Positions 1 to 64,000 of a DNA stretch of 64,000 bases are shown one piece after another. The translations under genes and the position numbers were made by a program. Within the stretch, counting starts at the first letter, position 1; every line of letters starts with the position of its first letter. Under the pieces are notes generated by a model. It did no database searches, was not told the origin of the DNA, and saw nothing but the letters and a program-made list of their open reading frames with translations. The stretch is from Carpediemonas membranifera BICM (Eukaryota; Protista; Fornicata): positions 408,214 to 472,213 of the forward strand of contig JAHDYR010000053.1 of NCBI GenBank assembly GCA_019828565.1. Direction: 5' to 3'.

Positions 1-401
1 GCAAATGAGCTTGCATGTGCGTGGGAAACGACGGTGTGAGCTCTGTATCTGACACGTGAGGACTTTCTAAATCACGATGAAACTCGCTCATGTTTTGTTG
101 TGGAATCTCAAGCGATCATGATGCGAACATCCGGAATATTCGCAGTGTGCTAATCTGACAAAACCAACGAACAGGCGACATGAATGAAGCACCCTGACAG
201 GGCCACAGCAACAGCCATTCTTGAGCCATTCTTGAGATTTCTTTCCGCAAGTCAGGCAGGCTGAATTTGTGAGAAAATGACTGCCAATAGCATGCTGTTT
301 ATGATCGTAATATGCTGTTAGCACACCCTAGTAGGCTCTGTGCTCGTCATTCTCGCCCAGAAATTCTTCACTTCGCATTTTAAGGAAGGAACGGCATCAG
401 G

Positions 402-1421
402 ATGATTCCTGGCTTAAAACGGGTTAAGCAGATCTCATATGCCAATATTCCTGCTGAAGCAAGGCCATCAGCCAATACAGGCCCCGGTGGCCCCGCAGTG
501 AACCTTGGAAGCTTGGATGTTGTGCGTCCACCATCAGCAAGAGACGACGAGGAGGCCTACCTGTGTATTTCAGGGTCCAAACGCAGGTTTCGCCCACCAA
601 GTGCGCATAGAATGTACCGGCCGATGTCTGCGACGCTTCCAACCTCGCCGGAAGAGACATCGAGCGAAACCCCGCGTTCTTCTCGCACAAATACCTCCAA
701 ACCATCTTACCAGCCAACCCGCGCGCAGTGGAGGACGCCTGCTACCCGGCCCCAGCCCAAGACAGAGCGGCCTCCTCCTAGATCCCGTCCAGCCTCCGCC
801 CAATCTGAACTCGAGAAAAAACACAAGCTCGCTGAGACCGCCCCATTCACGCCCAGGTCATACAGGCCAGGATCAGCCCGGCCATCGTCAGCCCGGTCAT
901 CATCATCCCGTCCTTCGTCTGCCCGACCCGCCTCAGCCCTCATCATTGAGCCCAAGGAAGTTACGAGCGCCCTTTCACTAGGCGGGCCCAAGCCCAACTT
1001 CCCGCGGCCCGGGTCAGCTAGGGGGATGCCTCTCCCTGTGCCGTCGATGGTTCGGCCCGGCACACCCCGACGAGCCGTGCCACACCCCATGGCCTCGCCC
1101 CGGCAGGGCTCGCGGAGTTCATCACGACCAATGTCAGCCCGCCCAGGCACACCAGTCATGGACACGCGGTCGACCTCACCGTTCGCCCCAAGGCCTGGCA
1201 CGGCTCCGCTGACTCCGGGCGGGAGTGTGAAGCATAACATTTATGTCTCACCCACCCTCCAGATGAGTTACAGACTGGCCCCGGCCAGGAATCTATCGCC
1301 CAGTGCAAGGAGTACGACTAGACTGCCCGTGAAGAAGCGGGGTGTCGTGCCCGTCCCGTTCCAGTTCGCCACGGCCGTGAGGGCGCGAGATAAGTCGGTG
1401 GGGCAGGGGCCGTGGATGTGA
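402..1421 (+). CDS. Hypothetical Pro/Ser/Arg-rich low-complexity protein (RPxSA/RPGT repeats)
   Basis: 339-aa ORF from ATG, repeated RPxSAR/RPGT motifs, no recognisable domain. Confidence 0.6.
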   Translation: MIPGLKRVKQISYANIPAEARPSANTGPGGPAVNLGSLDVVRPPSARDDEEAYLCISGSKRRFRPPSAHRMYRPMSATLPTSPEETSSETPRSSRTNTSKPSYQPTRAQWRTPATRPQPKTERPPPRSRPASAQSELEKKHKLAETAPFTPRSYRPGSARPSSARSSSSRPSSARPASALIIEPKEVTSALSLGGPKPNFPRPGSARGMPLPVPSMVRPGTPRRAVPHPMASPRQGSRSSSRPMSARPGTPVMDTRSTSPFAPRPGTAPLTPGGSVKHNIYVSPTLQMSYRLAPARNLSPSARSTTRLPVKKRGVVPVPFQFATAVRARDKSVGQGPWM

Positions 1422-1548
1422 GCGAGGGATTGTATCATAGATATTACCAGATACGGCTTGTCCGGTTAGTAAATCGCTGCCGCGTTTTTCAGCTTTTCCC
1501 GTTTCTTGCTTCAAACCATTTTTTCATGCCAAGTTTCGTCATTTATCA

Positions 1549-4548
1549 CTACTCGGTTACGTCCAGCTCAGCCACCTGCTGTGCCAACGCGTCCTCGGCC
1601 TCCTCCTGTGCCCGCTTCTTGTCAGGCTGTCCGGTCTTCTGGTTCTTCACCTTGCCCTTCTTCAAGGTATGCTCGGCAACCCAGTTGGCCTTGGCCTTGA
1701 GAACCGGTTTCTTGTTCTTGCTCAACTCAGCGGTCAGAGTCACATCAAATGAATCCATCAGATTCAGTGTCATATCTCCAATCATATCCTTAGATACGGC
1801 AACTTCTCCGAGTGTCCACTGGCCCTTCTTGGGCGATACAGTACTAGCAGGCAGCTGCTTGGCATCCATGTCAAACGAGTAGTCCAGCTCCGGGATATAC
1901 ATCATACATGTTTTCTCCTTGAGCACAACGATAAATGCACGATGATCTGCGCTCTTGGTCTTACGCTGGTGGTACAGGGCCCATAGGAACGCCTCTTCTG
2001 AGTCGGAACCGGCCTCCTGCTGCTGTTTCGTGCGCTCGTTGATGTTTTCGAGCAGGGCGTTGATCTCGGCGACGTCGATGCCCCTGTCCTTGAGGAACTG
2101 CATCTCCGTGGACAGCTGGACTTCGCCCTCCTCCTCTGCCTCGTCGTAATCGCCCAGTGCGAAGACGGCCTCATCATCGTCCACGTTGACCACACCGCGG
2201 CGCTGGCGGAGGTACTTGGGGAGCTTGCCGCCCTTGCCGAGGTCGCGCTCTTGTGGCACACTAGCCATGGCCGACGCCCTGGCGATGGCGTCTGCGGGGG
2301 GTCTGTGTGCCGCGGGCGGAGTGTCAGCGAAGAGACGAGTTCTCTTGGTGAAGCGGAGCTTTCCCTTGTTTGTCTCCATCTCGTAGTCCAGCGCCGCCTG
2401 CAGCAGTCTATGGACGATGATATCAGCGTATCTTCTGATTGGTGACGTAAAGTGCGTATACAGGGGAATGCCCAGGCCGTGGTGAACGAGGGCCTCTTCG
2501 GTGCCAATAGCAGGTGTGACGTATGCTGCACGCCACACGTGGAAGCGGACAGCCATGTACGCGAAAGCAGCACCCACAGCATCGTCGTCCTTACGGATCT
2601 TGCGGAGAGTCTCAGTGATCTGCTTGGTTGTCCTCGCGTTGAACTGAATCCCAGCACTTCTCGCCTCTTCCACAAGCTCCTCGAGCTTCTTCATCCCGAT
2701 GTGGGACCGGAGCAGTGCAGCCTCCGGGAACGCAGTAATGAGTCTACGGGCGACAAGCTGGTTTGCCGTGACCATGAAGCACTCGACTAGGGAGTGCGAG
2801 TCCATATGTGGGGCTATGAACGTGTCGAGGGGGATGCGACCAGAGTCGTCGAGCTTGAAGCAGAGCTTGTTGCTGTTGAGCTCGAGAAAACCGTGGGAGG
2901 CACGCTCCTTGTTCACCGCAGAGCCGATGGACCAGAGTGCGCGTACGGCGCTCTCCACAGCCGGCCCGAAGCCCTTGACAACAGGCCAGCCTGATATGTC
3001 GGTCGAGTCAACCTTGATCTCGACCTCGTCGTCGAGGATGTCCTGGGCAGCCTCGTAGCTTAGCCGAGCCTTGGGGTGGATAATAGTGCGACCAAACCAG
3101 ACGTCCTGGGGCGGCAGCGTGCCGTCGCCGTGCTGCTGCCATATGACGGAGAACGCGAGCTTATCGGCGCAAGGGTTGAGTGAACAGAGCTGTTCGCTGA
3201 GCTCGGCAGGGAGCATGGGCATGGCGCGGTCGACCAGGTACACGGTGGTGCAGTTCTTTGAGGCACGGCGGTCGAGTGCGGAGTCCGGCTTGACAAAGTG
3301 CGAGACATCAGCAATGTGGACGCCGACCTCGTACAGACAGTCGGCGGGGTGGTTGCCCTCCTTCAAGGTGCGGATGTGGAGCGCGTCATCGAGGTCCTTG
3401 GCGGTTGTAGGGTCGATTGTGAAGATCGCTTCGGTTGTCAGGTCGCGTCTGTTGAGCCGTTCTGACTCAGGGATGGTGTAGTTCGCACCGGGGAGCTCAG
3501 AAAGGATCTCTTCGCCCCAGGGATGGTGGTCAAAGCCGCGGGACTCCATAATGGACGCGGTGATCGCCTCGGAATCGGTATGGGTGCCGATGCAGCGTTC
3601 GTAGCGGGCCTTGGGGTGCAGGGCATCCGCGGGCCAATCCTGGACGACGGCGAGGTGCATGGCGTTCTTGTCGAACTCGCCGTTGGCCTCTAAGGCCTTG
3701 GTTACGGAGTTGATGGAAAGATCGAAGACGGGGAGCTTGTCGTTGAGCGGGATGAGGGAAAGACGGTCGGTCTCGCCCCATTTCTCGTGGGGGAAGCGGG
3801 TGCGCAGCATGCCGACCACGGTAGTGGGTTTCATGCTCTTGACGATGGCGATGACCTCACCAGTGGGCCGAGTGATCTTCTTGCTCGCCGTTGCCTCAGC
3901 AAGCGGCTTCAACTCTGCCTGGGCTTCGAGCCCATCGCCGTAGTACGCCCAGTACTGGCTGGCGGTCTCCTTGTCGTCGTTCTTCTGCCTACTCATGGTC
4001 TCACCGTTTTCCCACTGCTCGCGGGGTAGGAGACGTACGGCAACCTCGTCCATATGGAAGGCGCGGTTGTTGTGCTTGTTGTCGACGACAATATCAATGT
4101 CCCAGCCGGCCACTGTGACGAAGCCGACGCGGCCGTAGTTTCTATATTGGCCAATGAAGACCTGGCCTGCGGTAACGCCCTCAACGATTGTTAACGAGTG
4201 AGCATACGCCTTGTGGACCATGCGACGGGATGGACGCTTGTCGGAGCCGCGGTCTTGACCGCGAGCGTCTTGCTTGCCGCGGGATTGGCCGCCTTGAGGT
4301 TGCCTGCCACCACCCTGGGGCTTGTCAGAGCCGCCACGACCACGTCCACTGCGCTTACGGGCTGGTTTGTCGCCACTGGAACGATCAGGCTGGTTCTTGG
4401 CGCGGGATTCAGGTGCAGGGGCCTTCTTTTCGTGAGAAGGAGCTGTCTCGGCCTTGAGCGCTGGTGTATCGCCTGCACCGAAGAGCTGAGCAGCAAGTTC
4501 TTCACCTCCAGCTTGTTGCTGCTGGCGTATACGTTGTTTCTTCGACAT
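1549..4548 (-). CDS. DIS3L2: DIS3-like exoribonuclease 2 (RNase II/RNB family)
   Basis: RNB motifs TIDPTTAKDLDDALH, GVHIADVS, YTHFTSPIRRYADIIVHRLL and cold-shock NRAFHMDEVAV. No PIN domain. Likely start MSKKQ at 4548 (ORF is open to 4698). Confidence 0.85.
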   Translation of the reverse strand: MSKKQRIRQQQQAGGEELAAQLFGAGDTPALKAETAPSHEKKAPAPESRAKNQPDRSSGDKPARKRSGRGRGGSDKPQGGGRQPQGGQSRGKQDARGQDRGSDKRPSRRMVHKAYAHSLTIVEGVTAGQVFIGQYRNYGRVGFVTVAGWDIDIVVDNKHNNRAFHMDEVAVRLLPREQWENGETMSRQKNDDKETASQYWAYYGDGLEAQAELKPLAEATASKKITRPTGEVIAIVKSMKPTTVVGMLRTRFPHEKWGETDRLSLIPLNDKLPVFDLSINSVTKALEANGEFDKNAMHLAVVQDWPADALHPKARYERCIGTHTDSEAITASIMESRGFDHHPWGEEILSELPGANYTIPESERLNRRDLTTEAIFTIDPTTAKDLDDALHIRTLKEGNHPADCLYEVGVHIADVSHFVKPDSALDRRASKNCTTVYLVDRAMPMLPAELSEQLCSLNPCADKLAFSVIWQQHGDGTLPPQDVWFGRTIIHPKARLSYEAAQDILDDEVEIKVDSTDISGWPVVKGFGPAVESAVRALWSIGSAVNKERASHGFLELNSNKLCFKLDDSGRIPLDTFIAPHMDSHSLVECFMVTANQLVARRLITAFPEAALLRSHIGMKKLEELVEEARSAGIQFNARTTKQITETLRKIRKDDDAVGAAFAYMAVRFHVWRAAYVTPAIGTEEALVHHGLGIPLYTHFTSPIRRYADIIVHRLLQAALDYEMETNKGKLRFTKRTRLFADTPPAAHRPPADAIARASAMASVPQERDLGKGGKLPKYLRQRRGVVNVDDDEAVFALGDYDEAEEEGEVQLSTEMQFLKDRGIDVAEINALLENINERTKQQQEAGSDSEEAFLWALYHQRKTKSADHRAFIVVLKEKTCMMYIPELDYSFDMDAKQLPASTVSPKKGQWTLGEVAVSKDMIGDMTLNLMDSFDVTLTAELSKNKKPVLKAKANWVAEHTLKKGKVKNQKTGQPDKKRAQEEAEDALAQQVAELDVTE

Positions 4549-4858
4549 TCGTTTCGAGATGAGTTTGTGAGATGCTGTCTCGCGTTTTTTCTTGCACATT
4601 CCCTGCACATTGAAAAGATAGTCAACCTGAGGTGACTGAAGGCTCCTCGGTATGGTAACGAAGGTGGACCCTTTTCTTTTTGTGCGACCGAGCCCCACAA
4701 GCTAAGAGCTCCAGACGCGATTCAAGGAAATCTTTTGCGTTCAGCTTGTGGTACGCCACCCCCTCCTGTCACCTGTGTGGACCCAAGCACCATCAGTCGT
4801 CGACTGCCGCGCAAAACATGGACCCGCTTTTTATGCGCGTGAACATCATTTGGGCGGA

Positions 4859-5846
4859 ATGGACACGCTGCGTACAGCGTCGGCGTCGCTTCAATCGTCG
4901 TTGTTGACGTCGTACAATACAGCGTATACTAGTATCAATACCAGTATCAACAACTACATCGATACGGCGAACGCGCAACGATCGGCTGAATGGATGACCC
5001 GGGATGTCACAGCAGAGATTCATCCTACCGAATGGGCTGAGGATGCTGTGAAGACTGCAATCAAGGAGCACAAGGACAAGGATATGGTTCAGTGGCATTC
5101 AAAAGGGACGATCAAAGCAATGTGTCCCATTTGCAAAGGAGCACAGCGCCACCGCGTCCTCGTCCTCCGCTACAAGTGTGCCCGCGTAGTATGCGAAGGC
5201 TCATGCTCAGTCGAGCTCCGCTATTCCTTCTGCGACAACACTAACCGGGTATTCCTCGGAACGACTGGCTCGCACCATCTCAAAGCCCAGCGTGTACAGG
5301 AAGCACGCCGCGGCATCACAGTAGCCGTGAAGAAGGTCATTGGCCGACTGGTTGACCAGGGCATGAATCCCTCTGCCATTATGCATGAACTTCGGACGAT
5401 TCTGGAGGAGGTTGACCAGCCGCTGCCAACACTTCGTCAGGTACAGAACTTCGTATGTTTATGGTGTTTCATGTCTTATACAGGTATTCCGGTTGAAGCG
5501 CAAAGCTGACGCAAACGAGGGTCATGCCGAGTCAGCAGCTGCCGCTGCCCCCACTCATGCCCGCACCACGGCCACAGCCCATGCCCCCGCACCATCTGAG
5601 GGCACCCCACCCCCGCTCGGACCACCCTCCTGGCCCACGTCATCAATGCCTCTCGTCAAGACCGAGAACGACCCCCAACCCCGCCCCGAGTCAACCACAC
5701 AAATCACCCAGCCGCAGTCCAGGTCCAGGGAGCAGGCCGGGCTGAGCCCCACCGTGGAGCTGATGCTTCCTATCGGGATGGCCCTGCCGCCGCTAACGGA
5801 CACAGCTCATGATGACATCATCAACTTGGACCTGAAGCTCAACTAG
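4859..5846 (+). CDS. WRKY/GCM/MULE-type Zn-finger protein, 2 exons (intron 5453-5483)
   Basis: CPICK..H..YKC...C...C...GSHH followed by helical LPTLRQVQNF. A 31-nt GTATGT...TACAG intron joins QNF to VFRLKRK in frame. Confidence 0.55.
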
Positions 5847-5943
5847 GATGTATATATGTAGTTAACAGCAAGCACGCGATAAACCTCGTTGCATTATTCA
5901 ACGAACATTCGAATATCTACCATATATGTTTACAGGATTGGGC

Positions 5944-8004
5944 TCACCAGTTGTTCTCCAGCTTCACCTTATAAATCCTCACCATCCAATGTTGGGAGGT
6001 GAAGACCTCCTCAAAGTGCTTGAGCTTGATGTCCTTGTCCCCAATCTCGACGTTTCTCACGCGATCAAAGCCCCCTGGGAAACGGCGGTCAGTAACAACC
6101 TCCCCGAAGCGATGGAAGCAGAGGCGGTACATCAAGCTGTCGCGCATCGTCTTCGAGACTGACTTATCGACGGTGTACTGCCCGCGACTGTTGAAGTAAT
6201 CCTGCTCGTGGACACCCCCGAACTCACCGCCGCCGATACGTACCATCCACAGGAACTTGTTGATGTCGTCACTGCTATAGCCCACCAGACCGCCGAACAC
6301 GACGAGAACGTAGTCAACATCGAGCAGACGGATCGTAACGATGGCGTCATCCTCGTTTTGGGCGAAAGCGCGGCCGACCATGGCTATATGGGTGTTATTC
6401 CAGGTGTTGTTGTCCACGATGGTGGTGCGGTTGCTCATCTGAGCGAGCTGGTAGCCGTAGTCCCACCAGGACATCACCTTGGCGTCCTCGGCGGTGTTGT
6501 GGTCCAGCCAGGAGTACGCCTCGCGGAAGTCGTCGAACACTACGCGGCCCGTGGGCGTGTTTGCCATCAAAACGACGGAAGGGGAGGAATACGCCTCAGA
6601 GGTGGCCCATACAGAGTGGCGGGTGAAGGAAACGAGCAGGCCGACGAGGAAGACGAGAGCTGCGGCCGCGCCGACCACCGCCTTCACGTCCTTGGCGTTG
6701 ATTCGACTCCGGACGGCGGTCGTGAGGCTGTCAAGAACCCTGGAGAGCGCTAAGGCGCCGAGGAGGCAGGAGACGGGCGCGAGGATGAGCATCATGCGGA
6801 TCATAACGCCAGAGAAGTACACAGCGCACACGCCGTAGAGCAGGACGAAGAGGTTCGTGTCCGTGAGGCCGTCCAGGGCAAAGTAGACGCCCGCGGGCAC
6901 GAGGAAGGCGAGGATGTGGAGATCGAAGAAGAAAGAGCCCCATGTGGTCGGCTGGTGCTCAGAGACTGACGCTATGATGGGGATGTGGGCCTTGGCGTAC
7001 GTAGGATCGAGGAAGGACTTGAAACGGCCCGACCAGGGCGTGACGAAGCCACTCAGCTCCAGGGCGACCGTGACGGCGAAGAAACCTATCACTGCAGTCA
7101 GCCCGACGTTGCGGAAGACGCGGCGGAGGTCGTGTTCGGGCAGGCGGGAGCTGAGGTAGCGGAGGACGCCGATGCCCTGCATGAAGACGAAGATGCCGGC
7201 CGCAGCGAGGTGCTCGGCAGACTGGATGGGCTGGTAGTTGATGAAGGGGATCTGCATGGTCATGACGATGCCGAGGACGTAGAACGTCGTGTAGGCTACG
7301 TGCAGTCTAACGCTGTAGCGGCCAACGAGCACAGAGACGAGCGTGTAGAGGGGCACGAGGTTGATGATGAACACATAGGCGCCCCAGCTCGCGGCCATGT
7401 AGAAATATGCCGCGGCAGTGAGTGCGGCGAGGAGGACGGAGCCGTGGCGGACGGCCTTGATCCAGAGGAGGTAGGCGAAGAGCAGCGCGAAGATACTCAC
7501 CGCCTCGTTGTCATAGGAGCCGGCCACGGAACGGGAGATGTAGGCGGGGACAAGCGCCATCAGCAGGGCCGCGAGGAGGCCGGTGCGGTCGTCACGCATG
7601 TCCTTGCCGAAGAAGTAGGCAGTGATGGCGGTGAGGCCGGCCATGAAAGGCGCCAGGAACACGCAGGTGTCGCGGATGCTGATGAAGATGTGGAAGTAGT
7701 TGAGGACCTTGAAGAGGATGGCCGCGGTCGTCATCAGGCCCGGGAAGAGCGTGCCACCGACGATACGGCCGATGGGGTACCAAGTACGGTCATCGAACCA
7801 GTTCTGGAACTTCTCAAAGCCGTTTTCGATGAGGTAGATGGTCGCACGGTAGTTGAAATAGGGATCAAACTCATGAATCACGCTTTCATACCGAATGACG
7901 GCGAAGAGGCGAACACCAAAGGCGAGAATGAAGATTGAAGCTAATATAACTATGTTCAATGCCTTCATGGACGTCTCCGACGCAATGCCGTCGTCCTTGA
8001 CCAT
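5944..8004 (-). CDS. STT3: Oligosaccharyltransferase catalytic subunit STT3
   Basis: IHEFDPYFNYR, SRSVAGSYDNE, SVSEHQP, WWDYG, DNNTWNN, SSDDINKF motifs. Likely start MVKDD. Confidence 0.97.
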   Translation of the reverse strand: MVKDDGIASETSMKALNIVILASIFILAFGVRLFAVIRYESVIHEFDPYFNYRATIYLIENGFEKFQNWFDDRTWYPIGRIVGGTLFPGLMTTAAILFKVLNYFHIFISIRDTCVFLAPFMAGLTAITAYFFGKDMRDDRTGLLAALLMALVPAYISRSVAGSYDNEAVSIFALLFAYLLWIKAVRHGSVLLAALTAAAYFYMAASWGAYVFIINLVPLYTLVSVLVGRYSVRLHVAYTTFYVLGIVMTMQIPFINYQPIQSAEHLAAAGIFVFMQGIGVLRYLSSRLPEHDLRRVFRNVGLTAVIGFFAVTVALELSGFVTPWSGRFKSFLDPTYAKAHIPIIASVSEHQPTTWGSFFFDLHILAFLVPAGVYFALDGLTDTNLFVLLYGVCAVYFSGVMIRMMLILAPVSCLLGALALSRVLDSLTTAVRSRINAKDVKAVVGAAAALVFLVGLLVSFTRHSVWATSEAYSSPSVVLMANTPTGRVVFDDFREAYSWLDHNTAEDAKVMSWWDYGYQLAQMSNRTTIVDNNTWNNTHIAMVGRAFAQNEDDAIVTIRLLDVDYVLVVFGGLVGYSSDDINKFLWMVRIGGGEFGGVHEQDYFNSRGQYTVDKSVSKTMRDSLMYRLCFHRFGEVVTDRRFPGGFDRVRNVEIGDKDIKLKHFEEVFTSQHWMVRIYKVKLENNW

Positions 8005-8456
8005 TTTCGGGTTTGTCGTTGCATAAACTGCACTTTCCAAGACTGGGCGATATGCGCCCCAGCGCACTCTCATGGACCATAGAGTACCCAATACGCTCCA
8101 TTCGCTCGAAACTATTTTTCCCAAACACATTGCCTCGCCACCCGCAGACGACCAGGCATCAGACCAGTATCAAAGTGCGGCCCCAATAACAACTCGCCCA
8201 CTACCACAATACATGTTTTACACCTAGGCATTGAGTGCCCGGAGCTCCGTACTGAGTCCAACTTCTACTGAGGACCTCCACGGCCTGGCTAAAACGGCAT
8301 TGTCGTGCTGCCGCACCCCCGTGACCTCAATCAACTTCAGTATTTCAGCCTGAGTCACGTCGGGCGAGCATTTGGAATAGACCCCGACACCACCTTGCTC
8401 CGCTGAGCTATTCTGAACGATGTTCACATCTAGTGATCGTCAGCACAACCCAAAAC

Positions 8457-8972
8457 TCAGGACAGCAGTAGTGCTGTGGCCTGCTCCATAGTCAGCCCAC
8501 GCCTGTCACCCTCGCCCTCGCTGTACCGCTCCAACAAGACGTCTGCCTGGCCCCACACGTCCTGGTCCGACAACGCCTCACTCGACCAGACTCGGAGGAG
8601 GTAATAGAGCTCGCCACGGTTCAGCATGCCGTCCTTGTCCATGTCCCACATGCCAAAGACGGCCTTGAACCTCTCCTCGGGGTTAATGTGGGTGAGTTTG
8701 TGTGTGGCGAGTAAGAGGTCTTCGAACTCCACAACGGCGTCGGAAGAAGCCTCTTTGCCCGCTGATTCGTTGAATTGGCAGATCACATGGTACATCAGTG
8801 ATGGAGATGGGCTGTCGGCAAGCTCGGAGAAGTCTCGGACGCACACTACGCCGTCGCTCGAAGAAGAAAGGGCGGTGAACTCCTTGTGGAGCCTCTTGAT
8901 GACTCGTACGGGAAGACTAGTTTGTTTGGAAATGCGACTTGCATCAGCACTGCTGAGAGTTGGCTTTGCCAT
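8457..8972 (-). CDS. EF-hand calcium-binding protein (calcineurin B-like)
   Basis: FGMWDMDKDGMLNRGEL EF-hand and IKRLHKEF N-terminal motif. Confidence 0.7.
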   Translation of the reverse strand: MAKPTLSSADASRISKQTSLPVRVIKRLHKEFTALSSSSDGVVCVRDFSELADSPSPSLMYHVICQFNESAGKEASSDAVVEFEDLLLATHKLTHINPEERFKAVFGMWDMDKDGMLNRGELYYLLRVWSSEALSDQDVWGQADVLLERYSEGEGDRRGLTMEQATALLLS

Positions 8973-9163
8973 CGATCGGAATATTTGTGCCGACTCCTCG
9001 ACCCGCCTTCTCCCCGCTCATTGCTAAGAGGTGTGGGCCACACCAGGCCGGTGTCTGTAGTAGTATTCAGCGGCCATGCAGTTGTGGCACATGTCGTCTG
9101 ATATGAAGTACCAGGTAGGGCGACTTATTTATGCAATTTAATCTGTTCATAAACCTATCCACA

Positions 9164-11206
9164 CTAACTAGTGGCCCGTGCGGCCGGGGTCGACTTATGG
9201 CTCGTCTTCCGTGGAGTCTTTGTCTTTCTTGCGGTAGTCTTGGCCTTCCGCGCGCTCTTCAGAGCCTTGCCTCTCCCCTCCGATGTCTTGCCCATGTCCA
9301 AGGTTGGCACGGCAGGATCCTGCTGCTTCTTCTCCTCAGGTGGAAGCCGGTCCAGCTCGGCCTCGAGACGGTTGATCTCCTTCTCCATCTCTTCCATCTC
9401 AGAGCCCCGCAGTTTAAGGGTCTCCGCACTCTTGGCGAGGAAAGCGGCGTGCTTCTCCTTGTACTCCGCCTCCATTCGCTCCTCGAGGTCCAGGTTGTGC
9501 TCCTCCTCCTCGAGCTGGGCCTTAGTGGCCGCCGCCGTCGCCTCGGCCTCTCTGAGCTGCGCCTCAGTCCCCTCGTGTGTCTGCTTCAGCACCACTCTGC
9601 GATCCGCCACCTTTGCAGCGAGATTCTCGGCCTCCTGCTCGATGGTCTCGATCTGGCCCTTCAGGGTGACCTTCTTCTCTGCGTACTTGATCTTCATGAC
9701 GTCAATCTCTGTCGTCACGACCTCCACGTACTGATTAGCGCGGGCAGACGCCTGCTGCTCGACCATGAGCTCCTGCTGCACGCTCTCGAGTGTCTTTTGG
9801 CTACTATGGAGCCGTGCAAGCTCTAGCTTCAGCTTCTGTGGCCTATTGTCCTTCGTCGAGTGCTTGTTACGAAGGCACGCCTGCTTGATAAGCTTGATCG
9901 TCCCATGCGACACCTGGTTCCCTGTGATGTCCACTGACACAATCGAGGAGCACTGCTGGATAGTCTGAGCTATCATGTTGCCGCTCTCCTCGTCGATATG
10001 GTTGTCATTGAGTCTGAGCGAAGTCACCGTGCCCGTCGACACCTCGGTCCAAGCCTGACCCTCGAGGCGTCCGCACGCGGCCTTGACGAGCTCGACTGAC
10101 CCTGGCCCGCCGAACCTGCACGTGCTGAGCTCGAGGACAGCGAGCTCGGTTCTTGGGAGGACCGAGGCAATCCTCTCTATCACTGAGCTCGTGAGCGGGT
10201 TCTTGTTGAGCTTGAGCTCGACCAGACTGGGCGAAAGGAGCAGGTCTTCGCAAAGGGCGCTCGTCGAGGCAGGGGTGATGCCGTTGTTAGAAAGGTCGAC
10301 CGCGCGAATCTTACGACAGGTGGCGAGGGCTTCGCATAGGGGCACTACACCCTCGTCGTGGAGCTCACAGGAGCGTAGGGAGAGGTTCTGGATCGTCTCA
10401 TGGTCCTTGAGATAACTCACGAACAGAGGGAAGTGGCCACCGCCCAGGTCGTTTCTAGAGAGATTGAGTGTGGTCAGCACGCTGTTCTGGACTGCTGGGC
10501 CGAGGTTGTTGGCCAGACAGAGCGAGTTGAGTCCGTTTCCAGAGAGATGAAGGGTTTGGATGCTCGTGTTCGTACGAAGGCCTTCGGCGATGGGAACAAG
10601 GCCGGAAGGCTCAATGCAGTTGTCAGAGAGCATGAGTGTTGTCACGCTCCGGTTGACGCGAAGCATCTCGCCGATTGCGGTGCATGCAAGCTTTGAGCCA
10701 TCCCCAATCATGTTGCCGTTGAGTCCAAGGTGCTGGAGCGTGCGGTTTGAAGTCACACCGTTGGCCAGTGCTGCCGCTGCGTCCGGACCGATGCAATTGG
10801 GATGATAGAAGCGCACAGTGTAGCCGAGCTCGAGCTTCTTGAGAACGTTGTCGTACTTGAGGTCCTCTGCCAGTGGGAAGATGGCGTCGGGGCCAATGTC
10901 GTTGTTTCCGACATCCACGGTCTCTACAGACTGGCAGATCTTCATGGTCTGAAGAAGCGCGCTGAATCCTACAGAGCGGATGAGATTGCCAAAGAGGTTC
11001 ACTATCGTGAGCTGGGTGCCCTCATAGCGCTTCAATAGAGTGATTATAGCACTGGGACCAAGTCGGCACTTCGGGAATACCACTTGGCCGGGCGGAGAGG
11101 CCTCGGCGATGGAAACAAAGTGTGAGAGGCCGTCATTCGTGGGAATCTCACCAGTATCCTTGCACATCGCTAGATATACTTCCTTAAACAATCCGTTCGA
11201 CGCCAT
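9164..11206 (-). CDS. Leucine-rich repeat protein (RI-like LRRs) with C-terminal coiled coil
   Basis: Many LxLxxNxI/L repeats followed by an E/K-rich heptad region. Confidence 0.85.
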   Translation of the reverse strand: MASNGLFKEVYLAMCKDTGEIPTNDGLSHFVSIAEASPPGQVVFPKCRLGPSAIITLLKRYEGTQLTIVNLFGNLIRSVGFSALLQTMKICQSVETVDVGNNDIGPDAIFPLAEDLKYDNVLKKLELGYTVRFYHPNCIGPDAAAALANGVTSNRTLQHLGLNGNMIGDGSKLACTAIGEMLRVNRSVTTLMLSDNCIEPSGLVPIAEGLRTNTSIQTLHLSGNGLNSLCLANNLGPAVQNSVLTTLNLSRNDLGGGHFPLFVSYLKDHETIQNLSLRSCELHDEGVVPLCEALATCRKIRAVDLSNNGITPASTSALCEDLLLSPSLVELKLNKNPLTSSVIERIASVLPRTELAVLELSTCRFGGPGSVELVKAACGRLEGQAWTEVSTGTVTSLRLNDNHIDEESGNMIAQTIQQCSSIVSVDITGNQVSHGTIKLIKQACLRNKHSTKDNRPQKLKLELARLHSSQKTLESVQQELMVEQQASARANQYVEVVTTEIDVMKIKYAEKKVTLKGQIETIEQEAENLAAKVADRRVVLKQTHEGTEAQLREAEATAAATKAQLEEEEHNLDLEERMEAEYKEKHAAFLAKSAETLKLRGSEMEEMEKEINRLEAELDRLPPEEKKQQDPAVPTLDMGKTSEGRGKALKSARKAKTTARKTKTPRKTSHKSTPAARATS

Positions 11207-11514
11207 CTGATGCGTCTCAGAAAGTATGTGTGATCGTTTGGTGGTTGGAATTTTGCCTTTATCGTCAATGTAACGCTATGTATATCGCAAATCAAGGCTA
11301 CCAACGCACAAGTGCGGGGCATGCCGTGTCATAGACTGCCATCTCAGTCCAATCGGACCGAAATAGCAGCAGCGCACCAAACACACAGTGCTGCAACCAA
11401 GAAGCGCGGGATGGGCGGCAAAGTATGATATAGAAACAGGAGGGAGAATGTCGGTTGGATGTGGAAGGAGAGGTGGCTTGGCGCTGGGGTCTGGGCAGCT
11501 GGGCTAGTTCGTCA

Positions 11515-11755
11515 TCAGGATTTGAAGCACAAGCAGCCGCCCTTTGGTGCGAATGGGTTAGAAGAATCGCCCGGTGTGAGCAGAGGATCCTCTTTTCCGG
11601 TAATATAGGTGATGAAGCTGCGTAACGAGGAGATTTTGAACAAACACCTCAGCGGCCTCACTAACTTTCATGATTCGCTTTGAAGCCTCGCATTGGAGCT
11701 TAAGGCGCTCATTTTGTGTCAGTTGTTGCTTCAAAACTTGTTGGGAACGATCCAT
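11515..11755 (-). CDS. Heterotrimeric G-protein gamma subunit, 2 exons (intron 11645-11618)
   Basis: Removing a 28-nt GTTTGT...GCAG intron gives KVSEAAEVFITYITGKEDPLLTPGDSSNPFAPKGGCLCFKS*. This has the GGL-domain KVS, DPLL and NPF motifs and a CaaX end. Confidence 0.85.
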
Positions 11756-11864
11756 TACGTCAGTCTAATGCTATTCTGCCAAACATAGACGATAAAACTG
11801 CACTGGCCGAAGTCGGCTGAATGAGTGGAGGAACGTAGTTCAGACCCGGAGTCCATTTACTGGC

Positions 11865-12833
11865 TTACTTGCCCATGGCGGGGTTGAGCTTCTTGCCGAA
11901 GGCGCGGTTCTTGAGGCCGTTGCGCTTGATCTGGAAGTACTTCTTGGTGCGGATGGGGGCGCGGAGAGCAGCCTTGACGGCGTCGTTCTCGAGAACGTTC
12001 TTGAGCTCAGTCTCGGTGGAGATGGCGCGGTGCATCTTGGCGGCGTAGATCTCGTCGAGCTTGGCGATGGCACCCTCAGTCCAGATGACGAAGCGGCCCA
12101 TGTGGCCACCGGGGGCGAGGTCGAGGAGGTTGAGGGCATCAACCTTGGCGACAGTCACGCCAGCGATGTTGCGGAAGGAGCGGGCGATGCCGTTGTCCTC
12201 AGCGTAGACAACCATGGGGCCCTTGCGCTGCTTGTAGCGGCGGTTGCGCCACTTGCCGTGGCCAGCGCGGGTCTTCTTGGTGTCCTTGACCTTCTCGCAG
12301 TCAGCGTAGGCGCCGACCATCTCGAGGGCCTTGATGGCATCCTTGGTGCGGGTGATGGACTCAACGGAGTTGTCGAGGATCAGAGGAACCTGGGGAACGT
12401 TCTCAACAAGGTGGCCGCGGCCAAGAAGGAAAGAGGGGTTGGCGGTGGCAGCGATAGCGGAGGTGACAGCGTAGCGCTTGACGGGAAGGTTCACCTTGCG
12501 GTAAAGGCGGCGGGTGACGCGAACGGGGGAGAACATACGGCCACCACGGCACATGTTGCCGCCGTGAGCCTGGCCGGAGCGAGCGGTACCAGAGCCAGAG
12601 ACACGGGGAACACGGGCAAGAGCGCGGCCAACACCCCAGGAGTGGGAGGTGGTGTCGAGAGAAGCGTACTTGAAGCGGCCGTAAGCCTGACGGTGGTTCT
12701 TGTTCAGCTGAGTGTGAGCAAACTGGATGATGTCAGCTCTGACGGGGGCGCTGAAAACAGCAGGAGTATCAACCTCCTTGGTGGCCTTCTTCTCGGCATC
12801 TATGGCGTAAACGGACAGCTTAGCGACGTGCAT
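11865..12833 (-). CDS. RPL4: 60S ribosomal protein L4 (uL4)
   Basis: SWGVGRALARVPRVSGSGT, GNMCRGGRMF, LAPGGHMGRFVIWT, strong codon bias. Confidence 0.97.
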   Translation of the reverse strand: MHVAKLSVYAIDAEKKATKEVDTPAVFSAPVRADIIQFAHTQLNKNHRQAYGRFKYASLDTTSHSWGVGRALARVPRVSGSGTARSGQAHGGNMCRGGRMFSPVRVTRRLYRKVNLPVKRYAVTSAIAATANPSFLLGRGHLVENVPQVPLILDNSVESITRTKDAIKALEMVGAYADCEKVKDTKKTRAGHGKWRNRRYKQRKGPMVVYAEDNGIARSFRNIAGVTVAKVDALNLLDLAPGGHMGRFVIWTEGAIAKLDEIYAAKMHRAISTETELKNVLENDAVKAALRAPIRTKKYFQIKRNGLKNRAFGKKLNPAMGK

Positions 12834-13054
12834 TGCTCCTGTACTACTTCTAGTTTTTTTTTCTTGCAAGAAAAAAATGAGCATCCGCGACAGTGAGTGG
12901 TGTCCATCAGTGGTGGCTGGATGGGTTGTAGCCCTTCTACACTGCCTCTAGACATCGTCAATTTCTTGTTTATAACGACCCAAAAGACCCGTGGAAAAAA
13001 CTCTCTGCCCATCAAGCTATATAAACAATGACGACGACAAAAGGACATCACGAC

Positions 13055-13648
13055 CTAACCCACGATGGGTCCTACAGTCCAGCTGAGTCCAGGGAAACAT
13101 GCTAGTAACTCCAACGCGAGTCGGCATACTCTAAGTGACGCGAATCGGAACCAGATCAGCGCCATAACCGCCCCAATAGCCACCCCGCCGTAGACCTGAG
13201 TCTCGCTATGTACTCCAAGGGCAAGCCGGGACAGCGGCGTGGCGACACAAAGTGCGACAACCAGCACGGCTCCGAGCCGATGGACCCAGGTGAGTCGACG
13301 CCACGGAATGTGTGCGAGAGTGATCAGGAGAAAGACGGCGGAGTACCCGCACCACTGGGAGTGTGAGGAGGGGAAGCCAAAGTCGGTCTTGGCCGAGCCT
13401 GGGGGGCGGGCATCTTGGAAGTGGTGCTTCAAGATGTGGTTCACTAGTTCGTTGAAGAGCTGGCCACTGCCGAAAACGCAGATCCAAAGCTCGCCGGTGG
13501 AGAAAAAGGCGACTAGGAGGCCAACACCAATGACAAACGGCCAAAAAGTCAAAAGAGCTGCAAAGTAGGACATAATACTGGTTGAATCGTACACTACATA
13601 CGCAAACTCGAGTGGTACCGAGTTGCTGATGACAGAGCTCTGATCCAT
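13055..13648 (-). CDS. Dolichyldiphosphatase (PAP2 family, DOLPP1/Cwh8-like)
   Basis: PAP2 motifs KxxxxxxRP, PSSH, SRxxLGVH and an N-terminal YVVYD. Start uncertain (ORF open to 13801). Confidence 0.8.
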   Translation of the reverse strand: MDQSSVISNSVPLEFAYVVYDSTSIMSYFAALLTFWPFVIGVGLLVAFFSTGELWICVFGSGQLFNELVNHILKHHFQDARPPGSAKTDFGFPSSHSQWCGYSAVFLLITLAHIPWRRLTWVHRLGAVLVVALCVATPLSRLALGVHSETQVYGGVAIGAVMALIWFRFASLRVCRLALELLACFPGLSWTVGPIVG

Positions 13649-13911
13649 GACAACACTAGGATCCAATCCGTCATTTGATGGGCATGGAGTGCGCGATAAG
13701 GTGTTTGCCACCTCATGCTGGTGTCCAGTGGTCAGTGGCCATGCAGTTGGGGCTTGGTGGGGTGTAGTGAACTGGCGGGGTGACTCCGCGGCTTCATTCA
13801 TTCGACAATCCCCTCGACCACGCGAAAGAAAGGTTTACTGATAACAATACAAGGGGCCGGACCACCTTATACACCCATCCCTAGCAATAAAGTACAAAGC
13901 CAACATAACAA

Positions 13912-15288
13912 TCACCGCCCCGGCCCGCGAGTTCCACTGGCAATCCTGCTAATGAACTGAGGACACTCAATCGTCTTGGGGCGGAACGAACAGTTCTCCA
14001 GCTCCTTCTCAAGCTCCGCGGCACGGGCCTTCTTCAACCGCCGTTCCCTGCGTCGCACGTCGCACTGCGTCCGCTCAATGATGGAAACATGGTCGCCGGC
14101 GGGCCGCTGGGACTGGAGAATTGGCTTGAATGTGACGCCATCAAGCTGCTTGCGCTCTTGCACCACCCGTGCCCGCTCTCTCGCCAGCTGGGCACGTTCC
14201 TGGTCGCCATAGCACAGCTCCTCCGCAGTTTTCGCCCTCATACGCCTACTACGGGCGTTAATCCTCGGCGCCGTGTTCTCCACTGGCGTGCGCTGAGCCC
14301 GCTCCATCCTTTGATGCCGCCTTTCCAAATTCCCCTTCGCCCGCTCGGCTTGGGAGGACTTCGGCGTGATGGCCTGGCTGTGCACGTTAGTCTCGGGCTC
14401 AAAGCTGTACTGGTGGAGGCGCCGGTCTAGCGCCTTGATTTTCGCAGTCTGGCGCTGTGTTGCTTGCCGTTGCCGGGTGATGAATGCGTCAAAAGCGCGG
14501 TCCGCAGCTGCAGATCTGGGTCTAGATTTGGACCTTGTCACACTTAGTTCTGAGTCAATCACAGCAGACTTGGGCCTTATCCTCGACAATCTCTCGTGCA
14601 CCGGCTCAGCGAGATACAGGTCAAGTGTATCTCCCCTCATTTGTTTCGACACGAGCCCGGGTTCGAATGTGCACTCTAGGTCACTCGGCATGGGTGACCT
14701 TGTATCCTGGGTCTGCGCGTACCTTGGGGCGACCGTGCTGTTGTCAGTGATGAGGGTTGGGTTGAACGGATGGCTCGACTCAAACTCCGCCTCTGTCTCG
14801 GCCTCTATGCGCTCATATGCTTGTCTGCGGCGTTCCTGGCTGCCATTGAAGAGTCGGTTGACCACATCAGCGGACTTGACGATCACTGTCTTCGGTGTCG
14901 CGCCAATGGTCGGCGCGAAAGAACACTCGGCAGTTTCTGCGCTCATGTATTCTTCCCGCTTCTTCTCGCGCTCCTTGTCCTTCTGAGCCTTCCACTTCAC
15001 GGCCCGGTCGTAGACGCCAGTGTCTGCATGCCGCTTGGGGATCGATTGAGAAGAGGAGTGCGCGTCGAGCGTGTCTTCGGGTTCTAGGACGTCTATAGGC
15101 TCTAGATCACTGAGCTGGAGTGATCTTAAGGTTCGTGGGCCTCTGGTCTTTTGGGGAGCACGTTGTTGACTGTATTTTGGCTCATCGTTTGGATATTGAA
15201 GCATTGAATGCGACTGAATGCTAGCTATTGATTCATCTAAAAAGATCTGACGAGCTTTCAGCTCCTTAAAGATGCTACTGTGCACCAT
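13912..15288 (-). CDS. Coiled-coil protein with (C/T)xFxP repeats
   Basis: Repeats ECSFAPTI, ECTFEP, YSFEP, VTFKPI, NCSFRP, shared with the ORFs at 28.1 and 42.1 kb. Confidence 0.7.
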   Translation of the reverse strand: MVHSSIFKELKARQIFLDESIASIQSHSMLQYPNDEPKYSQQRAPQKTRGPRTLRSLQLSDLEPIDVLEPEDTLDAHSSSQSIPKRHADTGVYDRAVKWKAQKDKEREKKREEYMSAETAECSFAPTIGATPKTVIVKSADVVNRLFNGSQERRRQAYERIEAETEAEFESSHPFNPTLITDNSTVAPRYAQTQDTRSPMPSDLECTFEPGLVSKQMRGDTLDLYLAEPVHERLSRIRPKSAVIDSELSVTRSKSRPRSAAADRAFDAFITRQRQATQRQTAKIKALDRRLHQYSFEPETNVHSQAITPKSSQAERAKGNLERRHQRMERAQRTPVENTAPRINARSRRMRAKTAEELCYGDQERAQLARERARVVQERKQLDGVTFKPILQSQRPAGDHVSIIERTQCDVRRRERRLKKARAAELEKELENCSFRPKTIECPQFISRIASGTRGPGR

Positions 15289-15497
15289 TCCCCTTTGATG
15301 GTGATCATATCGTCCAAAATTTCAACTCGGATTCGAGTTATCCAAGCCCATAGCGGCAGGATGAAGCACGTCTGCCTGCTGGTACACGGGTCTTATAGCC
15401 ACTGATGTTCTGAAATTTTTCCAAGTTTGAGCCTGGCTGCTGCAATAGAAAGCAAGAATAGAAAGCAATGATAATACTGCCACGCGAGGTTTATACC

Positions 15498-16256
15498 TTA
15501 AGCATCGATGCTGGAAGGGGCAACCTTCTCGACCTTCTTGCCGGCGTCGACCTTCTTGTCGGTGTGGATGTCGGTGATGAGGTTGAGGTTGACCTTGGGG
15601 GCACGGACGAGCTTCACGCGGGTGACGTAGCAGTTCTGGAGGGGGAAGATGGCGGAGCAGGACTTCTCGATGTCCTTGGAGATAGACTCCTGCATGACCT
15701 TCTCGAAGAACTTGCTGATGGTGCAATCGCGGCACTCCTTCTCGAGAACCTCGGTCATCTTGCGGCGGATCTGCTTGACCTGGGCGGTCTGGGCGTAGCA
15801 GTTGCGCTTGGCCTGGCCGTACTTCTTCTTGGTGAAAGCGACGGAGAAGACACGGAAAACGTAGCCCTCGACGGTGCGGATGTCGATGGAGTTCTCAACC
15901 ATGGTCTGCCACTTGCGGACAAGGGAGTACTTCTTCTCAGAGGTCATCTCCATGCCGTGGAAGTTGGTGAGGACGTCGTCGCCGCGAACATCGTCGCAGC
16001 GGAGGAGCATCTTGCGGAAGCCGACTTCCTCGTCGTTCTGGAGATCAGCGAGGTTGATCTCGAAAACGCGGCCCTTAAGGGAGTCAGAAGCAATACGAGT
16101 GCCCTGGGTGCGGTTCACGCAAGTGACGCCAGCGTCGCGGTCCGTAAAGACAGCGGGAGCGCGGATGTTGTACCACTCCTTCTTTGCAAAAGCATCAACA
16201 GCCTTACGGCCTGCCTTTTTGCCCTTCTTGCCCTTAGCCTTACCGAAACCAGCCAT
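15498..16256 (-). CDS. RPS3A: 40S ribosomal protein S3a (eS1)
   Basis: DAFAKKEWY, LKGRVFEINLADLQ, LTNFHGM, SLVRKWQT, IFPLQN. Confidence 0.97.
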   Translation of the reverse strand: MAGFGKAKGKKGKKAGRKAVDAFAKKEWYNIRAPAVFTDRDAGVTCVNRTQGTRIASDSLKGRVFEINLADLQNDEEVGFRKMLLRCDDVRGDDVLTNFHGMEMTSEKKYSLVRKWQTMVENSIDIRTVEGYVFRVFSVAFTKKKYGQAKRNCYAQTAQVKQIRRKMTEVLEKECRDCTISKFFEKVMQESISKDIEKSCSAIFPLQNCYVTRVKLVRAPKVNLNLITDIHTDKKVDAGKKVEKVAPSSIDA

Positions 16257-17210
16257 GTTCACGGTGCCACCAATAGAATTATACATGTTACATGGCGGCA
16301 AATGTATAATCAGTCAAAATGGCTTGTGGCGTCTTCTGCGCCAGTTTCTGACTAATCTTTCTGTGGAGAGGAGAAGAAGAGAAGAATTGGCGACAAACAA
16401 TTCATAAACGCTCTTCTATTCTTCTCGGTGCGTTTAATACCTCAAGAAACAGCCTCACCCGCCTCAATAGGCATCCGTCAATTCCCATCAACCCGACACA
16501 AAAACACCATGTAGAATTAGAAGTCTCCTGTGTGGTGTGACATGAAATGGGCACGAATCTGGATGGGCTGTGGTAGTCGCGTGGTCGCGCTTGCCGATTC
16601 TCTGGTCGACTGTGCTCTATAGTGCTCTGGCGCGGCCCATTCAATCGCTTTCGGAAATATCAGACATGTCGTTGGGATCAATAAAGGCGTTCTCGGAAAT
16701 AAAGTATCCATTTCGTTCATCCATTGAGTATTTGGACATGATAGAATCGATAAACGCCGCTGCAGAGACGTTCTCGTCCGTTTGTTCAACTACAGGAAAA
16801 TCTGAGTGTTCCTCGCCCTCCTTTCCAAACGTAGGGTTGTGAAACAACGTTGCAGAGATGATTGAATTCAGCGTATCGCTGAAGAACGTCTTCTCGAGCA
16901 GATCCATAAACCAGTTCCGATGGCCGTGACATAAAATGCGAAATGGCCCAGGACGCCTTCTGCGCCAAGCAACTAGCTTCCCACCTATCGTCTACCACAT
17001 CTTACTTCCATCCGCTCTCTTCTGCTTGTCGGATTTCGGGGTCTTGATCATGACGTCTTTGCAATCACCACCATGGCCTTCCATCGCACAGCGGGCTCTT
17101 CTATGCCGCTGCCTGAAGATAAAACACTTCAGTTCTTCTAATTCTCGCCATTATCACTGCATAGTCTCGTTCATTAAACGTCTGTCGTCTTTGATGTGTG
17201 TTGTTAACAA

Positions 17211-18461
17211 GTGATCGGTTCATTCACCGCAAAACGCCCTGTCATCTACTCCATCGACACTACGGAGTCCTGGGTGGCCGTCAATGACACCGCGCGGTTC
17301 ATGCACGTTCCCTGTTCTCTCAACGTGCTGAACCCGGCTTGGCTTGCCCAACTTGGGGTCGACCCGGAGCATCACGCCACTGAGCGCATGACGCGAGAGC
17401 AGCTGGAGGCTCTTCCTCCGAACATCCGTCGGGTGCTGTCTGTCAAGACAGATGGGGTCGCCGTGGACCTCACGGTCCAAGTTGGTGCTCTGCCATACGT
17501 CAGCAGACGTGCCAGTGGCAACCCGACGATGAAGCGAAAGGTTCGGGAGCGTCTGGGTGTGGATGACGCAGATGCTCGCCCCGCGCCAGACCCCGATGCC
17601 CACCTCATGGGTTTCGACCCGGGTGCTCGGGCTCTGGGTGGATTCTTCATCCGTCACCCAGATGGCACTACCAGCTCCGGTGTGGTCCCGAAGTGTGGGT
17701 ACACCAAGACCCCCAGCTTCGTGTTCGATATGACTCCTGCGTCATTCAAAAGTACAAATCTAGATAGTCTACAAAACTCGGTTAGGTTTGTGCTCCTCCA
17801 CGAGCAGGAAATATTCGACGCTGGGATGGTCAAGAGCTTCCGCAGAGTGCGCCTGACGAACCACATCTTGCGTCAAAAGCACTTCCACAGAGCTGCGGAG
17901 CAGATTGCTCGCACCCTAGGATGGACTCCTCGGCGACTCCCTCGCGGTATTGCCCCTCCCCGGGCAGCCCCCACCAGGCTGGTTGTCTTCTACGGAAGCG
18001 CTAGATTCAAGACGCCCCGTCGGGTGCATCCATGCGCGCCGTATGGTCGCTTTGCTACCTTACTACCACGCATCATGAGAGCTTTCAACATCACTGCTGA
18101 AGTGCGGATGACTAACGAGTTCCGAACCTCACTCGTCTGCCCCTTCTGCCGCGCGAGGTTCCGTAGAACTCGCTACACGAGGCACACGATGCGATGCCAC
18201 AACCCGAATTGTCAAGGTGCTCCATGGTACAGACAGCAACGCCTCAATTCCGATCCTACTACCACCACTTGGCTCAATCTCTCCCATAGAGACAAGACTG
18301 CTGCACATAACATCGTGGATTGCGGCCTCATGACGGATGCACAGTATCAAGCCAGTGCTTTCAGAAATCCAAGACCTCCAGCCCGTCTTCCCAACTATAG
18401 CCCCAATACACCAATTACGGCTAACCAGCCGCTAGTCTTCGCCTCCGGGCAAGCTAATTGA
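17211..18461 (+). CDS. Fanzor (TnpB-family RNA-guided RuvC nuclease), Fanzor1-like. N-terminus possibly truncated or spliced.
   Basis: VKTDGV, RuvC-I MGFDPG, VVFYG, RuvC-II TNEFRTS, Zn ribbon CPFC...CHNPNC, RuvC-III HRDKTAAHNI. The ORF has no ATG at its start and is bounded by TAA at 17205. Confidence 0.88.
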   Translation: MIGSFTAKRPVIYSIDTTESWVAVNDTARFMHVPCSLNVLNPAWLAQLGVDPEHHATERMTREQLEALPPNIRRVLSVKTDGVAVDLTVQVGALPYVSRRASGNPTMKRKVRERLGVDDADARPAPDPDAHLMGFDPGARALGGFFIRHPDGTTSSGVVPKCGYTKTPSFVFDMTPASFKSTNLDSLQNSVRFVLLHEQEIFDAGMVKSFRRVRLTNHILRQKHFHRAAEQIARTLGWTPRRLPRGIAPPRAAPTRLVVFYGSARFKTPRRVHPCAPYGRFATLLPRIMRAFNITAEVRMTNEFRTSLVCPFCRARFRRTRYTRHTMRCHNPNCQGAPWYRQQRLNSDPTTTTWLNLSHRDKTAAHNIVDCGLMTDAQYQASAFRNPRPPARLPNYSPNTPITANQPLVFASGQAN

Positions 18462-18507
18462 AGTGGAGAGACGCAGTGCTTGCACTGTGCACTCTATGAT
18501 ACTTCAC
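18384..18507 (+). ncRNA. Putative Fanzor omega-RNA (scaffold ~18384-18476 plus candidate guide 18477-18507)
   Basis: Overlaps the ORF 3' end. Stems: CGTCTTCCCA/TGGAGAGACG, CAATTA/TAATTG, CGGCT-AACC-AGCCG, GCC-UCCG-GGC. Similar structure in the second Fanzor locus. Confidence 0.65.
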
Positions 18508-18582
18508 CCAGGACGCCAACCCAGCCCGACATCATCATCATCTCCCGGCTCCGCAAGCTTTACTATATGTCACACACTCCCT

Positions 18583-19281
18583 TCAGTGGGGCGCGGTCAA
18601 CACCGACCCGATCACCGGCGGCACGACAAACTGTCCCGGCACCGGGCCTGGGTCCTTATCCTGCACGTGGACAGCATCCGTGACAGTGAGACACGCGTGC
18701 TGCTGCTGGAATATGTCCCCGATCCCGGTCTGGATCACCCTGAGATACGCCAAGGTCCTGGCGTAAGCGGCACTCATCGGCTCGTCCACCTCCTTGGCCT
18801 TTGCCAGCTGATAGACCTGATGTTCTTTGCGAGAGAGGGCGTTGAGGCGCTGCTGGAGAGGATCGGAGGAGTGCTCGTCGATGTGGCCGATGGGCTCGGG
18901 GATCTGCGCCATCATCGCGGCCCTACCCATGCTGTTGTGTGTGAAGGTGTCGCCGTAGCCGTTCTCCATCCTCGCGCGCTTGGCGGCGGGCATAACGGCC
19001 ATACGGAGCTCGCACTTGCGGGCATGTGTTAGCAATTGCTGGTGTGACGTGCCGGGAGAGAAGTAGCGGCCGCATCTCCGGCATTCCTTCACGTGATCGG
19101 CTACCTTTTTGTCCCCGTCGCGGTCCCAGATGCGATCTAGCCGGTGTACCGTCTCTGGCTTCATTTTGCCAAGGAATCCACCGGTTTCTCGCTTATCCGG
19201 CCAGGAATGTAACACAAAACTCTCTCGTACGCTCTCCATTGCTTCTACTAGGCTATGTTCGCCGTTCGGCGCCTTGTGCAC
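18583..19281 (-). CDS. Hypothetical protein with BED-like Zn finger
   Basis: W...ECRRCGRYF....GTS..LLTHARKC. Start uncertain. Confidence 0.45.
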   Translation of the reverse strand: MHKAPNGEHSLVEAMESVRESFVLHSWPDKRETGGFLGKMKPETVHRLDRIWDRDGDKKVADHVKECRRCGRYFSPGTSHQQLLTHARKCELRMAVMPAAKRARMENGYGDTFTHNSMGRAAMMAQIPEPIGHIDEHSSDPLQQRLNALSRKEHQVYQLAKAKEVDEPMSAAYARTLAYLRVIQTGIGDIFQQQHACLTVTDAVHVQDKDPGPVPGQFVVPPVIGSVLTAPH

Positions 19282-19502
19282 AGTGCAGGTTTAGCCATCT
19301 TTCAGCGGAAGCAGCCTACGGAACACGGGTGTACGAAGCAATATGGAGCAGGTGAGCAAGGCATAAACAGGTACACGTTCCTTTAGTCCATTCATCGTGG
19401 GCAAACGAGACCAGGCTCAGAATTCGACCAAACCTCGCTCCACAAAACCATGCGCCACTTAACCAGCAAACCAATGCAAGACTATCCCGCAGCCCACGTC
19501 CA

Positions 19503-20123
<621 letters not shown>

Positions 20124-20417
20124 TCAACTACTATGGTATGGTAACGTTGTTCGGTCTATCGCCCAGCCCGGCCTGGATTCCGTGAGGACGATAACTGCCT
20201 CACGATCTTCCCGGTTCGGTTCACAGAGAGGATCAGTGAGATCCATTGTGACCGGCTGCCGTGTGAGCGATCGAGGACCATACTAAGTGAGTCAAAGCCA
20301 CAGGCATGGATGGCAAATGGATGTGATGTGTGCCCTCCGAGCTTGACAGCTGGAATCCGTGGTCGGCGAGTCGTCACAGTCAGAATCTGGCAGCCGCCGA
20401 ACCGAGCGCTGGGAGCG

Positions 20418-22019
20418 ATGAGCTGTGCCGATACCTCGCCATCAGGCATCAGAGATGCGCTTATCTCCGCCTTCCGCTCCTCGCTTACCGCAACGGCCTC
20501 CGTCTCGGGTGACATCCCCTCGTTGCTCCAGCACGCCTACTCCAGGCACTTCAACGCGCAAATGCCATCGATTCACGATATAGAGACCACTTCTGTGACG
20601 ATCAGCGCCGCGTCCCTCGAATCCCTCCTCACCATGCTCTCGGAGATCCCCCCTCTCGCACCAACCGCGCAAGTCTTCCTCGACCGTGCCCGCTCGATCC
20701 TCACCAGCGGTCCTCCGCTGTCCATGAACGTCGAGCTCGCGGATGGCGAGGAGCTGCCAGTCGCCCTGCACACGCTGAACCAGGGCGCGGTGTGGGCGTG
20801 TCTCATGGGTGGTGGGGCCAACCCCGACCTCGAGGACAGGGTGCTGAAGGAGGCTCGAGAGAAGCAGTTATATAATACAGAGCTCCACGACAAGATCTGC
20901 AACGCTTTCATCCCCGAGGCCAAGTGCCTCTGGTTCCTCTGCCGCAAGTTCTTCTTCACGCTGAACGTCGCAGAGAAGGACGGCGAGAGCTACATCTATA
21001 AGTACCTTTTCTACCACCACCGCATGTACATGGGCCGCCTCTTCATGCTCGACACCGACAAACAACCCGCCCTCACGAGAGCTTGGATGCCCAGGGCCCT
21101 CGAGGTCTACAGCAGCGGGTTCACCCACATCGCCAGGACGCCCAAGGGCCTGTGGGGCTGGGGGGATAACCGTTCGAATCAACTTGGATTCGAGTCAGCG
21201 GCCGGCGGTGTCGACCCAACCCGCCTCACCTTCGCCGCCTGCCCCAAGGTCGCCGAGCTCGAGGCCAGCCTGCCCCCCTGGGAGAAGCACAGGATGGTGA
21301 CTCATTTGTCGATGAAGGAAGATCAGACGTTTATACTCACCCCAGTCGGCACTGTCATGAGTGGCCAAAGGGCAGAATGGTTCAGGGGACATGTCGCCGA
21401 GAACAGGAGAGGTCTATTCCACCCAGTCGTTGTGCCTGCTGGGTTTGTCCCAGATCACATCATTCATGGGCTTGGCGTTATTATCCTCTCCATGGGCGAT
21501 CGACAGGTGATCAGCGGGAGAAACGATTTTGGCCAGCTGGGAATCGGGCACGAAAATGACACGGCCGGTTTCGTTGACATTCCCTTCAGGGTCGACCGGA
21601 TCGTGACGCATTACTTCTTCAACATTGTTCACTGCGGCCGCCAGCTGCTGTTCGCTGGTGGAGTTCGCCGTCACATTGCCCAGTCGGGTCTGCTGCCTGG
21701 TTACCGCCAGAATGACCGCTGCCTCACACCCTCCCCGCTCCGGTTCCCAGAGAGCGTCGAAGGGTTCTTTTGTGACGATTATGAGATGGTCTGGGTGGCC
21801 GAGGGTGACACCCACTACTGTAATGAGAATAAGACTCTTACGATCGCCCAGATTGAAGCAACAGCGCTCCGTGTCCCCAGAATCTTCCGCGACTCTGCCG
21901 GCCAGTGGTTCATGGCGGTGGGTGAGTCAGGGGTGGCCAAGATGGTCGAGTGCGAGCCACCCAGTTGGTGGCATGACATCATGCCCGTCGACGTCGACAC
22001 GTGGACCCAACCTTCATGA
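20418..22019 (+). CDS. Lineage-specific RCC1/BLIP-II-like repeat family protein, copy A
   Basis: GLWGWGDNRSNQLG and SGRNDFGQLGIGH RCC1-like motifs. Paralogous to 22227-23729 and 29516-31750. Confidence 0.75.
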   Translation: MSCADTSPSGIRDALISAFRSSLTATASVSGDIPSLLQHAYSRHFNAQMPSIHDIETTSVTISAASLESLLTMLSEIPPLAPTAQVFLDRARSILTSGPPLSMNVELADGEELPVALHTLNQGAVWACLMGGGANPDLEDRVLKEAREKQLYNTELHDKICNAFIPEAKCLWFLCRKFFFTLNVAEKDGESYIYKYLFYHHRMYMGRLFMLDTDKQPALTRAWMPRALEVYSSGFTHIARTPKGLWGWGDNRSNQLGFESAAGGVDPTRLTFAACPKVAELEASLPPWEKHRMVTHLSMKEDQTFILTPVGTVMSGQRAEWFRGHVAENRRGLFHPVVVPAGFVPDHIIHGLGVIILSMGDRQVISGRNDFGQLGIGHENDTAGFVDIPFRVDRIVTHYFFNIVHCGRQLLFAGGVRRHIAQSGLLPGYRQNDRCLTPSPLRFPESVEGFFCDDYEMVWVAEGDTHYCNENKTLTIAQIEATALRVPRIFRDSAGQWFMAVGESGVAKMVECEPPSWWHDIMPVDVDTWTQPS

Positions 22020-22226
22020 TACTGTTTTGAAAACACCCACTTTCTTATTGACTTTAGCTCCCCTATCCTTGGCAGAGTCGTCGACCTCCCATCCCCTCAT
22101 CACATCACGGCTGAGTGTTCCCAGCTGATGTCTGCCCAGATGTCTGCCCAGGCCCTATTGATAACACCAACAGGATCTCGAGCTGTCTGGCTCAGTCTAG
22201 ATGGGCCCTGTTCGGCCGACTAAGGA

Positions 22227-23729
22227 ATGTGTGACCTCGTTGGAATGTGCATGACCATCGTCTTGGCGGTCGGGGAGTCGTGGAGTCACGAGATGGGCAA
22301 GAGCCATACGGCTGTGATGGGACGCATACGCGCATCCAGAACGACACAATTGGACAAACGAGCTGCTTTTATTGCCGTATATACCTTCTCCGTTTCAGAA
22401 ACCGCGCAGCTCCCCGGGGATATTCCCTCTCTTCTTCGTCTGGCATATTCGAGGCATTTCGGCGAGAATATGCCCCGAGATCGCGACCTAGACATCAAAT
22501 GTTCGGCATTAGGCTCTGCTTCTATCGAATCGCTCCAAGCAATGCTCTCTGAACTGCCCTCTCTCGCACCAACCGCGCAAGTCTTCCTCGACCGTGCCCG
22601 CTCGATCCTCACCAGCGGTCCTCCGCTGTCCATGAACGTCGAGCTCGCGGATGGCGAGGAGCTGCCAGTCGCCCTGCACACGCTGAACCAGGGCGCGGTG
22701 TGGGCGTGTCTCATGGGTGGTGGGGCCAACCCCGACCTCGAGGACGGTCTTCTTGCGGCAGCACGGTCGAAGATGCCGCGAGATATATGGATGCACGGGA
22801 AAATCCGCAAAACGCTTTCCTCCGAGGCCAAGTGCCTCTGGTTCCTCTGCCGCAAGTTCTTCTTCTCACTGAACGTCGCAGAGAAGGACGGTGAGAGCTA
22901 TCAGATGAGCTGGTATAGCAGAAACTACGCGCATCGCGTGTACATGGGCCGCCTCTTCATGCTCGACACCGACAAACAACCCGCCCTCACGAGAGCTTGG
23001 ATGCCCAGGGCCCTCGAGGTCTACAGCAGCGGGTTCACCCACATCGCCAGGACGCCCAAGGGCCTGTGGGGCTGGGGGGATAACCGTTCGAATCAACTTG
23101 GATTCGAGTCAGCGGCCGGCGGTGTCGACCCAACCCGCCTCACCTTCGCCGCCTGCCCCAAGGTCGCCGAGCTCGAGGCCAGCCTGCCCCCCTGGGAGAA
23201 GCACAGGATGGTGACTCATTTGTCGATGCGAAGCGGCCGTTGCTTTCTTCTAACCACCACCGGAGCTATCGTGGCTGGCACCTGTTGTGAATGGTTCGCC
23301 GGTCCTGTACCAAACAAGCGCGTTTTCAACACAGTAGCTGCACCTGCTCACTTTGTCCCAGATCACATCATGAATGAGGAATGGACCGTCGTGTTTTCCA
23401 TGGGCGATCGGCAAATGATCAGCGGATACAACCGCTGCGGCCGACTCGGACTCGGGCATGACAATGAGATGTCTGGGTTGGTCGACCTGCCGTTCAGGGT
23501 CGACTGGGCAATGCCTGCAGCTTACAATTTCAATATTTACCTGAGCAAGCGTCAGCTGCTCTTTGCAGGTGAGGTCCCACGTCATATCGCCCAGTCGGGC
23601 CTGCTTCCAGGGTTTAGAAAGGGTCAGATATGCTGGCGACCCACCCCGCTCCAGTTTCTAGGGAGAGTAACATCGCTCGAGTGTGCTAAGGACTGGATAG
23701 CCTGTAACGACCCGTCCGGGTTATTGTGA
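22227..23729 (+). CDS. RCC1/BLIP-II-like family protein, copy B (C-terminally shorter)
   Basis: Blocks identical to copy A. SGYNRCGRLGLGH motif. Start uncertain. Confidence 0.7.
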   Translation: MCDLVGMCMTIVLAVGESWSHEMGKSHTAVMGRIRASRTTQLDKRAAFIAVYTFSVSETAQLPGDIPSLLRLAYSRHFGENMPRDRDLDIKCSALGSASIESLQAMLSELPSLAPTAQVFLDRARSILTSGPPLSMNVELADGEELPVALHTLNQGAVWACLMGGGANPDLEDGLLAAARSKMPRDIWMHGKIRKTLSSEAKCLWFLCRKFFFSLNVAEKDGESYQMSWYSRNYAHRVYMGRLFMLDTDKQPALTRAWMPRALEVYSSGFTHIARTPKGLWGWGDNRSNQLGFESAAGGVDPTRLTFAACPKVAELEASLPPWEKHRMVTHLSMRSGRCFLLTTTGAIVAGTCCEWFAGPVPNKRVFNTVAAPAHFVPDHIMNEEWTVVFSMGDRQMISGYNRCGRLGLGHDNEMSGLVDLPFRVDWAMPAAYNFNIYLSKRQLLFAGEVPRHIAQSGLLPGFRKGQICWRPTPLQFLGRVTSLECAKDWIACNDPSGLL

Positions 23730-24169
23730 GGAACGGTAGAAATCAATGTCAATGGCATGTTCTGTCATGGAAGCAACATGACATGCAAGCCAGTATCACA
23801 CCATAGCGGACTGCACCTTGTGCTGAGTCGACTCGGCTTTGTCTATTGCTATAAGCTACCCAAGACCCACACCCAACTTGCCGTGTTAGCTGGGCAGGGG
23901 AAAGACAGGCATGGTAGGTCAGGGGTAGCCAGTCAACGAGAGGCTGTCATGTCCATGGATCCTGGCAATGCTGGTTGAACTGTTGATTTACATGAATCCC
24001 TTTACACGTCTGTCATGCCGCTGGTCCCCCCGGCTGTGGTGTATTAAAGGCCCTTATGGAAGCCGCCTTCAGCATCGGGCTCAACTTCAAGGCCGTGAAA
24101 ATCGCCATTTTATCACTGACCCCGGCTTCATTGCAACCGCACTGACCAAGCTCAGACACACTGCCTGAC

Positions 24170-25195
24170 CTAGGCTATTACTGCCGCAGCGGCCATCTTG
24201 AGGGCGCCCTCCAGGGTCTTGTTGCCTCCAATAAATCCCGCCGCGTGGACGAACACGCACCCCTCGATGCCACTGGCCTCGTCAAGGGCCGCGTCCCTCA
24301 CACCACGCCAGGGCTCGGGTAGGGGCTTCCGCTGGGAGAACTCCTTCTCGCCCGGGACGGCCTGGATGCGGTACGAGTCGGATGAGGGGAATACGACGTA
24401 AAGCACGGGGGCCTCGCCCTCCTCCTCGACTTCCTTAAGGTGTGCAGGCCAGGGGCAGAACGAGTCAAGGACGACGACCTGACCGGATGCGTGGTGCTGC
24501 TTCCTGGAGGCATAGGCGTCGCTAACCACCTTGCGGGCCGGGAGAGAGTGGCGCACCCAGCGCACGATGGCGTCAGTGAGCTCTTCCCCGACCATATTCA
24601 CCGCCTGGTGGAACATAGCGAGCGCTTCCTCGTCGGTCTGGCTCTGGTTCCAGGCCGGGTTGAGTCTGGCGACGCGAGAGGGGAGGTCGGTAGTGATGCG
24701 GTAGGCGGGGTCCTCAGCGATGGCCCTGCCAGTGTCGTTGGCGTCGATAGCATGCATGAAGGTGTTGTAGACGTGGGTGAAGAGGGTCTCGGTGAAAGCT
24801 GCGGGGCACGAGAGCGAGTGCTTGGCGAGGATGGAATCGATCACCCGGCGACCGTAGTGGCGGTAGATCAGGCCGGCGGAAGAGAGCTTGGTGCCGGCGA
24901 ACTTCTCGTCGAGCTCAGCCATTGTCTCTGCGAAACCGCGCTGGTGGTGATCGAAGCGGAGCTTCTCGGCATCGTAGACGCCGCCTGTGTGAGGAATGGA
25001 GCAGAATACATGCCAACATCAACGACAATCGTGCACTTATCGAGCACATCGTTGTCGCGGGTGCGAATGACCTCGGCGTTCTCGTAGTCGGGGAGCTGCT
25101 TGAGCATGAAGACTGCGCACGCCTGAGTAAGTGTAAAGAGAGGCACGTGCTTCATCAGCGTGGAATTTACCGCTATGGGTACCAATAGAGACCAT
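24170..25195 (-). CDS. MYG1: MYG1 exonuclease, 3 exons (GC-AG introns 25150-25123 and 25013-24985)
   Basis: Spliced product IGTHSGKFHADEACAVFML...RTRD...VVDVGGVYD...FDHHQRGF...KLSSAGLIY...FVHAAGFIGG. Confidence 0.93.
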
Positions 25196-25429
25196 TCCGC
25201 TTCGTTCTGTTTCCAAAGCTGCACACCGTGACGACGCCACGGCTCAAGACAGGCAATGCCACGCCAGGCAAGCGGTGGCGAAGTCCATGATGACGATGTC
25301 CATTCGTTCAGCCAGTCCCACACCAAGCTTGGTAGAAGTCACCCACAGAGCCGTCATCCCCGACCAACAACATCCCCGAAGCCCATGAGAGCTTGGCTTT
25401 AACTAAACATATCATATAACAACATCGGC

Positions 25430-27889
25430 CTACGACACGAGGTTGAAGGGCAGGCTGTTCCTGCGCATTCGGCTCACAGGACGACCCATGCTCCCGGGCC
25501 GCGCACCTGGACCCAGCCGGCCGCTCGAATCACCGCCGCCCACACTGCTGTTGAGCATAGGATCGTAATCATTTGATTCGAGTGTTCTCATGCCCTTAAC
25601 GCGCACAACCTTCGAAACACAGTCAAGGGGTATGGTACCGCGGATGCCGTCAGTCAAAAAGACGGGCCCGACCTTGCTGAACTTGAGGCCGGAGACCACA
25701 AGCTTCTGCACGTCCAGGAAAATGATCACATCATACAAGTCGACCTCGCCGGATGACTTGAGTTGAGTCAAAATCGCAGCGTCATAAAGTGCAATCTTGT
25801 CCTTATCCCCCAGGCCAATTGCCCCGTTCGAACACGTCCGGGACCACCCCGCGCTGGTCTTGAGAGCGCACAGGGCTGTGGGGAGCTTGGTGACAGAGTG
25901 CACTGGCTTGGGGAGGTCGACATCGACAGCAACACGATGGCCCCAGACGGCCCTGAGCTGCATAGAGCCGCCAGATGTCCGGAACTCGATCCTGTGGAGT
26001 GGATCAGAGTCAATGGCGGTCAAGACATGTGTACGCCGGACAAGAGAGAATTCGGGCAATTTGAGGACAGAGTTGAGCTCGACCCAACCGCTAACATCAG
26101 GCCGAAGTCCGTCCGAGAAGTGCCGGAGAGAGCTGGTCAGCTTCTTCAACAGCACGAGCGGCGGGACGACGTCGGCCACGATGCCCGCCGTGGTCGGAGT
26201 CATCGCCTCAGGAGCAGTACTCGGCTGTGTCTGGACGTTTTGGTTGGGACGACCAGCCCTCCCCATGCCCAGCGTGTCTCTGTCTCTTGCGGGAACAGGC
26301 TGAGGCGTGTCCGCAATGCTGAGAGACCCCGCCCTTGCGGCCAGTCTAGTGACCGTATTCCCGCTCAACGGACGGCCTGACTGCACCAGAGTCGTGACCT
26401 TGGAAGAAAATGACGAGTTCAAAGTGGAAGAGAGCGAGGAGTTGCCGGAGTTCGGCTGTGGCGACTCAGCCCACAGTCGCGACACAGCCCGGGGTCCACC
26501 ATGGGCCGTGGGGACGGGGCGGACTGGGTGCTTCGGCTTGGACGCAGCCTTGGGCGCTGGTGTTGCCCTGGTGGTGTACTGTTCATAAAGACACCTGTTC
26601 TGGGCCGAGGAAGAGGCTGGGTCGGCTCCGTTCAGGGCTGATTGGGCCCTGGGCTGGGTGGAGCCGTGGCTTGGCCTGGAGCTCCTAGAGTGGCTGCGGG
26701 GGGCGAGGGGGTCAGGTCCAGTGCGGCTCATGCCCTCAACTCCTGCTGAAGTCGCGGGTCGTTCGGGTTGGCGGCGGGTTCCTAGCCTGCTCGGCCTGGA
26801 TTGAAGCATCCGGTCGTAAATGTCAGGTTTCCTCGTGGCCGTCTTCCTTGACCCTCCGAACAGCGTGGCTGTGGTTGCAGTGGTTGCTCCTTCAATAGCT
26901 GGCAGCGTGGGCCTCGAGCTGACTGAGGATGAGGCCAGTGTCTGTCTGAACCGTGACGACATGCCTGCCGAGGTGCTGGGTCGACTCGCAGCGGGTCTGG
27001 TGGGCCTGCGTCGGGCAGGGGAGGGCCGGGGTGAGGGGGAAGGCGGGGCGTGTGCGTTGTCGGGCATCTTGGAGAACCCGCTGGGGCGACTAGGTGCGGC
27101 AATCATGGGTGTGGTCAGCTGGGTATCAGCGCTGTCGTTGGTGTCCGTCTGGGGCTTGGGGTCGGCCTCGATTTGGGCGAGAGAGACAGTCTCGTCGGTG
27201 GAAAGGCGCCTGGTGCTCGCGTACGGCGCCGTTCCCTTCGGGCCAGGACCTGCTCTCTTCGCTATGGCTGCTGGTGTCTGCGGCACTGCCTGCATCAGCT
27301 CTGTAGTCAGCTTAGACCCGGCAGACTTCGAAACTCCGTCCATCACTGCTGCGTGGATGCGACCCGTGGCGATGAGGACCACGTTACCGCTGTAATACTT
27401 CTTCATGATGTCGAACAGCATGGGTACTACGTCTCTGTTGGGATCGTCTGACGGGAGGCGGACCTGGAGATTGCCTAGTACACCAGACGACTCGCAACGG
27501 CGGCAAATGTAGCCAGACTTGGGCCAGACTGCCAGTTCTTCGCAGATGGGGTGGACGTGGACGCCGCAGACCTTGCAGCGGATCAGCTCGCGATGATCGT
27601 TGATCTTGCAGACGCCACAACGATTGCCAGCTGGTGGCTTCTTCGGAGGGTTGCCAAACGGCGATTTGATGCGCACAGCGATGTGTTCTGGGCGCACATC
27701 GATCAGATATCTGAATTTTTCAAGCGGAACGACGGCATTGAAGTTGAAATCACGGAGAGAGAAGAGTTGACGGAACAAAAGCTTCAAGGAAGCCAAGTCT
27801 TCACAATGAACCAGGTATTCATTTCTTGTACTGGTTGTACTTGCTGTGCGAGTGTGTTCAAGCGGCCGTCCTCCTTGGATGCTCGCCAT
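25430..27889 (-). CDS. PHD finger + disordered linker + degenerate Tpt1/KptA (RNA 2'-phosphotransferase-like) domain
   Basis: CGVC...CKVC...HPIC...CRRC (C4HC3). C-terminal LTSSLRH, SGWV, RIEF, RAVWGH, FLTDG...IP match the Tpt1 pattern. Confidence 0.7.
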   Translation of the reverse strand: MASIQGGRPLEHTRTASTTSTRNEYLVHCEDLASLKLLFRQLFSLRDFNFNAVVPLEKFRYLIDVRPEHIAVRIKSPFGNPPKKPPAGNRCGVCKINDHRELIRCKVCGVHVHPICEELAVWPKSGYICRRCESSGVLGNLQVRLPSDDPNRDVVPMLFDIMKKYYSGNVVLIATGRIHAAVMDGVSKSAGSKLTTELMQAVPQTPAAIAKRAGPGPKGTAPYASTRRLSTDETVSLAQIEADPKPQTDTNDSADTQLTTPMIAAPSRPSGFSKMPDNAHAPPSPSPRPSPARRRPTRPAASRPSTSAGMSSRFRQTLASSSVSSRPTLPAIEGATTATTATLFGGSRKTATRKPDIYDRMLQSRPSRLGTRRQPERPATSAGVEGMSRTGPDPLAPRSHSRSSRPSHGSTQPRAQSALNGADPASSSAQNRCLYEQYTTRATPAPKAASKPKHPVRPVPTAHGGPRAVSRLWAESPQPNSGNSSLSSTLNSSFSSKVTTLVQSGRPLSGNTVTRLAARAGSLSIADTPQPVPARDRDTLGMGRAGRPNQNVQTQPSTAPEAMTPTTAGIVADVVPPLVLLKKLTSSLRHFSDGLRPDVSGWVELNSVLKLPEFSLVRRTHVLTAIDSDPLHRIEFRTSGGSMQLRAVWGHRVAVDVDLPKPVHSVTKLPTALCALKTSAGWSRTCSNGAIGLGDKDKIALYDAAILTQLKSSGEVDLYDVIIFLDVQKLVVSGLKFSKVGPVFLTDGIRGTIPLDCVSKVVRVKGMRTLESNDYDPMLNSSVGGGDSSGRLGPGARPGSMGRPVSRMRRNSLPFNLVS

Positions 27890-28121
27890 GCCTCAGTTTC
27901 GGCGTTACGACTGGAAGGCGACTCCGAAATTTCGCCGACATCCACACCCTGACGGGCAGGCAGGGCAGAAGTGGTGCATGCGCAACATAAACAGAGGATA
28001 GTGGAGGATGAGTATGTTTTTTGACTTCGAGCGCAGACCCACCGGGTCTACAAAACGAAATCGGAACAGAAATAAGGGTGAATTTAGAAGAGAGCCAAAT
28101 GATCATACTACAAGGCCACGT

Positions 28122-29300
28122 TCACCTCTCAAGCTTCGCCTGCTCGGCGTCCAACTCCACCAGCGTCGCGGCCAGAGACTCGAGCTGCGAGTCAATATCG
28201 TCATCGTCATTCTTCCCAGTCGACCCGCCGAATTCTCTGAATCCCTCCCCGGAACCACTCTGTCCCGCCCCCACAGGGGTGAGCAGCGTGGCGTTCAGGG
28301 GCTTTGGTGAGACGGGCAGGGGCCGTGGCGGAGGATGTGGCCCCGGTCCCCACAGTTCAAGCGCCGCAGAGGTAATCTTCCTGGGTGCGGCCGGGGCCGG
28401 GGCTGGGTCGGGTCTGGTGTGTGCTGCCCGCCTGGTGCGGCGCCTCTCTCGCTCGAGCTCAGCCTGCTGGTACAGCGAGTCGAAGGGTGTGACTGGCTTG
28501 CTGGTCACCCCATACTCGGTCACCGCGCTCACTCCGCTGCTACCATTGTTATAAATACCACTCACACTCGCCCCTGGCTGACCCGAGCTCGGCCCGGCCC
28601 ACGCGCTGCTTTCTATGCTGACCCTGCCAGACCCAGCTGTAGTAAAGCTCGGAGGCTTGGGCTGCGGTATGCGGGATACGGGGCTCCGCTTTACCGGTGT
28701 GTACGGCTGGTACGGGCCCGGCTTGGGACCAGGCGGGGTAGTGGTGGTGTGTCGGGTGGGTGAGGCGTGGGCGGCCTTCTTCAGGATCCGTTCAGAGTGC
28801 TTGTTGATCTTGGGAGTGAATGTGAGCTCCTCCTCCTCTGCTTTGTCCTTCTGCTCCCGCTTCTCCTGCAGTTTTCGTTGAACGCGGTGAGACCATTCTC
28901 GCTGCGACGCTACAAATGAACGGGTGTCTCTCTTGGCTGCTAACCGCTCCGAATTGGGTGTGATGTTGGGCTGGAAAGTGATTTCTTGCTCCTCTTCGGC
29001 CTGCTTCTGCCTTCTCATTGCCTCGAGTCTTCGATCCCGAATTTCCATTCTCATGCGATCGTACTCATATATATCAGTTTCTCTGTGCTTAGACTTGCTG
29101 TGGATCTTCGGTTTGAATGTCAGAACCTCCGCTTCGGCCTGTGCTTTCTTCATTTCTGCGATTCGCCGATTCTTCTCGGACAGTTTCGCCCATGCGGACA
29201 TGCGCTCGACGAAAGGAAGCATCATTGGATGTGGATCATCGTGCTCTTCGTTCTCCTGCGAGGGCGCCTTCTCAGGTTCTGGCTTCTTTATCACGCCCAT
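28122..29300 (-). CDS. Coiled-coil protein with TFxPxI repeats
   Basis: LTFKPKI, ITFQPNI, LTFTPKIN repeats. Confidence 0.7.
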   Translation of the reverse strand: MGVIKKPEPEKAPSQENEEHDDPHPMMLPFVERMSAWAKLSEKNRRIAEMKKAQAEAEVLTFKPKIHSKSKHRETDIYEYDRMRMEIRDRRLEAMRRQKQAEEEQEITFQPNITPNSERLAAKRDTRSFVASQREWSHRVQRKLQEKREQKDKAEEEELTFTPKINKHSERILKKAAHASPTRHTTTTPPGPKPGPYQPYTPVKRSPVSRIPQPKPPSFTTAGSGRVSIESSAWAGPSSGQPGASVSGIYNNGSSGVSAVTEYGVTSKPVTPFDSLYQQAELERERRRTRRAAHTRPDPAPAPAAPRKITSAALELWGPGPHPPPRPLPVSPKPLNATLLTPVGAGQSGSGEGFREFGGSTGKNDDDDIDSQLESLAATLVELDAEQAKLER

Positions 29301-29515
29301 TTGCGGTAAAACACGACTCAAACCGAGTCGAAAGATCGTGACGCGCCAAGTAAGACTGTGCTCGAGGCTACCTGAGCACCGATAGACCCATGCTCATCTC
29401 GCCTGTGTATGGCCGACCTGGATTGTCACGATGAAGGCCACACGGCTTGACGAAGCTCAGTCAAGAAAGCAGTGGGAGGAATTGAAAGCACAGTCAGACC
29501 ATCTATCCTTAATCT

Positions 29516-31750
29516 TTACAAATTCTCCTCATCCTCCTCGTCCAAGCAGTCGGTGAAATACTCATCGTCGTCATTCCACGCATCTTCCACTAGCTCCTGG
29601 TTGCATACAGCGGGCAGCTCCGCGGTTGAGCTGTGCAGGGCGGGGGATAGGGGGTACTCGGTCACCCCCGTCTCCACCACTCCGTCGTCCGACAGCGCCA
29701 GCGAGTCGGGCGAGTCGGGTGTACCTGGGGAGCCTGACGACGCCACTGTTGTGTCGGGCGTGTCTGATAACAAAGAGGACGCTGGCATGTTCTCCAGTGA
29801 GAGGGGCGATGGCCTTGGTGGCTCCTCCACTGCGGCGTGGGGTGATACGGTGGATGCGGTCGTAGATACCGGTGAATGGGGCGACTCGTTCGACTCAATC
29901 TGACTCGCTGGAGAAGTCGAGGTCGAGGGCTCGGTCCCGTCGGGGGAAATCGCGGTGGCACCGAGAACGGCGCTGCTCATGGCTGACACAGACGCAGCTT
30001 CTGTCGAGACCATGACCGCATCTGCCAAGTCCTTTCTCATCTCGGGCGGGGGTGCGGCGCTGAAGTCCTCCAGCAAAGGCTGCTCGCCGACATCATCCCC
30101 CTCCACCTCTTCCTCCTCTTCCTCCTCGCCAGAGCTCTCACCATCCTCGCTCGGTGCGCATTCAGGGTCTATGTCCACCACAACCAGCTCTCTCGCACGG
30201 TCTCCATCGTGATTGAACTCGACCAAGTCCGCTGAGTCCTCCGAGACAGCCATAAGCTCAAACCAGGTCCCACCCCGATCGCAGTACCGATACTTCCTGG
30301 ACTGGCCTGAGCTCTCGGTAGTATACGTCTGCGCGGCCTCGAAAGGGAGCTCGTACAACCCATACAAAGGACACCAGCACTGGGTCTTGCCCGCAGTGAC
30401 CCAGACCAAATGATTCTGCTCCAGAAAGAATGCGCTGGCACGCTCGGTGAAGTGGAGCTGCGCCGGGTTGAGGCAGACTTGACCCGGGGCGCAGTCGGGC
30501 AGGAGACCAGACTCTACGAGGCAGCACGGGCACTCGCCGAGGAGTAAAAGCTTCCGCTCGCTGTAGAAGAGATGGAACTCTGCCTTACTCGCGAGAAGCT
30601 TGTCTATTCGGAGTGGGGCGGGCTGGAAACCTCGAACATGTCGCGTGTGACCGAGTCCCAGTCGACCAAAGCGGTTAGAGCCAGCAATAACTTGCTGATC
30701 GCCCATCGTCATGACAACTGTGTGCTGAGTGTCTATGATGTGATCTGGGATAAATCCATCGGGCAGAGGGATTCTGTGGAACAGTTGGTCGTCTCTCGCG
30801 TCCTTGCTGAACTGCATGGGGTTTTCTCCGGCAACCACGACCCCGACAGGCGTTACAATGAATGTCCGCTTGTATCCAGCGCAGATAAACTTCACCAGAC
30901 GATGCTTCTCCCAGGGGGGCAGGCTGGCCTCGTACTGGTCTACCTCTGGGCAGGCAGGGAAGGTCAACCTCGTTGGGGGCGAGATAATTACCTTCTCTCC
31001 CATCCCCAGGACACCGTTGCCGTTCCAATACCATCCCCACAACCCCTTGTGTGTCTGCGCAATGTGGCACTTGAGGTAGCCCCGCGTCACGGTGGTAATA
31101 CTAGGCATCCGGGCCCAGTTGAAAGAATGCTCGGCGCTTGTCAGCATTGTCACAAGTCGGCCGTCGTATATCCTGTGTGTGAAGTCACGTGATACCGTCC
31201 CCGGATACCGGTAGACATCCCCGCCGAGCTCGGCGTCCTCGTGGACTTGGAAGAACCTCTTGCAGAGGAACCAGAAGCTCTTGTCGTCTTGAGTGTAGTC
31301 TATTCTACACGCATGGGCCTGTTGTGTTGTTCTTTCGAGGTTTGGGTCCGCGCCGCCGTGGATGAGGCAAGTCCATATAGTGCTGGCGAGCAGCGTGTGC
31401 AGGGTGACCGGGAGCTCTTGGCCGTCCTCGAGATTGGAGTTGATGCTGAGCTGGGGGCCGTTGGTGAGGATTGAGAGGGCCCGGTCGAGGAGGGCCTGTG
31501 CGTTTGGACGAAGCGGTGGGATTCTTCGCAGTATGGCGATAACATCTTCTGGTGGAATGTTGACGGGACGCGGTGCTGTGCGCTTGTTATGCCTAAACGA
31601 AGGCCTTTTCTTCTTGAAATGTAGTGAATGAGTGTAGGCGACAAGAGAGGGAATATCTCCGGGAATATTGGATGTTCCCGCGGCAGAAAGCTTGTACGCT
31701 TCCTTAAGACTCTTGTTTAGCGCCCTTCGTTGAAAATATGTTAGCCCCAT
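29516..31750 (-). CDS. RCC1/BLIP-II-like family protein, copy C with acidic Ser/Pro-rich tail
   Basis: Shared PGDIPSL, ELPVTLHTL, LTFPACP, LPPWEKHR, AGSNRFGRLGLGH motifs. Likely start MGLTY. Confidence 0.75.
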   Translation of the reverse strand: MGLTYFQRRALNKSLKEAYKLSAAGTSNIPGDIPSLVAYTHSLHFKKKRPSFRHNKRTAPRPVNIPPEDVIAILRRIPPLRPNAQALLDRALSILTNGPQLSINSNLEDGQELPVTLHTLLASTIWTCLIHGGADPNLERTTQQAHACRIDYTQDDKSFWFLCKRFFQVHEDAELGGDVYRYPGTVSRDFTHRIYDGRLVTMLTSAEHSFNWARMPSITTVTRGYLKCHIAQTHKGLWGWYWNGNGVLGMGEKVIISPPTRLTFPACPEVDQYEASLPPWEKHRLVKFICAGYKRTFIVTPVGVVVAGENPMQFSKDARDDQLFHRIPLPDGFIPDHIIDTQHTVVMTMGDQQVIAGSNRFGRLGLGHTRHVRGFQPAPLRIDKLLASKAEFHLFYSERKLLLLGECPCCLVESGLLPDCAPGQVCLNPAQLHFTERASAFFLEQNHLVWVTAGKTQCWCPLYGLYELPFEAAQTYTTESSGQSRKYRYCDRGGTWFELMAVSEDSADLVEFNHDGDRARELVVVDIDPECAPSEDGESSGEEEEEEEVEGDDVGEQPLLEDFSAAPPPEMRKDLADAVMVSTEAASVSAMSSAVLGATAISPDGTEPSTSTSPASQIESNESPHSPVSTTASTVSPHAAVEEPPRPSPLSLENMPASSLLSDTPDTTVASSGSPGTPDSPDSLALSDDGVVETGVTEYPLSPALHSSTAELPAVCNQELVEDAWNDDDEYFTDCLDEEDEENL

Positions 31751-32000
31751 GGCCGTTTCAGCCAGCTCGCAGCATCTTGCCGTGACAAGGACTGTAGACG
31801 ACTGTATGGCAAGTCGGGACGCACGGATCCTAGCAGAGCAGTGCTGAGAGCTGGAAACATGGTAAGGCTCTAGCTTTCTGTCTGCCGCGGAGTTATCTTG
31901 CCTGGAGCAGCCGTAGTTTGGGTCACTAATCATCCAACGCAGTTCTACTCAGATTGAATGAGAAATTTACCGTTAAATAATACATGTACAGTCCAGACCC

Positions 32001-35000
32001 CTAGTTCTTGAGCCCCAGGGCGGATAGACCCTTGTTGGCTTCCACCACGTCCGCCCGAACAACCCGAAGCATCCGCACTACGGCAGAACGATCGTCGTCA
32101 AGGCGCTTGGTCCACTTGCTCGCTGCCACACCAGTAAGGATGATCAGGCATATCTCAAGCACGGATAGACCAGCCATGGCGATCACGTTGAGATTTCGCG
32201 TATCTGCTAAATCGTCAATGACCGCTGCAAAGGCTAGCCTGACTGCTGTGTCAATATCTGCGGCGAGCACGCCGCAACGATGGACCAGATCGTCGGCAGA
32301 ATCGCCCAGGCCGAGACTGTGGTCGTGGTTGACTCGAAGCAGAGTCAAGTCGCGATAAATTGAGTCAACCAAGCCAACCAGGCCAGCCTGAAGAGGCGCA
32401 CCGAGCCAGCCGTCGCGGCATTGCGAGTCATCGCCCAGGACGCAGCCAGGGTCGAGGAATACATCGCGTGTGGCGGCGAGACCCTCGACCGTCACGGGCC
32501 TGATGTCTCGTGGGTCGATGGAAAGCCACGGAAAGAGGGAAGGCTGGTCGTAGAGGTCAAGGAACGACGGGGGGTGCGATAGTATACCGCTCACTACAGC
32601 CAGCCCGTCGATGGCGCTATCGAGCTCAGCCCAGACGTCATCGAGGGTTGGGGACGAGGAGGGGAGCAGCGCCTCGTTCAACTCGTACGCAGAGATCGAC
32701 TGGAGCACCGACACACCGCGGAGGAGGCCCGTGGAGAGTGAGTCGACGTCGTCTACGAACGTGAGCAGACTAACAGTCGAGATCATCCTTGACGCGAGAA
32801 ACATGGCCTGACAAATGACGACAAGGATCAGTGCGGCGTTTGCACCGAGCGTCATGACTCTGGGTAGACTGCCAACCCCGCCACTTATAAATCTGGGGCG
32901 GACGCCAGTGCGGTAGGGCTGGTCTCGGTCAGACCAAGGCATGTACTGCATCTTGGGCGATTGGCCGCGGGGTGTGGCGACGCGTACAGGGTTTCTGAGC
33001 GGGGTGGGCTGCTCGATGAGGGAGGCGAAGGCCCGGGAGAAGGACTTTTGGTTCATTCGTTGCGAGACAAAGAGGCTGGGAGTTGTCAACGTCACCACAG
33101 CGACGAACAGCGCGCACTTGCCTAGGAAAACGAAGGTGATGCCCGCCATGACGGTGTATATGACGACCGTGACATAACCTGCTTCTTGAAGACTACGGAC
33201 GCCGTACGCGAGGGCTGAGACAGTCATGGAGTACTCCTCCAGCTCGCAGACATCGGCGGGGACGTCAGCCATCGCAGTTTGATTTGTCACGGCTGAGTCA
33301 AGTCGACTGTCATAAACTGCGGAAACGTTGACTCGACTCGAGTCAGAGTCAGCCGAGTCGGTGAGGGCGACGAGGAGGTTGAGGGCCTCCATGGAGTCCA
33401 TAGACTCCATGGCAGCAGGACTGAAAGCGCCACATCCTGTGGGTAGTGTCGCCTCCATAGTACCAGGGTCCAACGCGCTTATCACATCGACAACGCGATA
33501 CAAAGGGAGGGAGTCGAGCGGGCTATACCAGATGCTGGCGGAAGTGTCGTCGCTAAGGGCCTTGGCCAAGAATCCAGAGGTTGCAAAGTAGCGCTTGGCG
33601 AAGAAGAGGAGCTGGGCGCGCTTAGCGGTGGTAGCTGCGAGGGAGATGGGCTCCCACGGGGCAGATTCGTACACCTCGACTGGCCCGAACGGGTTATGCA
33701 AGTCGACTGTGACTGACCCTAAAGTGCGGCTTTCATGAGCACTATACTGCGGCCAACGAGCCGTCTCCGCGGCCGTAGCCAGAGTCTGGAGCGACAGTGC
33801 AGTCGACCTCACGGACACGAGCCACACGACCGCAAAGAATGCGACGCCGAGCGAGCATGATAAGAGTGGGATTGTGAGCAAGTTTGATCCAAGCATGAGG
33901 CCCGTAGTGCCCCGTACAACACGCTTAGTCGCCCTCGTCTTGCCCTGGGACTTGGTAGCCACCGCGGGAGCAAGTATGGCTTCAATCTTGTCGCCGTTTT
34001 TCTTCACATCCCCTGATCCAACCCGCGCTCCAATGAGACTCAGCGCCTTGCTGTGCACTGAGGCGTCGAGGTGGGTCGTGGCGAACCTGGTGAGATCCGC
34101 CCGCACCTCCTCGCCCTGGTCAAGACGGTAGAGCTGGGCCAGACACCGGCATTCCCTCTGTTCCAAGTGTAACGCGTGTCGGGCGATACTGAGCAGGTGG
34201 TCGAGCGCCACGTCATAAATCGGCCCATCCGCCTGTGACGCCTGGTCAACGTTTGACCAGAACCGCGACTGTTCGCTGGCATACATCCTATTCGCCCCCT
34301 CAGCGAGTGTTCTCAGCTTGTTCAGCTTGATCTCACCCAGTATGCTTGTGTTCGTCTGCGACCGGTCCTTCTGTAGTCGGTGTGTCAGATATCGCAGATC
34401 ATACGGTACCTTAAGGCTCTTCAAATGGTCGAGAAGTGCCTGGGGGAACTCCCCATGGACCGCGTTGTACGCCATAAGGGCGAACAACGAGGCTTGGGGC
34501 ACGAGGGGTAGCATCGTCGTCAGACCGCTGACAATGCCGTCAATCACGGCCGCGTCGTGCACCTTTGTCTCCTCCGTGGTGTGCTTGATAATGCCGCGGA
34601 TGACAATGTTGATTGTAGCGGTGGATTTGGAGAATACTGGTCGAAGGGCTGTGAAAACATCTGCTCTGGTTGGATTCGAAGGCAGGTTCTTGAGATCAGA
34701 ACGGAATACAGTCGACCTACGGTGCTGGACAAAGCAGGATACTACGCAGAAAGGCACTGGGAGTATGATAATGAGATAGTCGGCCTTGAACCATTGGGGG
34801 AAGTCGATGACCATGGAGCAGAGTGCCGCGGCTGAAGCTCCGAATACCGTGGTGAGCAAGCATAGTCTAGTGTAGAGGATGATAGACCTGTAATACGGTG
34901 TGTAGTAAATGAGAGAGATCACCATGGTGAGGGAGGAAGCGAAGATGGCGACTGAGCACTTGGTCGGGTCATCCTTGAAGAACGTAAACACGATAATCGC

Positions 35001-35639
35001 CAGGGCCTTGCACAAGAGCTGGTAGAGGTCGAACCTGCATGAGCAGCGTGCCATGGGGGCCTTGCTGTGGATGTACGGGTCGAACAGCCCGACCGCACAC
35101 ATGACTCCGAGGACTGAGAAGGCCACTGTGACTGCCGCGGTGGTCGGGTAGAGTATAAAGCGCGCGGGTGAGGATCCTAGTGGCTCTACTGCGGCCAGCG
35201 GTGCGGGGTCGGTGATGGGCGTGAAGGTTGTGAGAAGAACGGTGGAAATTGGGAGAAAAAGGATGGTTACGCCCAAAGCGACACCCAGGCGGGCAGTTTG
35301 GATGGGTAAGAGGGATTCAAATCGCTGCTCTTGGATATCTATAGTCACGATGATCACAATGCCTATGATTAGGACGATTGCGACGAGGCAGAGTACAAGA
35401 ATGACCGCGAAGAGCCAAAATGGGAGGGATTTGACTGGTACAGAGAACAGAGAGACCATCATCGCCAGATATTCTGCCATGGACGTGCTCCAGTTGAATT
35501 TGGACGATAACGCGAGCGCCAAGAGCTGGAAGAAGTCGACAAACATCGCAGCTTGCATGACTAGCTTGTGTAGCGAGTTATCTTTGAACGCAACATATAG
35601 AAAATCGAAGAACCGCTTTTCAAGAGCGGCGAACTTCAT
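32001..35639 (-). CDS. Large polytopic membrane protein (resembles TmcB/TmcC-type multi-TM proteins)
   Basis: N-terminal cluster of about 9 TM helices with DFFQLL and YYTPYY, then further TM pairs. First ATG is at 35639 (the ORF track starts at a GTG, 35747). Confidence 0.7.
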   Translation of the reverse strand: MKFAALEKRFFDFLYVAFKDNSLHKLVMQAAMFVDFFQLLALALSSKFNWSTSMAEYLAMMVSLFSVPVKSLPFWLFAVILVLCLVAIVLIIGIVIIVTIDIQEQRFESLLPIQTARLGVALGVTILFLPISTVLLTTFTPITDPAPLAAVEPLGSSPARFILYPTTAAVTVAFSVLGVMCAVGLFDPYIHSKAPMARCSCRFDLYQLLCKALAIIVFTFFKDDPTKCSVAIFASSLTMVISLIYYTPYYRSIILYTRLCLLTTVFGASAAALCSMVIDFPQWFKADYLIIILPVPFCVVSCFVQHRRSTVFRSDLKNLPSNPTRADVFTALRPVFSKSTATINIVIRGIIKHTTEETKVHDAAVIDGIVSGLTTMLPLVPQASLFALMAYNAVHGEFPQALLDHLKSLKVPYDLRYLTHRLQKDRSQTNTSILGEIKLNKLRTLAEGANRMYASEQSRFWSNVDQASQADGPIYDVALDHLLSIARHALHLEQRECRCLAQLYRLDQGEEVRADLTRFATTHLDASVHSKALSLIGARVGSGDVKKNGDKIEAILAPAVATKSQGKTRATKRVVRGTTGLMLGSNLLTIPLLSCSLGVAFFAVVWLVSVRSTALSLQTLATAAETARWPQYSAHESRTLGSVTVDLHNPFGPVEVYESAPWEPISLAATTAKRAQLLFFAKRYFATSGFLAKALSDDTSASIWYSPLDSLPLYRVVDVISALDPGTMEATLPTGCGAFSPAAMESMDSMEALNLLVALTDSADSDSSRVNVSAVYDSRLDSAVTNQTAMADVPADVCELEEYSMTVSALAYGVRSLQEAGYVTVVIYTVMAGITFVFLGKCALFVAVVTLTTPSLFVSQRMNQKSFSRAFASLIEQPTPLRNPVRVATPRGQSPKMQYMPWSDRDQPYRTGVRPRFISGGVGSLPRVMTLGANAALILVVICQAMFLASRMISTVSLLTFVDDVDSLSTGLLRGVSVLQSISAYELNEALLPSSSPTLDDVWAELDSAIDGLAVVSGILSHPPSFLDLYDQPSLFPWLSIDPRDIRPVTVEGLAATRDVFLDPGCVLGDDSQCRDGWLGAPLQAGLVGLVDSIYRDLTLLRVNHDHSLGLGDSADDLVHRCGVLAADIDTAVRLAFAAVIDDLADTRNLNVIAMAGLSVLEICLIILTGVAASKWTKRLDDDRSAVVRMLRVVRADVVEANKGLSALGLKN

Positions 35640-35716
35640 CGAAGCGTCGCTGATGCTAAAACTGCGAAACGTCTGATTGAAGTCTGGAACAACAAGTGGG
35701 AACTCGGATACTTTAC

Positions 35717-35747
35717 TGCTTGCACTGTGCACTCTATGATACTTCAC
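35717..35747 (+). repeat. 31-nt exact copy of the sequence immediately 3' of the Fanzor omega-RNA scaffold (18477-18507)
   Basis: TGCTTGCACTGTGCACTCTATGATACTTCAC is identical at both sites and the flanks differ. Confidence 0.95.
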
Positions 35748-35956
35748 TGATTAGGTCCGAAAAATAATATGTGAGATATCGGAATAAGAAAGCCTCCATA
35801 GCTTCTCACACCGGCCCAGCTAAGCCAATAACTTCATCTTGCGGGTCAATTAAGCAAATTCGACAGCATCCCCGATGGAAACGGCAAGAACTGCCAGTAG
35901 TTTAATGCCATTTGCAAGCAACAATGCGATCCCCGTGTCCAACTACCTCCTAACCC

Positions 35957-36699
35957 TCACACCCCCAGGCCTGCGGGTGGCTCCGTCGGCGGGGCGGGGA
36001 GTGGTGGAGCCTTCCGTCTCAATCCTCTGTTAATAACCCTGCCCGTCTCAGCAGACCTAGCCTGACGCAGCGGGTACATCATTTCCTCCGCCTTTTCCTG
36101 CGAGAACTTGTGGCAGGCGACAAGGTGTCTTTTCAGGAATCCGAAGTCGCCTGTGGAGGTGGGACACCCATCGATGGGACAGGCAGTCTTTCTTGCGTGA
36201 ATTGTCTTGCGGTGGAGGCCTAAGTCCTTGTAGTACTTGCCGCAGATCTCGCAGAAGTACTTGGCGCGGACCTCTGGTGGCTGTTTCGATAGCTCGTCCG
36301 GATGGTGGCATGCATAGTGGGCTAGAAGGTTCTGGAACGGTCTCCCGCAGGCGTCGCACCAGTACTTGGCATACTGATCTTTCGAGCAGAGGTTGTAGTG
36401 CCTGTCGATGATGTGCTTGGTCACGTGGCCTTTGCTGATGGTAAGGTAGTCGCAGTGTGGGCAAACGAGCTGGGGATGCGCCGCCTTCGCTGTATAAGAT
36501 GGTAGTAAAGGTAGTACTAACCGTGTGCGATCATCATCTCTTCTGTTTGGAAGCCCTGACCACAGCACTGGTCTTTGCAGGCCACAAGACCGTGCTCTGA
36601 TTCAATGTGTGCATGAAGCTTACCCATGGAACTAAATCTCTCACAACACTTGTCTCCAAGCTCGTTTGAGCATTTGCACAAGTATCTGGGGCGCGACAT
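35957..36699 (-). CDS. Multi-C2H2 zinc-finger protein, 2 exons (intron 36521-36490)
   Basis: About six CxxC...H...H fingers. A 32-nt GTTAGT...TACAG intron joins MIAH to AKAAHP in frame. Confidence 0.8.
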
Positions 36700-36702
36700 C
36701 GT

Positions 36703-37370
36703 TGTTGCGCAGTATAAACACATTGTTCGAACCTCCCAGACAGGGCCTGAAAGGAACGATCAAAGTGCCAAACTGCACAACATCATCCGTCCGTAGACGA
36801 ATGTTAGGTTCGGTTAGCCAATTGATGATACTGGAATGATGTTGGAAGGCGCGTGATCGATGTGCGACTGAACGGAGAGCCACTGAGCTCATCTTCCGTG
36901 GCAAGAGAACGCCACAGGATGTTCTCTGCAGCACTCTTGTCCCGATGATCAACATTCAGAGCATCAGGAACTGTTGCGCGCCACTGAGCACCACGGCACT
37001 GTCGATTTTCGCAGAGCATCACACGATGTGGGTGAACGTGCTGGTCATCACGCGGACGAACTCGCTTGTAGGGGCGTGGCAGTGAGGGCAGACGACGGTG
37101 GTGCGGTCCTCGTTAACCATGTTAAGATCGACGACAATGTTATACCCCTTGAGAAGGGGTACTATCTCTCTCGCAGAGCAGTCCTTTGTGGAAGTCGGCG
37201 TCATGTAGGGGGAGTTGCCGGCGCTGCGCATTGCATTCAACCGCGAGCCGGGCCACGAAGAAGACGCTTTGTGGAAGCCCTGGAGAAGACGATCTCCCTA
37301 CCGACTTAAGACGTGAGTAGGAGGGAGACAGGGCAGTGTTGCGCTGTATAAACACATTGTTTGACCCTTC
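36703..37370. repeat. Imperfect 34-bp direct repeat (36703-36736 and 37337-37370) bracketing the Fanzor remnant
   Basis: TGTTGCGCwGTATAAACACATTGTTyGAmCCTyC, 4 mismatches. Confidence 0.8.
36758..37320 (-). pseudogene. Degenerate Fanzor remnant (C-terminal RuvC-II/Zn/RuvC-III) with omega-RNA-like 3' end
   Basis: Frameshifted pieces VNEDRTTVVCPHC / MLCENRQCRGAQW / HRDKSAAENIL align to TNEFRTSLVCPFC / MRCHNPNCQGAPW / HRDKTAAHNIV. Confidence 0.8.
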
Positions 37371-37620
37371 AATAGCACAATCGTGGAGACCCAAAAGTGC
37401 GAAATGTGGAGACAGATCCTGCATGCAGCGTCAAGCAGCAGTCAAGTCGACTGACAGACAGCCCTACCACACCAAACAACCCCGATCAGATCCAACAAGG
37501 CCGCCCCGACCTCTCTTTACAACCACTTGTCAAGACCATCCGAGACCTCTACAACCACCATCTGACACCGACCGAACAACAGACACTCTCCATCCTACTC
37601 AAAAGCCCGGTATGTACAGT

Positions 37621-38964
37621 TTACTGGCGCTTCCTGGCCACTCCGTACGTGGCCGGAGACGGGATGGGGATTTCAGTGTTGACGATAGGGGAAACCGACT
37701 CGCACGCCTTCTTCACAACGGCCTCTCTGCGGGGAATGGCGCGGGCAACGAGGCCCACGAGGAGAATGAGGTGGCCTACCTGGAGCAGGGCCGCAGAGAA
37801 CGGCGAAGGCGGGTATCCCAAATACGCCGCCTCAATGCATACAATGGCGATGAATCTCGCAGCATTAGGCAGCCTGGCAAACCACAAGAGGATTGGCAGC
37901 GAGTGGAAGTACCAGGTGAGGAACTGGAGATGGATCGACCGAGAAGCGAACACGCCAATGAAGTTGCACACGAGGAGGGTCGACACGACGTACTGGGGAG
38001 TAAGATCAATCTTTGCGGAGAAGAGCTGAACGATGCGGATGATGCCTCGGACTCCGCCGATCCAGCGGTAGATCATGACCGTGAGGAGCAGGCCATGGAC
38101 GCCGAGCAGTGCCTGCGAAAACAACGGGGCTTGGAAGACGGGCTCGGGAAGGAAGCGCCAGTTGACAGTCTCGGAGTACCCGAACTGGCGGTCAAACTCG
38201 AAGGCCTTGCGGACATACGAGAGTGGGTACTTCAGGATGAAGGGGGTGGCGAGTATGACCTGGATGGCAAGGCAGATGCCGACGTTGAGGAAGCAACGGG
38301 CGGAGCCGCGAGACTGCCACATCAACAGGCCGACTGCAGGGGCGAATAGAAGCACGTTCATCTTCACAGAGGTTCCGAGGGAGAGGAACACGCAGCCAAG
38401 GGTCCACTTGTTGTACGAGAAGAGGGCGATTGCGACCCAGGCCAGAGTCATCGCCCAGCAGTCGTTGAACAGCTCCACAGCGAAGATCGAGTGGACGCGG
38501 CGGGACATGGCAAGGATGAGGACCACCCACGGCGGGGTGAGGCGTACGCGGTTGGCTACGAAGAGGACGAGGATAGTGAGGGTGGTCTCGAGGCCGCCAA
38601 AGATGAGGCGGGCGGCCATGATGTTGGTGCCGCCACTGGTGAGGTAAAAGAGGCCTGAGAAGAGGTAGACGAAGCCGGCGGGGTAGACGAGAGGTCCTGA
38701 GTGTCCCTTGAGGTTGAGGTAGTCTCGCTCACCATTCAGGAAGCCTTGCATCTGCTCCATGTACGCGCGCCAATCAACTTCGATGTACTTGAACACAAAG
38801 ATGTGGATCGCAGTTAGGCATATGTCCAGAACGATGGTGAGTGCCGCGAAATAGTAAAAGTGGCGCCAGTCGTTCATCCAGAGGGAAAGGCGCTGCATCG
38901 AACGGATAGCTGGTGCCTTCACATCGTGTAACACTGGAGATCGTCCACGAACGAGCTTCAGCAT
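37621..38964 (-). CDS. ALG3: Dol-P-Man:Man5GlcNAc2-PP-Dol alpha-1,3-mannosyltransferase
   Basis: YIEVDWRAYMEQ, GPLVYPAGFVY, RVHSIF..LFND, SVKMNVLL, VNWRFLP, SRSIHLQFLTWY. Confidence 0.95.
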   Translation of the reverse strand: MLKLVRGRSPVLHDVKAPAIRSMQRLSLWMNDWRHFYYFAALTIVLDICLTAIHIFVFKYIEVDWRAYMEQMQGFLNGERDYLNLKGHSGPLVYPAGFVYLFSGLFYLTSGGTNIMAARLIFGGLETTLTILVLFVANRVRLTPPWVVLILAMSRRVHSIFAVELFNDCWAMTLAWVAIALFSYNKWTLGCVFLSLGTSVKMNVLLFAPAVGLLMWQSRGSARCFLNVGICLAIQVILATPFILKYPLSYVRKAFEFDRQFGYSETVNWRFLPEPVFQAPLFSQALLGVHGLLLTVMIYRWIGGVRGIIRIVQLFSAKIDLTPQYVVSTLLVCNFIGVFASRSIHLQFLTWYFHSLPILLWFARLPNAARFIAIVCIEAAYLGYPPSPFSAALLQVGHLILLVGLVARAIPRREAVVKKACESVSPIVNTEIPIPSPATYGVARKRQ

Positions 38965-39246
38965 CCCTCGAGTCTTTGGTGTTGTGCTGTAGAGGTGACA
39001 AGAACCGATTTACGGCGTTTACGTTTGACAACGTATATGTTGGTTACAGTAAATGTTACAGTAGGCATGTCACGAATGGATTCTGCTCAGATCTGGCCTC
39101 ATATGCTCGTCTCTAGGTCAGGATTGGGTGGCAAAACCACCCAATACCAATGCCAGCATCGCGGGCTGGGAAATGCGCGAAAGCAAGCTCCCAGCCGCGC
39201 CATAAGGAACATCCAACCCACTCTATCCGCCACCCAAGCACTGCGC

Positions 39247-39798
39247 TCACTCTCCACGGAGCCTGGCCTTGGCGTACTCGACCAGGTCCTCAATACTGGA
39301 GTCCACGGGTGATGGGACGGGGGACGGGGACGGGGATGGCATTGGTGGTGGTGATGGTGCGGTGCGGAGGGTCTCTATCTCTTCTGGAGTGAGGCCGAGC
39401 TCGGCAAAAACTGTTTGGGATTGGATGACGTTGCTAATGAGGGGAAAGAGGAAGTTTGTGAGACTCTTGTTCCCTAAATATGCATTGGATGCGAATATTG
39501 GATTCAGAAGTGTGTATGCGCGCTGCGGAGTTATCCTCTTTTCGGCAATTGCGTCGCTGATGATGGGTTGAAGCTGCTCGGAAATCTCCTGGACGAAGCT
39601 TGAAACGACACTGAGTGCAGGTGGATATGGTTCTTCGTCGAGAGAGTTGTGGGACATTCTATCCAACTCTTGTCTGTATCTCCCGCGAACGTTTGCGCGC
39701 GGAAGTGGGCTAAACTGCGCACATGTAACACAGGTAAATGACCCTAAATACAGGTCCATCAGGTACGAAACAACCAGTCTTAGTACAATATCGTTCAT
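39247..39798 (-). CDS. Hypothetical protein
   Basis: 183-aa ORF filling the intergenic space between two genes. 5' structure uncertain (possible introns). Confidence 0.4.
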   Translation of the reverse strand: MNDIVLRLVVSYLMDLYLGSFTCVTCAQFSPLPRANVRGRYRQELDRMSHNSLDEEPYPPALSVVSSFVQEISEQLQPIISDAIAEKRITPQRAYTLLNPIFASNAYLGNKSLTNFLFPLISNVIQSQTVFAELGLTPEEIETLRTAPSPPPMPSPSPSPVPSPVDSSIEDLVEYAKARLRGE

Positions 39799-39902
39799 TC
39801 AGACGCTGCCGACTCGAACATCCACTCAATCACGGCGGCCATTCGCCTGCACTCCAGTGCCCATGGTACAATGCTTTACTAAAAATGGCATGCAACGCAG
39901 TC

Positions 39903-41993
39903 CTACGCCCGACTCCTCCTGGGTTCCCGCTGATCCTTGTAGAGCTTGAGAAGCTTCGTCGGGTACGCTTTTCTCGCCGCCAGGAGCAGCTTGATGATGC
40001 CCTCCCTGCCTCCTTCAAGCACGTCCTCCGCGGTGACGGCGGGGTCCTTAAACCGCGGGTTATCTTCCAAAACACTGAGCGCCAGACGAATGTTCCGAAG
40101 CCCCTCAGCTCGCCGCTTGGGAGCTCTGCTGACATTCGGGATATCAGCCATCTGCAGCGCCTCCACAAGTTGGACCAGAATCAGCCCGTCCGCCATTTCC
40201 GGAATAGTCTCAGATTCGAGGAAGAACTGGTTTTCCGGCACGCGAACGCCCAGACGCGCCATCCACTCCGCGAGGATGAACCCCTCAGTGGGCACGACAA
40301 CCTCGCCGTCAGCATTGAGGGTGTGCCGCTCAGGGTCCTCTGACCCAGTGCCCAGGCCGCCCGCGGTGACACCGTTAGTGATTGCCAGCTGCGACCTGGG
40401 GATTCTAGCCGAGCTTTCCTCCGCGTTGATCACTGGTGGTCCGATAAAGTCGAGGGTTGGGTCAGAAGTCGACATAAATGGGATTGGGTCGGCCACGTCA
40501 CCGCAGAACGGCTCTACCGGCTGCGGCACGTCTAGTCTCATCTCCGTCGGCTCAACGGTCGGCCCAGTCGACGAGAGGGCGGGTAGGTTGGCCATGACAG
40601 AGTCGAGGGCCGAATAGATGTCGGGGGCGTCCCTCCCTGCCATAGTCGACTCAGAGGCGGTCGAGTCGTCGATCATAAATCCGCTGGCCGAGATCCAGGC
40701 GGAGTTTGTACCTGCGACAGAGGAGGCGGCCACAGCGTTGGCTCTGGTCTGGTTGCCGAGTGGGAGGGGTTGGGGCGACTGCACAGCGGGCACCGGCTGG
40801 GGCTGGGGCGGGGCGGCTGGGTAGAGCGTGTCGTCGTCGAATGGGACGTAGGGGTGTTGCTTCCGAGCGGGTTCGTTCGACAAGTGGGGCGGCTTCTTGT
40901 CTACTACGCGGTGGAGGTCCTCGAGCAGGCATGCTATTGTCACACGGTCGCCGTGGAGGATGGATTCAACGTCCGTGTGCTGCACACAGCGCTGAGACAT
41001 GTTGTGCGTTTCCTTGAGCTTTTTCACGGCCTCAGCGATGTTGTGACGTTTCATCGCTTCCGTCTTCGGTTCAAACTGCCTAGTAAGCTTCACACGCAGC
41101 GCTGCTTCGACAATATGGCAGAGCAACACGCCCGTCCTGACTCCGTCGACGATTGGATCAATAGTTGTAGGCAGCGAGCCCCCTTCTTGCAGCGCCTCGT
41201 GTGGCAGCACGCCCAGTGTGAACAGCCAGTGGATGAGGGACCTCTGGAGCCTGTCCACCTCGTCGTCAGGGTATGGCCAGCGTTCGTCCTCATGCGGGAC
41301 GGGCGGGGGTGGTTTTTCGATGGTGAATGGTTCGTACGTGCTTCGGCCGTCTGTGGAAATGCCCTTCTTCTGCATGGCTTGCTCTGATTTCTTCTTTCGA
41401 TTGGTGAGGAGGTCGATGCGGTCGGTAAAGGGGCGGAAGGAGGCCGTCACGACCTTCACGTCGGCTACGATCTCGAGGAAGACTGTAACGTCGCCGTGGA
41501 TGAGGTCTTCGAGATCATACAGATGTCTTGTGTCCATCTCCGCAAAGCGGTGGTCCTCACGGAGATACTGGAGGCACTTGGACCAATTCTGACGGAAGGC
41601 GGCGGGAGAAGTGGCCTTTGTGTTGGTTCCGCGGATTCTATCGTCGTTGCACAGCGTGGTGATGAAGGTGACGAACGGTATGCCGGTCTGGATCTCGCTA
41701 GAGAGCTCTTTGATGTCCTTGGACATAAAAATGCCAAAGATCTCTAGCCACTCGAGAAGATCTCTTGAGACAAGATCGAGAGTGCTCTTGGCTTGCCGCT
41801 TGCGCTTCGAGGGTTCTTTTGTCTCAGTTGTGAAGACGAAATCCTTGGCAGTCTGTGTGTTGTCCAACGGCTTCGTCTTATCTGGCGTTGAAACCGATGA
41901 CAATACAAAATAGGGTGGTGTGGTCTTCGGCGTTCTCACGAAACGCAGTGCAGTAGCGTGCATCCCACGAATTCGACGCGGCATAAACTGCAC
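39903..41993 (-). CDS. Multi calponin-homology (CH) domain protein
   Basis: Three CH-like repeats: TGIPFVTFI..RQNWSKCL, TGVLLCHIVE..HNIAEAV, DGLILVQLVE..RNIRLAL. Start uncertain. Confidence 0.7.
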   Translation of the reverse strand: MQFMPRRIRGMHATALRFVRTPKTTPPYFVLSSVSTPDKTKPLDNTQTAKDFVFTTETKEPSKRKRQAKSTLDLVSRDLLEWLEIFGIFMSKDIKELSSEIQTGIPFVTFITTLCNDDRIRGTNTKATSPAAFRQNWSKCLQYLREDHRFAEMDTRHLYDLEDLIHGDVTVFLEIVADVKVVTASFRPFTDRIDLLTNRKKKSEQAMQKKGISTDGRSTYEPFTIEKPPPPVPHEDERWPYPDDEVDRLQRSLIHWLFTLGVLPHEALQEGGSLPTTIDPIVDGVRTGVLLCHIVEAALRVKLTRQFEPKTEAMKRHNIAEAVKKLKETHNMSQRCVQHTDVESILHGDRVTIACLLEDLHRVVDKKPPHLSNEPARKQHPYVPFDDDTLYPAAPPQPQPVPAVQSPQPLPLGNQTRANAVAASSVAGTNSAWISASGFMIDDSTASESTMAGRDAPDIYSALDSVMANLPALSSTGPTVEPTEMRLDVPQPVEPFCGDVADPIPFMSTSDPTLDFIGPPVINAEESSARIPRSQLAITNGVTAGGLGTGSEDPERHTLNADGEVVVPTEGFILAEWMARLGVRVPENQFFLESETIPEMADGLILVQLVEALQMADIPNVSRAPKRRAEGLRNIRLALSVLEDNPRFKDPAVTAEDVLEGGREGIIKLLLAARKAYPTKLLKLYKDQREPRRSRA

Positions 41994-42150
41994 AGTGCTC
42001 AGAGACGTTAGCCCAGCAAGCAGGCTGTGGCATCTCCCCTCGAAGCGCCTGGCACGAGGAATTGGGCCTCATTCTGATTTTGGAGCACCTGAAATTTCTG
42101 AAGATTTGAATTTCCTGGTGGACCTTGGAAGGCTGAATCGCTCGTTCTGA

Positions 42151-43854
42151 ATGCTACGTATCATCAGAACTGATTCACTCGCTGAAAAGGACTCTAATGC
42201 ACAGCCGCAGCTGATTTCGCCGTCGATTACGTCGCTGGCGAAGCAACTGCTCGAAGGCACGGAGACAAAGACTGCTCTCGCGCAATACGCCACCAAAATG
42301 AAGCTTTCGGATGAAACATTTCGCCCCATGCTTCGCCAGCAGGCTGCATCTCCTTCTCCCCCGCCGCAACGTCCTCGAGTGCTCTCAGAACACGACCACC
42401 AGCCCGAGATGACCATTGTTGAGGAGCCAGAGCAGAAGCCCAAGGCACCTACTAGTAGTCTTGCACGCACAGTCCGCAAGGAAGACTTTTCGCGGAGGTT
42501 GAGTGACGATCAAGTGATTTCACAGCCCATCACCATCGACGAGCCCACACGAGCTCAGCGCCAAGAGAAGCCTGTCCCACTCGCTGCCCCAGCTCCCTCC
42601 CAAGTGCCCGAGCGCCGCCTGGAGCTGAGTCAGGCTCCCGCTGAGGAGTCCAAGCGCCGTGTGGTGGCCAAGGCCCGGCCCAGGTCAGCCCCACGCCGCC
42701 AGACGCAGGATAACGCGATGGAGGTGTTCTATGAGCGTACCAAGATGTGGCAGGCAAGGCGGGATGCAGAGGTCAAGCGCCAGAAGGAGATCGAGGAGGA
42801 GGGCGAGTTGGCCGAGTGCTCTTTCAGGCCGAGGATTAACCAGAGGCCTGCTAGCGCCCCAAGGGTACGAACGAACGCGGATGTAGTCACTAGACTGTAC
42901 AATGACGGTCTTAGGAAACGTGATCTTGTCGTGGAAGAGGCTGAACGCCTCAAAGAGGAGGAATTCAAAGAAGCTCACACGTTCAAGCCGACAACCGTGG
43001 CCAAGCGACGGACGGCAGTGGAGGCCCGCAGTAGGGTGTCCGCCACTCCCAAACAGGTCCACCACCCGGAACCATCGGCTGAATTTACGTTCAGACCGTC
43101 GATTAGGAGACGACCGGTGTCAACCCGGCGAGATAGTCTGGGTGTGCCGGCCCACGAGAGATTGTACCAGATGTCACAGTCCGTCCGGCAGATTAAGCCG
43201 CCGACAACACCGGCCAAGGTCAGCAGCAAGGCCAGCTTCGACGAGTTCTTGAGGAGACAGCAGCAGACGCAGGCGATGAAGCAGCAGCATTGCGAGATGA
43301 TGGCGCGACAGAACGAGAACACGTTCCAGCCGCAGCTTTGTTCGAAGAGCAAGCAGCTCGTAGCCCTTCGCTCGACGCTGGGAGCAACCGAGCGTGTTCG
43401 CCAGAAGTCACGAAGCAGTTTAGAGAACGAGCAGAAAGAATGCACTTTCCAGCCCAAAATCCACGCCCGGTCCCAGCGCTTGAGGCCTCGCACAGCCACA
43501 GAACTTTCCCTCATAGACTTCCAGCGAGCAGAGGCGAAGAAGGAACAAGCCAGACTCCACAAGCAGCAAGCAGAGCTCGCGGAGGCCACGTTCCAGCCCA
43601 AGATCATGTCCCGCGGCGCTCACGGCAGGCTCCAGCTAAACAATGATCCCGACTCGTACATCGACAGAGTCACTCGGCAAGCGGAGAGACAGAGCGTTGT
43701 TAGGGCACGGGCCAAGGCGACTCAGCTCCAAAAGGAGTTGAAGGAGTGCACTTTTACGCCAGCAATCACTGCGCTGCCGAGAAAGAAGGAGGGGGCAGCA
43801 GGTGCGGTGGACGGGTTCACACTGGGTCGTGACCGCGGCGGGTACGGTAGATAG
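42151..43854 (+). CDS. Coiled-coil protein with ECTFxP repeats
   Basis: ECSFRPRIN, HTFKP, FTFRPSI, NTFQPQL, ECTFQPKI, ATFQPKI, ECTFTPAI. Confidence 0.75.
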   Translation: MLRIIRTDSLAEKDSNAQPQLISPSITSLAKQLLEGTETKTALAQYATKMKLSDETFRPMLRQQAASPSPPPQRPRVLSEHDHQPEMTIVEEPEQKPKAPTSSLARTVRKEDFSRRLSDDQVISQPITIDEPTRAQRQEKPVPLAAPAPSQVPERRLELSQAPAEESKRRVVAKARPRSAPRRQTQDNAMEVFYERTKMWQARRDAEVKRQKEIEEEGELAECSFRPRINQRPASAPRVRTNADVVTRLYNDGLRKRDLVVEEAERLKEEEFKEAHTFKPTTVAKRRTAVEARSRVSATPKQVHHPEPSAEFTFRPSIRRRPVSTRRDSLGVPAHERLYQMSQSVRQIKPPTTPAKVSSKASFDEFLRRQQQTQAMKQQHCEMMARQNENTFQPQLCSKSKQLVALRSTLGATERVRQKSRSSLENEQKECTFQPKIHARSQRLRPRTATELSLIDFQRAEAKKEQARLHKQQAELAEATFQPKIMSRGAHGRLQLNNDPDSYIDRVTRQAERQSVVRARAKATQLQKELKECTFTPAITALPRKKEGAAGAVDGFTLGRDRGGYGR

Positions 43855-44024
43855 GCCGCACTGGTTGGTTCATTGCTGTGTCGTTTGTTTTCGTATTTAC
43901 CCGTGTTTACGTGATTTGTAGTCGTATATCGCCTAAATAGGCCATGTTATGTAAAATATCGAGACCCCACCCCACGAAACATAGTTTAGTCCATCAAATA
44001 TCGATCAAATCTATAATACACGCC

Positions 44025-45161
44025 CTACTCCTCAGCCAGCAAGCTCTCAATATGCACCTGTCTTCTATCCAGCGCCTTCAGAGTACTGAGTATCCCATCC
44101 AAGTCCCAGCCCCCGCTGCCTGTGCTATCTCTGCTCTGGGCGATCCTCGGTGTGTGGTCGATCCCGTCCGACTCATCCAGAGTCATCGGAGTCCTAGAGA
44201 CTGTGGCCGGGTGATGTGGGGCCGGTGTTGGCGTGGGCTGTGGCGGTGTCTGGGTTTCCCGGGTCTGCCTGTGTTCGTACGGTCGCAGGGTCGACCCTGC
44301 TGGTGTAACTGGTGTGTAAATGTCATGGGCCCTAGTTGGGGTCGGTTCCCGGTCATCGCCCAGATCTGACCTGGTCAGCTCCTCTTCCAAGACGTCGATG
44401 AGGTCTGGGTCGCTGAGCACGTCCTGGGCGATCTCTGGTGACATTCCAGGGGGCAGCGTGGCTCTGTCCAGGAGTTCGGCGAGTCTGCCGGAAGCAGCCA
44501 GTGACGCGAGCATTTGCCGAAGCTCTGAAGGTCCAGCAGTCTTCTCCGAGGGCCGCTGGGCTGGCGTAGGCGGCATTTTCACCTCGATAGTGACCACCTC
44601 GCAGTCGGAGTGGTCACAGTAAGAGCTAGGGCTCACCTCGGACAACGCGGGGCGTGGGTTTGATATCTCGTCAATTTCCTGGTCCAGCATCCTCTCGTCG
44701 TCGTTACGATGGGATAATACGAGTCCGTTCTCGCTTATATCATCAGTCAATGTGGACCTATTCGAGCCTCCCGACATCTCGGTGTCGTTCCCAACCTGTG
44801 CTGTTGTTGAATAGGCGTTGGTGACGTCAGACATGTTTGAACGAACGGCCTCTCTGTCCCACGCTGCTCCAGACCACTTGGAGAACGAGGAGGTGAAGCG
44901 GGTGGAGCGAGAGTTGGGGCGGAAGGACACATTGGGCTGGTCAGCGGGTGTAGAGCGGTGGTACTCGTCTGATGGATACCTATTAGACATATATAACGAA
45001 TGAGGCGATGGTTGTGCGAAAGTTTCACGAGATGGGTCGTATTGGCGCTCTTGACGGTTTGGCGGAGTGTATGGGATGCTTGGACTGGATTCAAATGACG
45101 GAGGCTTCGAAAAATACGGCCTCCTAGCACTGGGAGTGGTTCTTTGCCATCCGCTTTGCAT
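44025..45161 (-). CDS. Hypothetical Ser/Pro-rich protein
   Basis: 378-aa ORF, no domain recognised. Confidence 0.55.
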   Translation of the reverse strand: MQSGWQRTTPSARRPYFSKPPSFESSPSIPYTPPNRQERQYDPSRETFAQPSPHSLYMSNRYPSDEYHRSTPADQPNVSFRPNSRSTRFTSSFSKWSGAAWDREAVRSNMSDVTNAYSTTAQVGNDTEMSGGSNRSTLTDDISENGLVLSHRNDDERMLDQEIDEISNPRPALSEVSPSSYCDHSDCEVVTIEVKMPPTPAQRPSEKTAGPSELRQMLASLAASGRLAELLDRATLPPGMSPEIAQDVLSDPDLIDVLEEELTRSDLGDDREPTPTRAHDIYTPVTPAGSTLRPYEHRQTRETQTPPQPTPTPAPHHPATVSRTPMTLDESDGIDHTPRIAQSRDSTGSGGWDLDGILSTLKALDRRQVHIESLLAEE

Positions 45162-45347
45162 TCGGAGTTCTCGGTCGTTCAGAAAATCACAGAGACTTTT
45201 CCAACGACCAGACTAAACTGCGCGTTACTGCAGGCCCGCCCCGGGGTAGCCTCTTCGGGCGCAGCGGTAGCGTCTCGCGTTGAGCCGAGTTCATTCCTTA
45301 TTCTGCGAAATAGTACCGAGGGAATCTCTTGCAAACTAGCCTAGTGA

Positions 45348-46004
45348 ATGAGCCAGGACGCTGAAGAAACTATAGAGGAGCTTGAAAAGGAGCTGTTGGA
45401 AAGCCCTGGCTACGAAGATCACAATGACCAGTTCGGTGCTGACGAAACAGGTGATGCCAAGCCAAAAGACAGTGGCGACGATGCCAGAGACGGCAACGAT
45501 GATGTGGACGACCTCGAGAACGAGCTTGATGAGCTTGAGAAGGATGTTGATGAGACACACCGCAAGATCGAGGAGACCCGCCAGCAGCTCGCTGGCAGCC
45601 ACGGCATGTCCGTCGAGTCCCTCGGCGTGACCCGCGAGGAGGACGAACGCTCCGTTTTCATCACTGGCTTCGATCCTGCCGCCACCGATAAGGACATCGA
45701 AGGCTACTTCGCCAAATGCGGGGAGATTGTTCGTGTAACGATCAAGCGCACCCCCGCCGGCGGCAGCAAGGGCCAGGCGTTCATCGAGTTCAAGGACTTC
45801 GACTCTGTGAAGATGGCTGTGATGCTCCACGACTCAATCTTCCGCGGAAGAGAGATCAGAGTGCTTCCCAAGCGGACTAACATCCCAGGGATGGGGGTCA
45901 AGAGGCTGAACACCCGTGGCAGGGGTGGTTATCGTGGTCGCGGCGGCCGGGGCGGGTTCCGGGCCCGCGGGGGGTATAGAGGAAGAGGCCGGGGCCGGTA
46001 CTGA
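45348..46004 (+). CDS. PABPN1: Nuclear poly(A)-binding protein (PABPN1/Pab2)
   Basis: Acidic coiled coil, single RRM (RSVFI, KGQAFIEF), KRTNIPG, RGG tail. Confidence 0.88.
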   Translation: MSQDAEETIEELEKELLESPGYEDHNDQFGADETGDAKPKDSGDDARDGNDDVDDLENELDELEKDVDETHRKIEETRQQLAGSHGMSVESLGVTREEDERSVFITGFDPAATDKDIEGYFAKCGEIVRVTIKRTPAGGSKGQAFIEFKDFDSVKMAVMLHDSIFRGREIRVLPKRTNIPGMGVKRLNTRGRGGYRGRGGRGGFRARGGYRGRGRGRY

Positions 46005-46345
46005 GGCGATGAGCGGCGATTTGATAAATGAATGCGAACGGTGGAGAGGGGGTGGAGGATGCATCAGTGTGTCTGAGTAGGCTGACTTCCAGTGGTGAAT
46101 ATTTCGAGGAAGGTTGGGTAGTGTGTCTTAAAGTGCGGTGGCCATGGTGGAGACACTGCCGTTGGGGTAGAAGTAGTTCTGCCGTTGAGGTGCTGATTGT
46201 AAAGATACCCCCCTTAATTTCTGAGCACTGGGCTCCTGGGTATTATATATAAACGGTTTTATGTAAACATCCGTGTTGCTGGGCTTGGAACTTCACTCGT
46301 GGCCATCATTTGATCACTGCTGGCCACCGCACTTTAAGACACACG

Positions 46346-47260
46346 ATGATGACCAATTTGAGCGAAATGGAGCTTACGAGCGTTTATTTGGTCAGTTCTA
46401 TGATGAAACCTTACTCAGTGGGTCGATAAGTTCAAGTTTTCTCGCGGGAAAAGCAATATTTCTCGAGATTTCAGCGATGCACGCTCTTTTGCAGAGCTTG
46501 TTGAGCAAATCCAGCCATCGCTTGCAACAGCAGATCATTATCCCGAAGCATTTTCGATCCTCGAGAAAGAAAAGAATTGGCGGCATGCCAGTGGTACGTT
46601 ATCAGCCTAGTCGGTTACTCAGAAAAGATCCTTGCCAAGCTTGGCATCGAGCTCACAGAGGAAGAGGTCGCAGAGCTTGCCGGGTCCACTCCCGGTGCTA
46701 TCGAGAATTTCCTCTTTCTAGTTCGCCCATCTCTTGAATCTTACGTACCCAGGAAGCGGAACATCGTCCATCGTGAAAGTGCAAAACCCAAGTCATATAT
46801 TGAGCGGCATATGACGGGGACAAAGCAGGTCAGCGCTGGGGCTAGGTCGACCCGTTCCCAGAGCCCGAGACAGCACCCCAAGGCCTCTCGCCCCAAACCA
46901 AGAGCTGGGCCCGGGATCCCAAAGCCAAGGCCCAGCCCCAGGCCGAGCTCAACCCGACGCGCCGCCCCTATGCCTTCTGAGCGTCCCTACCCAGCTCGCT
47001 CAGTCGCCTCTTTCGAGTCAGACGACTCAGCCTCGTCTTACCACTCGTCGGGCAGCGACAAGGAGATCGAGCGAGACTTCGACGAGGTGTCTACAAAGGG
47101 TGGGCCGACTATTGAGGCTTATATCAGGATGAAACACGAGCTGGATGAGAAGATGAAGCTCGTGGCTTTATTAGAGGAGAAGAACAGGCAGCTCCAGCGG
47201 CTCGCGAGGGTGAGAGGGGACCAGGTTGAGTTACTCAAGCGGCACCTGGCTGGTGTATGA
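46346..47260 (+). CDS. SPEF1: SPEF1/CLAMP-like flagellar CH-domain protein, 3 exons (introns 46391-46418, 46594-46622)
   Basis: Spliced product SVYLWVDKFKFSRGKSNISRDFSD...KNWRHASEKILAKLG...PGAIENFL plus C-terminal coiled coil. Confidence 0.85.
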
Positions 47261-48047
47261 GGTGGTGTTGTGTTGCTGGACCAGGATGAAGGGTCGGCTG
47301 GCCTTTGTACATACGCTTGTGAGGTAATATAAATGGAGGAGGACTTGGGCAATTATGCGATAAATTGGACTTTGGGGTTGGCTTCATGTGAGGCAGTGTG
47401 CAAGATGCTATTCAGACCACATGAGCTTGCGTGCGGCTAGGTGACATTTACTGCTGACGAATCTTCTTTCGTGTGAACAGACAGACCAACACTGGTCTGC
47501 TCGGTTTCATTCCGTGGTTGTGTCAACTGTACAAAGTCACACCTCACCCATCTTCCCGCACTCACAACAGACTACATTCCGTCGTGTGGGCGTTGTTAGA
47601 CTAGCACCACATTACAGGCGATTCATCCCGTCTTAGACCATGTCACAATTGAGCGTTTTGTATCATAGTTTTCAGTCACAGTCCGAAGCATATTTATGAT
47701 GGACTGATTTAACTCACACTTGCCATGACTGACGAGCTATTCCCTACTAAAGGACTGTCTCATGATTTTACCAGGTTGTGCGAGTGAGGGGAAAGTCCTA
47801 CATTGCTTCGTCGATCAGAAGCTGCAATGATTTTGATGAATACTCAATCTACCAACTGCGATAAGCATTTCAGGGCGCAAGACTTACTAGTCCAGTACTC
47901 AAATTTGACTATCAGAACGGGATGGCGCTACATCGTCAGTAAGGTTACCTCGGGTAACGGGCCCGGAGCGGAGGGCGATGCGATAGCCTCACTCCGGGCA
48001 AAAGGTGTTTCGCCGGTCAGGCGAGTCACGCAGTTTATGCGGACAGA

Positions 48048-48602
48048 ATGGCGCAGGGTTCGGATCCGCCGGATCCGACGGCAACACGCTTAGATAAGCT
48101 AGAAGCTTCAATCAATTCCATGTCCGAAGCCCTGAACAGGCTTGCTCCTCCGCCTCCGCCAGAGAAAGAACCTGACGACGAAATGCTCGAAAGTTCCACC
48201 GTTGCTAGGTTCAATACCTCCGAATCGTTGGAGGAGGACACGATGGAGGACATAGATGCAACTCTGGCAGAGATGGACACCTTCTCGGAGTTACCAAGCA
48301 AGAGACCTCTCAAGGCAGAAGCGAAGTGGCTTCAACGCGTTGTCGTGATCACTAGTGCTCTCCCAGATTCCGCGACGAAACAACGTCTTCTTCTCGAACT
48401 ACAGGCTCGTAGAATGGTCCTAGACCTCAAAGATGATAACTGGTCCGATGCCACGACCGAGCTGTTTCAGGACCTCTTCAACAGCACAGAAAGCAAGAGC
48501 AGCCGCACCATCGCTTACTGCGCAGCGAAGGCCCGCTCTAAGGGCAGGCGTAAGGACACCAGCGGTAACATGGGGGGGTTTCACAAGAAGAAGAGAACAT
48601 AA
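48048..48602 (+). CDS. gag-like ORF1 of the DIRS-like element
   Basis: 184-aa ORF with coiled coil and basic tail, overlapping the RT ORF as in DIRS elements. Confidence 0.55.
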   Translation: MAQGSDPPDPTATRLDKLEASINSMSEALNRLAPPPPPEKEPDDEMLESSTVARFNTSESLEEDTMEDIDATLAEMDTFSELPSKRPLKAEAKWLQRVVVITSALPDSATKQRLLLELQARRMVLDLKDDNWSDATTELFQDLFNSTESKSSRTIAYCAAKARSKGRRKDTSGNMGGFHKKKRT

Positions 48603-49698
48603 CAACCTCTGTTCATCAATTCCCGTCGATGAACGCGAGGTGGTGGTTATGGGAAAGGCTCGGCGCCTCGGACGAGGTGGTCGGCTGGCTCCGTCACGGC
48701 GTACCTATCAAGCTAACAGGCACTCCCCGCCACCCACGCCACAACGGCGCCTGGACCCACGGCTCACCCCAAGGCTCGACGAGATGGTCCGACTTGGCGT
48801 GATCTCACCCTGTACCAGCGGGCAACTCCGGCACAGTGCCCCGCTCTTCGCGGTTGCAAAGGGCGAGCACGATGTCCGCCCGGTACACGACCTACGCGAC
48901 CTCAACGCAATCACTGCGGAGACGCGGGTCTTCCGGCTCTTCGGCCTAAAACGAGCAGTGCGCAACCTCAAGCGCAACGACTTCATGCTCAAGATCGACT
49001 TAGCCTCCGGCTACCACCAGATGGGTGTGGCTCCGACCGACTCCACGCTACTGGGGATCGTCCTCCCGAACGGGCAGGCGTACAGATACAACACACTAGG
49101 GTTCGGCTGGACCGCTGCCCCGTTCGTGTTCCAGTCTACGTCCATCCAGCTAGCAAAGATACTCGCGAACCGCTTCAACGTGACAATAGCGGTGTACCTC
49201 GACGACTTTCTCATCTCACATCGGTCACGTCGCCACCTAGCAGACGCCGCTCCCCAAATAGTCGCGCTCATGAGGTCGCTGGGAGCTATCCCAGGGCTCA
49301 ACAAGTGCATCCTAACTCCCACACAACGCCTGGAGTACCTAGGAGTCACCATCAACACAGCCGCCGAGACACTGCAGATTTCCAAGGACAGAGCCGATCG
49401 CTATGCAACATCAATCGAGCAGGCCCTCAGGGCCGGCAGGATCGATGCAACCGAGTGGCAACGCCTACTAGGCCGCCTCTCGTTCTTCGCAAGTACGACA
49501 CAGTTCGCCAGGCTCCAGCTCAGATCACTCCAGGCCCTACATCCCGCCCCGACGCTTCACATCTCGCAGCAGATGCGTCGCCAGCTCAACAGCTGGCTAG
49601 CGCTGCTCAGAGATCGTCCATCCAGACCCTTCGCTCAGGCCAGGGCAGACTGGGAGATCAAGGACGAACTCCAGCTCTCGGTCGCATCCGACGCGTCC
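48433..49698 (+). pseudogene. DIRS RT/RNase H, 5' part (disrupted at the RNase H SDAS motif). Other pieces at 56599-56730 and 63936-64000.
   Basis: RT motifs are present and the frame continues after each LINE copy. Confidence 0.85.
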
Positions 49699-49714
49699 AA
49701 AAATTTTCCGCACC

Positions 49715-50260
49715 ATGGGCAAAAGTAGTTCTGGCTACAGAGGCCCAATCTTAGCGAAAGACACTGGTCCGCAACCACAAAGTACCACTGCTGCTCAAAG
49801 CAGTATCGCCGACCAACGCTTCCTGACGAGGAAGCACCTCAAATATGTTTCATCCGCCCCTCCTGTCCTCAAAAGACAACTACTAGCAGGCATTGCCTTT
49901 ATTGGGGACCCCGTAATCATCCATCCCTTCAAAACTGAGCTTGCAACACACTCATCGACGGGCAATTTCGTCTCGGTGGCAATCCCAAACCTAAAACGGG
50001 ACAACGCCCGCTATAAGCGGGCTAAGGATGCCTGTAATGACCTACTCCAAGATGCTGAGCACCTTGCAGCTGCATTTGGGCTCTCCATCCGGGAAGGTAT
50101 CCTCAAACTCTTTCCCCTCATTGCCTATGATCTTGTCCACACGGTTGGAACGCTTAAGGCTGCCCTAATCCACTGCAGGTTCACGGGACTCCCCCAGCTA
50201 GCAGCATGGACTGGAGCAAGTTCGCAGATTTCATCTCCGCCAGATGCCCTACAGTGTTAG
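49715..50260 (+). CDS. LINE ORF-A (181 aa, unknown function)
   Basis: Starts 16 nt from the element 5' end and is identical in copy 2 (56747-57292). Confidence 0.6.
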   Translation: MGKSSSGYRGPILAKDTGPQPQSTTAAQSSIADQRFLTRKHLKYVSSAPPVLKRQLLAGIAFIGDPVIIHPFKTELATHSSTGNFVSVAIPNLKRDNARYKRAKDACNDLLQDAEHLAAAFGLSIREGILKLFPLIAYDLVHTVGTLKAALIHCRFTGLPQLAAWTGASSQISSPPDALQC

Positions 50261-53200
50261 ACCAACGGAACGATCCTTGGCCTCCAACCATATCCACTGT
50301 CCCGAACTCTCCGAGCCTGACATGGCAGGCAGTCGGTCAAAGAGAGCCTCTTGGTCCCCGCATCGCTCACTCCGGCCGGCCCGGCCCCATTGTATCTCCG
50401 GATGGTCTCAACCTCACGCCGTTCATGGGCCTCGAGGTAATCCACTTACTGTATGGCGCCTCTCCCGTGTTGGGAGGACATGCGATGACTGAGCTTTATG
50501 CCGAATGGGGTGGAGCCACAGCGGCCGACCTTCAGTCTTCCTTATCGAATACCTTATCAGACAGCCTTATCTCTCCCATTCGCCGGAAGGCCTATCCAGT
50601 CGATGACTCTACTATATCCATAAGTTCCTGTTCAAACTCTGATGTTGAGCTCGCAAGCCCGATCCCTGTTAGCGTGGAAGAGGTTGCGCGGCAGATTCGG
50701 AAAGAAATATCGTCTTGCGAAGAGAACAGCATTTATCCATCATCCCCGATCGTAGCTGAGGAGCCTAACGCCCGTTGGGGCCCTCTCATGAGCATCCCAG
50801 TTCACGCCGACGGCAACTGTGGCCTTCACTCACTTGCTGTCTCTCTGGGTATGACGGGCCTGACGAGACGAGAAGCCGTGTCGAAACTTGCCTCCGCCAT
50901 CCAGAATGGTACAGTGGATCTTAACTCCTCGTGGAGATCCACGGTGCGCACTTTAACCACACACACCACCGCTAGCGACATTGGTAGTGCCTTCCTATCC
51001 ACCACAGACCTCCGCAATATTGCATCGCTCTTCGGAAAAAATGTGCTTATTGCTCATCGATATGATGCCAACACAGTCTCAGTAACCATCCCAGCATTAT
51101 CCGAGTTCTCTACACTTCCTCTCAATATTGACGCGCTCAAAACGATGCTCAAAACCGATTACATCCTCATTAGACTAAGTGCTCTGCACTTCACGCCTCT
51201 TTTTCCGTCTGTGAGGAGCGCAGAAGCAAGGCGCCTGCAATATGCTGAATATCGTCCAAGAAGAGCCCCCTCTAGTGTGGCTCGCAACAACATCGCCGCT
51301 GAAGGCCTCGATAGCGCCCCCTCTAGTGTGGCCCGCAACAACCGTGATGGCGTCCATGGCGCTCTCATAGGCTTGTCTGGCAAGAGAGAGGGTCCTGTTT
51401 CTCATATCCTAGTGGTCGACTTTGAAGGACTAGGAACTGCCGTAGACCGCAGAGCCACCAAACAGAGTCGCGTCTCATATCCCGTAGAGGCCGGCGCCAC
51501 ACTCCTAGCCCGCGTCAAGGATCCTGAAACGGGGATAATGATGTGGGACGTCGCAGGGGTCCACTGGGGCGGCTTAGAAGTTGATATCCCAGCGCAGTTA
51601 ATGCAGACAGCTTTATACCAAGCGGCAGTTGTTCATGGGTGTCCTCCCATGAGCTTCAGAGTACACCCCGACCACCCCGGGATCTCATTCCCCAGCCCGA
51701 CCGACTGGCTTCACCACCTCACGGTCATAGTGAGCTCCCTCCCGAACTGCATCATGGTCGCCAAAGACCCGAGACTTGAGAACTCCGTCCTAGAGTCATG
51801 GGTCTCGGAAAGCGATGCCCCCTTCCTTGACAAGGTCTATGACATAAGTGATCTAGAGTCCATAGACAAAAGATCCTTTGGGCATATCCATGACTACTGC
51901 CGTTCACCCGAGTTCTCTGAGGCGATGTCGATAGCCCAATGTCTCACAATGGTGAAGTGCCCCTGCCCGTACCACATTGGAACAGATCCAGGCTACCATT
52001 GTGCTCTCAGTGACACTGTAGCTTTCGCGGCGGTACTGCACACAGTCTCATGTCTCGACCGAACATCTAGGGGAGCTATCACATCCACGTACTCTGAAAT
52101 CACTGATGCATGGAGGAAAGACTTGGATGTCCTCATCGGCAACTGGTCCTCTCTCCTGCCCGACCTGGCCGTGCTACTACTCCAAGACCTCCACCTGCCA
52201 ACGCTTGAGGAGCTGCACCACATCCTCAAGGAGTACGTAATAGCACCTAAGGGTGGCTGCTCCTTCCCCACAGGTGATAGGGCCAGACAGGCTATGACGC
52301 GCCGTCAATTTATTGCAGTGCGGAGCCCAGCTCGGCGAGGGTGGGAATGGTTTGATCCTCTTGCCAAGATGATAGCGGTGGCGGATGCGGCAGGCATAGT
52401 CCCTCCAAACAGCCTAGAACAGCCATTCATCAGGATAGCGACGGTGAATAACGACAGCTCCTTCAGCAATCAGTTGACGGCTCAGCAAGTTTACTGGGAG
52501 TGCCCTCCTCACCGAGACCTACCGCAATCTGCTGCAGAGCTTCTGGCTCTCAACGTTCCTCCCTCGGCAGACAACTCCAAAGGAGTAGTCAAGAGGTCCT
52601 ACAGAGCGCCGGATCATTGGTTTCTAGTCCCGAGAATCCCCAACAAGCCAGTGCGAGGGCTCCGCAAAGTCAGACTGAGAGGGCCCATGACTCGAGGAGA
52701 CATGGATGCCCTCATACAGAAGGCAGAAACAGCATGGGTCAGCGAAGCGTGGGACCTTTCTCCGGTGTTCAAAGCTCTCCAGAGTGCCCGAGCTCACGAC
52801 GGTAACTGGAGTAAGGTTGAGCCACCGGCTTCTTCCACGCCAGCTCCAAGCTTAGCCACGCGAGTCTCGCCTGCGACCTTCAGGAATCAGAGAGGGCGAA
52901 GTCAAGCAGGTAGACGACCAGTAAATGGTCACCTCTACTCGTGGAATTGCACATCACTCAACATCACCAAGATGACTCTTGCTCTAGTACAAGACGTGGA
53001 CATCATGGCCATTCAGGAGCTATGGTGGTGGGCCCAGTCCCCGGAGCTGCCCACAACGAATGACAAGGTCCTGCTATACCACGGAGTGATCAAGTCAGAG
53101 TCCGAGACAAAGCATCTAGGCGTAGGCATCATGCTGAGGAAGGAATTAGCTGAGCTCTGCACATACGTCGAGAACCAACCCCACTCTCCAAGGTTGATTC

Positions 53201-54078
53201 AAGCTGACCTAGGCTGCGTGTTTGTAACAGCTGGCAAACTGAAGGTCCGTGTCATGTCCATCTATAGTCCATGCACGGGAGCACAAGCCAAGAAAGAGTT
53301 CCACACTCTACTGTCCTCCGAGGTGAAGAAAGCTATTGAGCAAGGGCTCCAAGTTCTTGTCATGGGAGACTTCAACACGAACCTACTAGATCCATCGACG
53401 CTGTGGGCTACCACCCTAAAGGAGTGTGGCTTGAGACTGGTAGTGCCCGACGGCCCGACCTTCATGGACAGAGTAATTGATGGCATCGCAGCAACACCTA
53501 AGCTGGCTGATCTCATCGAGAAGCCGCTCACAGTATCCCTTGAACCCAAAGGACACAGAGCGGTTGTAGCAAGATCAGGCATAACGGGTTACTTTCGCAC
53601 GAGGAGCAAGGCAACAGCAGTCCTCAACGAAAGACATGTGGCTAACGTACTTGAATGCAGCAAGGATCATCGAAAGGCGAGGACTCTCCTGAGGAACATC
53701 AGCCACCTTGATGTCGACCAAGCCTTTCAAAGCCTGACGTCGACTATCAACCGATGGGCGTTGGTGGACACTGCGGCCTCACATGAAGTGAGAGAAGTCG
53801 AGAGAGCAGAAGACTACGACCACTGGTTTGTCGCCGGAGAGCAGATCGGTATTTCCCCTGAACGGCTCTATGAGCTCATCATTGAGGATCATCGCCACCA
53901 ACATCAGCTCAAGGAGAGGACGAGCAGAGGCCCCAAAGCTCTCGTGTGCTCTGAGCTATCATCAGCAATGCTATCAGTAGCGTTAGCATCCTCGGAGAGC
54001 CACGCCCACTCAACACTCAAAGCCTACCATGCCCGAGCCAAGCGAGTCTCTGAGAGCATGGATGTCATGTCCCCCTGA
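50206..54078 (+). CDS. LINE polyprotein N-part: OTU-like protease, Maelstrom/DEDD nuclease, APE endonuclease
   Basis: ADGNCGLHSL...LHF; VVDFE, YPVEAG, VHGCP, CPYH...HCALSD; SWNC, IQE, GVGI, SIYSP, MGDFN, PTF..IDGI. Confidence 0.85.
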   Translation: MDWSKFADFISARCPTVLDQRNDPWPPTISTVPNSPSLTWQAVGQREPLGPRIAHSGRPGPIVSPDGLNLTPFMGLEVIHLLYGASPVLGGHAMTELYAEWGGATAADLQSSLSNTLSDSLISPIRRKAYPVDDSTISISSCSNSDVELASPIPVSVEEVARQIRKEISSCEENSIYPSSPIVAEEPNARWGPLMSIPVHADGNCGLHSLAVSLGMTGLTRREAVSKLASAIQNGTVDLNSSWRSTVRTLTTHTTASDIGSAFLSTTDLRNIASLFGKNVLIAHRYDANTVSVTIPALSEFSTLPLNIDALKTMLKTDYILIRLSALHFTPLFPSVRSAEARRLQYAEYRPRRAPSSVARNNIAAEGLDSAPSSVARNNRDGVHGALIGLSGKREGPVSHILVVDFEGLGTAVDRRATKQSRVSYPVEAGATLLARVKDPETGIMMWDVAGVHWGGLEVDIPAQLMQTALYQAAVVHGCPPMSFRVHPDHPGISFPSPTDWLHHLTVIVSSLPNCIMVAKDPRLENSVLESWVSESDAPFLDKVYDISDLESIDKRSFGHIHDYCRSPEFSEAMSIAQCLTMVKCPCPYHIGTDPGYHCALSDTVAFAAVLHTVSCLDRTSRGAITSTYSEITDAWRKDLDVLIGNWSSLLPDLAVLLLQDLHLPTLEELHHILKEYVIAPKGGCSFPTGDRARQAMTRRQFIAVRSPARRGWEWFDPLAKMIAVADAAGIVPPNSLEQPFIRIATVNNDSSFSNQLTAQQVYWECPPHRDLPQSAAELLALNVPPSADNSKGVVKRSYRAPDHWFLVPRIPNKPVRGLRKVRLRGPMTRGDMDALIQKAETAWVSEAWDLSPVFKALQSARAHDGNWSKVEPPASSTPAPSLATRVSPATFRNQRGRSQAGRRPVNGHLYSWNCTSLNITKMTLALVQDVDIMAIQELWWWAQSPELPTTNDKVLLYHGVIKSESETKHLGVGIMLRKELAELCTYVENQPHSPRLIQADLGCVFVTAGKLKVRVMSIYSPCTGAQAKKEFHTLLSSEVKKAIEQGLQVLVMGDFNTNLLDPSTLWATTLKECGLRLVVPDGPTFMDRVIDGIAATPKLADLIEKPLTVSLEPKGHRAVVARSGITGYFRTRSKATAVLNERHVANVLECSKDHRKARTLLRNISHLDVDQAFQSLTSTINRWALVDTAASHEVREVERAEDYDHWFVAGEQIGISPERLYELIIEDHRHQHQLKERTSRGPKALVCSELSSAMLSVALASSESHAHSTLKAYHARAKRVSESMDVMSP

Positions 54079-54107
54079 ATTCTTTAGATACGTCCATTGG
54101 AAGCTTT

Positions 54108-56210
54108 TTGAAGGGGCAGGCCAGAGTGTCTGGTCTTCGCAGAGACCTGGAAGGCTTACTCAGAGGACCCGGCCTTCCTGCTACCACCACAGTAGGAGGC
54201 AGAGTGATCACCAACCGAGAAGAAGTAGCCAAGGCCTTCGAGGAGTGGTATGCGTCAGTATCATATGTGGCAGGAGCAGTAGAACCATCCATCTCTCGCC
54301 CCGATATAGAGCTCGAAATCACGGACACTCTCCTGGAAGGGGCTCTCAAATCTGCCAAGAATAGATCAGCCCCAGGCAGTGATGGACTAACCCCGGCAAT
54401 TTTCAAATATAGCCCAGTCCTCAAGGAGGCGCTCAAGACTCTGCTACAGAAGTGCATTGACCAACTCAAGACCCCAGCAGAGTGGCATACCGCCGTGGTA
54501 ATTCCATTGAAAAAGCCCGGCTCTACTAGCGATGCTCCTGTGGCGTTCAGACCTATCTCCCTACTTTCCACAGCCCACAAGGTGCTCGGCACAATGATGA
54601 TCCGCACGATTGACCGAGACAACCCTCTTCCCCCTGAACAATACGGTGCAAGGCCGGGTGTTTCATCGGTTGATGCACTATGGGCTATTGAGCACGCGAG
54701 ACGTGGGTTCAAAGCGACCCACATTGGGACTCTGGACGTGGCTAAGGCCTTTGACCGTGTCCCGAGGAGAGATGCATTGGACTCGTTGAGGGGGAACAGA
54801 AGGGCCATTGAGATGTTGAAGGAGATGCATTTGCACACAAGGATCTCTATGCGAGGTAGCAGCACTAGCGCCGCTACCAACACAGGAGTACGGCAAGGAT
54901 GCACCACTGCTCCCTTCATCTTCACAAGATACCTTGCGGAAGTCCCTCACATCATTGCAAGCTTAACTGCTCTAGGGAAGGAAGCAATTGAGAAGCTTCC
55001 TCCCGACATAGAGACCCTGAGACGAGTGGCAGCAAGGCCGTGCGTTCCCTGGATTGTCACAGTCCTGTTCGTTGATGACATTACAATAGTAGCTCCCTCC
55101 CTTAAGTGGTTGGAGGCAGCACTTACGGCGGCATGGACATGCATGCTAGCGCTATCCTTGGAGCCCAACGATAAGACCACCTATGTCTCAGAGGACGACA
55201 CCCCCTCCCTCACCATCCATGGCAATCCAGTCATTAAGAGAGACGCGGTCAAGCTCCTAGGGGTCCTCTTCGATACGTCCCGAGACTTCTCCACCCAGAA
55301 TAGGACTATGGGCGAAAGGATAGACAGAGAGCTACGACTACTGAGAGCTAGCGGCGTGATGCACTCCAAGTTCTGTCCTCGCATTGTAGAGGTCTACACC
55401 CTCCCCAAGCTGCTGTACGGGTGGAGCGTCTGGGCTAATCATAAGGCTGTCTCCCAGGTAGGCAAGCTTGCATCGGCAGCCCTAAGGATCAGCCCAACTG
55501 CATCGGAGGCGAAGTACCTGGAGCTAGGCTGGCTGCATCCAGAGGCAATGCTCCTGCTGGACAGATTCAAGCAAGGGGTGAGATGGGCGAGAATCCATCC
55601 GGGCAAGGATCTCCCAGACTGCATTGCTGAGGCACAAGGCAGCCTTGGCCTGTCCCACTCCGACAGCCTTGACCTAGCAGCCTGTCGAGCAGCCCAGCTC
55701 TCTCACGACATAATCTGCCGTGGTAACAAAGTGGCTGTCAGGAGATACGTCACGGAGTCGGCACTCACCCGCCCTTTTACCCGCTCTAACTACCCGGCCA
55801 GGCAGCCATACCTCGACCATCTAACGGCTGGGCCAGCGAAGCGCCTCGCGATGCTACGGCTATCGTGTCTACCAATGCCAACGAGAGGGGCTCTTCCTGA
55901 CGCGTGGCAGCCGGTCAGGGGAATCCTACAGGACCTGAAGGATGAACCGGAAGCCGCCGCAGCTCTTGAGGCATGTCCTCTCTGTCAGGGTGAGGCCATC
56001 GCCGCGGCTGTGATTGAGATCCTGACGTCCCCTACCAAGACCTTAGCAGTGCTGAGATCCAGGACGTGGGTTGTCCTGAACCAGACCCACTTGGCTAAGT
56101 GCGACCACTTCAAGATTAACCCCATCCTCCTTTTCAAGGACCCCCTGACCCTGAGCAGGCGTGACGACGCCAAGCTCACACATATGTTGAGTGTACTTTG
56201 TGACGCGTGA
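54108..56210 (+). CDS. LINE reverse transcriptase (non-LTR type)
   Basis: SAPGSDG, FRPISLL, QYGAR, LDVAKAFD, GVRQG, LFVDD, KLLG. C-terminal CPLC. Confidence 0.92.
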   Translation: MKGQARVSGLRRDLEGLLRGPGLPATTTVGGRVITNREEVAKAFEEWYASVSYVAGAVEPSISRPDIELEITDTLLEGALKSAKNRSAPGSDGLTPAIFKYSPVLKEALKTLLQKCIDQLKTPAEWHTAVVIPLKKPGSTSDAPVAFRPISLLSTAHKVLGTMMIRTIDRDNPLPPEQYGARPGVSSVDALWAIEHARRGFKATHIGTLDVAKAFDRVPRRDALDSLRGNRRAIEMLKEMHLHTRISMRGSSTSAATNTGVRQGCTTAPFIFTRYLAEVPHIIASLTALGKEAIEKLPPDIETLRRVAARPCVPWIVTVLFVDDITIVAPSLKWLEAALTAAWTCMLALSLEPNDKTTYVSEDDTPSLTIHGNPVIKRDAVKLLGVLFDTSRDFSTQNRTMGERIDRELRLLRASGVMHSKFCPRIVEVYTLPKLLYGWSVWANHKAVSQVGKLASAALRISPTASEAKYLELGWLHPEAMLLLDRFKQGVRWARIHPGKDLPDCIAEAQGSLGLSHSDSLDLAACRAAQLSHDIICRGNKVAVRRYVTESALTRPFTRSNYPARQPYLDHLTAGPAKRLAMLRLSCLPMPTRGALPDAWQPVRGILQDLKDEPEAAAALEACPLCQGEAIAAAVIEILTSPTKTLAVLRSRTWVVLNQTHLAKCDHFKINPILLFKDPLTLSRRDDAKLTHMLSVLCDA

Positions 56211-56518
56211 CTGGTAGGTTCCCTCGCTTACATAGGAAAACGCCACCGTCCTCCCCGGTCTCAGGACCTCCTCGATCATCGTCCTGAGGGAGCCCCATCG
56301 GGCTCGGAGCACAGAGTCCCGCAGCGCCAAGAGCTGGAAGTTGTGAGCTGGCCGACCCGCGTGGGTCATCTTTTTACCCTTCTTCGAAGGGGTTTTAGGC
56401 CCTCCTCTCCCTGCAGCTTCAGAACAGTACTCTTGGGCGCCGCAGCTCTGGCTTCCAATGTTATGAGAACCGTTGCCCTCCTGCGGCTGATCACCGCTCG
56501 TCTGGCTCGGGTTGTGGC

Positions 56519-56586
56519 CAGTGCCTGGAGGTGGACACCCCGGCACTGTATCAAAAAATAAACTCAAAAACTCAAAAACTCAAAAC
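56519..56586 (+). other. LINE 3' terminal stem-loop followed by A-rich (AAAAACTC)n tail
   Basis: CAGTGCC...GGCACTG stem at 56519-56548 directly before the tail. Repeated at about 63858-63923. Confidence 0.6.
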
Positions 56587-56730
56587 TCCGACGCGTCCTC
56601 CTTCGCGTGGGGCGCCTGCCTATTCAACGGCGACCAGGGCCGCTCGGCTCAAGGCCGCTTTCCTCCCGAGTTCCGAGACTCTCATATCGGAGTCAAGGAG
56701 CTCTACGCGATTGGCCAGGCTATCAAGCTC

Positions 56731-59700
56731 AATTTTTTTCCGCACCATGGGCAAAAGTAGTTCTGGCTACAGAGGCCCAATCTTAGCGAAAGACACTGGT
56801 CCGCAACCACAAAGTACCACTGCTGCTCAAAGCAGTATCGCCGACCAACGCTTCCTGACGAGGAAGCACCTCAAATATGTTTCATCCGCCCCTCCTGTCC
56901 TCAAAAGACAACTACTAGCAGGCATTGCCTTTATTGGGGACCCCGTAATCATCCATCCCTTCAAAACTGAGCTTGCAACACACTCATCGACGGGCAATTT
57001 CGTCTCGGTGGCAATCCCAAACCTAAAACGGGACAACGCCCGCTATAAGCGGGCTAAGGATGCCTGTAATGACCTACTCCAAGATGCTGAGCACCTTGCA
57101 GCTGCATTTGGGCTCTCCATCCGGGAAGGTATCCTCAAACTCTTTCCCCTCATTGCCTATGATCTTGTCCACACGGTTGGAACGCTTAAGGCTGCCCTAA
57201 TCCACTGCAGGTTCACGGGACTCCCCCAGCTAGCAGCATGGACTGGAGCAAGTTCGCAGATTTCATCTCCGCCAGATGCCCTACAGTGTTAGACCAACGG
57301 AACGATCCTTGGCCTCCAACCATATCCACTGTCCCGAACTCTCCGAGCCTGACATGGCAGGCAGTCGGTCAAAGAGAGCCTCTTGGTCCCCGCATCGCTC
57401 ACTCCGGCCGGCCCGGCCCCATTGTATCTCCGGATGGTCTCAACCTCACGCCGTTCATGGGCCTCGAGGTAATCCACTTACTGTATGGCGCCTCTCCCGT
57501 GTTGGGAGGACATGCGATGACTGAGCTTTATGCCGAATGGGGTGGAGCCACAGCGGCCGACCTTCAGTCTTCCTTATCGAATACCTTATCAGACAGCCTT
57601 ATCTCTCCCATTCGCCGGAAGGCCTATCCAGTCGATGACTCTACTATATCCATAAGTTCCTGTTCAAACTCTGATGTTGAGCTCGCAAGCCCGATCCCTG
57701 TTAGCGTGGAAGAGGTTGCGCGGCAGATTCGGAAAGAAATATCGTCTTGCGAAGAGAACAGCATTTATCCATCATCCCCGATCGTAGCTGAGGAGCCTAA
57801 CGCCCGTTGGGGCCCTCTCATGAGCATCCCAGTTCACGCCGACGGCAACTGTGGCCTTCACTCACTTGCTGTCTCTCTGGGTATGACGGGCCTGACGAGA
57901 CGAGAAGCCGTGTCGAAACTTGCCTCCGCCATCCAGAATGGTACAGTGGATCTTAACTCCTCGTGGAGATCCACGGTGCGCACTTTAACCACACACACCA
58001 CCGCTAGCGACATTGGTAGTGCCTTCCTATCCACCACAGACCTCCGCAATATTGCATCGCTCTTTTGGAAAAAATGTGCTTATTGCTCATCGATATGATG
58101 CCAACACAGTCTCAGTAACCATCCCAGCATTATCCGAGTTCTCTACACTTCCTCTCAATATTGACGCGCTCAAAACGATGCTCAAAACCGATTACATCCT
58201 CATTAGACTGAGTGCTCTGCACTTCACGCCTCTTTTCCGTCTGTGAGGAGCGCAGAAGCAAGGCGCCTGCAATATGCTGAATATCGTCCAAGAAGAGCCC
58301 CCTCTAGTGTGGCTCGCAACAACATCGCCGCTGAAGGCCTCGATAGCGCCCCCTCTAGTGTGGCCCGCAACAACATCGCCGCTGAAGGCCTCGATAGCGC
58401 CCCCTCTAGTGTGGCTCGCAACAACATCGTCGCTGGAGGCCTCGATAGCGCCCCCTCTAGTGTGGCCCGCAACAACATCGCCGCTGGAGGCCTCGATAGC
58501 GCCCCCTCTAGTGTGGCCCGCAACAACATCGCCGCTGAAGGCCTCGATAGCGCCCCCTCTAGTGTGGCCCGCAACAACATCGCCGCTGAAGGCCTCGATA
58601 GCGCCCCCTCTAGTGTGGCCCGCAACAACATCGCCGCTGAAGGCCTCGATAGCGCCCCCTCTAGTGTGGCCCGCAACAACCGTGATGGCGTCCATGGCGC
58701 TCTCATAGGCTTGTCTGGCAAGAGAGAGGGTCCTGTTTCTCATATCCTAGTGGTCGACTTTGAAGGACTAGGAACTGCCGTAGACCGCAGAGCCACCAAA
58801 CAGAGTCGCGTCTCATATCCCGTAGAGGCCGGCGCCACACTCCTAGCCCGCGTCAAGGATCCTGAAACGGGGATAATGATGTGGGACGTCGCAGGGGTCC
58901 ACTGGGGCGGCTTAGAAGTTGATATCCCAGCGCAGTTAATGCAGACAGCTTTATACCAAGCGGCAGTTGTTCATGGGTGTCCTCCCATGAGCTTCAGAGT
59001 ACACCCCGACCACCCCGGGATCTCATTCCCCAGCCCGACCGACTGGCTTCACCACCTCACGGTCATAGTGAGCTCCCTCCCGAACTGCATCATGGTCGCC
59101 AAAGACCCGAGACTTGAGAACTCCGTCCTAGAGTCATGGGTCTCGGAAAGCGATGCCCCCTTCCTTGACAAGGTCTATGACATAAGTGATCTAGAGTCCA
59201 TAGACAAAAGATCCTTTGGGCATATCCATGACTACTGCCGTTCACCCGAGTTCTCTGAGGCGATGTCGATAGCCCAATGTCTCACAATGGTGAAGTGCCC
59301 CTGCCCGTACCACATTGGAACAGATCCAGGCTACCATTGTGCTCTCAGTGACACTGTAGCTTTCGCGGCGGTACTGCACACAGTCTCATGTCTCGACCGA
59401 ACATCTAGGGGAGCTATCACATCCACGTACTCTGAAATCACTGATGCATGGAGGAAAGACTTGGATGTCCTCATCGGCAACTGGTCCTCTCTCCTGCCCG
59501 ACCTGGCCGTGCTACTACTCCAAGACCTCCACCTGCCAACGCTTGAGGAGCTGCACCACATCCTCAAGGAGTACGTAATAGCACCTAAGGGTGGCTGCTC
59601 CTTCCCCACAGGTGATAGGGCCAGACAGGCTATGACGTGCCGTCAATTTATTGCAGTGCGGAGCCCAGCTCGGCGAGGGTGGGAATGGTTTGATCCTCTT

Positions 59701-62700
59701 GCCAAGATGATAGCGGTGGCGGATGCGGCAGGCATAGTCCCTCCAAACAGCCTAGAACAGCCATTCATCAGGATAGCGACGGTGAATAACGACAGCTCCT
59801 TCAGCAATCAGTTGACGGCTCAGCAAGTTTACTGGGAGTGCCCTCCTCACCGAGACCTACCGCAATCTGCTGCAGAGCTTCTGGCTCTCAACGTTCCTCC
59901 CTCGGCAGACAACTCCAAAGGAGTAGTCAAGAGGTCCTACAGAGCGCCGGATCATTGGTTTCTAGTCCCGAGAATCCCCAACAAGCCAGTGCGAGGGCTC
60001 CGCAAAGTCAGACTGAGAGGGCCCATGACTCGAGGAGACATGGATGCCCTCATACAGAAGGCAGAAACAGCATGGGTCAGCGAAGCGTGGGACCTTTCTC
60101 CGGTGTTCAAAGCTCTCCAGAGTGCCCGAGCTCACGACGGTAACTGGAGTAAGGTTGAGCCACCGGCTTCTTCCACGCCAGCTCCAAGCTTAGCCACGCG
60201 AGTCTCGCCTGCGACCTTCAGGAATCAGAGAGGGCGAAGTCAAGCAGGTAGACGACCAGTAAATGGTCACCTCTACTCGTGGAATTGCACATCACTCAAC
60301 ATCACCAAGATGACTCTTGCTCTAGTACAAGACGTGGACATCATGGCCATTCAGGAGCTATGGTGGTGGGCCCAGTCCCCGGAGCTGCCCACAACGAATG
60401 ACAAGGTCCTGCTATACCACGGAGTGATCAAGTCAGAGTCCGAGACAAAGCATCTAGGCGTAGGCATCATGCTGAGGAAGGAATTAGCTGAGCTCTGCAC
60501 ATACGTCGAGAACCAACCCCACTCTCCAAGGTTGATTCAAGCTGACCTAGGCTGCGTGTTTGTAACAGCTGGCAAACTGAAGGTCCGTGTCATGTCCATC
60601 TATAGTCCATGCACGGGAGCACAAGCCAAGAAAGAGTTCCACACTCTACTGTCCTCCGAGGTGAAGAAAGCTATTGAGCAAGGGCTCCAAGTTCTTGTCA
60701 TGGGAGACTTCAACACGAACCTACTAGATCCATCGACGCTGTGGGCTACCACCCTAAAGGAGTGTGGCTTGAGACTGGTAGTGCCCGACGGCCCGACCTT
60801 CATGGACAGAGTAATTGATGGCATCGCAGCAACACCTAAGCTGGCTGATCTCATCAAGAAGCCGCTCACAGTATCCCTTGAACCCAAAGGACACAGAGCG
60901 GTTGTAGCAAGATCAGGCATAACGGGTTACTTTCGCACGAGGAGCAAGGCAACAGCAGTCCTCAACGAAAGACATGTGGCTAACGTACTTGAATGCAGCA
61001 AGGATCATCGAAAGGCGAGGACTCTCCTGAGGAACATCAGCCACCTTGATGTCGACCAAGCCTTTCAAAGCCTGACGTCGACTATCAACCGATGGGCGTT
61101 GGTGGACACTGCGGCCTCACATGAAGTGAGAGAAGTCGAGAGAGCAGAAGACTACGACCACTGGTTTGTCGCCGGAGAGCAGATCGGTATTTCCCCTGAA
61201 CGGCTCTATGAGCTCATCATTGAGGATCATCGCCACCAACATCAGCTCAAGGAGAGGACGAGCAGAGGCCCCAAAGCTCTCGTGTGCTCTGAGCTATCAT
61301 CAGCAATGCTATCAGTAGCGTTAGCATCCTCGGAGAGCCACGCCCACTCAACACTCAAAGCCTACCATGCCCGAGCCAAGCGAGTCTCTGAGAGCATGGA
61401 TGTCATGTCCCCTGAATTCTTTAGATACGTCCATTGGAAGCTTTTTGAAGGGGCAGGCCAGAGTGTCTGGTCTTCGCAGAGACCTGGAAGGCTTACTCAG
61501 AGGACCCGGCCTTCCTGCTACCACCACAGTAGGAGGCAGAGTGATCACCAACCGAGAAGAAGTAGCCAAGGCCTTCGAGGAGTGGTATGCGTCAGTATCA
61601 TATGTGGCAGGAGCAGTAGAACCATCCATCTCTCGCCCCGATATAGAGCTCGAAATCACGGACACTCTCCTGGAAGGGGCTCTCAAATCTGCCAAGAATA
61701 GATCAGCCCCAGGCAGTGATGGACTAACCCCGGCAATTTTCAAATATTGCCCAGTCCTCAAGGAGGCGCTCAAGACTCTGCTACAGAAGTGCATTGACCA
61801 ACTCAAGACCCCAGCAGAGTGGCATACCGCCGTGGTAATTCCATTGAAAAAGCCCGGCTCTACTAGCGATGCTCCTGTGGCGTTCAGACCTATCTCCCTA
61901 CTTTCCACAGCCCACAAGGTGCTCGGCACAATGATGATCCGCACGATTGACCGAGACAACCCTCTTCCCCCTGAACAATACGGTGCAAGGCCGGGTGTTT
62001 CATCGGTTGATGCACTATGGGCTATTGAGCACGCGAGACGTGGGTTCAAAGCGACCCACATTGGGACTCTGGACGTGGCTAAGGCCTTTGACCGTGTCCC
62101 GAGGAGAGATGCATTGGACTCGTTGAGGGGGGAACAGAAGGGCCATTGAGATGTTGAAGGAGATGCATTTGCACACAAGGATCTCTATGCGAGGTAGCAG
62201 CACTAGCGCCGCTACCAACACAGGAGTACGGCAAGGATGCACCACTGCTCCCTTCATCTTCACAAGATACCTTGCGGAAGTCCCTCACATCATTGCAAGC
62301 TTAACCGCTCTAGGGAAGGAAGCAATTGAGAAGCTTCCTCCCGACATAGAGACCCTGAGACGAGTGGCAGCAAGGCCGTGCGTTCCCTGGATTGTCACAG
62401 TCCTGTTCGTTGATGACATTACAATAGTAGCTCCCTCCCTTAAGTGGTTGGAGGCAGCACTTACGGCGGCATGGACATGCATGCTAGCGCTATCCTTGGA
62501 GCCCAACGATAAGACCACCTATGTCTCAGAGGACGACACCCCCTCCCTCACCATCCATGGCAATCCAGTCATTAAGAGAGACGCGGTCAAGCTCCTAGGG
62601 GTCCTCTTCGATACGTCCCGAGACTTCTCCACCCAGAATAGGACTATGGGCGAAAGGATAGACAGAGAGCTACGACTACTGAGAGCTAGCGGCGTGATGC

Positions 62701-63923
62701 ACTCCAAGTTCTGTCCTCGCATTGTAGAGGTCTACACCCTCCCCAAGCTGCTGTACGGGTGGAGCGTCTGGGCTAATCATAAGGCTGTCTCCCAGGTAGG
62801 CAAGCTTGCATCGGCAGCCCTAAGGATCAGCCCAACTGCATCGGAGGCGAAGTACCTGGAGCTAGGCTGGCTGCATCCAGAGGCAATGCTCCTGCTGGAC
62901 AGATTCAAGCAAGGGGTGAGATGGGCGAGAATCCATCCGGGCAAGGATCTCCCAGACTGCATTGCTGAGGCACAAGGCAGCCTTGGCCTGTCCCACTCCG
63001 ACAGCCTTGACCTAGCAGCCTGTCGAGCAGCCCAGCTCTCTCACGACATAATCTGCCGTGGTAACAAAGTGGCTGTCAGGAGATACGTCACGGAGTCGGC
63101 ACTCACCCGCCCTTTTACCCGCTCTAACTACCCGGCCAGGCAGCCATACCTCGACCATCTAACGGCTGGGCCAGCGAAGCGCCTCGCGATGCTACGGCTA
63201 TCGTGTCTACCAATGCCAACGAGAGGGGCTCTTCCTGACGCGTGGCAGCCGGTCAGGGGAATCCTACAGGACCTGAAGGATGAACCGGAAGCCGCCGCAG
63301 CTCTTGAGGCATGTCCTCTCTGTCAGGGTGAGGCCATCGCCGCGGCTGTGATTGAGATCCTGACGTCCCCTACCAAGACCTTAGCAGTGCTGAGATCCAG
63401 GACGTGGGTTGTCCTGAACCAGACCCACTTGGCTAAGTGCGACCACTTCAAGATTAACCCCATCCTCCTTTTCAAGGACCCCCTGACCCTGAGCAGGCGT
63501 GACGACGCCAAGCTCACACATATGTTGAGTGTACTTTGTGACGCGTGACTGGTAGGTTCCCTCGCTTACATAGGAAAACGCCACCGTCCTCCCCGGTCTC
63601 AGGACCTCCTCGATCATCGTCCTGAGGGGAGCCCCATCGGGCTCGGAGCACAGAGTCCCGCAGCGCCAAGAGCTGGAAGTTGTGAGCTGGCCGACCCGCG
63701 TGGGTCATCTTTTTACCCTTCTTCGAAGGGGTTTTAGGCCCTCCTCTCCCTGCAGCTTCAGAACAGTACTCTTGGGCGCCGCAGCTCTGGCTTCCAATGT
63801 TATGAGAACCGTTGCCCTCCTGCGGCTGATCACCGCTCGTCTGGCTCGGGTTGTGGCCAGTGCCTGGAGGTGGACACCCCGGCACTGTATCAAAAAATAA
63901 ACTCAAAAACTCAAAAACTCAAA
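56731..63923 (+). mobile_element. Full-length non-LTR retrotransposon copy 2 (near-identical to copy 1, +306 bp VNTR), TSD GCTATCAAGCTC
   Basis: TSD at 56719-56730 and 63924-63935, same 5' start and tail. Single-base indels occur in homopolymers. Confidence 0.93.
58297..58680 (+). repeat. 51-bp in-frame coding tandem repeat (SAPSSVARNNIAAEGLD) x7.5, versus x1.5 in copy 1 (51265-51342)
   Basis: Directly visible. The 6x51=306 bp difference accounts for the length difference between the LINE copies. Confidence 0.95.
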
Positions 63924-64000
63924 GCTATCAAGCTCACCCCAACCCAGCGCACCAGGACCCAACTAGCTATCTTTTCGGACAACACCGCGGCCATCGCATG

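Follow-up and report, generated by a model that had tools for sequence, protein, structure and literature searches.

A predicted DEDDh exonuclease with a Maelstrom-type zinc signature in the ORF1 region of Carpediemonas LINEs

Two LINE insertions and the domain they encode

The window analysed here is a stretch of 64,000 nt from Carpediemonas membranifera BICM (GCA_019828565.1, contig JAHDYR010000053.1, positions 408,214 to 472,213, forward strand) that contains two whole copies of a LINE, both on the plus strand. Copy 1 (49699..56586) has on either side the 12-bp target-site duplication TCCGACGCGTCC (49687-49698 and 56587-56598), and copy 2 (56732..63923) the 13-bp duplication GCTATCAAGCTCA (56719-56731 and 63924-63936). 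The duplications enclose each full unit of 6.9-7.2 kb, the exonuclease domain described below included, and at its 3' end the element has a sharply defined (CTCAAAA)n tail and no poly(A). A tandem array of the two copies was considered and rejected: because each copy has its own target-site duplication, they represent separate insertions. Only a single small run, presumed to be RNA, has contigs on the element, two short ones of 81 and 195 nt that are uninformative on expression.

The long ORF of copy 1 (50206..54078, plus strand, 1290 aa) encompasses an OTU-like motif, 17-aa repeats, the exonuclease domain and, after a further ~280 aa without assignment, an APE-type endonuclease domain (52978..53415, plus strand; ORF aa 925-1070; Pfam PF03372, Exo_endo_phos, E 2.9e-7); the exonuclease and APE domains are fused in one reading frame. 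The OTU-like N-terminus is recognizable as a motif only, with no match among Pfam families or PDB sequences. The reverse transcriptase (RT) domain (54513..55265, plus strand; Pfam PF00078, E 1.9e-20) has human L1 ORF2p as its nearest relative among solved structures (E 5e-11), and no RNase H domain is detected by Pfam in the RT ORFs. With APE and RT, target-site duplications, a defined 3' tail and multiple copies, the element is a genuine APE-type LINE, as had been proposed in an earlier reading of the same DNA from its letters alone (hereafter, the sequence-only reading).

The exonuclease domain of copy 1 (51388..52110, plus strand; ORF aa ~395-635) is delineated by its AF2 fold, structure matches and conservation across LINE families, and is assigned to the DEDDh exonucleases of the MAEL/arenavirus-NP type. 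The same domain is found in copy 2 at 58726..59448 (plus strand), at an offset of +7338, without a single nucleotide difference over 753 nt (58696-59448 in copy 2). The motifs on which the sequence-only reading was based, HILVVDFEG, YPVEAG, AVVHGCPP and CPYH-x6-YHCALSD, are present as quoted in the translation of 51403-52050 (plus strand; ORF aa 400-615), within the ORF that encodes APE, and are equally intact in copy 2, where the domain is base-for-base the same.

The predicted catalytic and zinc-binding residues are all encoded on the plus strand and are all invariant in an alignment of 11 sequences. Exo I is the D-x-E motif formed by D405 and E407 (51418..51426) on strand b1 in both structural models, and Glu428 of the PVE motif (51487..51489), on b2 in the model, is a predicted zinc ligand. 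The Exo II acid, Glu525 (AKDPRLE, 51778..51780; E141 of the alignment), lies in the first turn of helix aB, which in the model (residues 138-148) comes after b4 (131-135). The zinc site and Exo III form a composite, C587-x2-H590-x7-H598-C599-x3-D603 (51964..52014), whose C, H, H, C and D never vary. Besides these residues, Asp546 (VYDIS, 51841..51843; D162 of the alignment), at the end of b5, is invariant as well. Exo III thus has the form H-x4-D (YHCALSD), and the domain is therefore of the DEDDh rather than the DEDDy (Y-x3-D) variety. The active-site order is D-E-E-h-D, so that the intact DEDD site announced by the sequence-only reading is upheld insofar as every catalytic position is occupied, but the Exo II acid, which belongs to a motif that this reading did not list, is Glu and not Asp. 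By fold and residues, these ~240 residues are predicted to constitute a DEDDh-type 3'-5' exonuclease, with the putative two-metal site (D405, E407, E525, H598 and D603) fully occupied.

Conservation across LINE families and two genomes

The 11 aligned sequences come from several LINE families and two genomes and are 22-53% identical to the window copy. Across this range of divergence, 20 columns are invariant, and each of the nine residues predicted to serve in catalysis or zinc binding is among them (D-x-E, the Exo II Glu, H-x4-D and E...C-x2-H-x8-C). In the 24-Mb C. membranifera genome, the domain is present at no fewer than 151 places, in a LINE context wherever examined, and 17 copies are 100% identical across the domain, which implies recent LINE activity. 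Three LINE ORF1s of a second eukaryote assembly, GCA_002919055.1 (run SRR4018424), also carry it.

The exonuclease domain lies upstream of APE-RT in L036, L046, L038, L039 and L042, adjoins a C-terminal coiled coil in some LINE families, and is the sole similarity that the ORF1s of different families have in common. When 1.8 billion representatives are searched exhaustively, only three matches emerge, each of them a LINE ORF, and no stand-alone proteins of 140-440 aa with this domain were found in a word-indexed profile search. Far from being a passenger, the domain is the only module that is conserved in the ORF1 region throughout this C. membranifera LINE lineage, which was sampled in detail for several diverged families and by score class for further ones.

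Fold and the Maelstrom signature

Two independent AF2 models, one of the window copy (pTM 0.71) and one of P0002 from the other genome (pTM 0.66), show the same order of secondary structure elements, b1-b2-b3-aA-b4-aB-b5-aC, characteristic of an RNase H-like core, at a moderate pLDDT of 62-65 that is low around the Cys/His loop. In an unbiased search of 48,161 chains, the top matches are all DEDD exonucleases, with Z up to 10.6 and 11.9 for the two models. The predicted structure is that of a DnaQ/DEDDh exonuclease.

Within this fold, the Z-scores of MAEL and of the generic DEDDh enzymes are tied, within 1 unit: 10.6-10.9 for RNase T and 11.9 for 3'hExo, against 9.8-11.3 for Bombyx Maelstrom and 9.2-11.3 for MAEL overall. 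Drosophila MAEL, 4ybg, gives the longest structural alignments with both models (174 and 190 residues) and also ranks first by Foldseek query TM-score in both runs (0.48 and 0.51). Arenavirus NP chains score below MAEL and RNase T (Z 7.1-8.1, 130-148 residues aligned); their residue identity is the highest among the structural matches of model 1 (18-21%), whereas in model 2 (17-18%) it is exceeded by that of Exonuclease X, at 20%.

Kinship with MAEL is proposed from signature motifs, the zinc site among them. In the solved structure of Bombyx MAEL, zinc is held by E137 (on b2), C290, H293 and C302 (PMC4408791). E428, C587, H590 and C599 of the LINE domain match this set at the sequence level, E428 being the predicted equivalent of E137 and the C-x2-H-x8-C spacing being the same as that of C290/H293/C302; D603 stands at C+4, where Bombyx MAEL has R306. 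Metazoan Maelstrom MAELs (PDB 4YBG, 5AF0, 9NHC) resemble the LINE domain over 159-190 aligned residues, in their size of ~230 aa and in the positions of the zinc tetrad, but these are RNA-binding transposon-silencing factors that have lost the DEDD residues and possess an HMG box, whereas the LINE domain retains the catalytic set, lacks an HMG box and is transposon-borne.

The protist MAEL exoribonucleases (Entamoeba histolytica EHI_192630 / Eh_67476664 and the kinetoplastid MAELs) combine, like the LINE domain, the DnaQ-H fold with the DEDDh and E/C/H/C sets, a C-x2-H-x8-C spacing in which the final Cys directly follows the catalytic His, and a D at C+4. Five motif blocks of the LINE domain resemble the protist MAEL rows of a published alignment (PMC2628886 supplement), read here from an OCR copy in which dropped Cys columns were restored from the consensus line. 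The CxYH-x6-YHCALSD block is common to the LINE domain (CPYH..GYHCALSDT) and the Entamoeba row (CEYH..KYH[C]ALSDA), and the KG-x-x-M-[DE] and DDIS blocks of the kinetoplastids (NKGSLMD, CDDIS) have their counterparts in AKGVEME and in VYDIS, at Asp546. Of the EHHCHC set, the b3 His, with Pro 8 residues on, is found in most LINE families, and the 'HxIP' His is a His in some families (HGCPP) and Thr/Ser in several others (TGLPP, SGLPP). Apart from this position, the LINE domain differs from the protist MAELs in its Exo II Glu, in being unmatched by Pfam Maelstrom, and in residing within a LINE polyprotein or ORF1, protist MAEL being a stand-alone host gene.

The arenavirus NP C-terminal exonuclease (Lassa, LCMV), an active enzyme, likewise unites the DEDDh and E/C/H/C sets in a selfish RNA-templated replicator, but its fusion partner is a nucleocapsid protein and not APE/RT, and the LINE domain has no nucleoprotein context. 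In arenavirus NP (the Lassa site), a longer loop separates C-x2-H from the last Cys.

Sequence models do not bear out kinship with MAEL or with any other named family of exonucleases. At E<=10, neither the window domain nor any of 8 family members matches a Pfam family (Maelstrom, RNase_T and Rv2179c-like included), and a Pfam scan of the domain flanks gives nothing relevant. Profiles of 7 and 12 sequences retrieve no MAEL, Lassa NP or RNase T from the PDB sequences, and phmmer returns chance matches only. A six-frame search of the whole genome with PF13017 (Maelstrom) gives no match. The sequence-only reading took the domain for a captured host ribonuclease of the silencing type, a notion that finds no support here: no host MAEL gene is detected, and protist MAELs are without a shown silencing role. 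The functions that it proposed for the domain are speculative. Its description of the domain as Maelstrom-like is supported in part, by the DnaQ/DEDDh fold, the ECHC spacing and the Entamoeba-type block; Pfam Maelstrom gives no match, and the structural scores place MAEL level with RNase T and 3'hExo. Because Pfam and PDB profiles match nothing and the fold scores leave MAEL and generic DEDDh enzymes unseparated, we describe the domain, on the strength of its signature motifs, as a MAEL/arenavirus-NP-type DEDDh nuclease rather than a proven member of the MAEL family.

The main challenge to this assignment is that the domain could be a DnaQ-like DEDDh exonuclease of a generic kind, stemming for instance from a cellular or viral gene of the RNase T, ERI or Rv2179c-like type, that gained its Cys and His residues near Exo III independently and has no specific kinship with MAEL, a possibility that we take seriously but consider unlikely. 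In its favor are the identity of the nominal top structural matches (RNase T, 3'hExo, DinG-exo and Rv2179c), the language-model features and ESM Atlas results that point to RNase_T / Rv2179c-like exonucleases (the nearest Atlas clusters carry PF00929 / PF16473), and the failure of Pfam Maelstrom to match; however, Pfam RNase_T and Rv2179c-like fail to match as well. Generic DEDDh enzymes are devoid of a zinc finger (PMC7968707), whereas the E/C/H/C set of the LINE domain is invariant and has the exact MAEL spacing. The five blocks shared with protist MAELs, together with the length of the MAEL alignments and the MAEL query TM-scores in both models, also argue for the kinship.

Possible roles and origin of the LINE exonuclease

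The reading that we favor, with a probability of roughly 0.6, is that the domain is a DEDDh exonuclease of the LINE lineage, with the zinc signature of MAEL and arenavirus NP, that acts on nucleic-acid 3' ends within the ribonucleoprotein of the element. As to activity, substrate and role, we infer the following. The domain would be a 3'-5' exo(ribo)nuclease that is active with Mg2+/Mn2+, comparable to the MAEL protein of Entamoeba, which carries both motif sets and is an active exoribonuclease (PMC4408791), and would work inside the LINE's own ribonucleoprotein. Its task, we would guess, is to shorten the template RNA to the defined (CTCAAAA)n tail on which target-primed reverse transcription relies; in addition or instead, it might remove the template RNA from the cDNA hybrid, a function proposed because the LINE has no RNase H domain.

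A different role, which also appears unlikely, is that of a counter-defence weapon that would degrade dsRNA or small RNAs and so blunt Argonaute-based silencing, in the manner of the arenavirus NP exonuclease or of ERI-1/SDN-type enzymes. The combination of ECHC and DEDDh is also found in the Lassa NP exonuclease, a suppressor of innate sensing (PMC4408791, PMC7968707), and NP chains show the highest identity among the model 1 matches; the host genome has coding capacity for two Argonaute-family proteins with a Piwi domain; and the element is highly successful, with 17 identical copies and no fewer than 151 domain matches in the genome. However, the ORF1 position of the domain and its retention in every family, in two hosts, suit a central function in replication no less well, and the structural similarity to NP is weaker than that to MAEL or RNase T.

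The ORF1 position, and the C-terminal coiled coil that adjoins the domain in some families as it does in other ORF1 proteins, could also be explained if the domain were mainly the RNA-binding module of ORF1p, with a nuclease activity that is irrelevant or lost. Bombyx MAEL indeed binds ssRNA strongly without catalysis (PMC4408791), and Exo II has Glu in place of Asp. We regard this reading as improbable: none of the five catalytic positions varies among sequences at 22-53% identity, whereas the inactive metazoan MAELs have lost theirs (PMC4408791), and Glu is still able to ligate metal, a DEED variant being known in retroelement DEDDy ORFs (PMC5408684). Finally, although the two copies sit inside another element, the idea that the motifs belong to a host gene disrupted by, or adjacent to, LINE insertions is refuted by the copy structure and by target-site duplications that bracket whole units, with the domain in frame with APE and with APE/RT downstream wherever examined in many copies and families.

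No report of a LINE with a MAEL-type or DEDDh exonuclease domain was found in the literature searched, in agreement with the sequence-only reading, which knew of no such LINE; DEDD exonucleases as such are nevertheless known in retroelements, the precedent in that literature consisting of DEDDy exonucleases only, in LTR and Penelope-like elements. These are the DEDDy exonuclease ORF3s of the bdelloid LTR elements Juno and Vesta and of the Athena/Terminon Penelope-like elements, among which the DEED variant was reported (PMC5408684). The Juno, Vesta and Athena ORF3s resemble the LINE domain in being accessory retroelement modules that encode a DnaQ-superfamily 3'-5' exonuclease with intact residues, but they are DEDDy (RNase D-like) enzymes in a separate ORF3 of rotifer LTR/PLE elements, whereas the LINE exonuclease is a DEDDh enzyme with a MAEL-type zinc signature in the ORF1 or polyprotein of APE-type LINEs of a metamonad. 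In its position, the nearest analog is the SGNH esterase ORF1 of CR1/L2/RTEX, also a hydrolytic domain upstream of APE-RT and sometimes accompanied by a coiled coil, although an esterase differs from a nuclease in both fold and chemistry.

The ORF1 proteins that are known from LINEs are RNA chaperones and, in a few clades, esterases. A predicted 3'-5' exonuclease with the catalytic set intact in the ORF1 position would be an enzymatic activity new to LINEs, and raises the question of how LINEs generate or shield the 3' end of the RNA that serves target-primed reverse transcription, or how they escape silencing. The MAEL signature otherwise occurs in a transposon-silencing factor and in an arenavirus immune-evasion nuclease, which makes an evolutionary link to selfish elements testable. 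In a speculative scenario that we consider improbable, MAEL-type nucleases would belong to the original ORF1 equipment of an ancient LINE lineage and act there as suppressors of RNA silencing, and the MAEL domain of host Maelstrom and/or the arenavirus NP exonuclease could descend from them; if so, Maelstrom would be a domesticated transposon weapon. C. membranifera reportedly lacks many canonical DNA-processing complexes, and nucleases brought in by the transposons of such a host are for this reason of added interest.

The LINE and its two insertions

The exonuclease-like domain (window 51403-52050) occupies aa 400-615 of the 1290-aa ORF 50206-54078, and translation of this stretch reproduces all the motifs quoted in a sequence-only reading of the region. 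As that reading stated, the same ORF encodes, downstream of the nuclease, an APE endonuclease (Pfam Exo_endo_phos, aa 925-1070); the next ORF, 54108-56210, has a Pfam match to RVT_1. The solved structure nearest to this reverse transcriptase (RT) is human L1 ORF2p (E 5e-11). The carrier of the domain is a bona fide APE-type LINE.

Self-comparison of the window shows one 6.9-7.2 kb element present twice, at 49704-56584 and 56736-63923, with 99.8% identity. The copies differ mainly in the number of 51-nt (17-aa) repeats; the repeat, APSSVARNNIAAEGLDS, lies directly upstream of the exonuclease-like domain, with 2 units at 51265-51342 and 8 at 58294-58680. The domain itself (about 58726-59448 in copy 2) is intact in both copies, as claimed, with zero base differences. 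The 3' end of each copy is a (CTCAAAA)n tail lacking poly(A). A 12-bp target-site duplication, TCCGACGCGTCC, flanks copy 1 (49687-49698 and 56587-56598), and one of 13 bp, GCTATCAAGCTCA, flanks copy 2 (56719-56731 and 63924-63936). Because each copy has its own duplication, these are separate insertions and a tandem array is ruled out. The two lie in the same orientation, about 130 bp apart, and, given that the flanking ORF 48433-49728 matches RT, both sit inside another retroelement.

The frame break between APE and RT (54071-54076 and 54104-54109 in the window; 7673-7793 in L037, another domain-bearing locus) falls where the length of one run of C and one run of T varies by 1 nt, with C5/T5, C4/T5 and C4/T4 variants among otherwise identical copies; a copy at another place in the genome has an uninterrupted frame from the exonuclease domain via APE to RT. 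Variation in homopolymer length, whether from true indels or from errors in long-read assembly, thus seems a better account of the break than programmed frameshifting. The N-terminus of ORF 50206-54078 contains an OTU-protease-like Cys motif, DGNCGLHS (50809-50832), followed by a His motif, SALHFTPL (51178-51201), a motif-level lead only, as neither Pfam (E<=10) nor a search of PDB sequences returned a match. Window 52448-52642 has an exact counterpart in a 195-nt contig of a small public run from 2017; the run is guessed to be RNA, and one such contig is too little to call expression.

Fold and predicted active site

Neither the domain nor any of eight relatives has a Pfam match at E<=10, and phmmer and two profile searches of PDB sequences with the domain gave no real match. 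AF2 models were obtained for the window domain (model 1; 7-sequence alignment, pLDDT 65, pTM 0.71) and, independently, for the domain of P0002, a LINE protein from a second assembly, GCA_002919055.1 (model 2; 8 sequences, pLDDT 62.5, pTM 0.66). The secondary-structure order is b1-b2-b3-aA-b4-aB-b5-aC in each, and DEDD exonucleases take every top rank when the models are aligned to 48,161 PDB representatives. The Z scores for models 1 and 2, respectively, are 10.6 and 11.0 for RNase T, 10.3 and 11.6 for the DinG exonuclease domain, 9.8 and 11.0 for Rv2179c, 9.4 and 11.9 for 3'hExo, 9.8 and 11.3/11.1 for Bombyx Maelstrom (MAEL), 9.2 and 9.7 for Drosophila MAEL, and 7.1-7.2 and 8.0-8.1 for arenavirus NP. 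Differences within one unit are counted as ties, so the fold search leaves MAEL and generic DEDDh enzymes undistinguished. Two weak hints favor MAEL: with both models, the Drosophila MAEL structure aligns over more residues than any other (174 and 190) and has the highest query-normalised TM-score in Foldseek (0.48 and 0.51). The AlphaFold and Foldseek check suggested by the sequence-only reading thus bears out a DEDD exonuclease fold but leaves MAEL level with its generic relatives in Z. Language-model features and an ESM Atlas shape search lead to RNase_T/Rv2179c-like clusters, in a mostly prokaryotic and viral library. Judging from the models, the DEDD exonuclease identity of the domain is clear at the fold level.

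Eleven intact sequences, drawn from several families in Carpediemonas and from three in the second assembly, were aligned; they are 22-53% identical to the window copy and share 20 invariant columns. These include D405 and E407 of Exo I, on b1; E525 at the Exo II position, in the first turn of helix aB after b4; H598 and D603 of Exo III, in the H-x4-D arrangement that is the DEDDh hallmark; E428 on b2 together with C587, H590 and C599; and a further Asp, D546, at the end of b5. The predicted active site is complete and reads D-E-E-h-D. The claim of an intact DEDD site holds in that all catalytic positions are occupied and invariant, but the Exo II acid is Glu in every family.

Proposed kinship with Maelstrom, distribution and origin

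In the solved Bombyx MAEL domain, zinc is held by E137 (b2), C290, H293 and C302, spaced C-x2-H-x8-C, and the Exo III Asp is replaced by R306, four residues past C302 (PMC4408791). The LINE domain carries the same signature at the sequence level (C587-x2-H590-x8-C599, with Glu on b2), whereas its C+4 position retains the Exo III Asp. Both the DEDD and ECHC sets are also present in an Entamoeba MAEL protein that is an active Mg/Mn-dependent exoribonuclease, and in Lassa NP (PMC4408791); cellular and phage DnaQ-like exonucleases are without such a zinc finger (PMC7968707). The alignment in the supplement to Zhang et al. 2008 (PMC2628886) was read as OCR text that had lost its coloured Cys columns; the consensus line supplies them. 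The Entamoeba row of the alignment reads [C]EYHKKINQKYH[C]ALSDA (bracketed Cys from the consensus), compared with CPYHIGTDPGYHCALSDT in the LINE domain, and its kinetoplastid rows read NKGSLMD at Exo II and CDDIS at b5, compared with AKGVEME or AKDPRLE and VYDIS, respectively. Because of these matches in zinc spacing and in the Entamoeba and kinetoplastid blocks, we put the probability that the domain is a MAEL/arenavirus-NP-type DEDDh nuclease at about two-thirds. The MAEL identity originally proposed is thus favored by spacing and protist motifs, but PF13017 (Maelstrom) has no match in the whole genome in six frames and, with no Pfam match and tied structure scores, the domain is not filed as a proven family member.

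The searched genome of C. membranifera (24.2 Mb, 69 contigs, with the window in contig C39) holds 17 copies about 100% identical to the window domain used as query, a sign of recent transposition, and more diverged families whose identity to it is 53%, 47%, about 29% or about 25%; a family-profile search gives at least 151 matches in roughly ten score classes. At all four loci examined (L036, L046, L034, L037), APE/RT follows downstream of the domain, in the same orientation. KAG9391364.1 (Carpediemonas membranifera), a public protein whose annotation is simply hypothetical or endonuclease-domain protein, corresponds exactly to a sister family located, like the window, on the 1,209,043-bp contig. 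Among 1.8 billion representative proteins searched exhaustively, only 3 match: this Carpediemonas protein and two from the unannotated GCA_002919055.1. The latter two are ORF1 proteins of 1200 aa, with an APE-RT ORF2 after each, and a third domain-bearing family is present in that assembly. In pairwise comparison, the exonuclease-like domain is the sole region common to ORF1s of different LINE families, having been conserved over the long term in an ORF1 or polyprotein position.

In one LINE family, the domain is split over two frames at profile position about 160-164 in all copies listed (G000:C1:774999-775749 of this genome and about 12 similar places), a break that is common to the copies and was amplified together with the family. 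A contig of the second assembly that also bears a related LINE carries a DNA_pol_B_2 gene (L042:874-2202), possibly from a Polinton/Maverick-like element.

Nothing shows the capture of a host silencing-type ribonuclease that the sequence-only reading proposed; PF13017 detects no host MAEL gene in the six frames of the genome, a weak negative, and protist MAELs are not known to act in silencing. As an ORF1 module that is old and spans the lineage in both hosts, the domain could have been transferred in either direction, if at all. DnaQ-superfamily exonucleases borne by retroelements are not unprecedented: bdelloid Juno/Vesta LTR and Athena/Terminon Penelope-like elements encode DEDDy ORF3s, a DEED variant included, and the authors noted that a Cys-His-Cys motif recalls Maelstrom (PMC5408684). 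In agreement with the earlier remark that no described non-LTR clade with this architecture was known, a search of the published literature, rather than of the repeat libraries Repbase and Dfam, turned up no LINE for which a DEDDh/MAEL-type domain is described. Retroelements are known to carry accessory nucleases, and the DEDDh exonuclease of this LINE lineage, with its MAEL-type zinc signature, is a fresh variation on that theme.

Candidate roles in the element

We infer that this real, conserved DEDDh exonuclease of the LINE lineage is probably active, and it would act as a 3'-5' exo(ribo)nuclease within the element's own RNP. The role we tentatively prefer, at a little short of an even chance, is nucleic-acid 3'-end processing during replication. 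As the insertions are without poly(A), the nuclease could trim the transcript to a defined (CTCAAAA)n tail, the start point of reverse transcription; given that Pfam detects no RNase H domain in the LINE, a second task might be the removal of template RNA from the cDNA hybrid. For work on transposons and piRNAs the domain is of clear interest, and it lends itself to testing by simple biochemistry. By analogy with the arenavirus NP exonuclease, the domain might instead counter silencing, which we consider doubtful; the host encodes two Piwi-domain (Argonaute-family) proteins (G000:C7:87108-88037 and G000:C65:23790-24737), so that an RNA-silencing target exists in principle. Some other role is unlikely. 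A purely RNA-binding function, like that of metazoan MAEL, is the least likely of these, being disfavored by the invariant catalytic residues.
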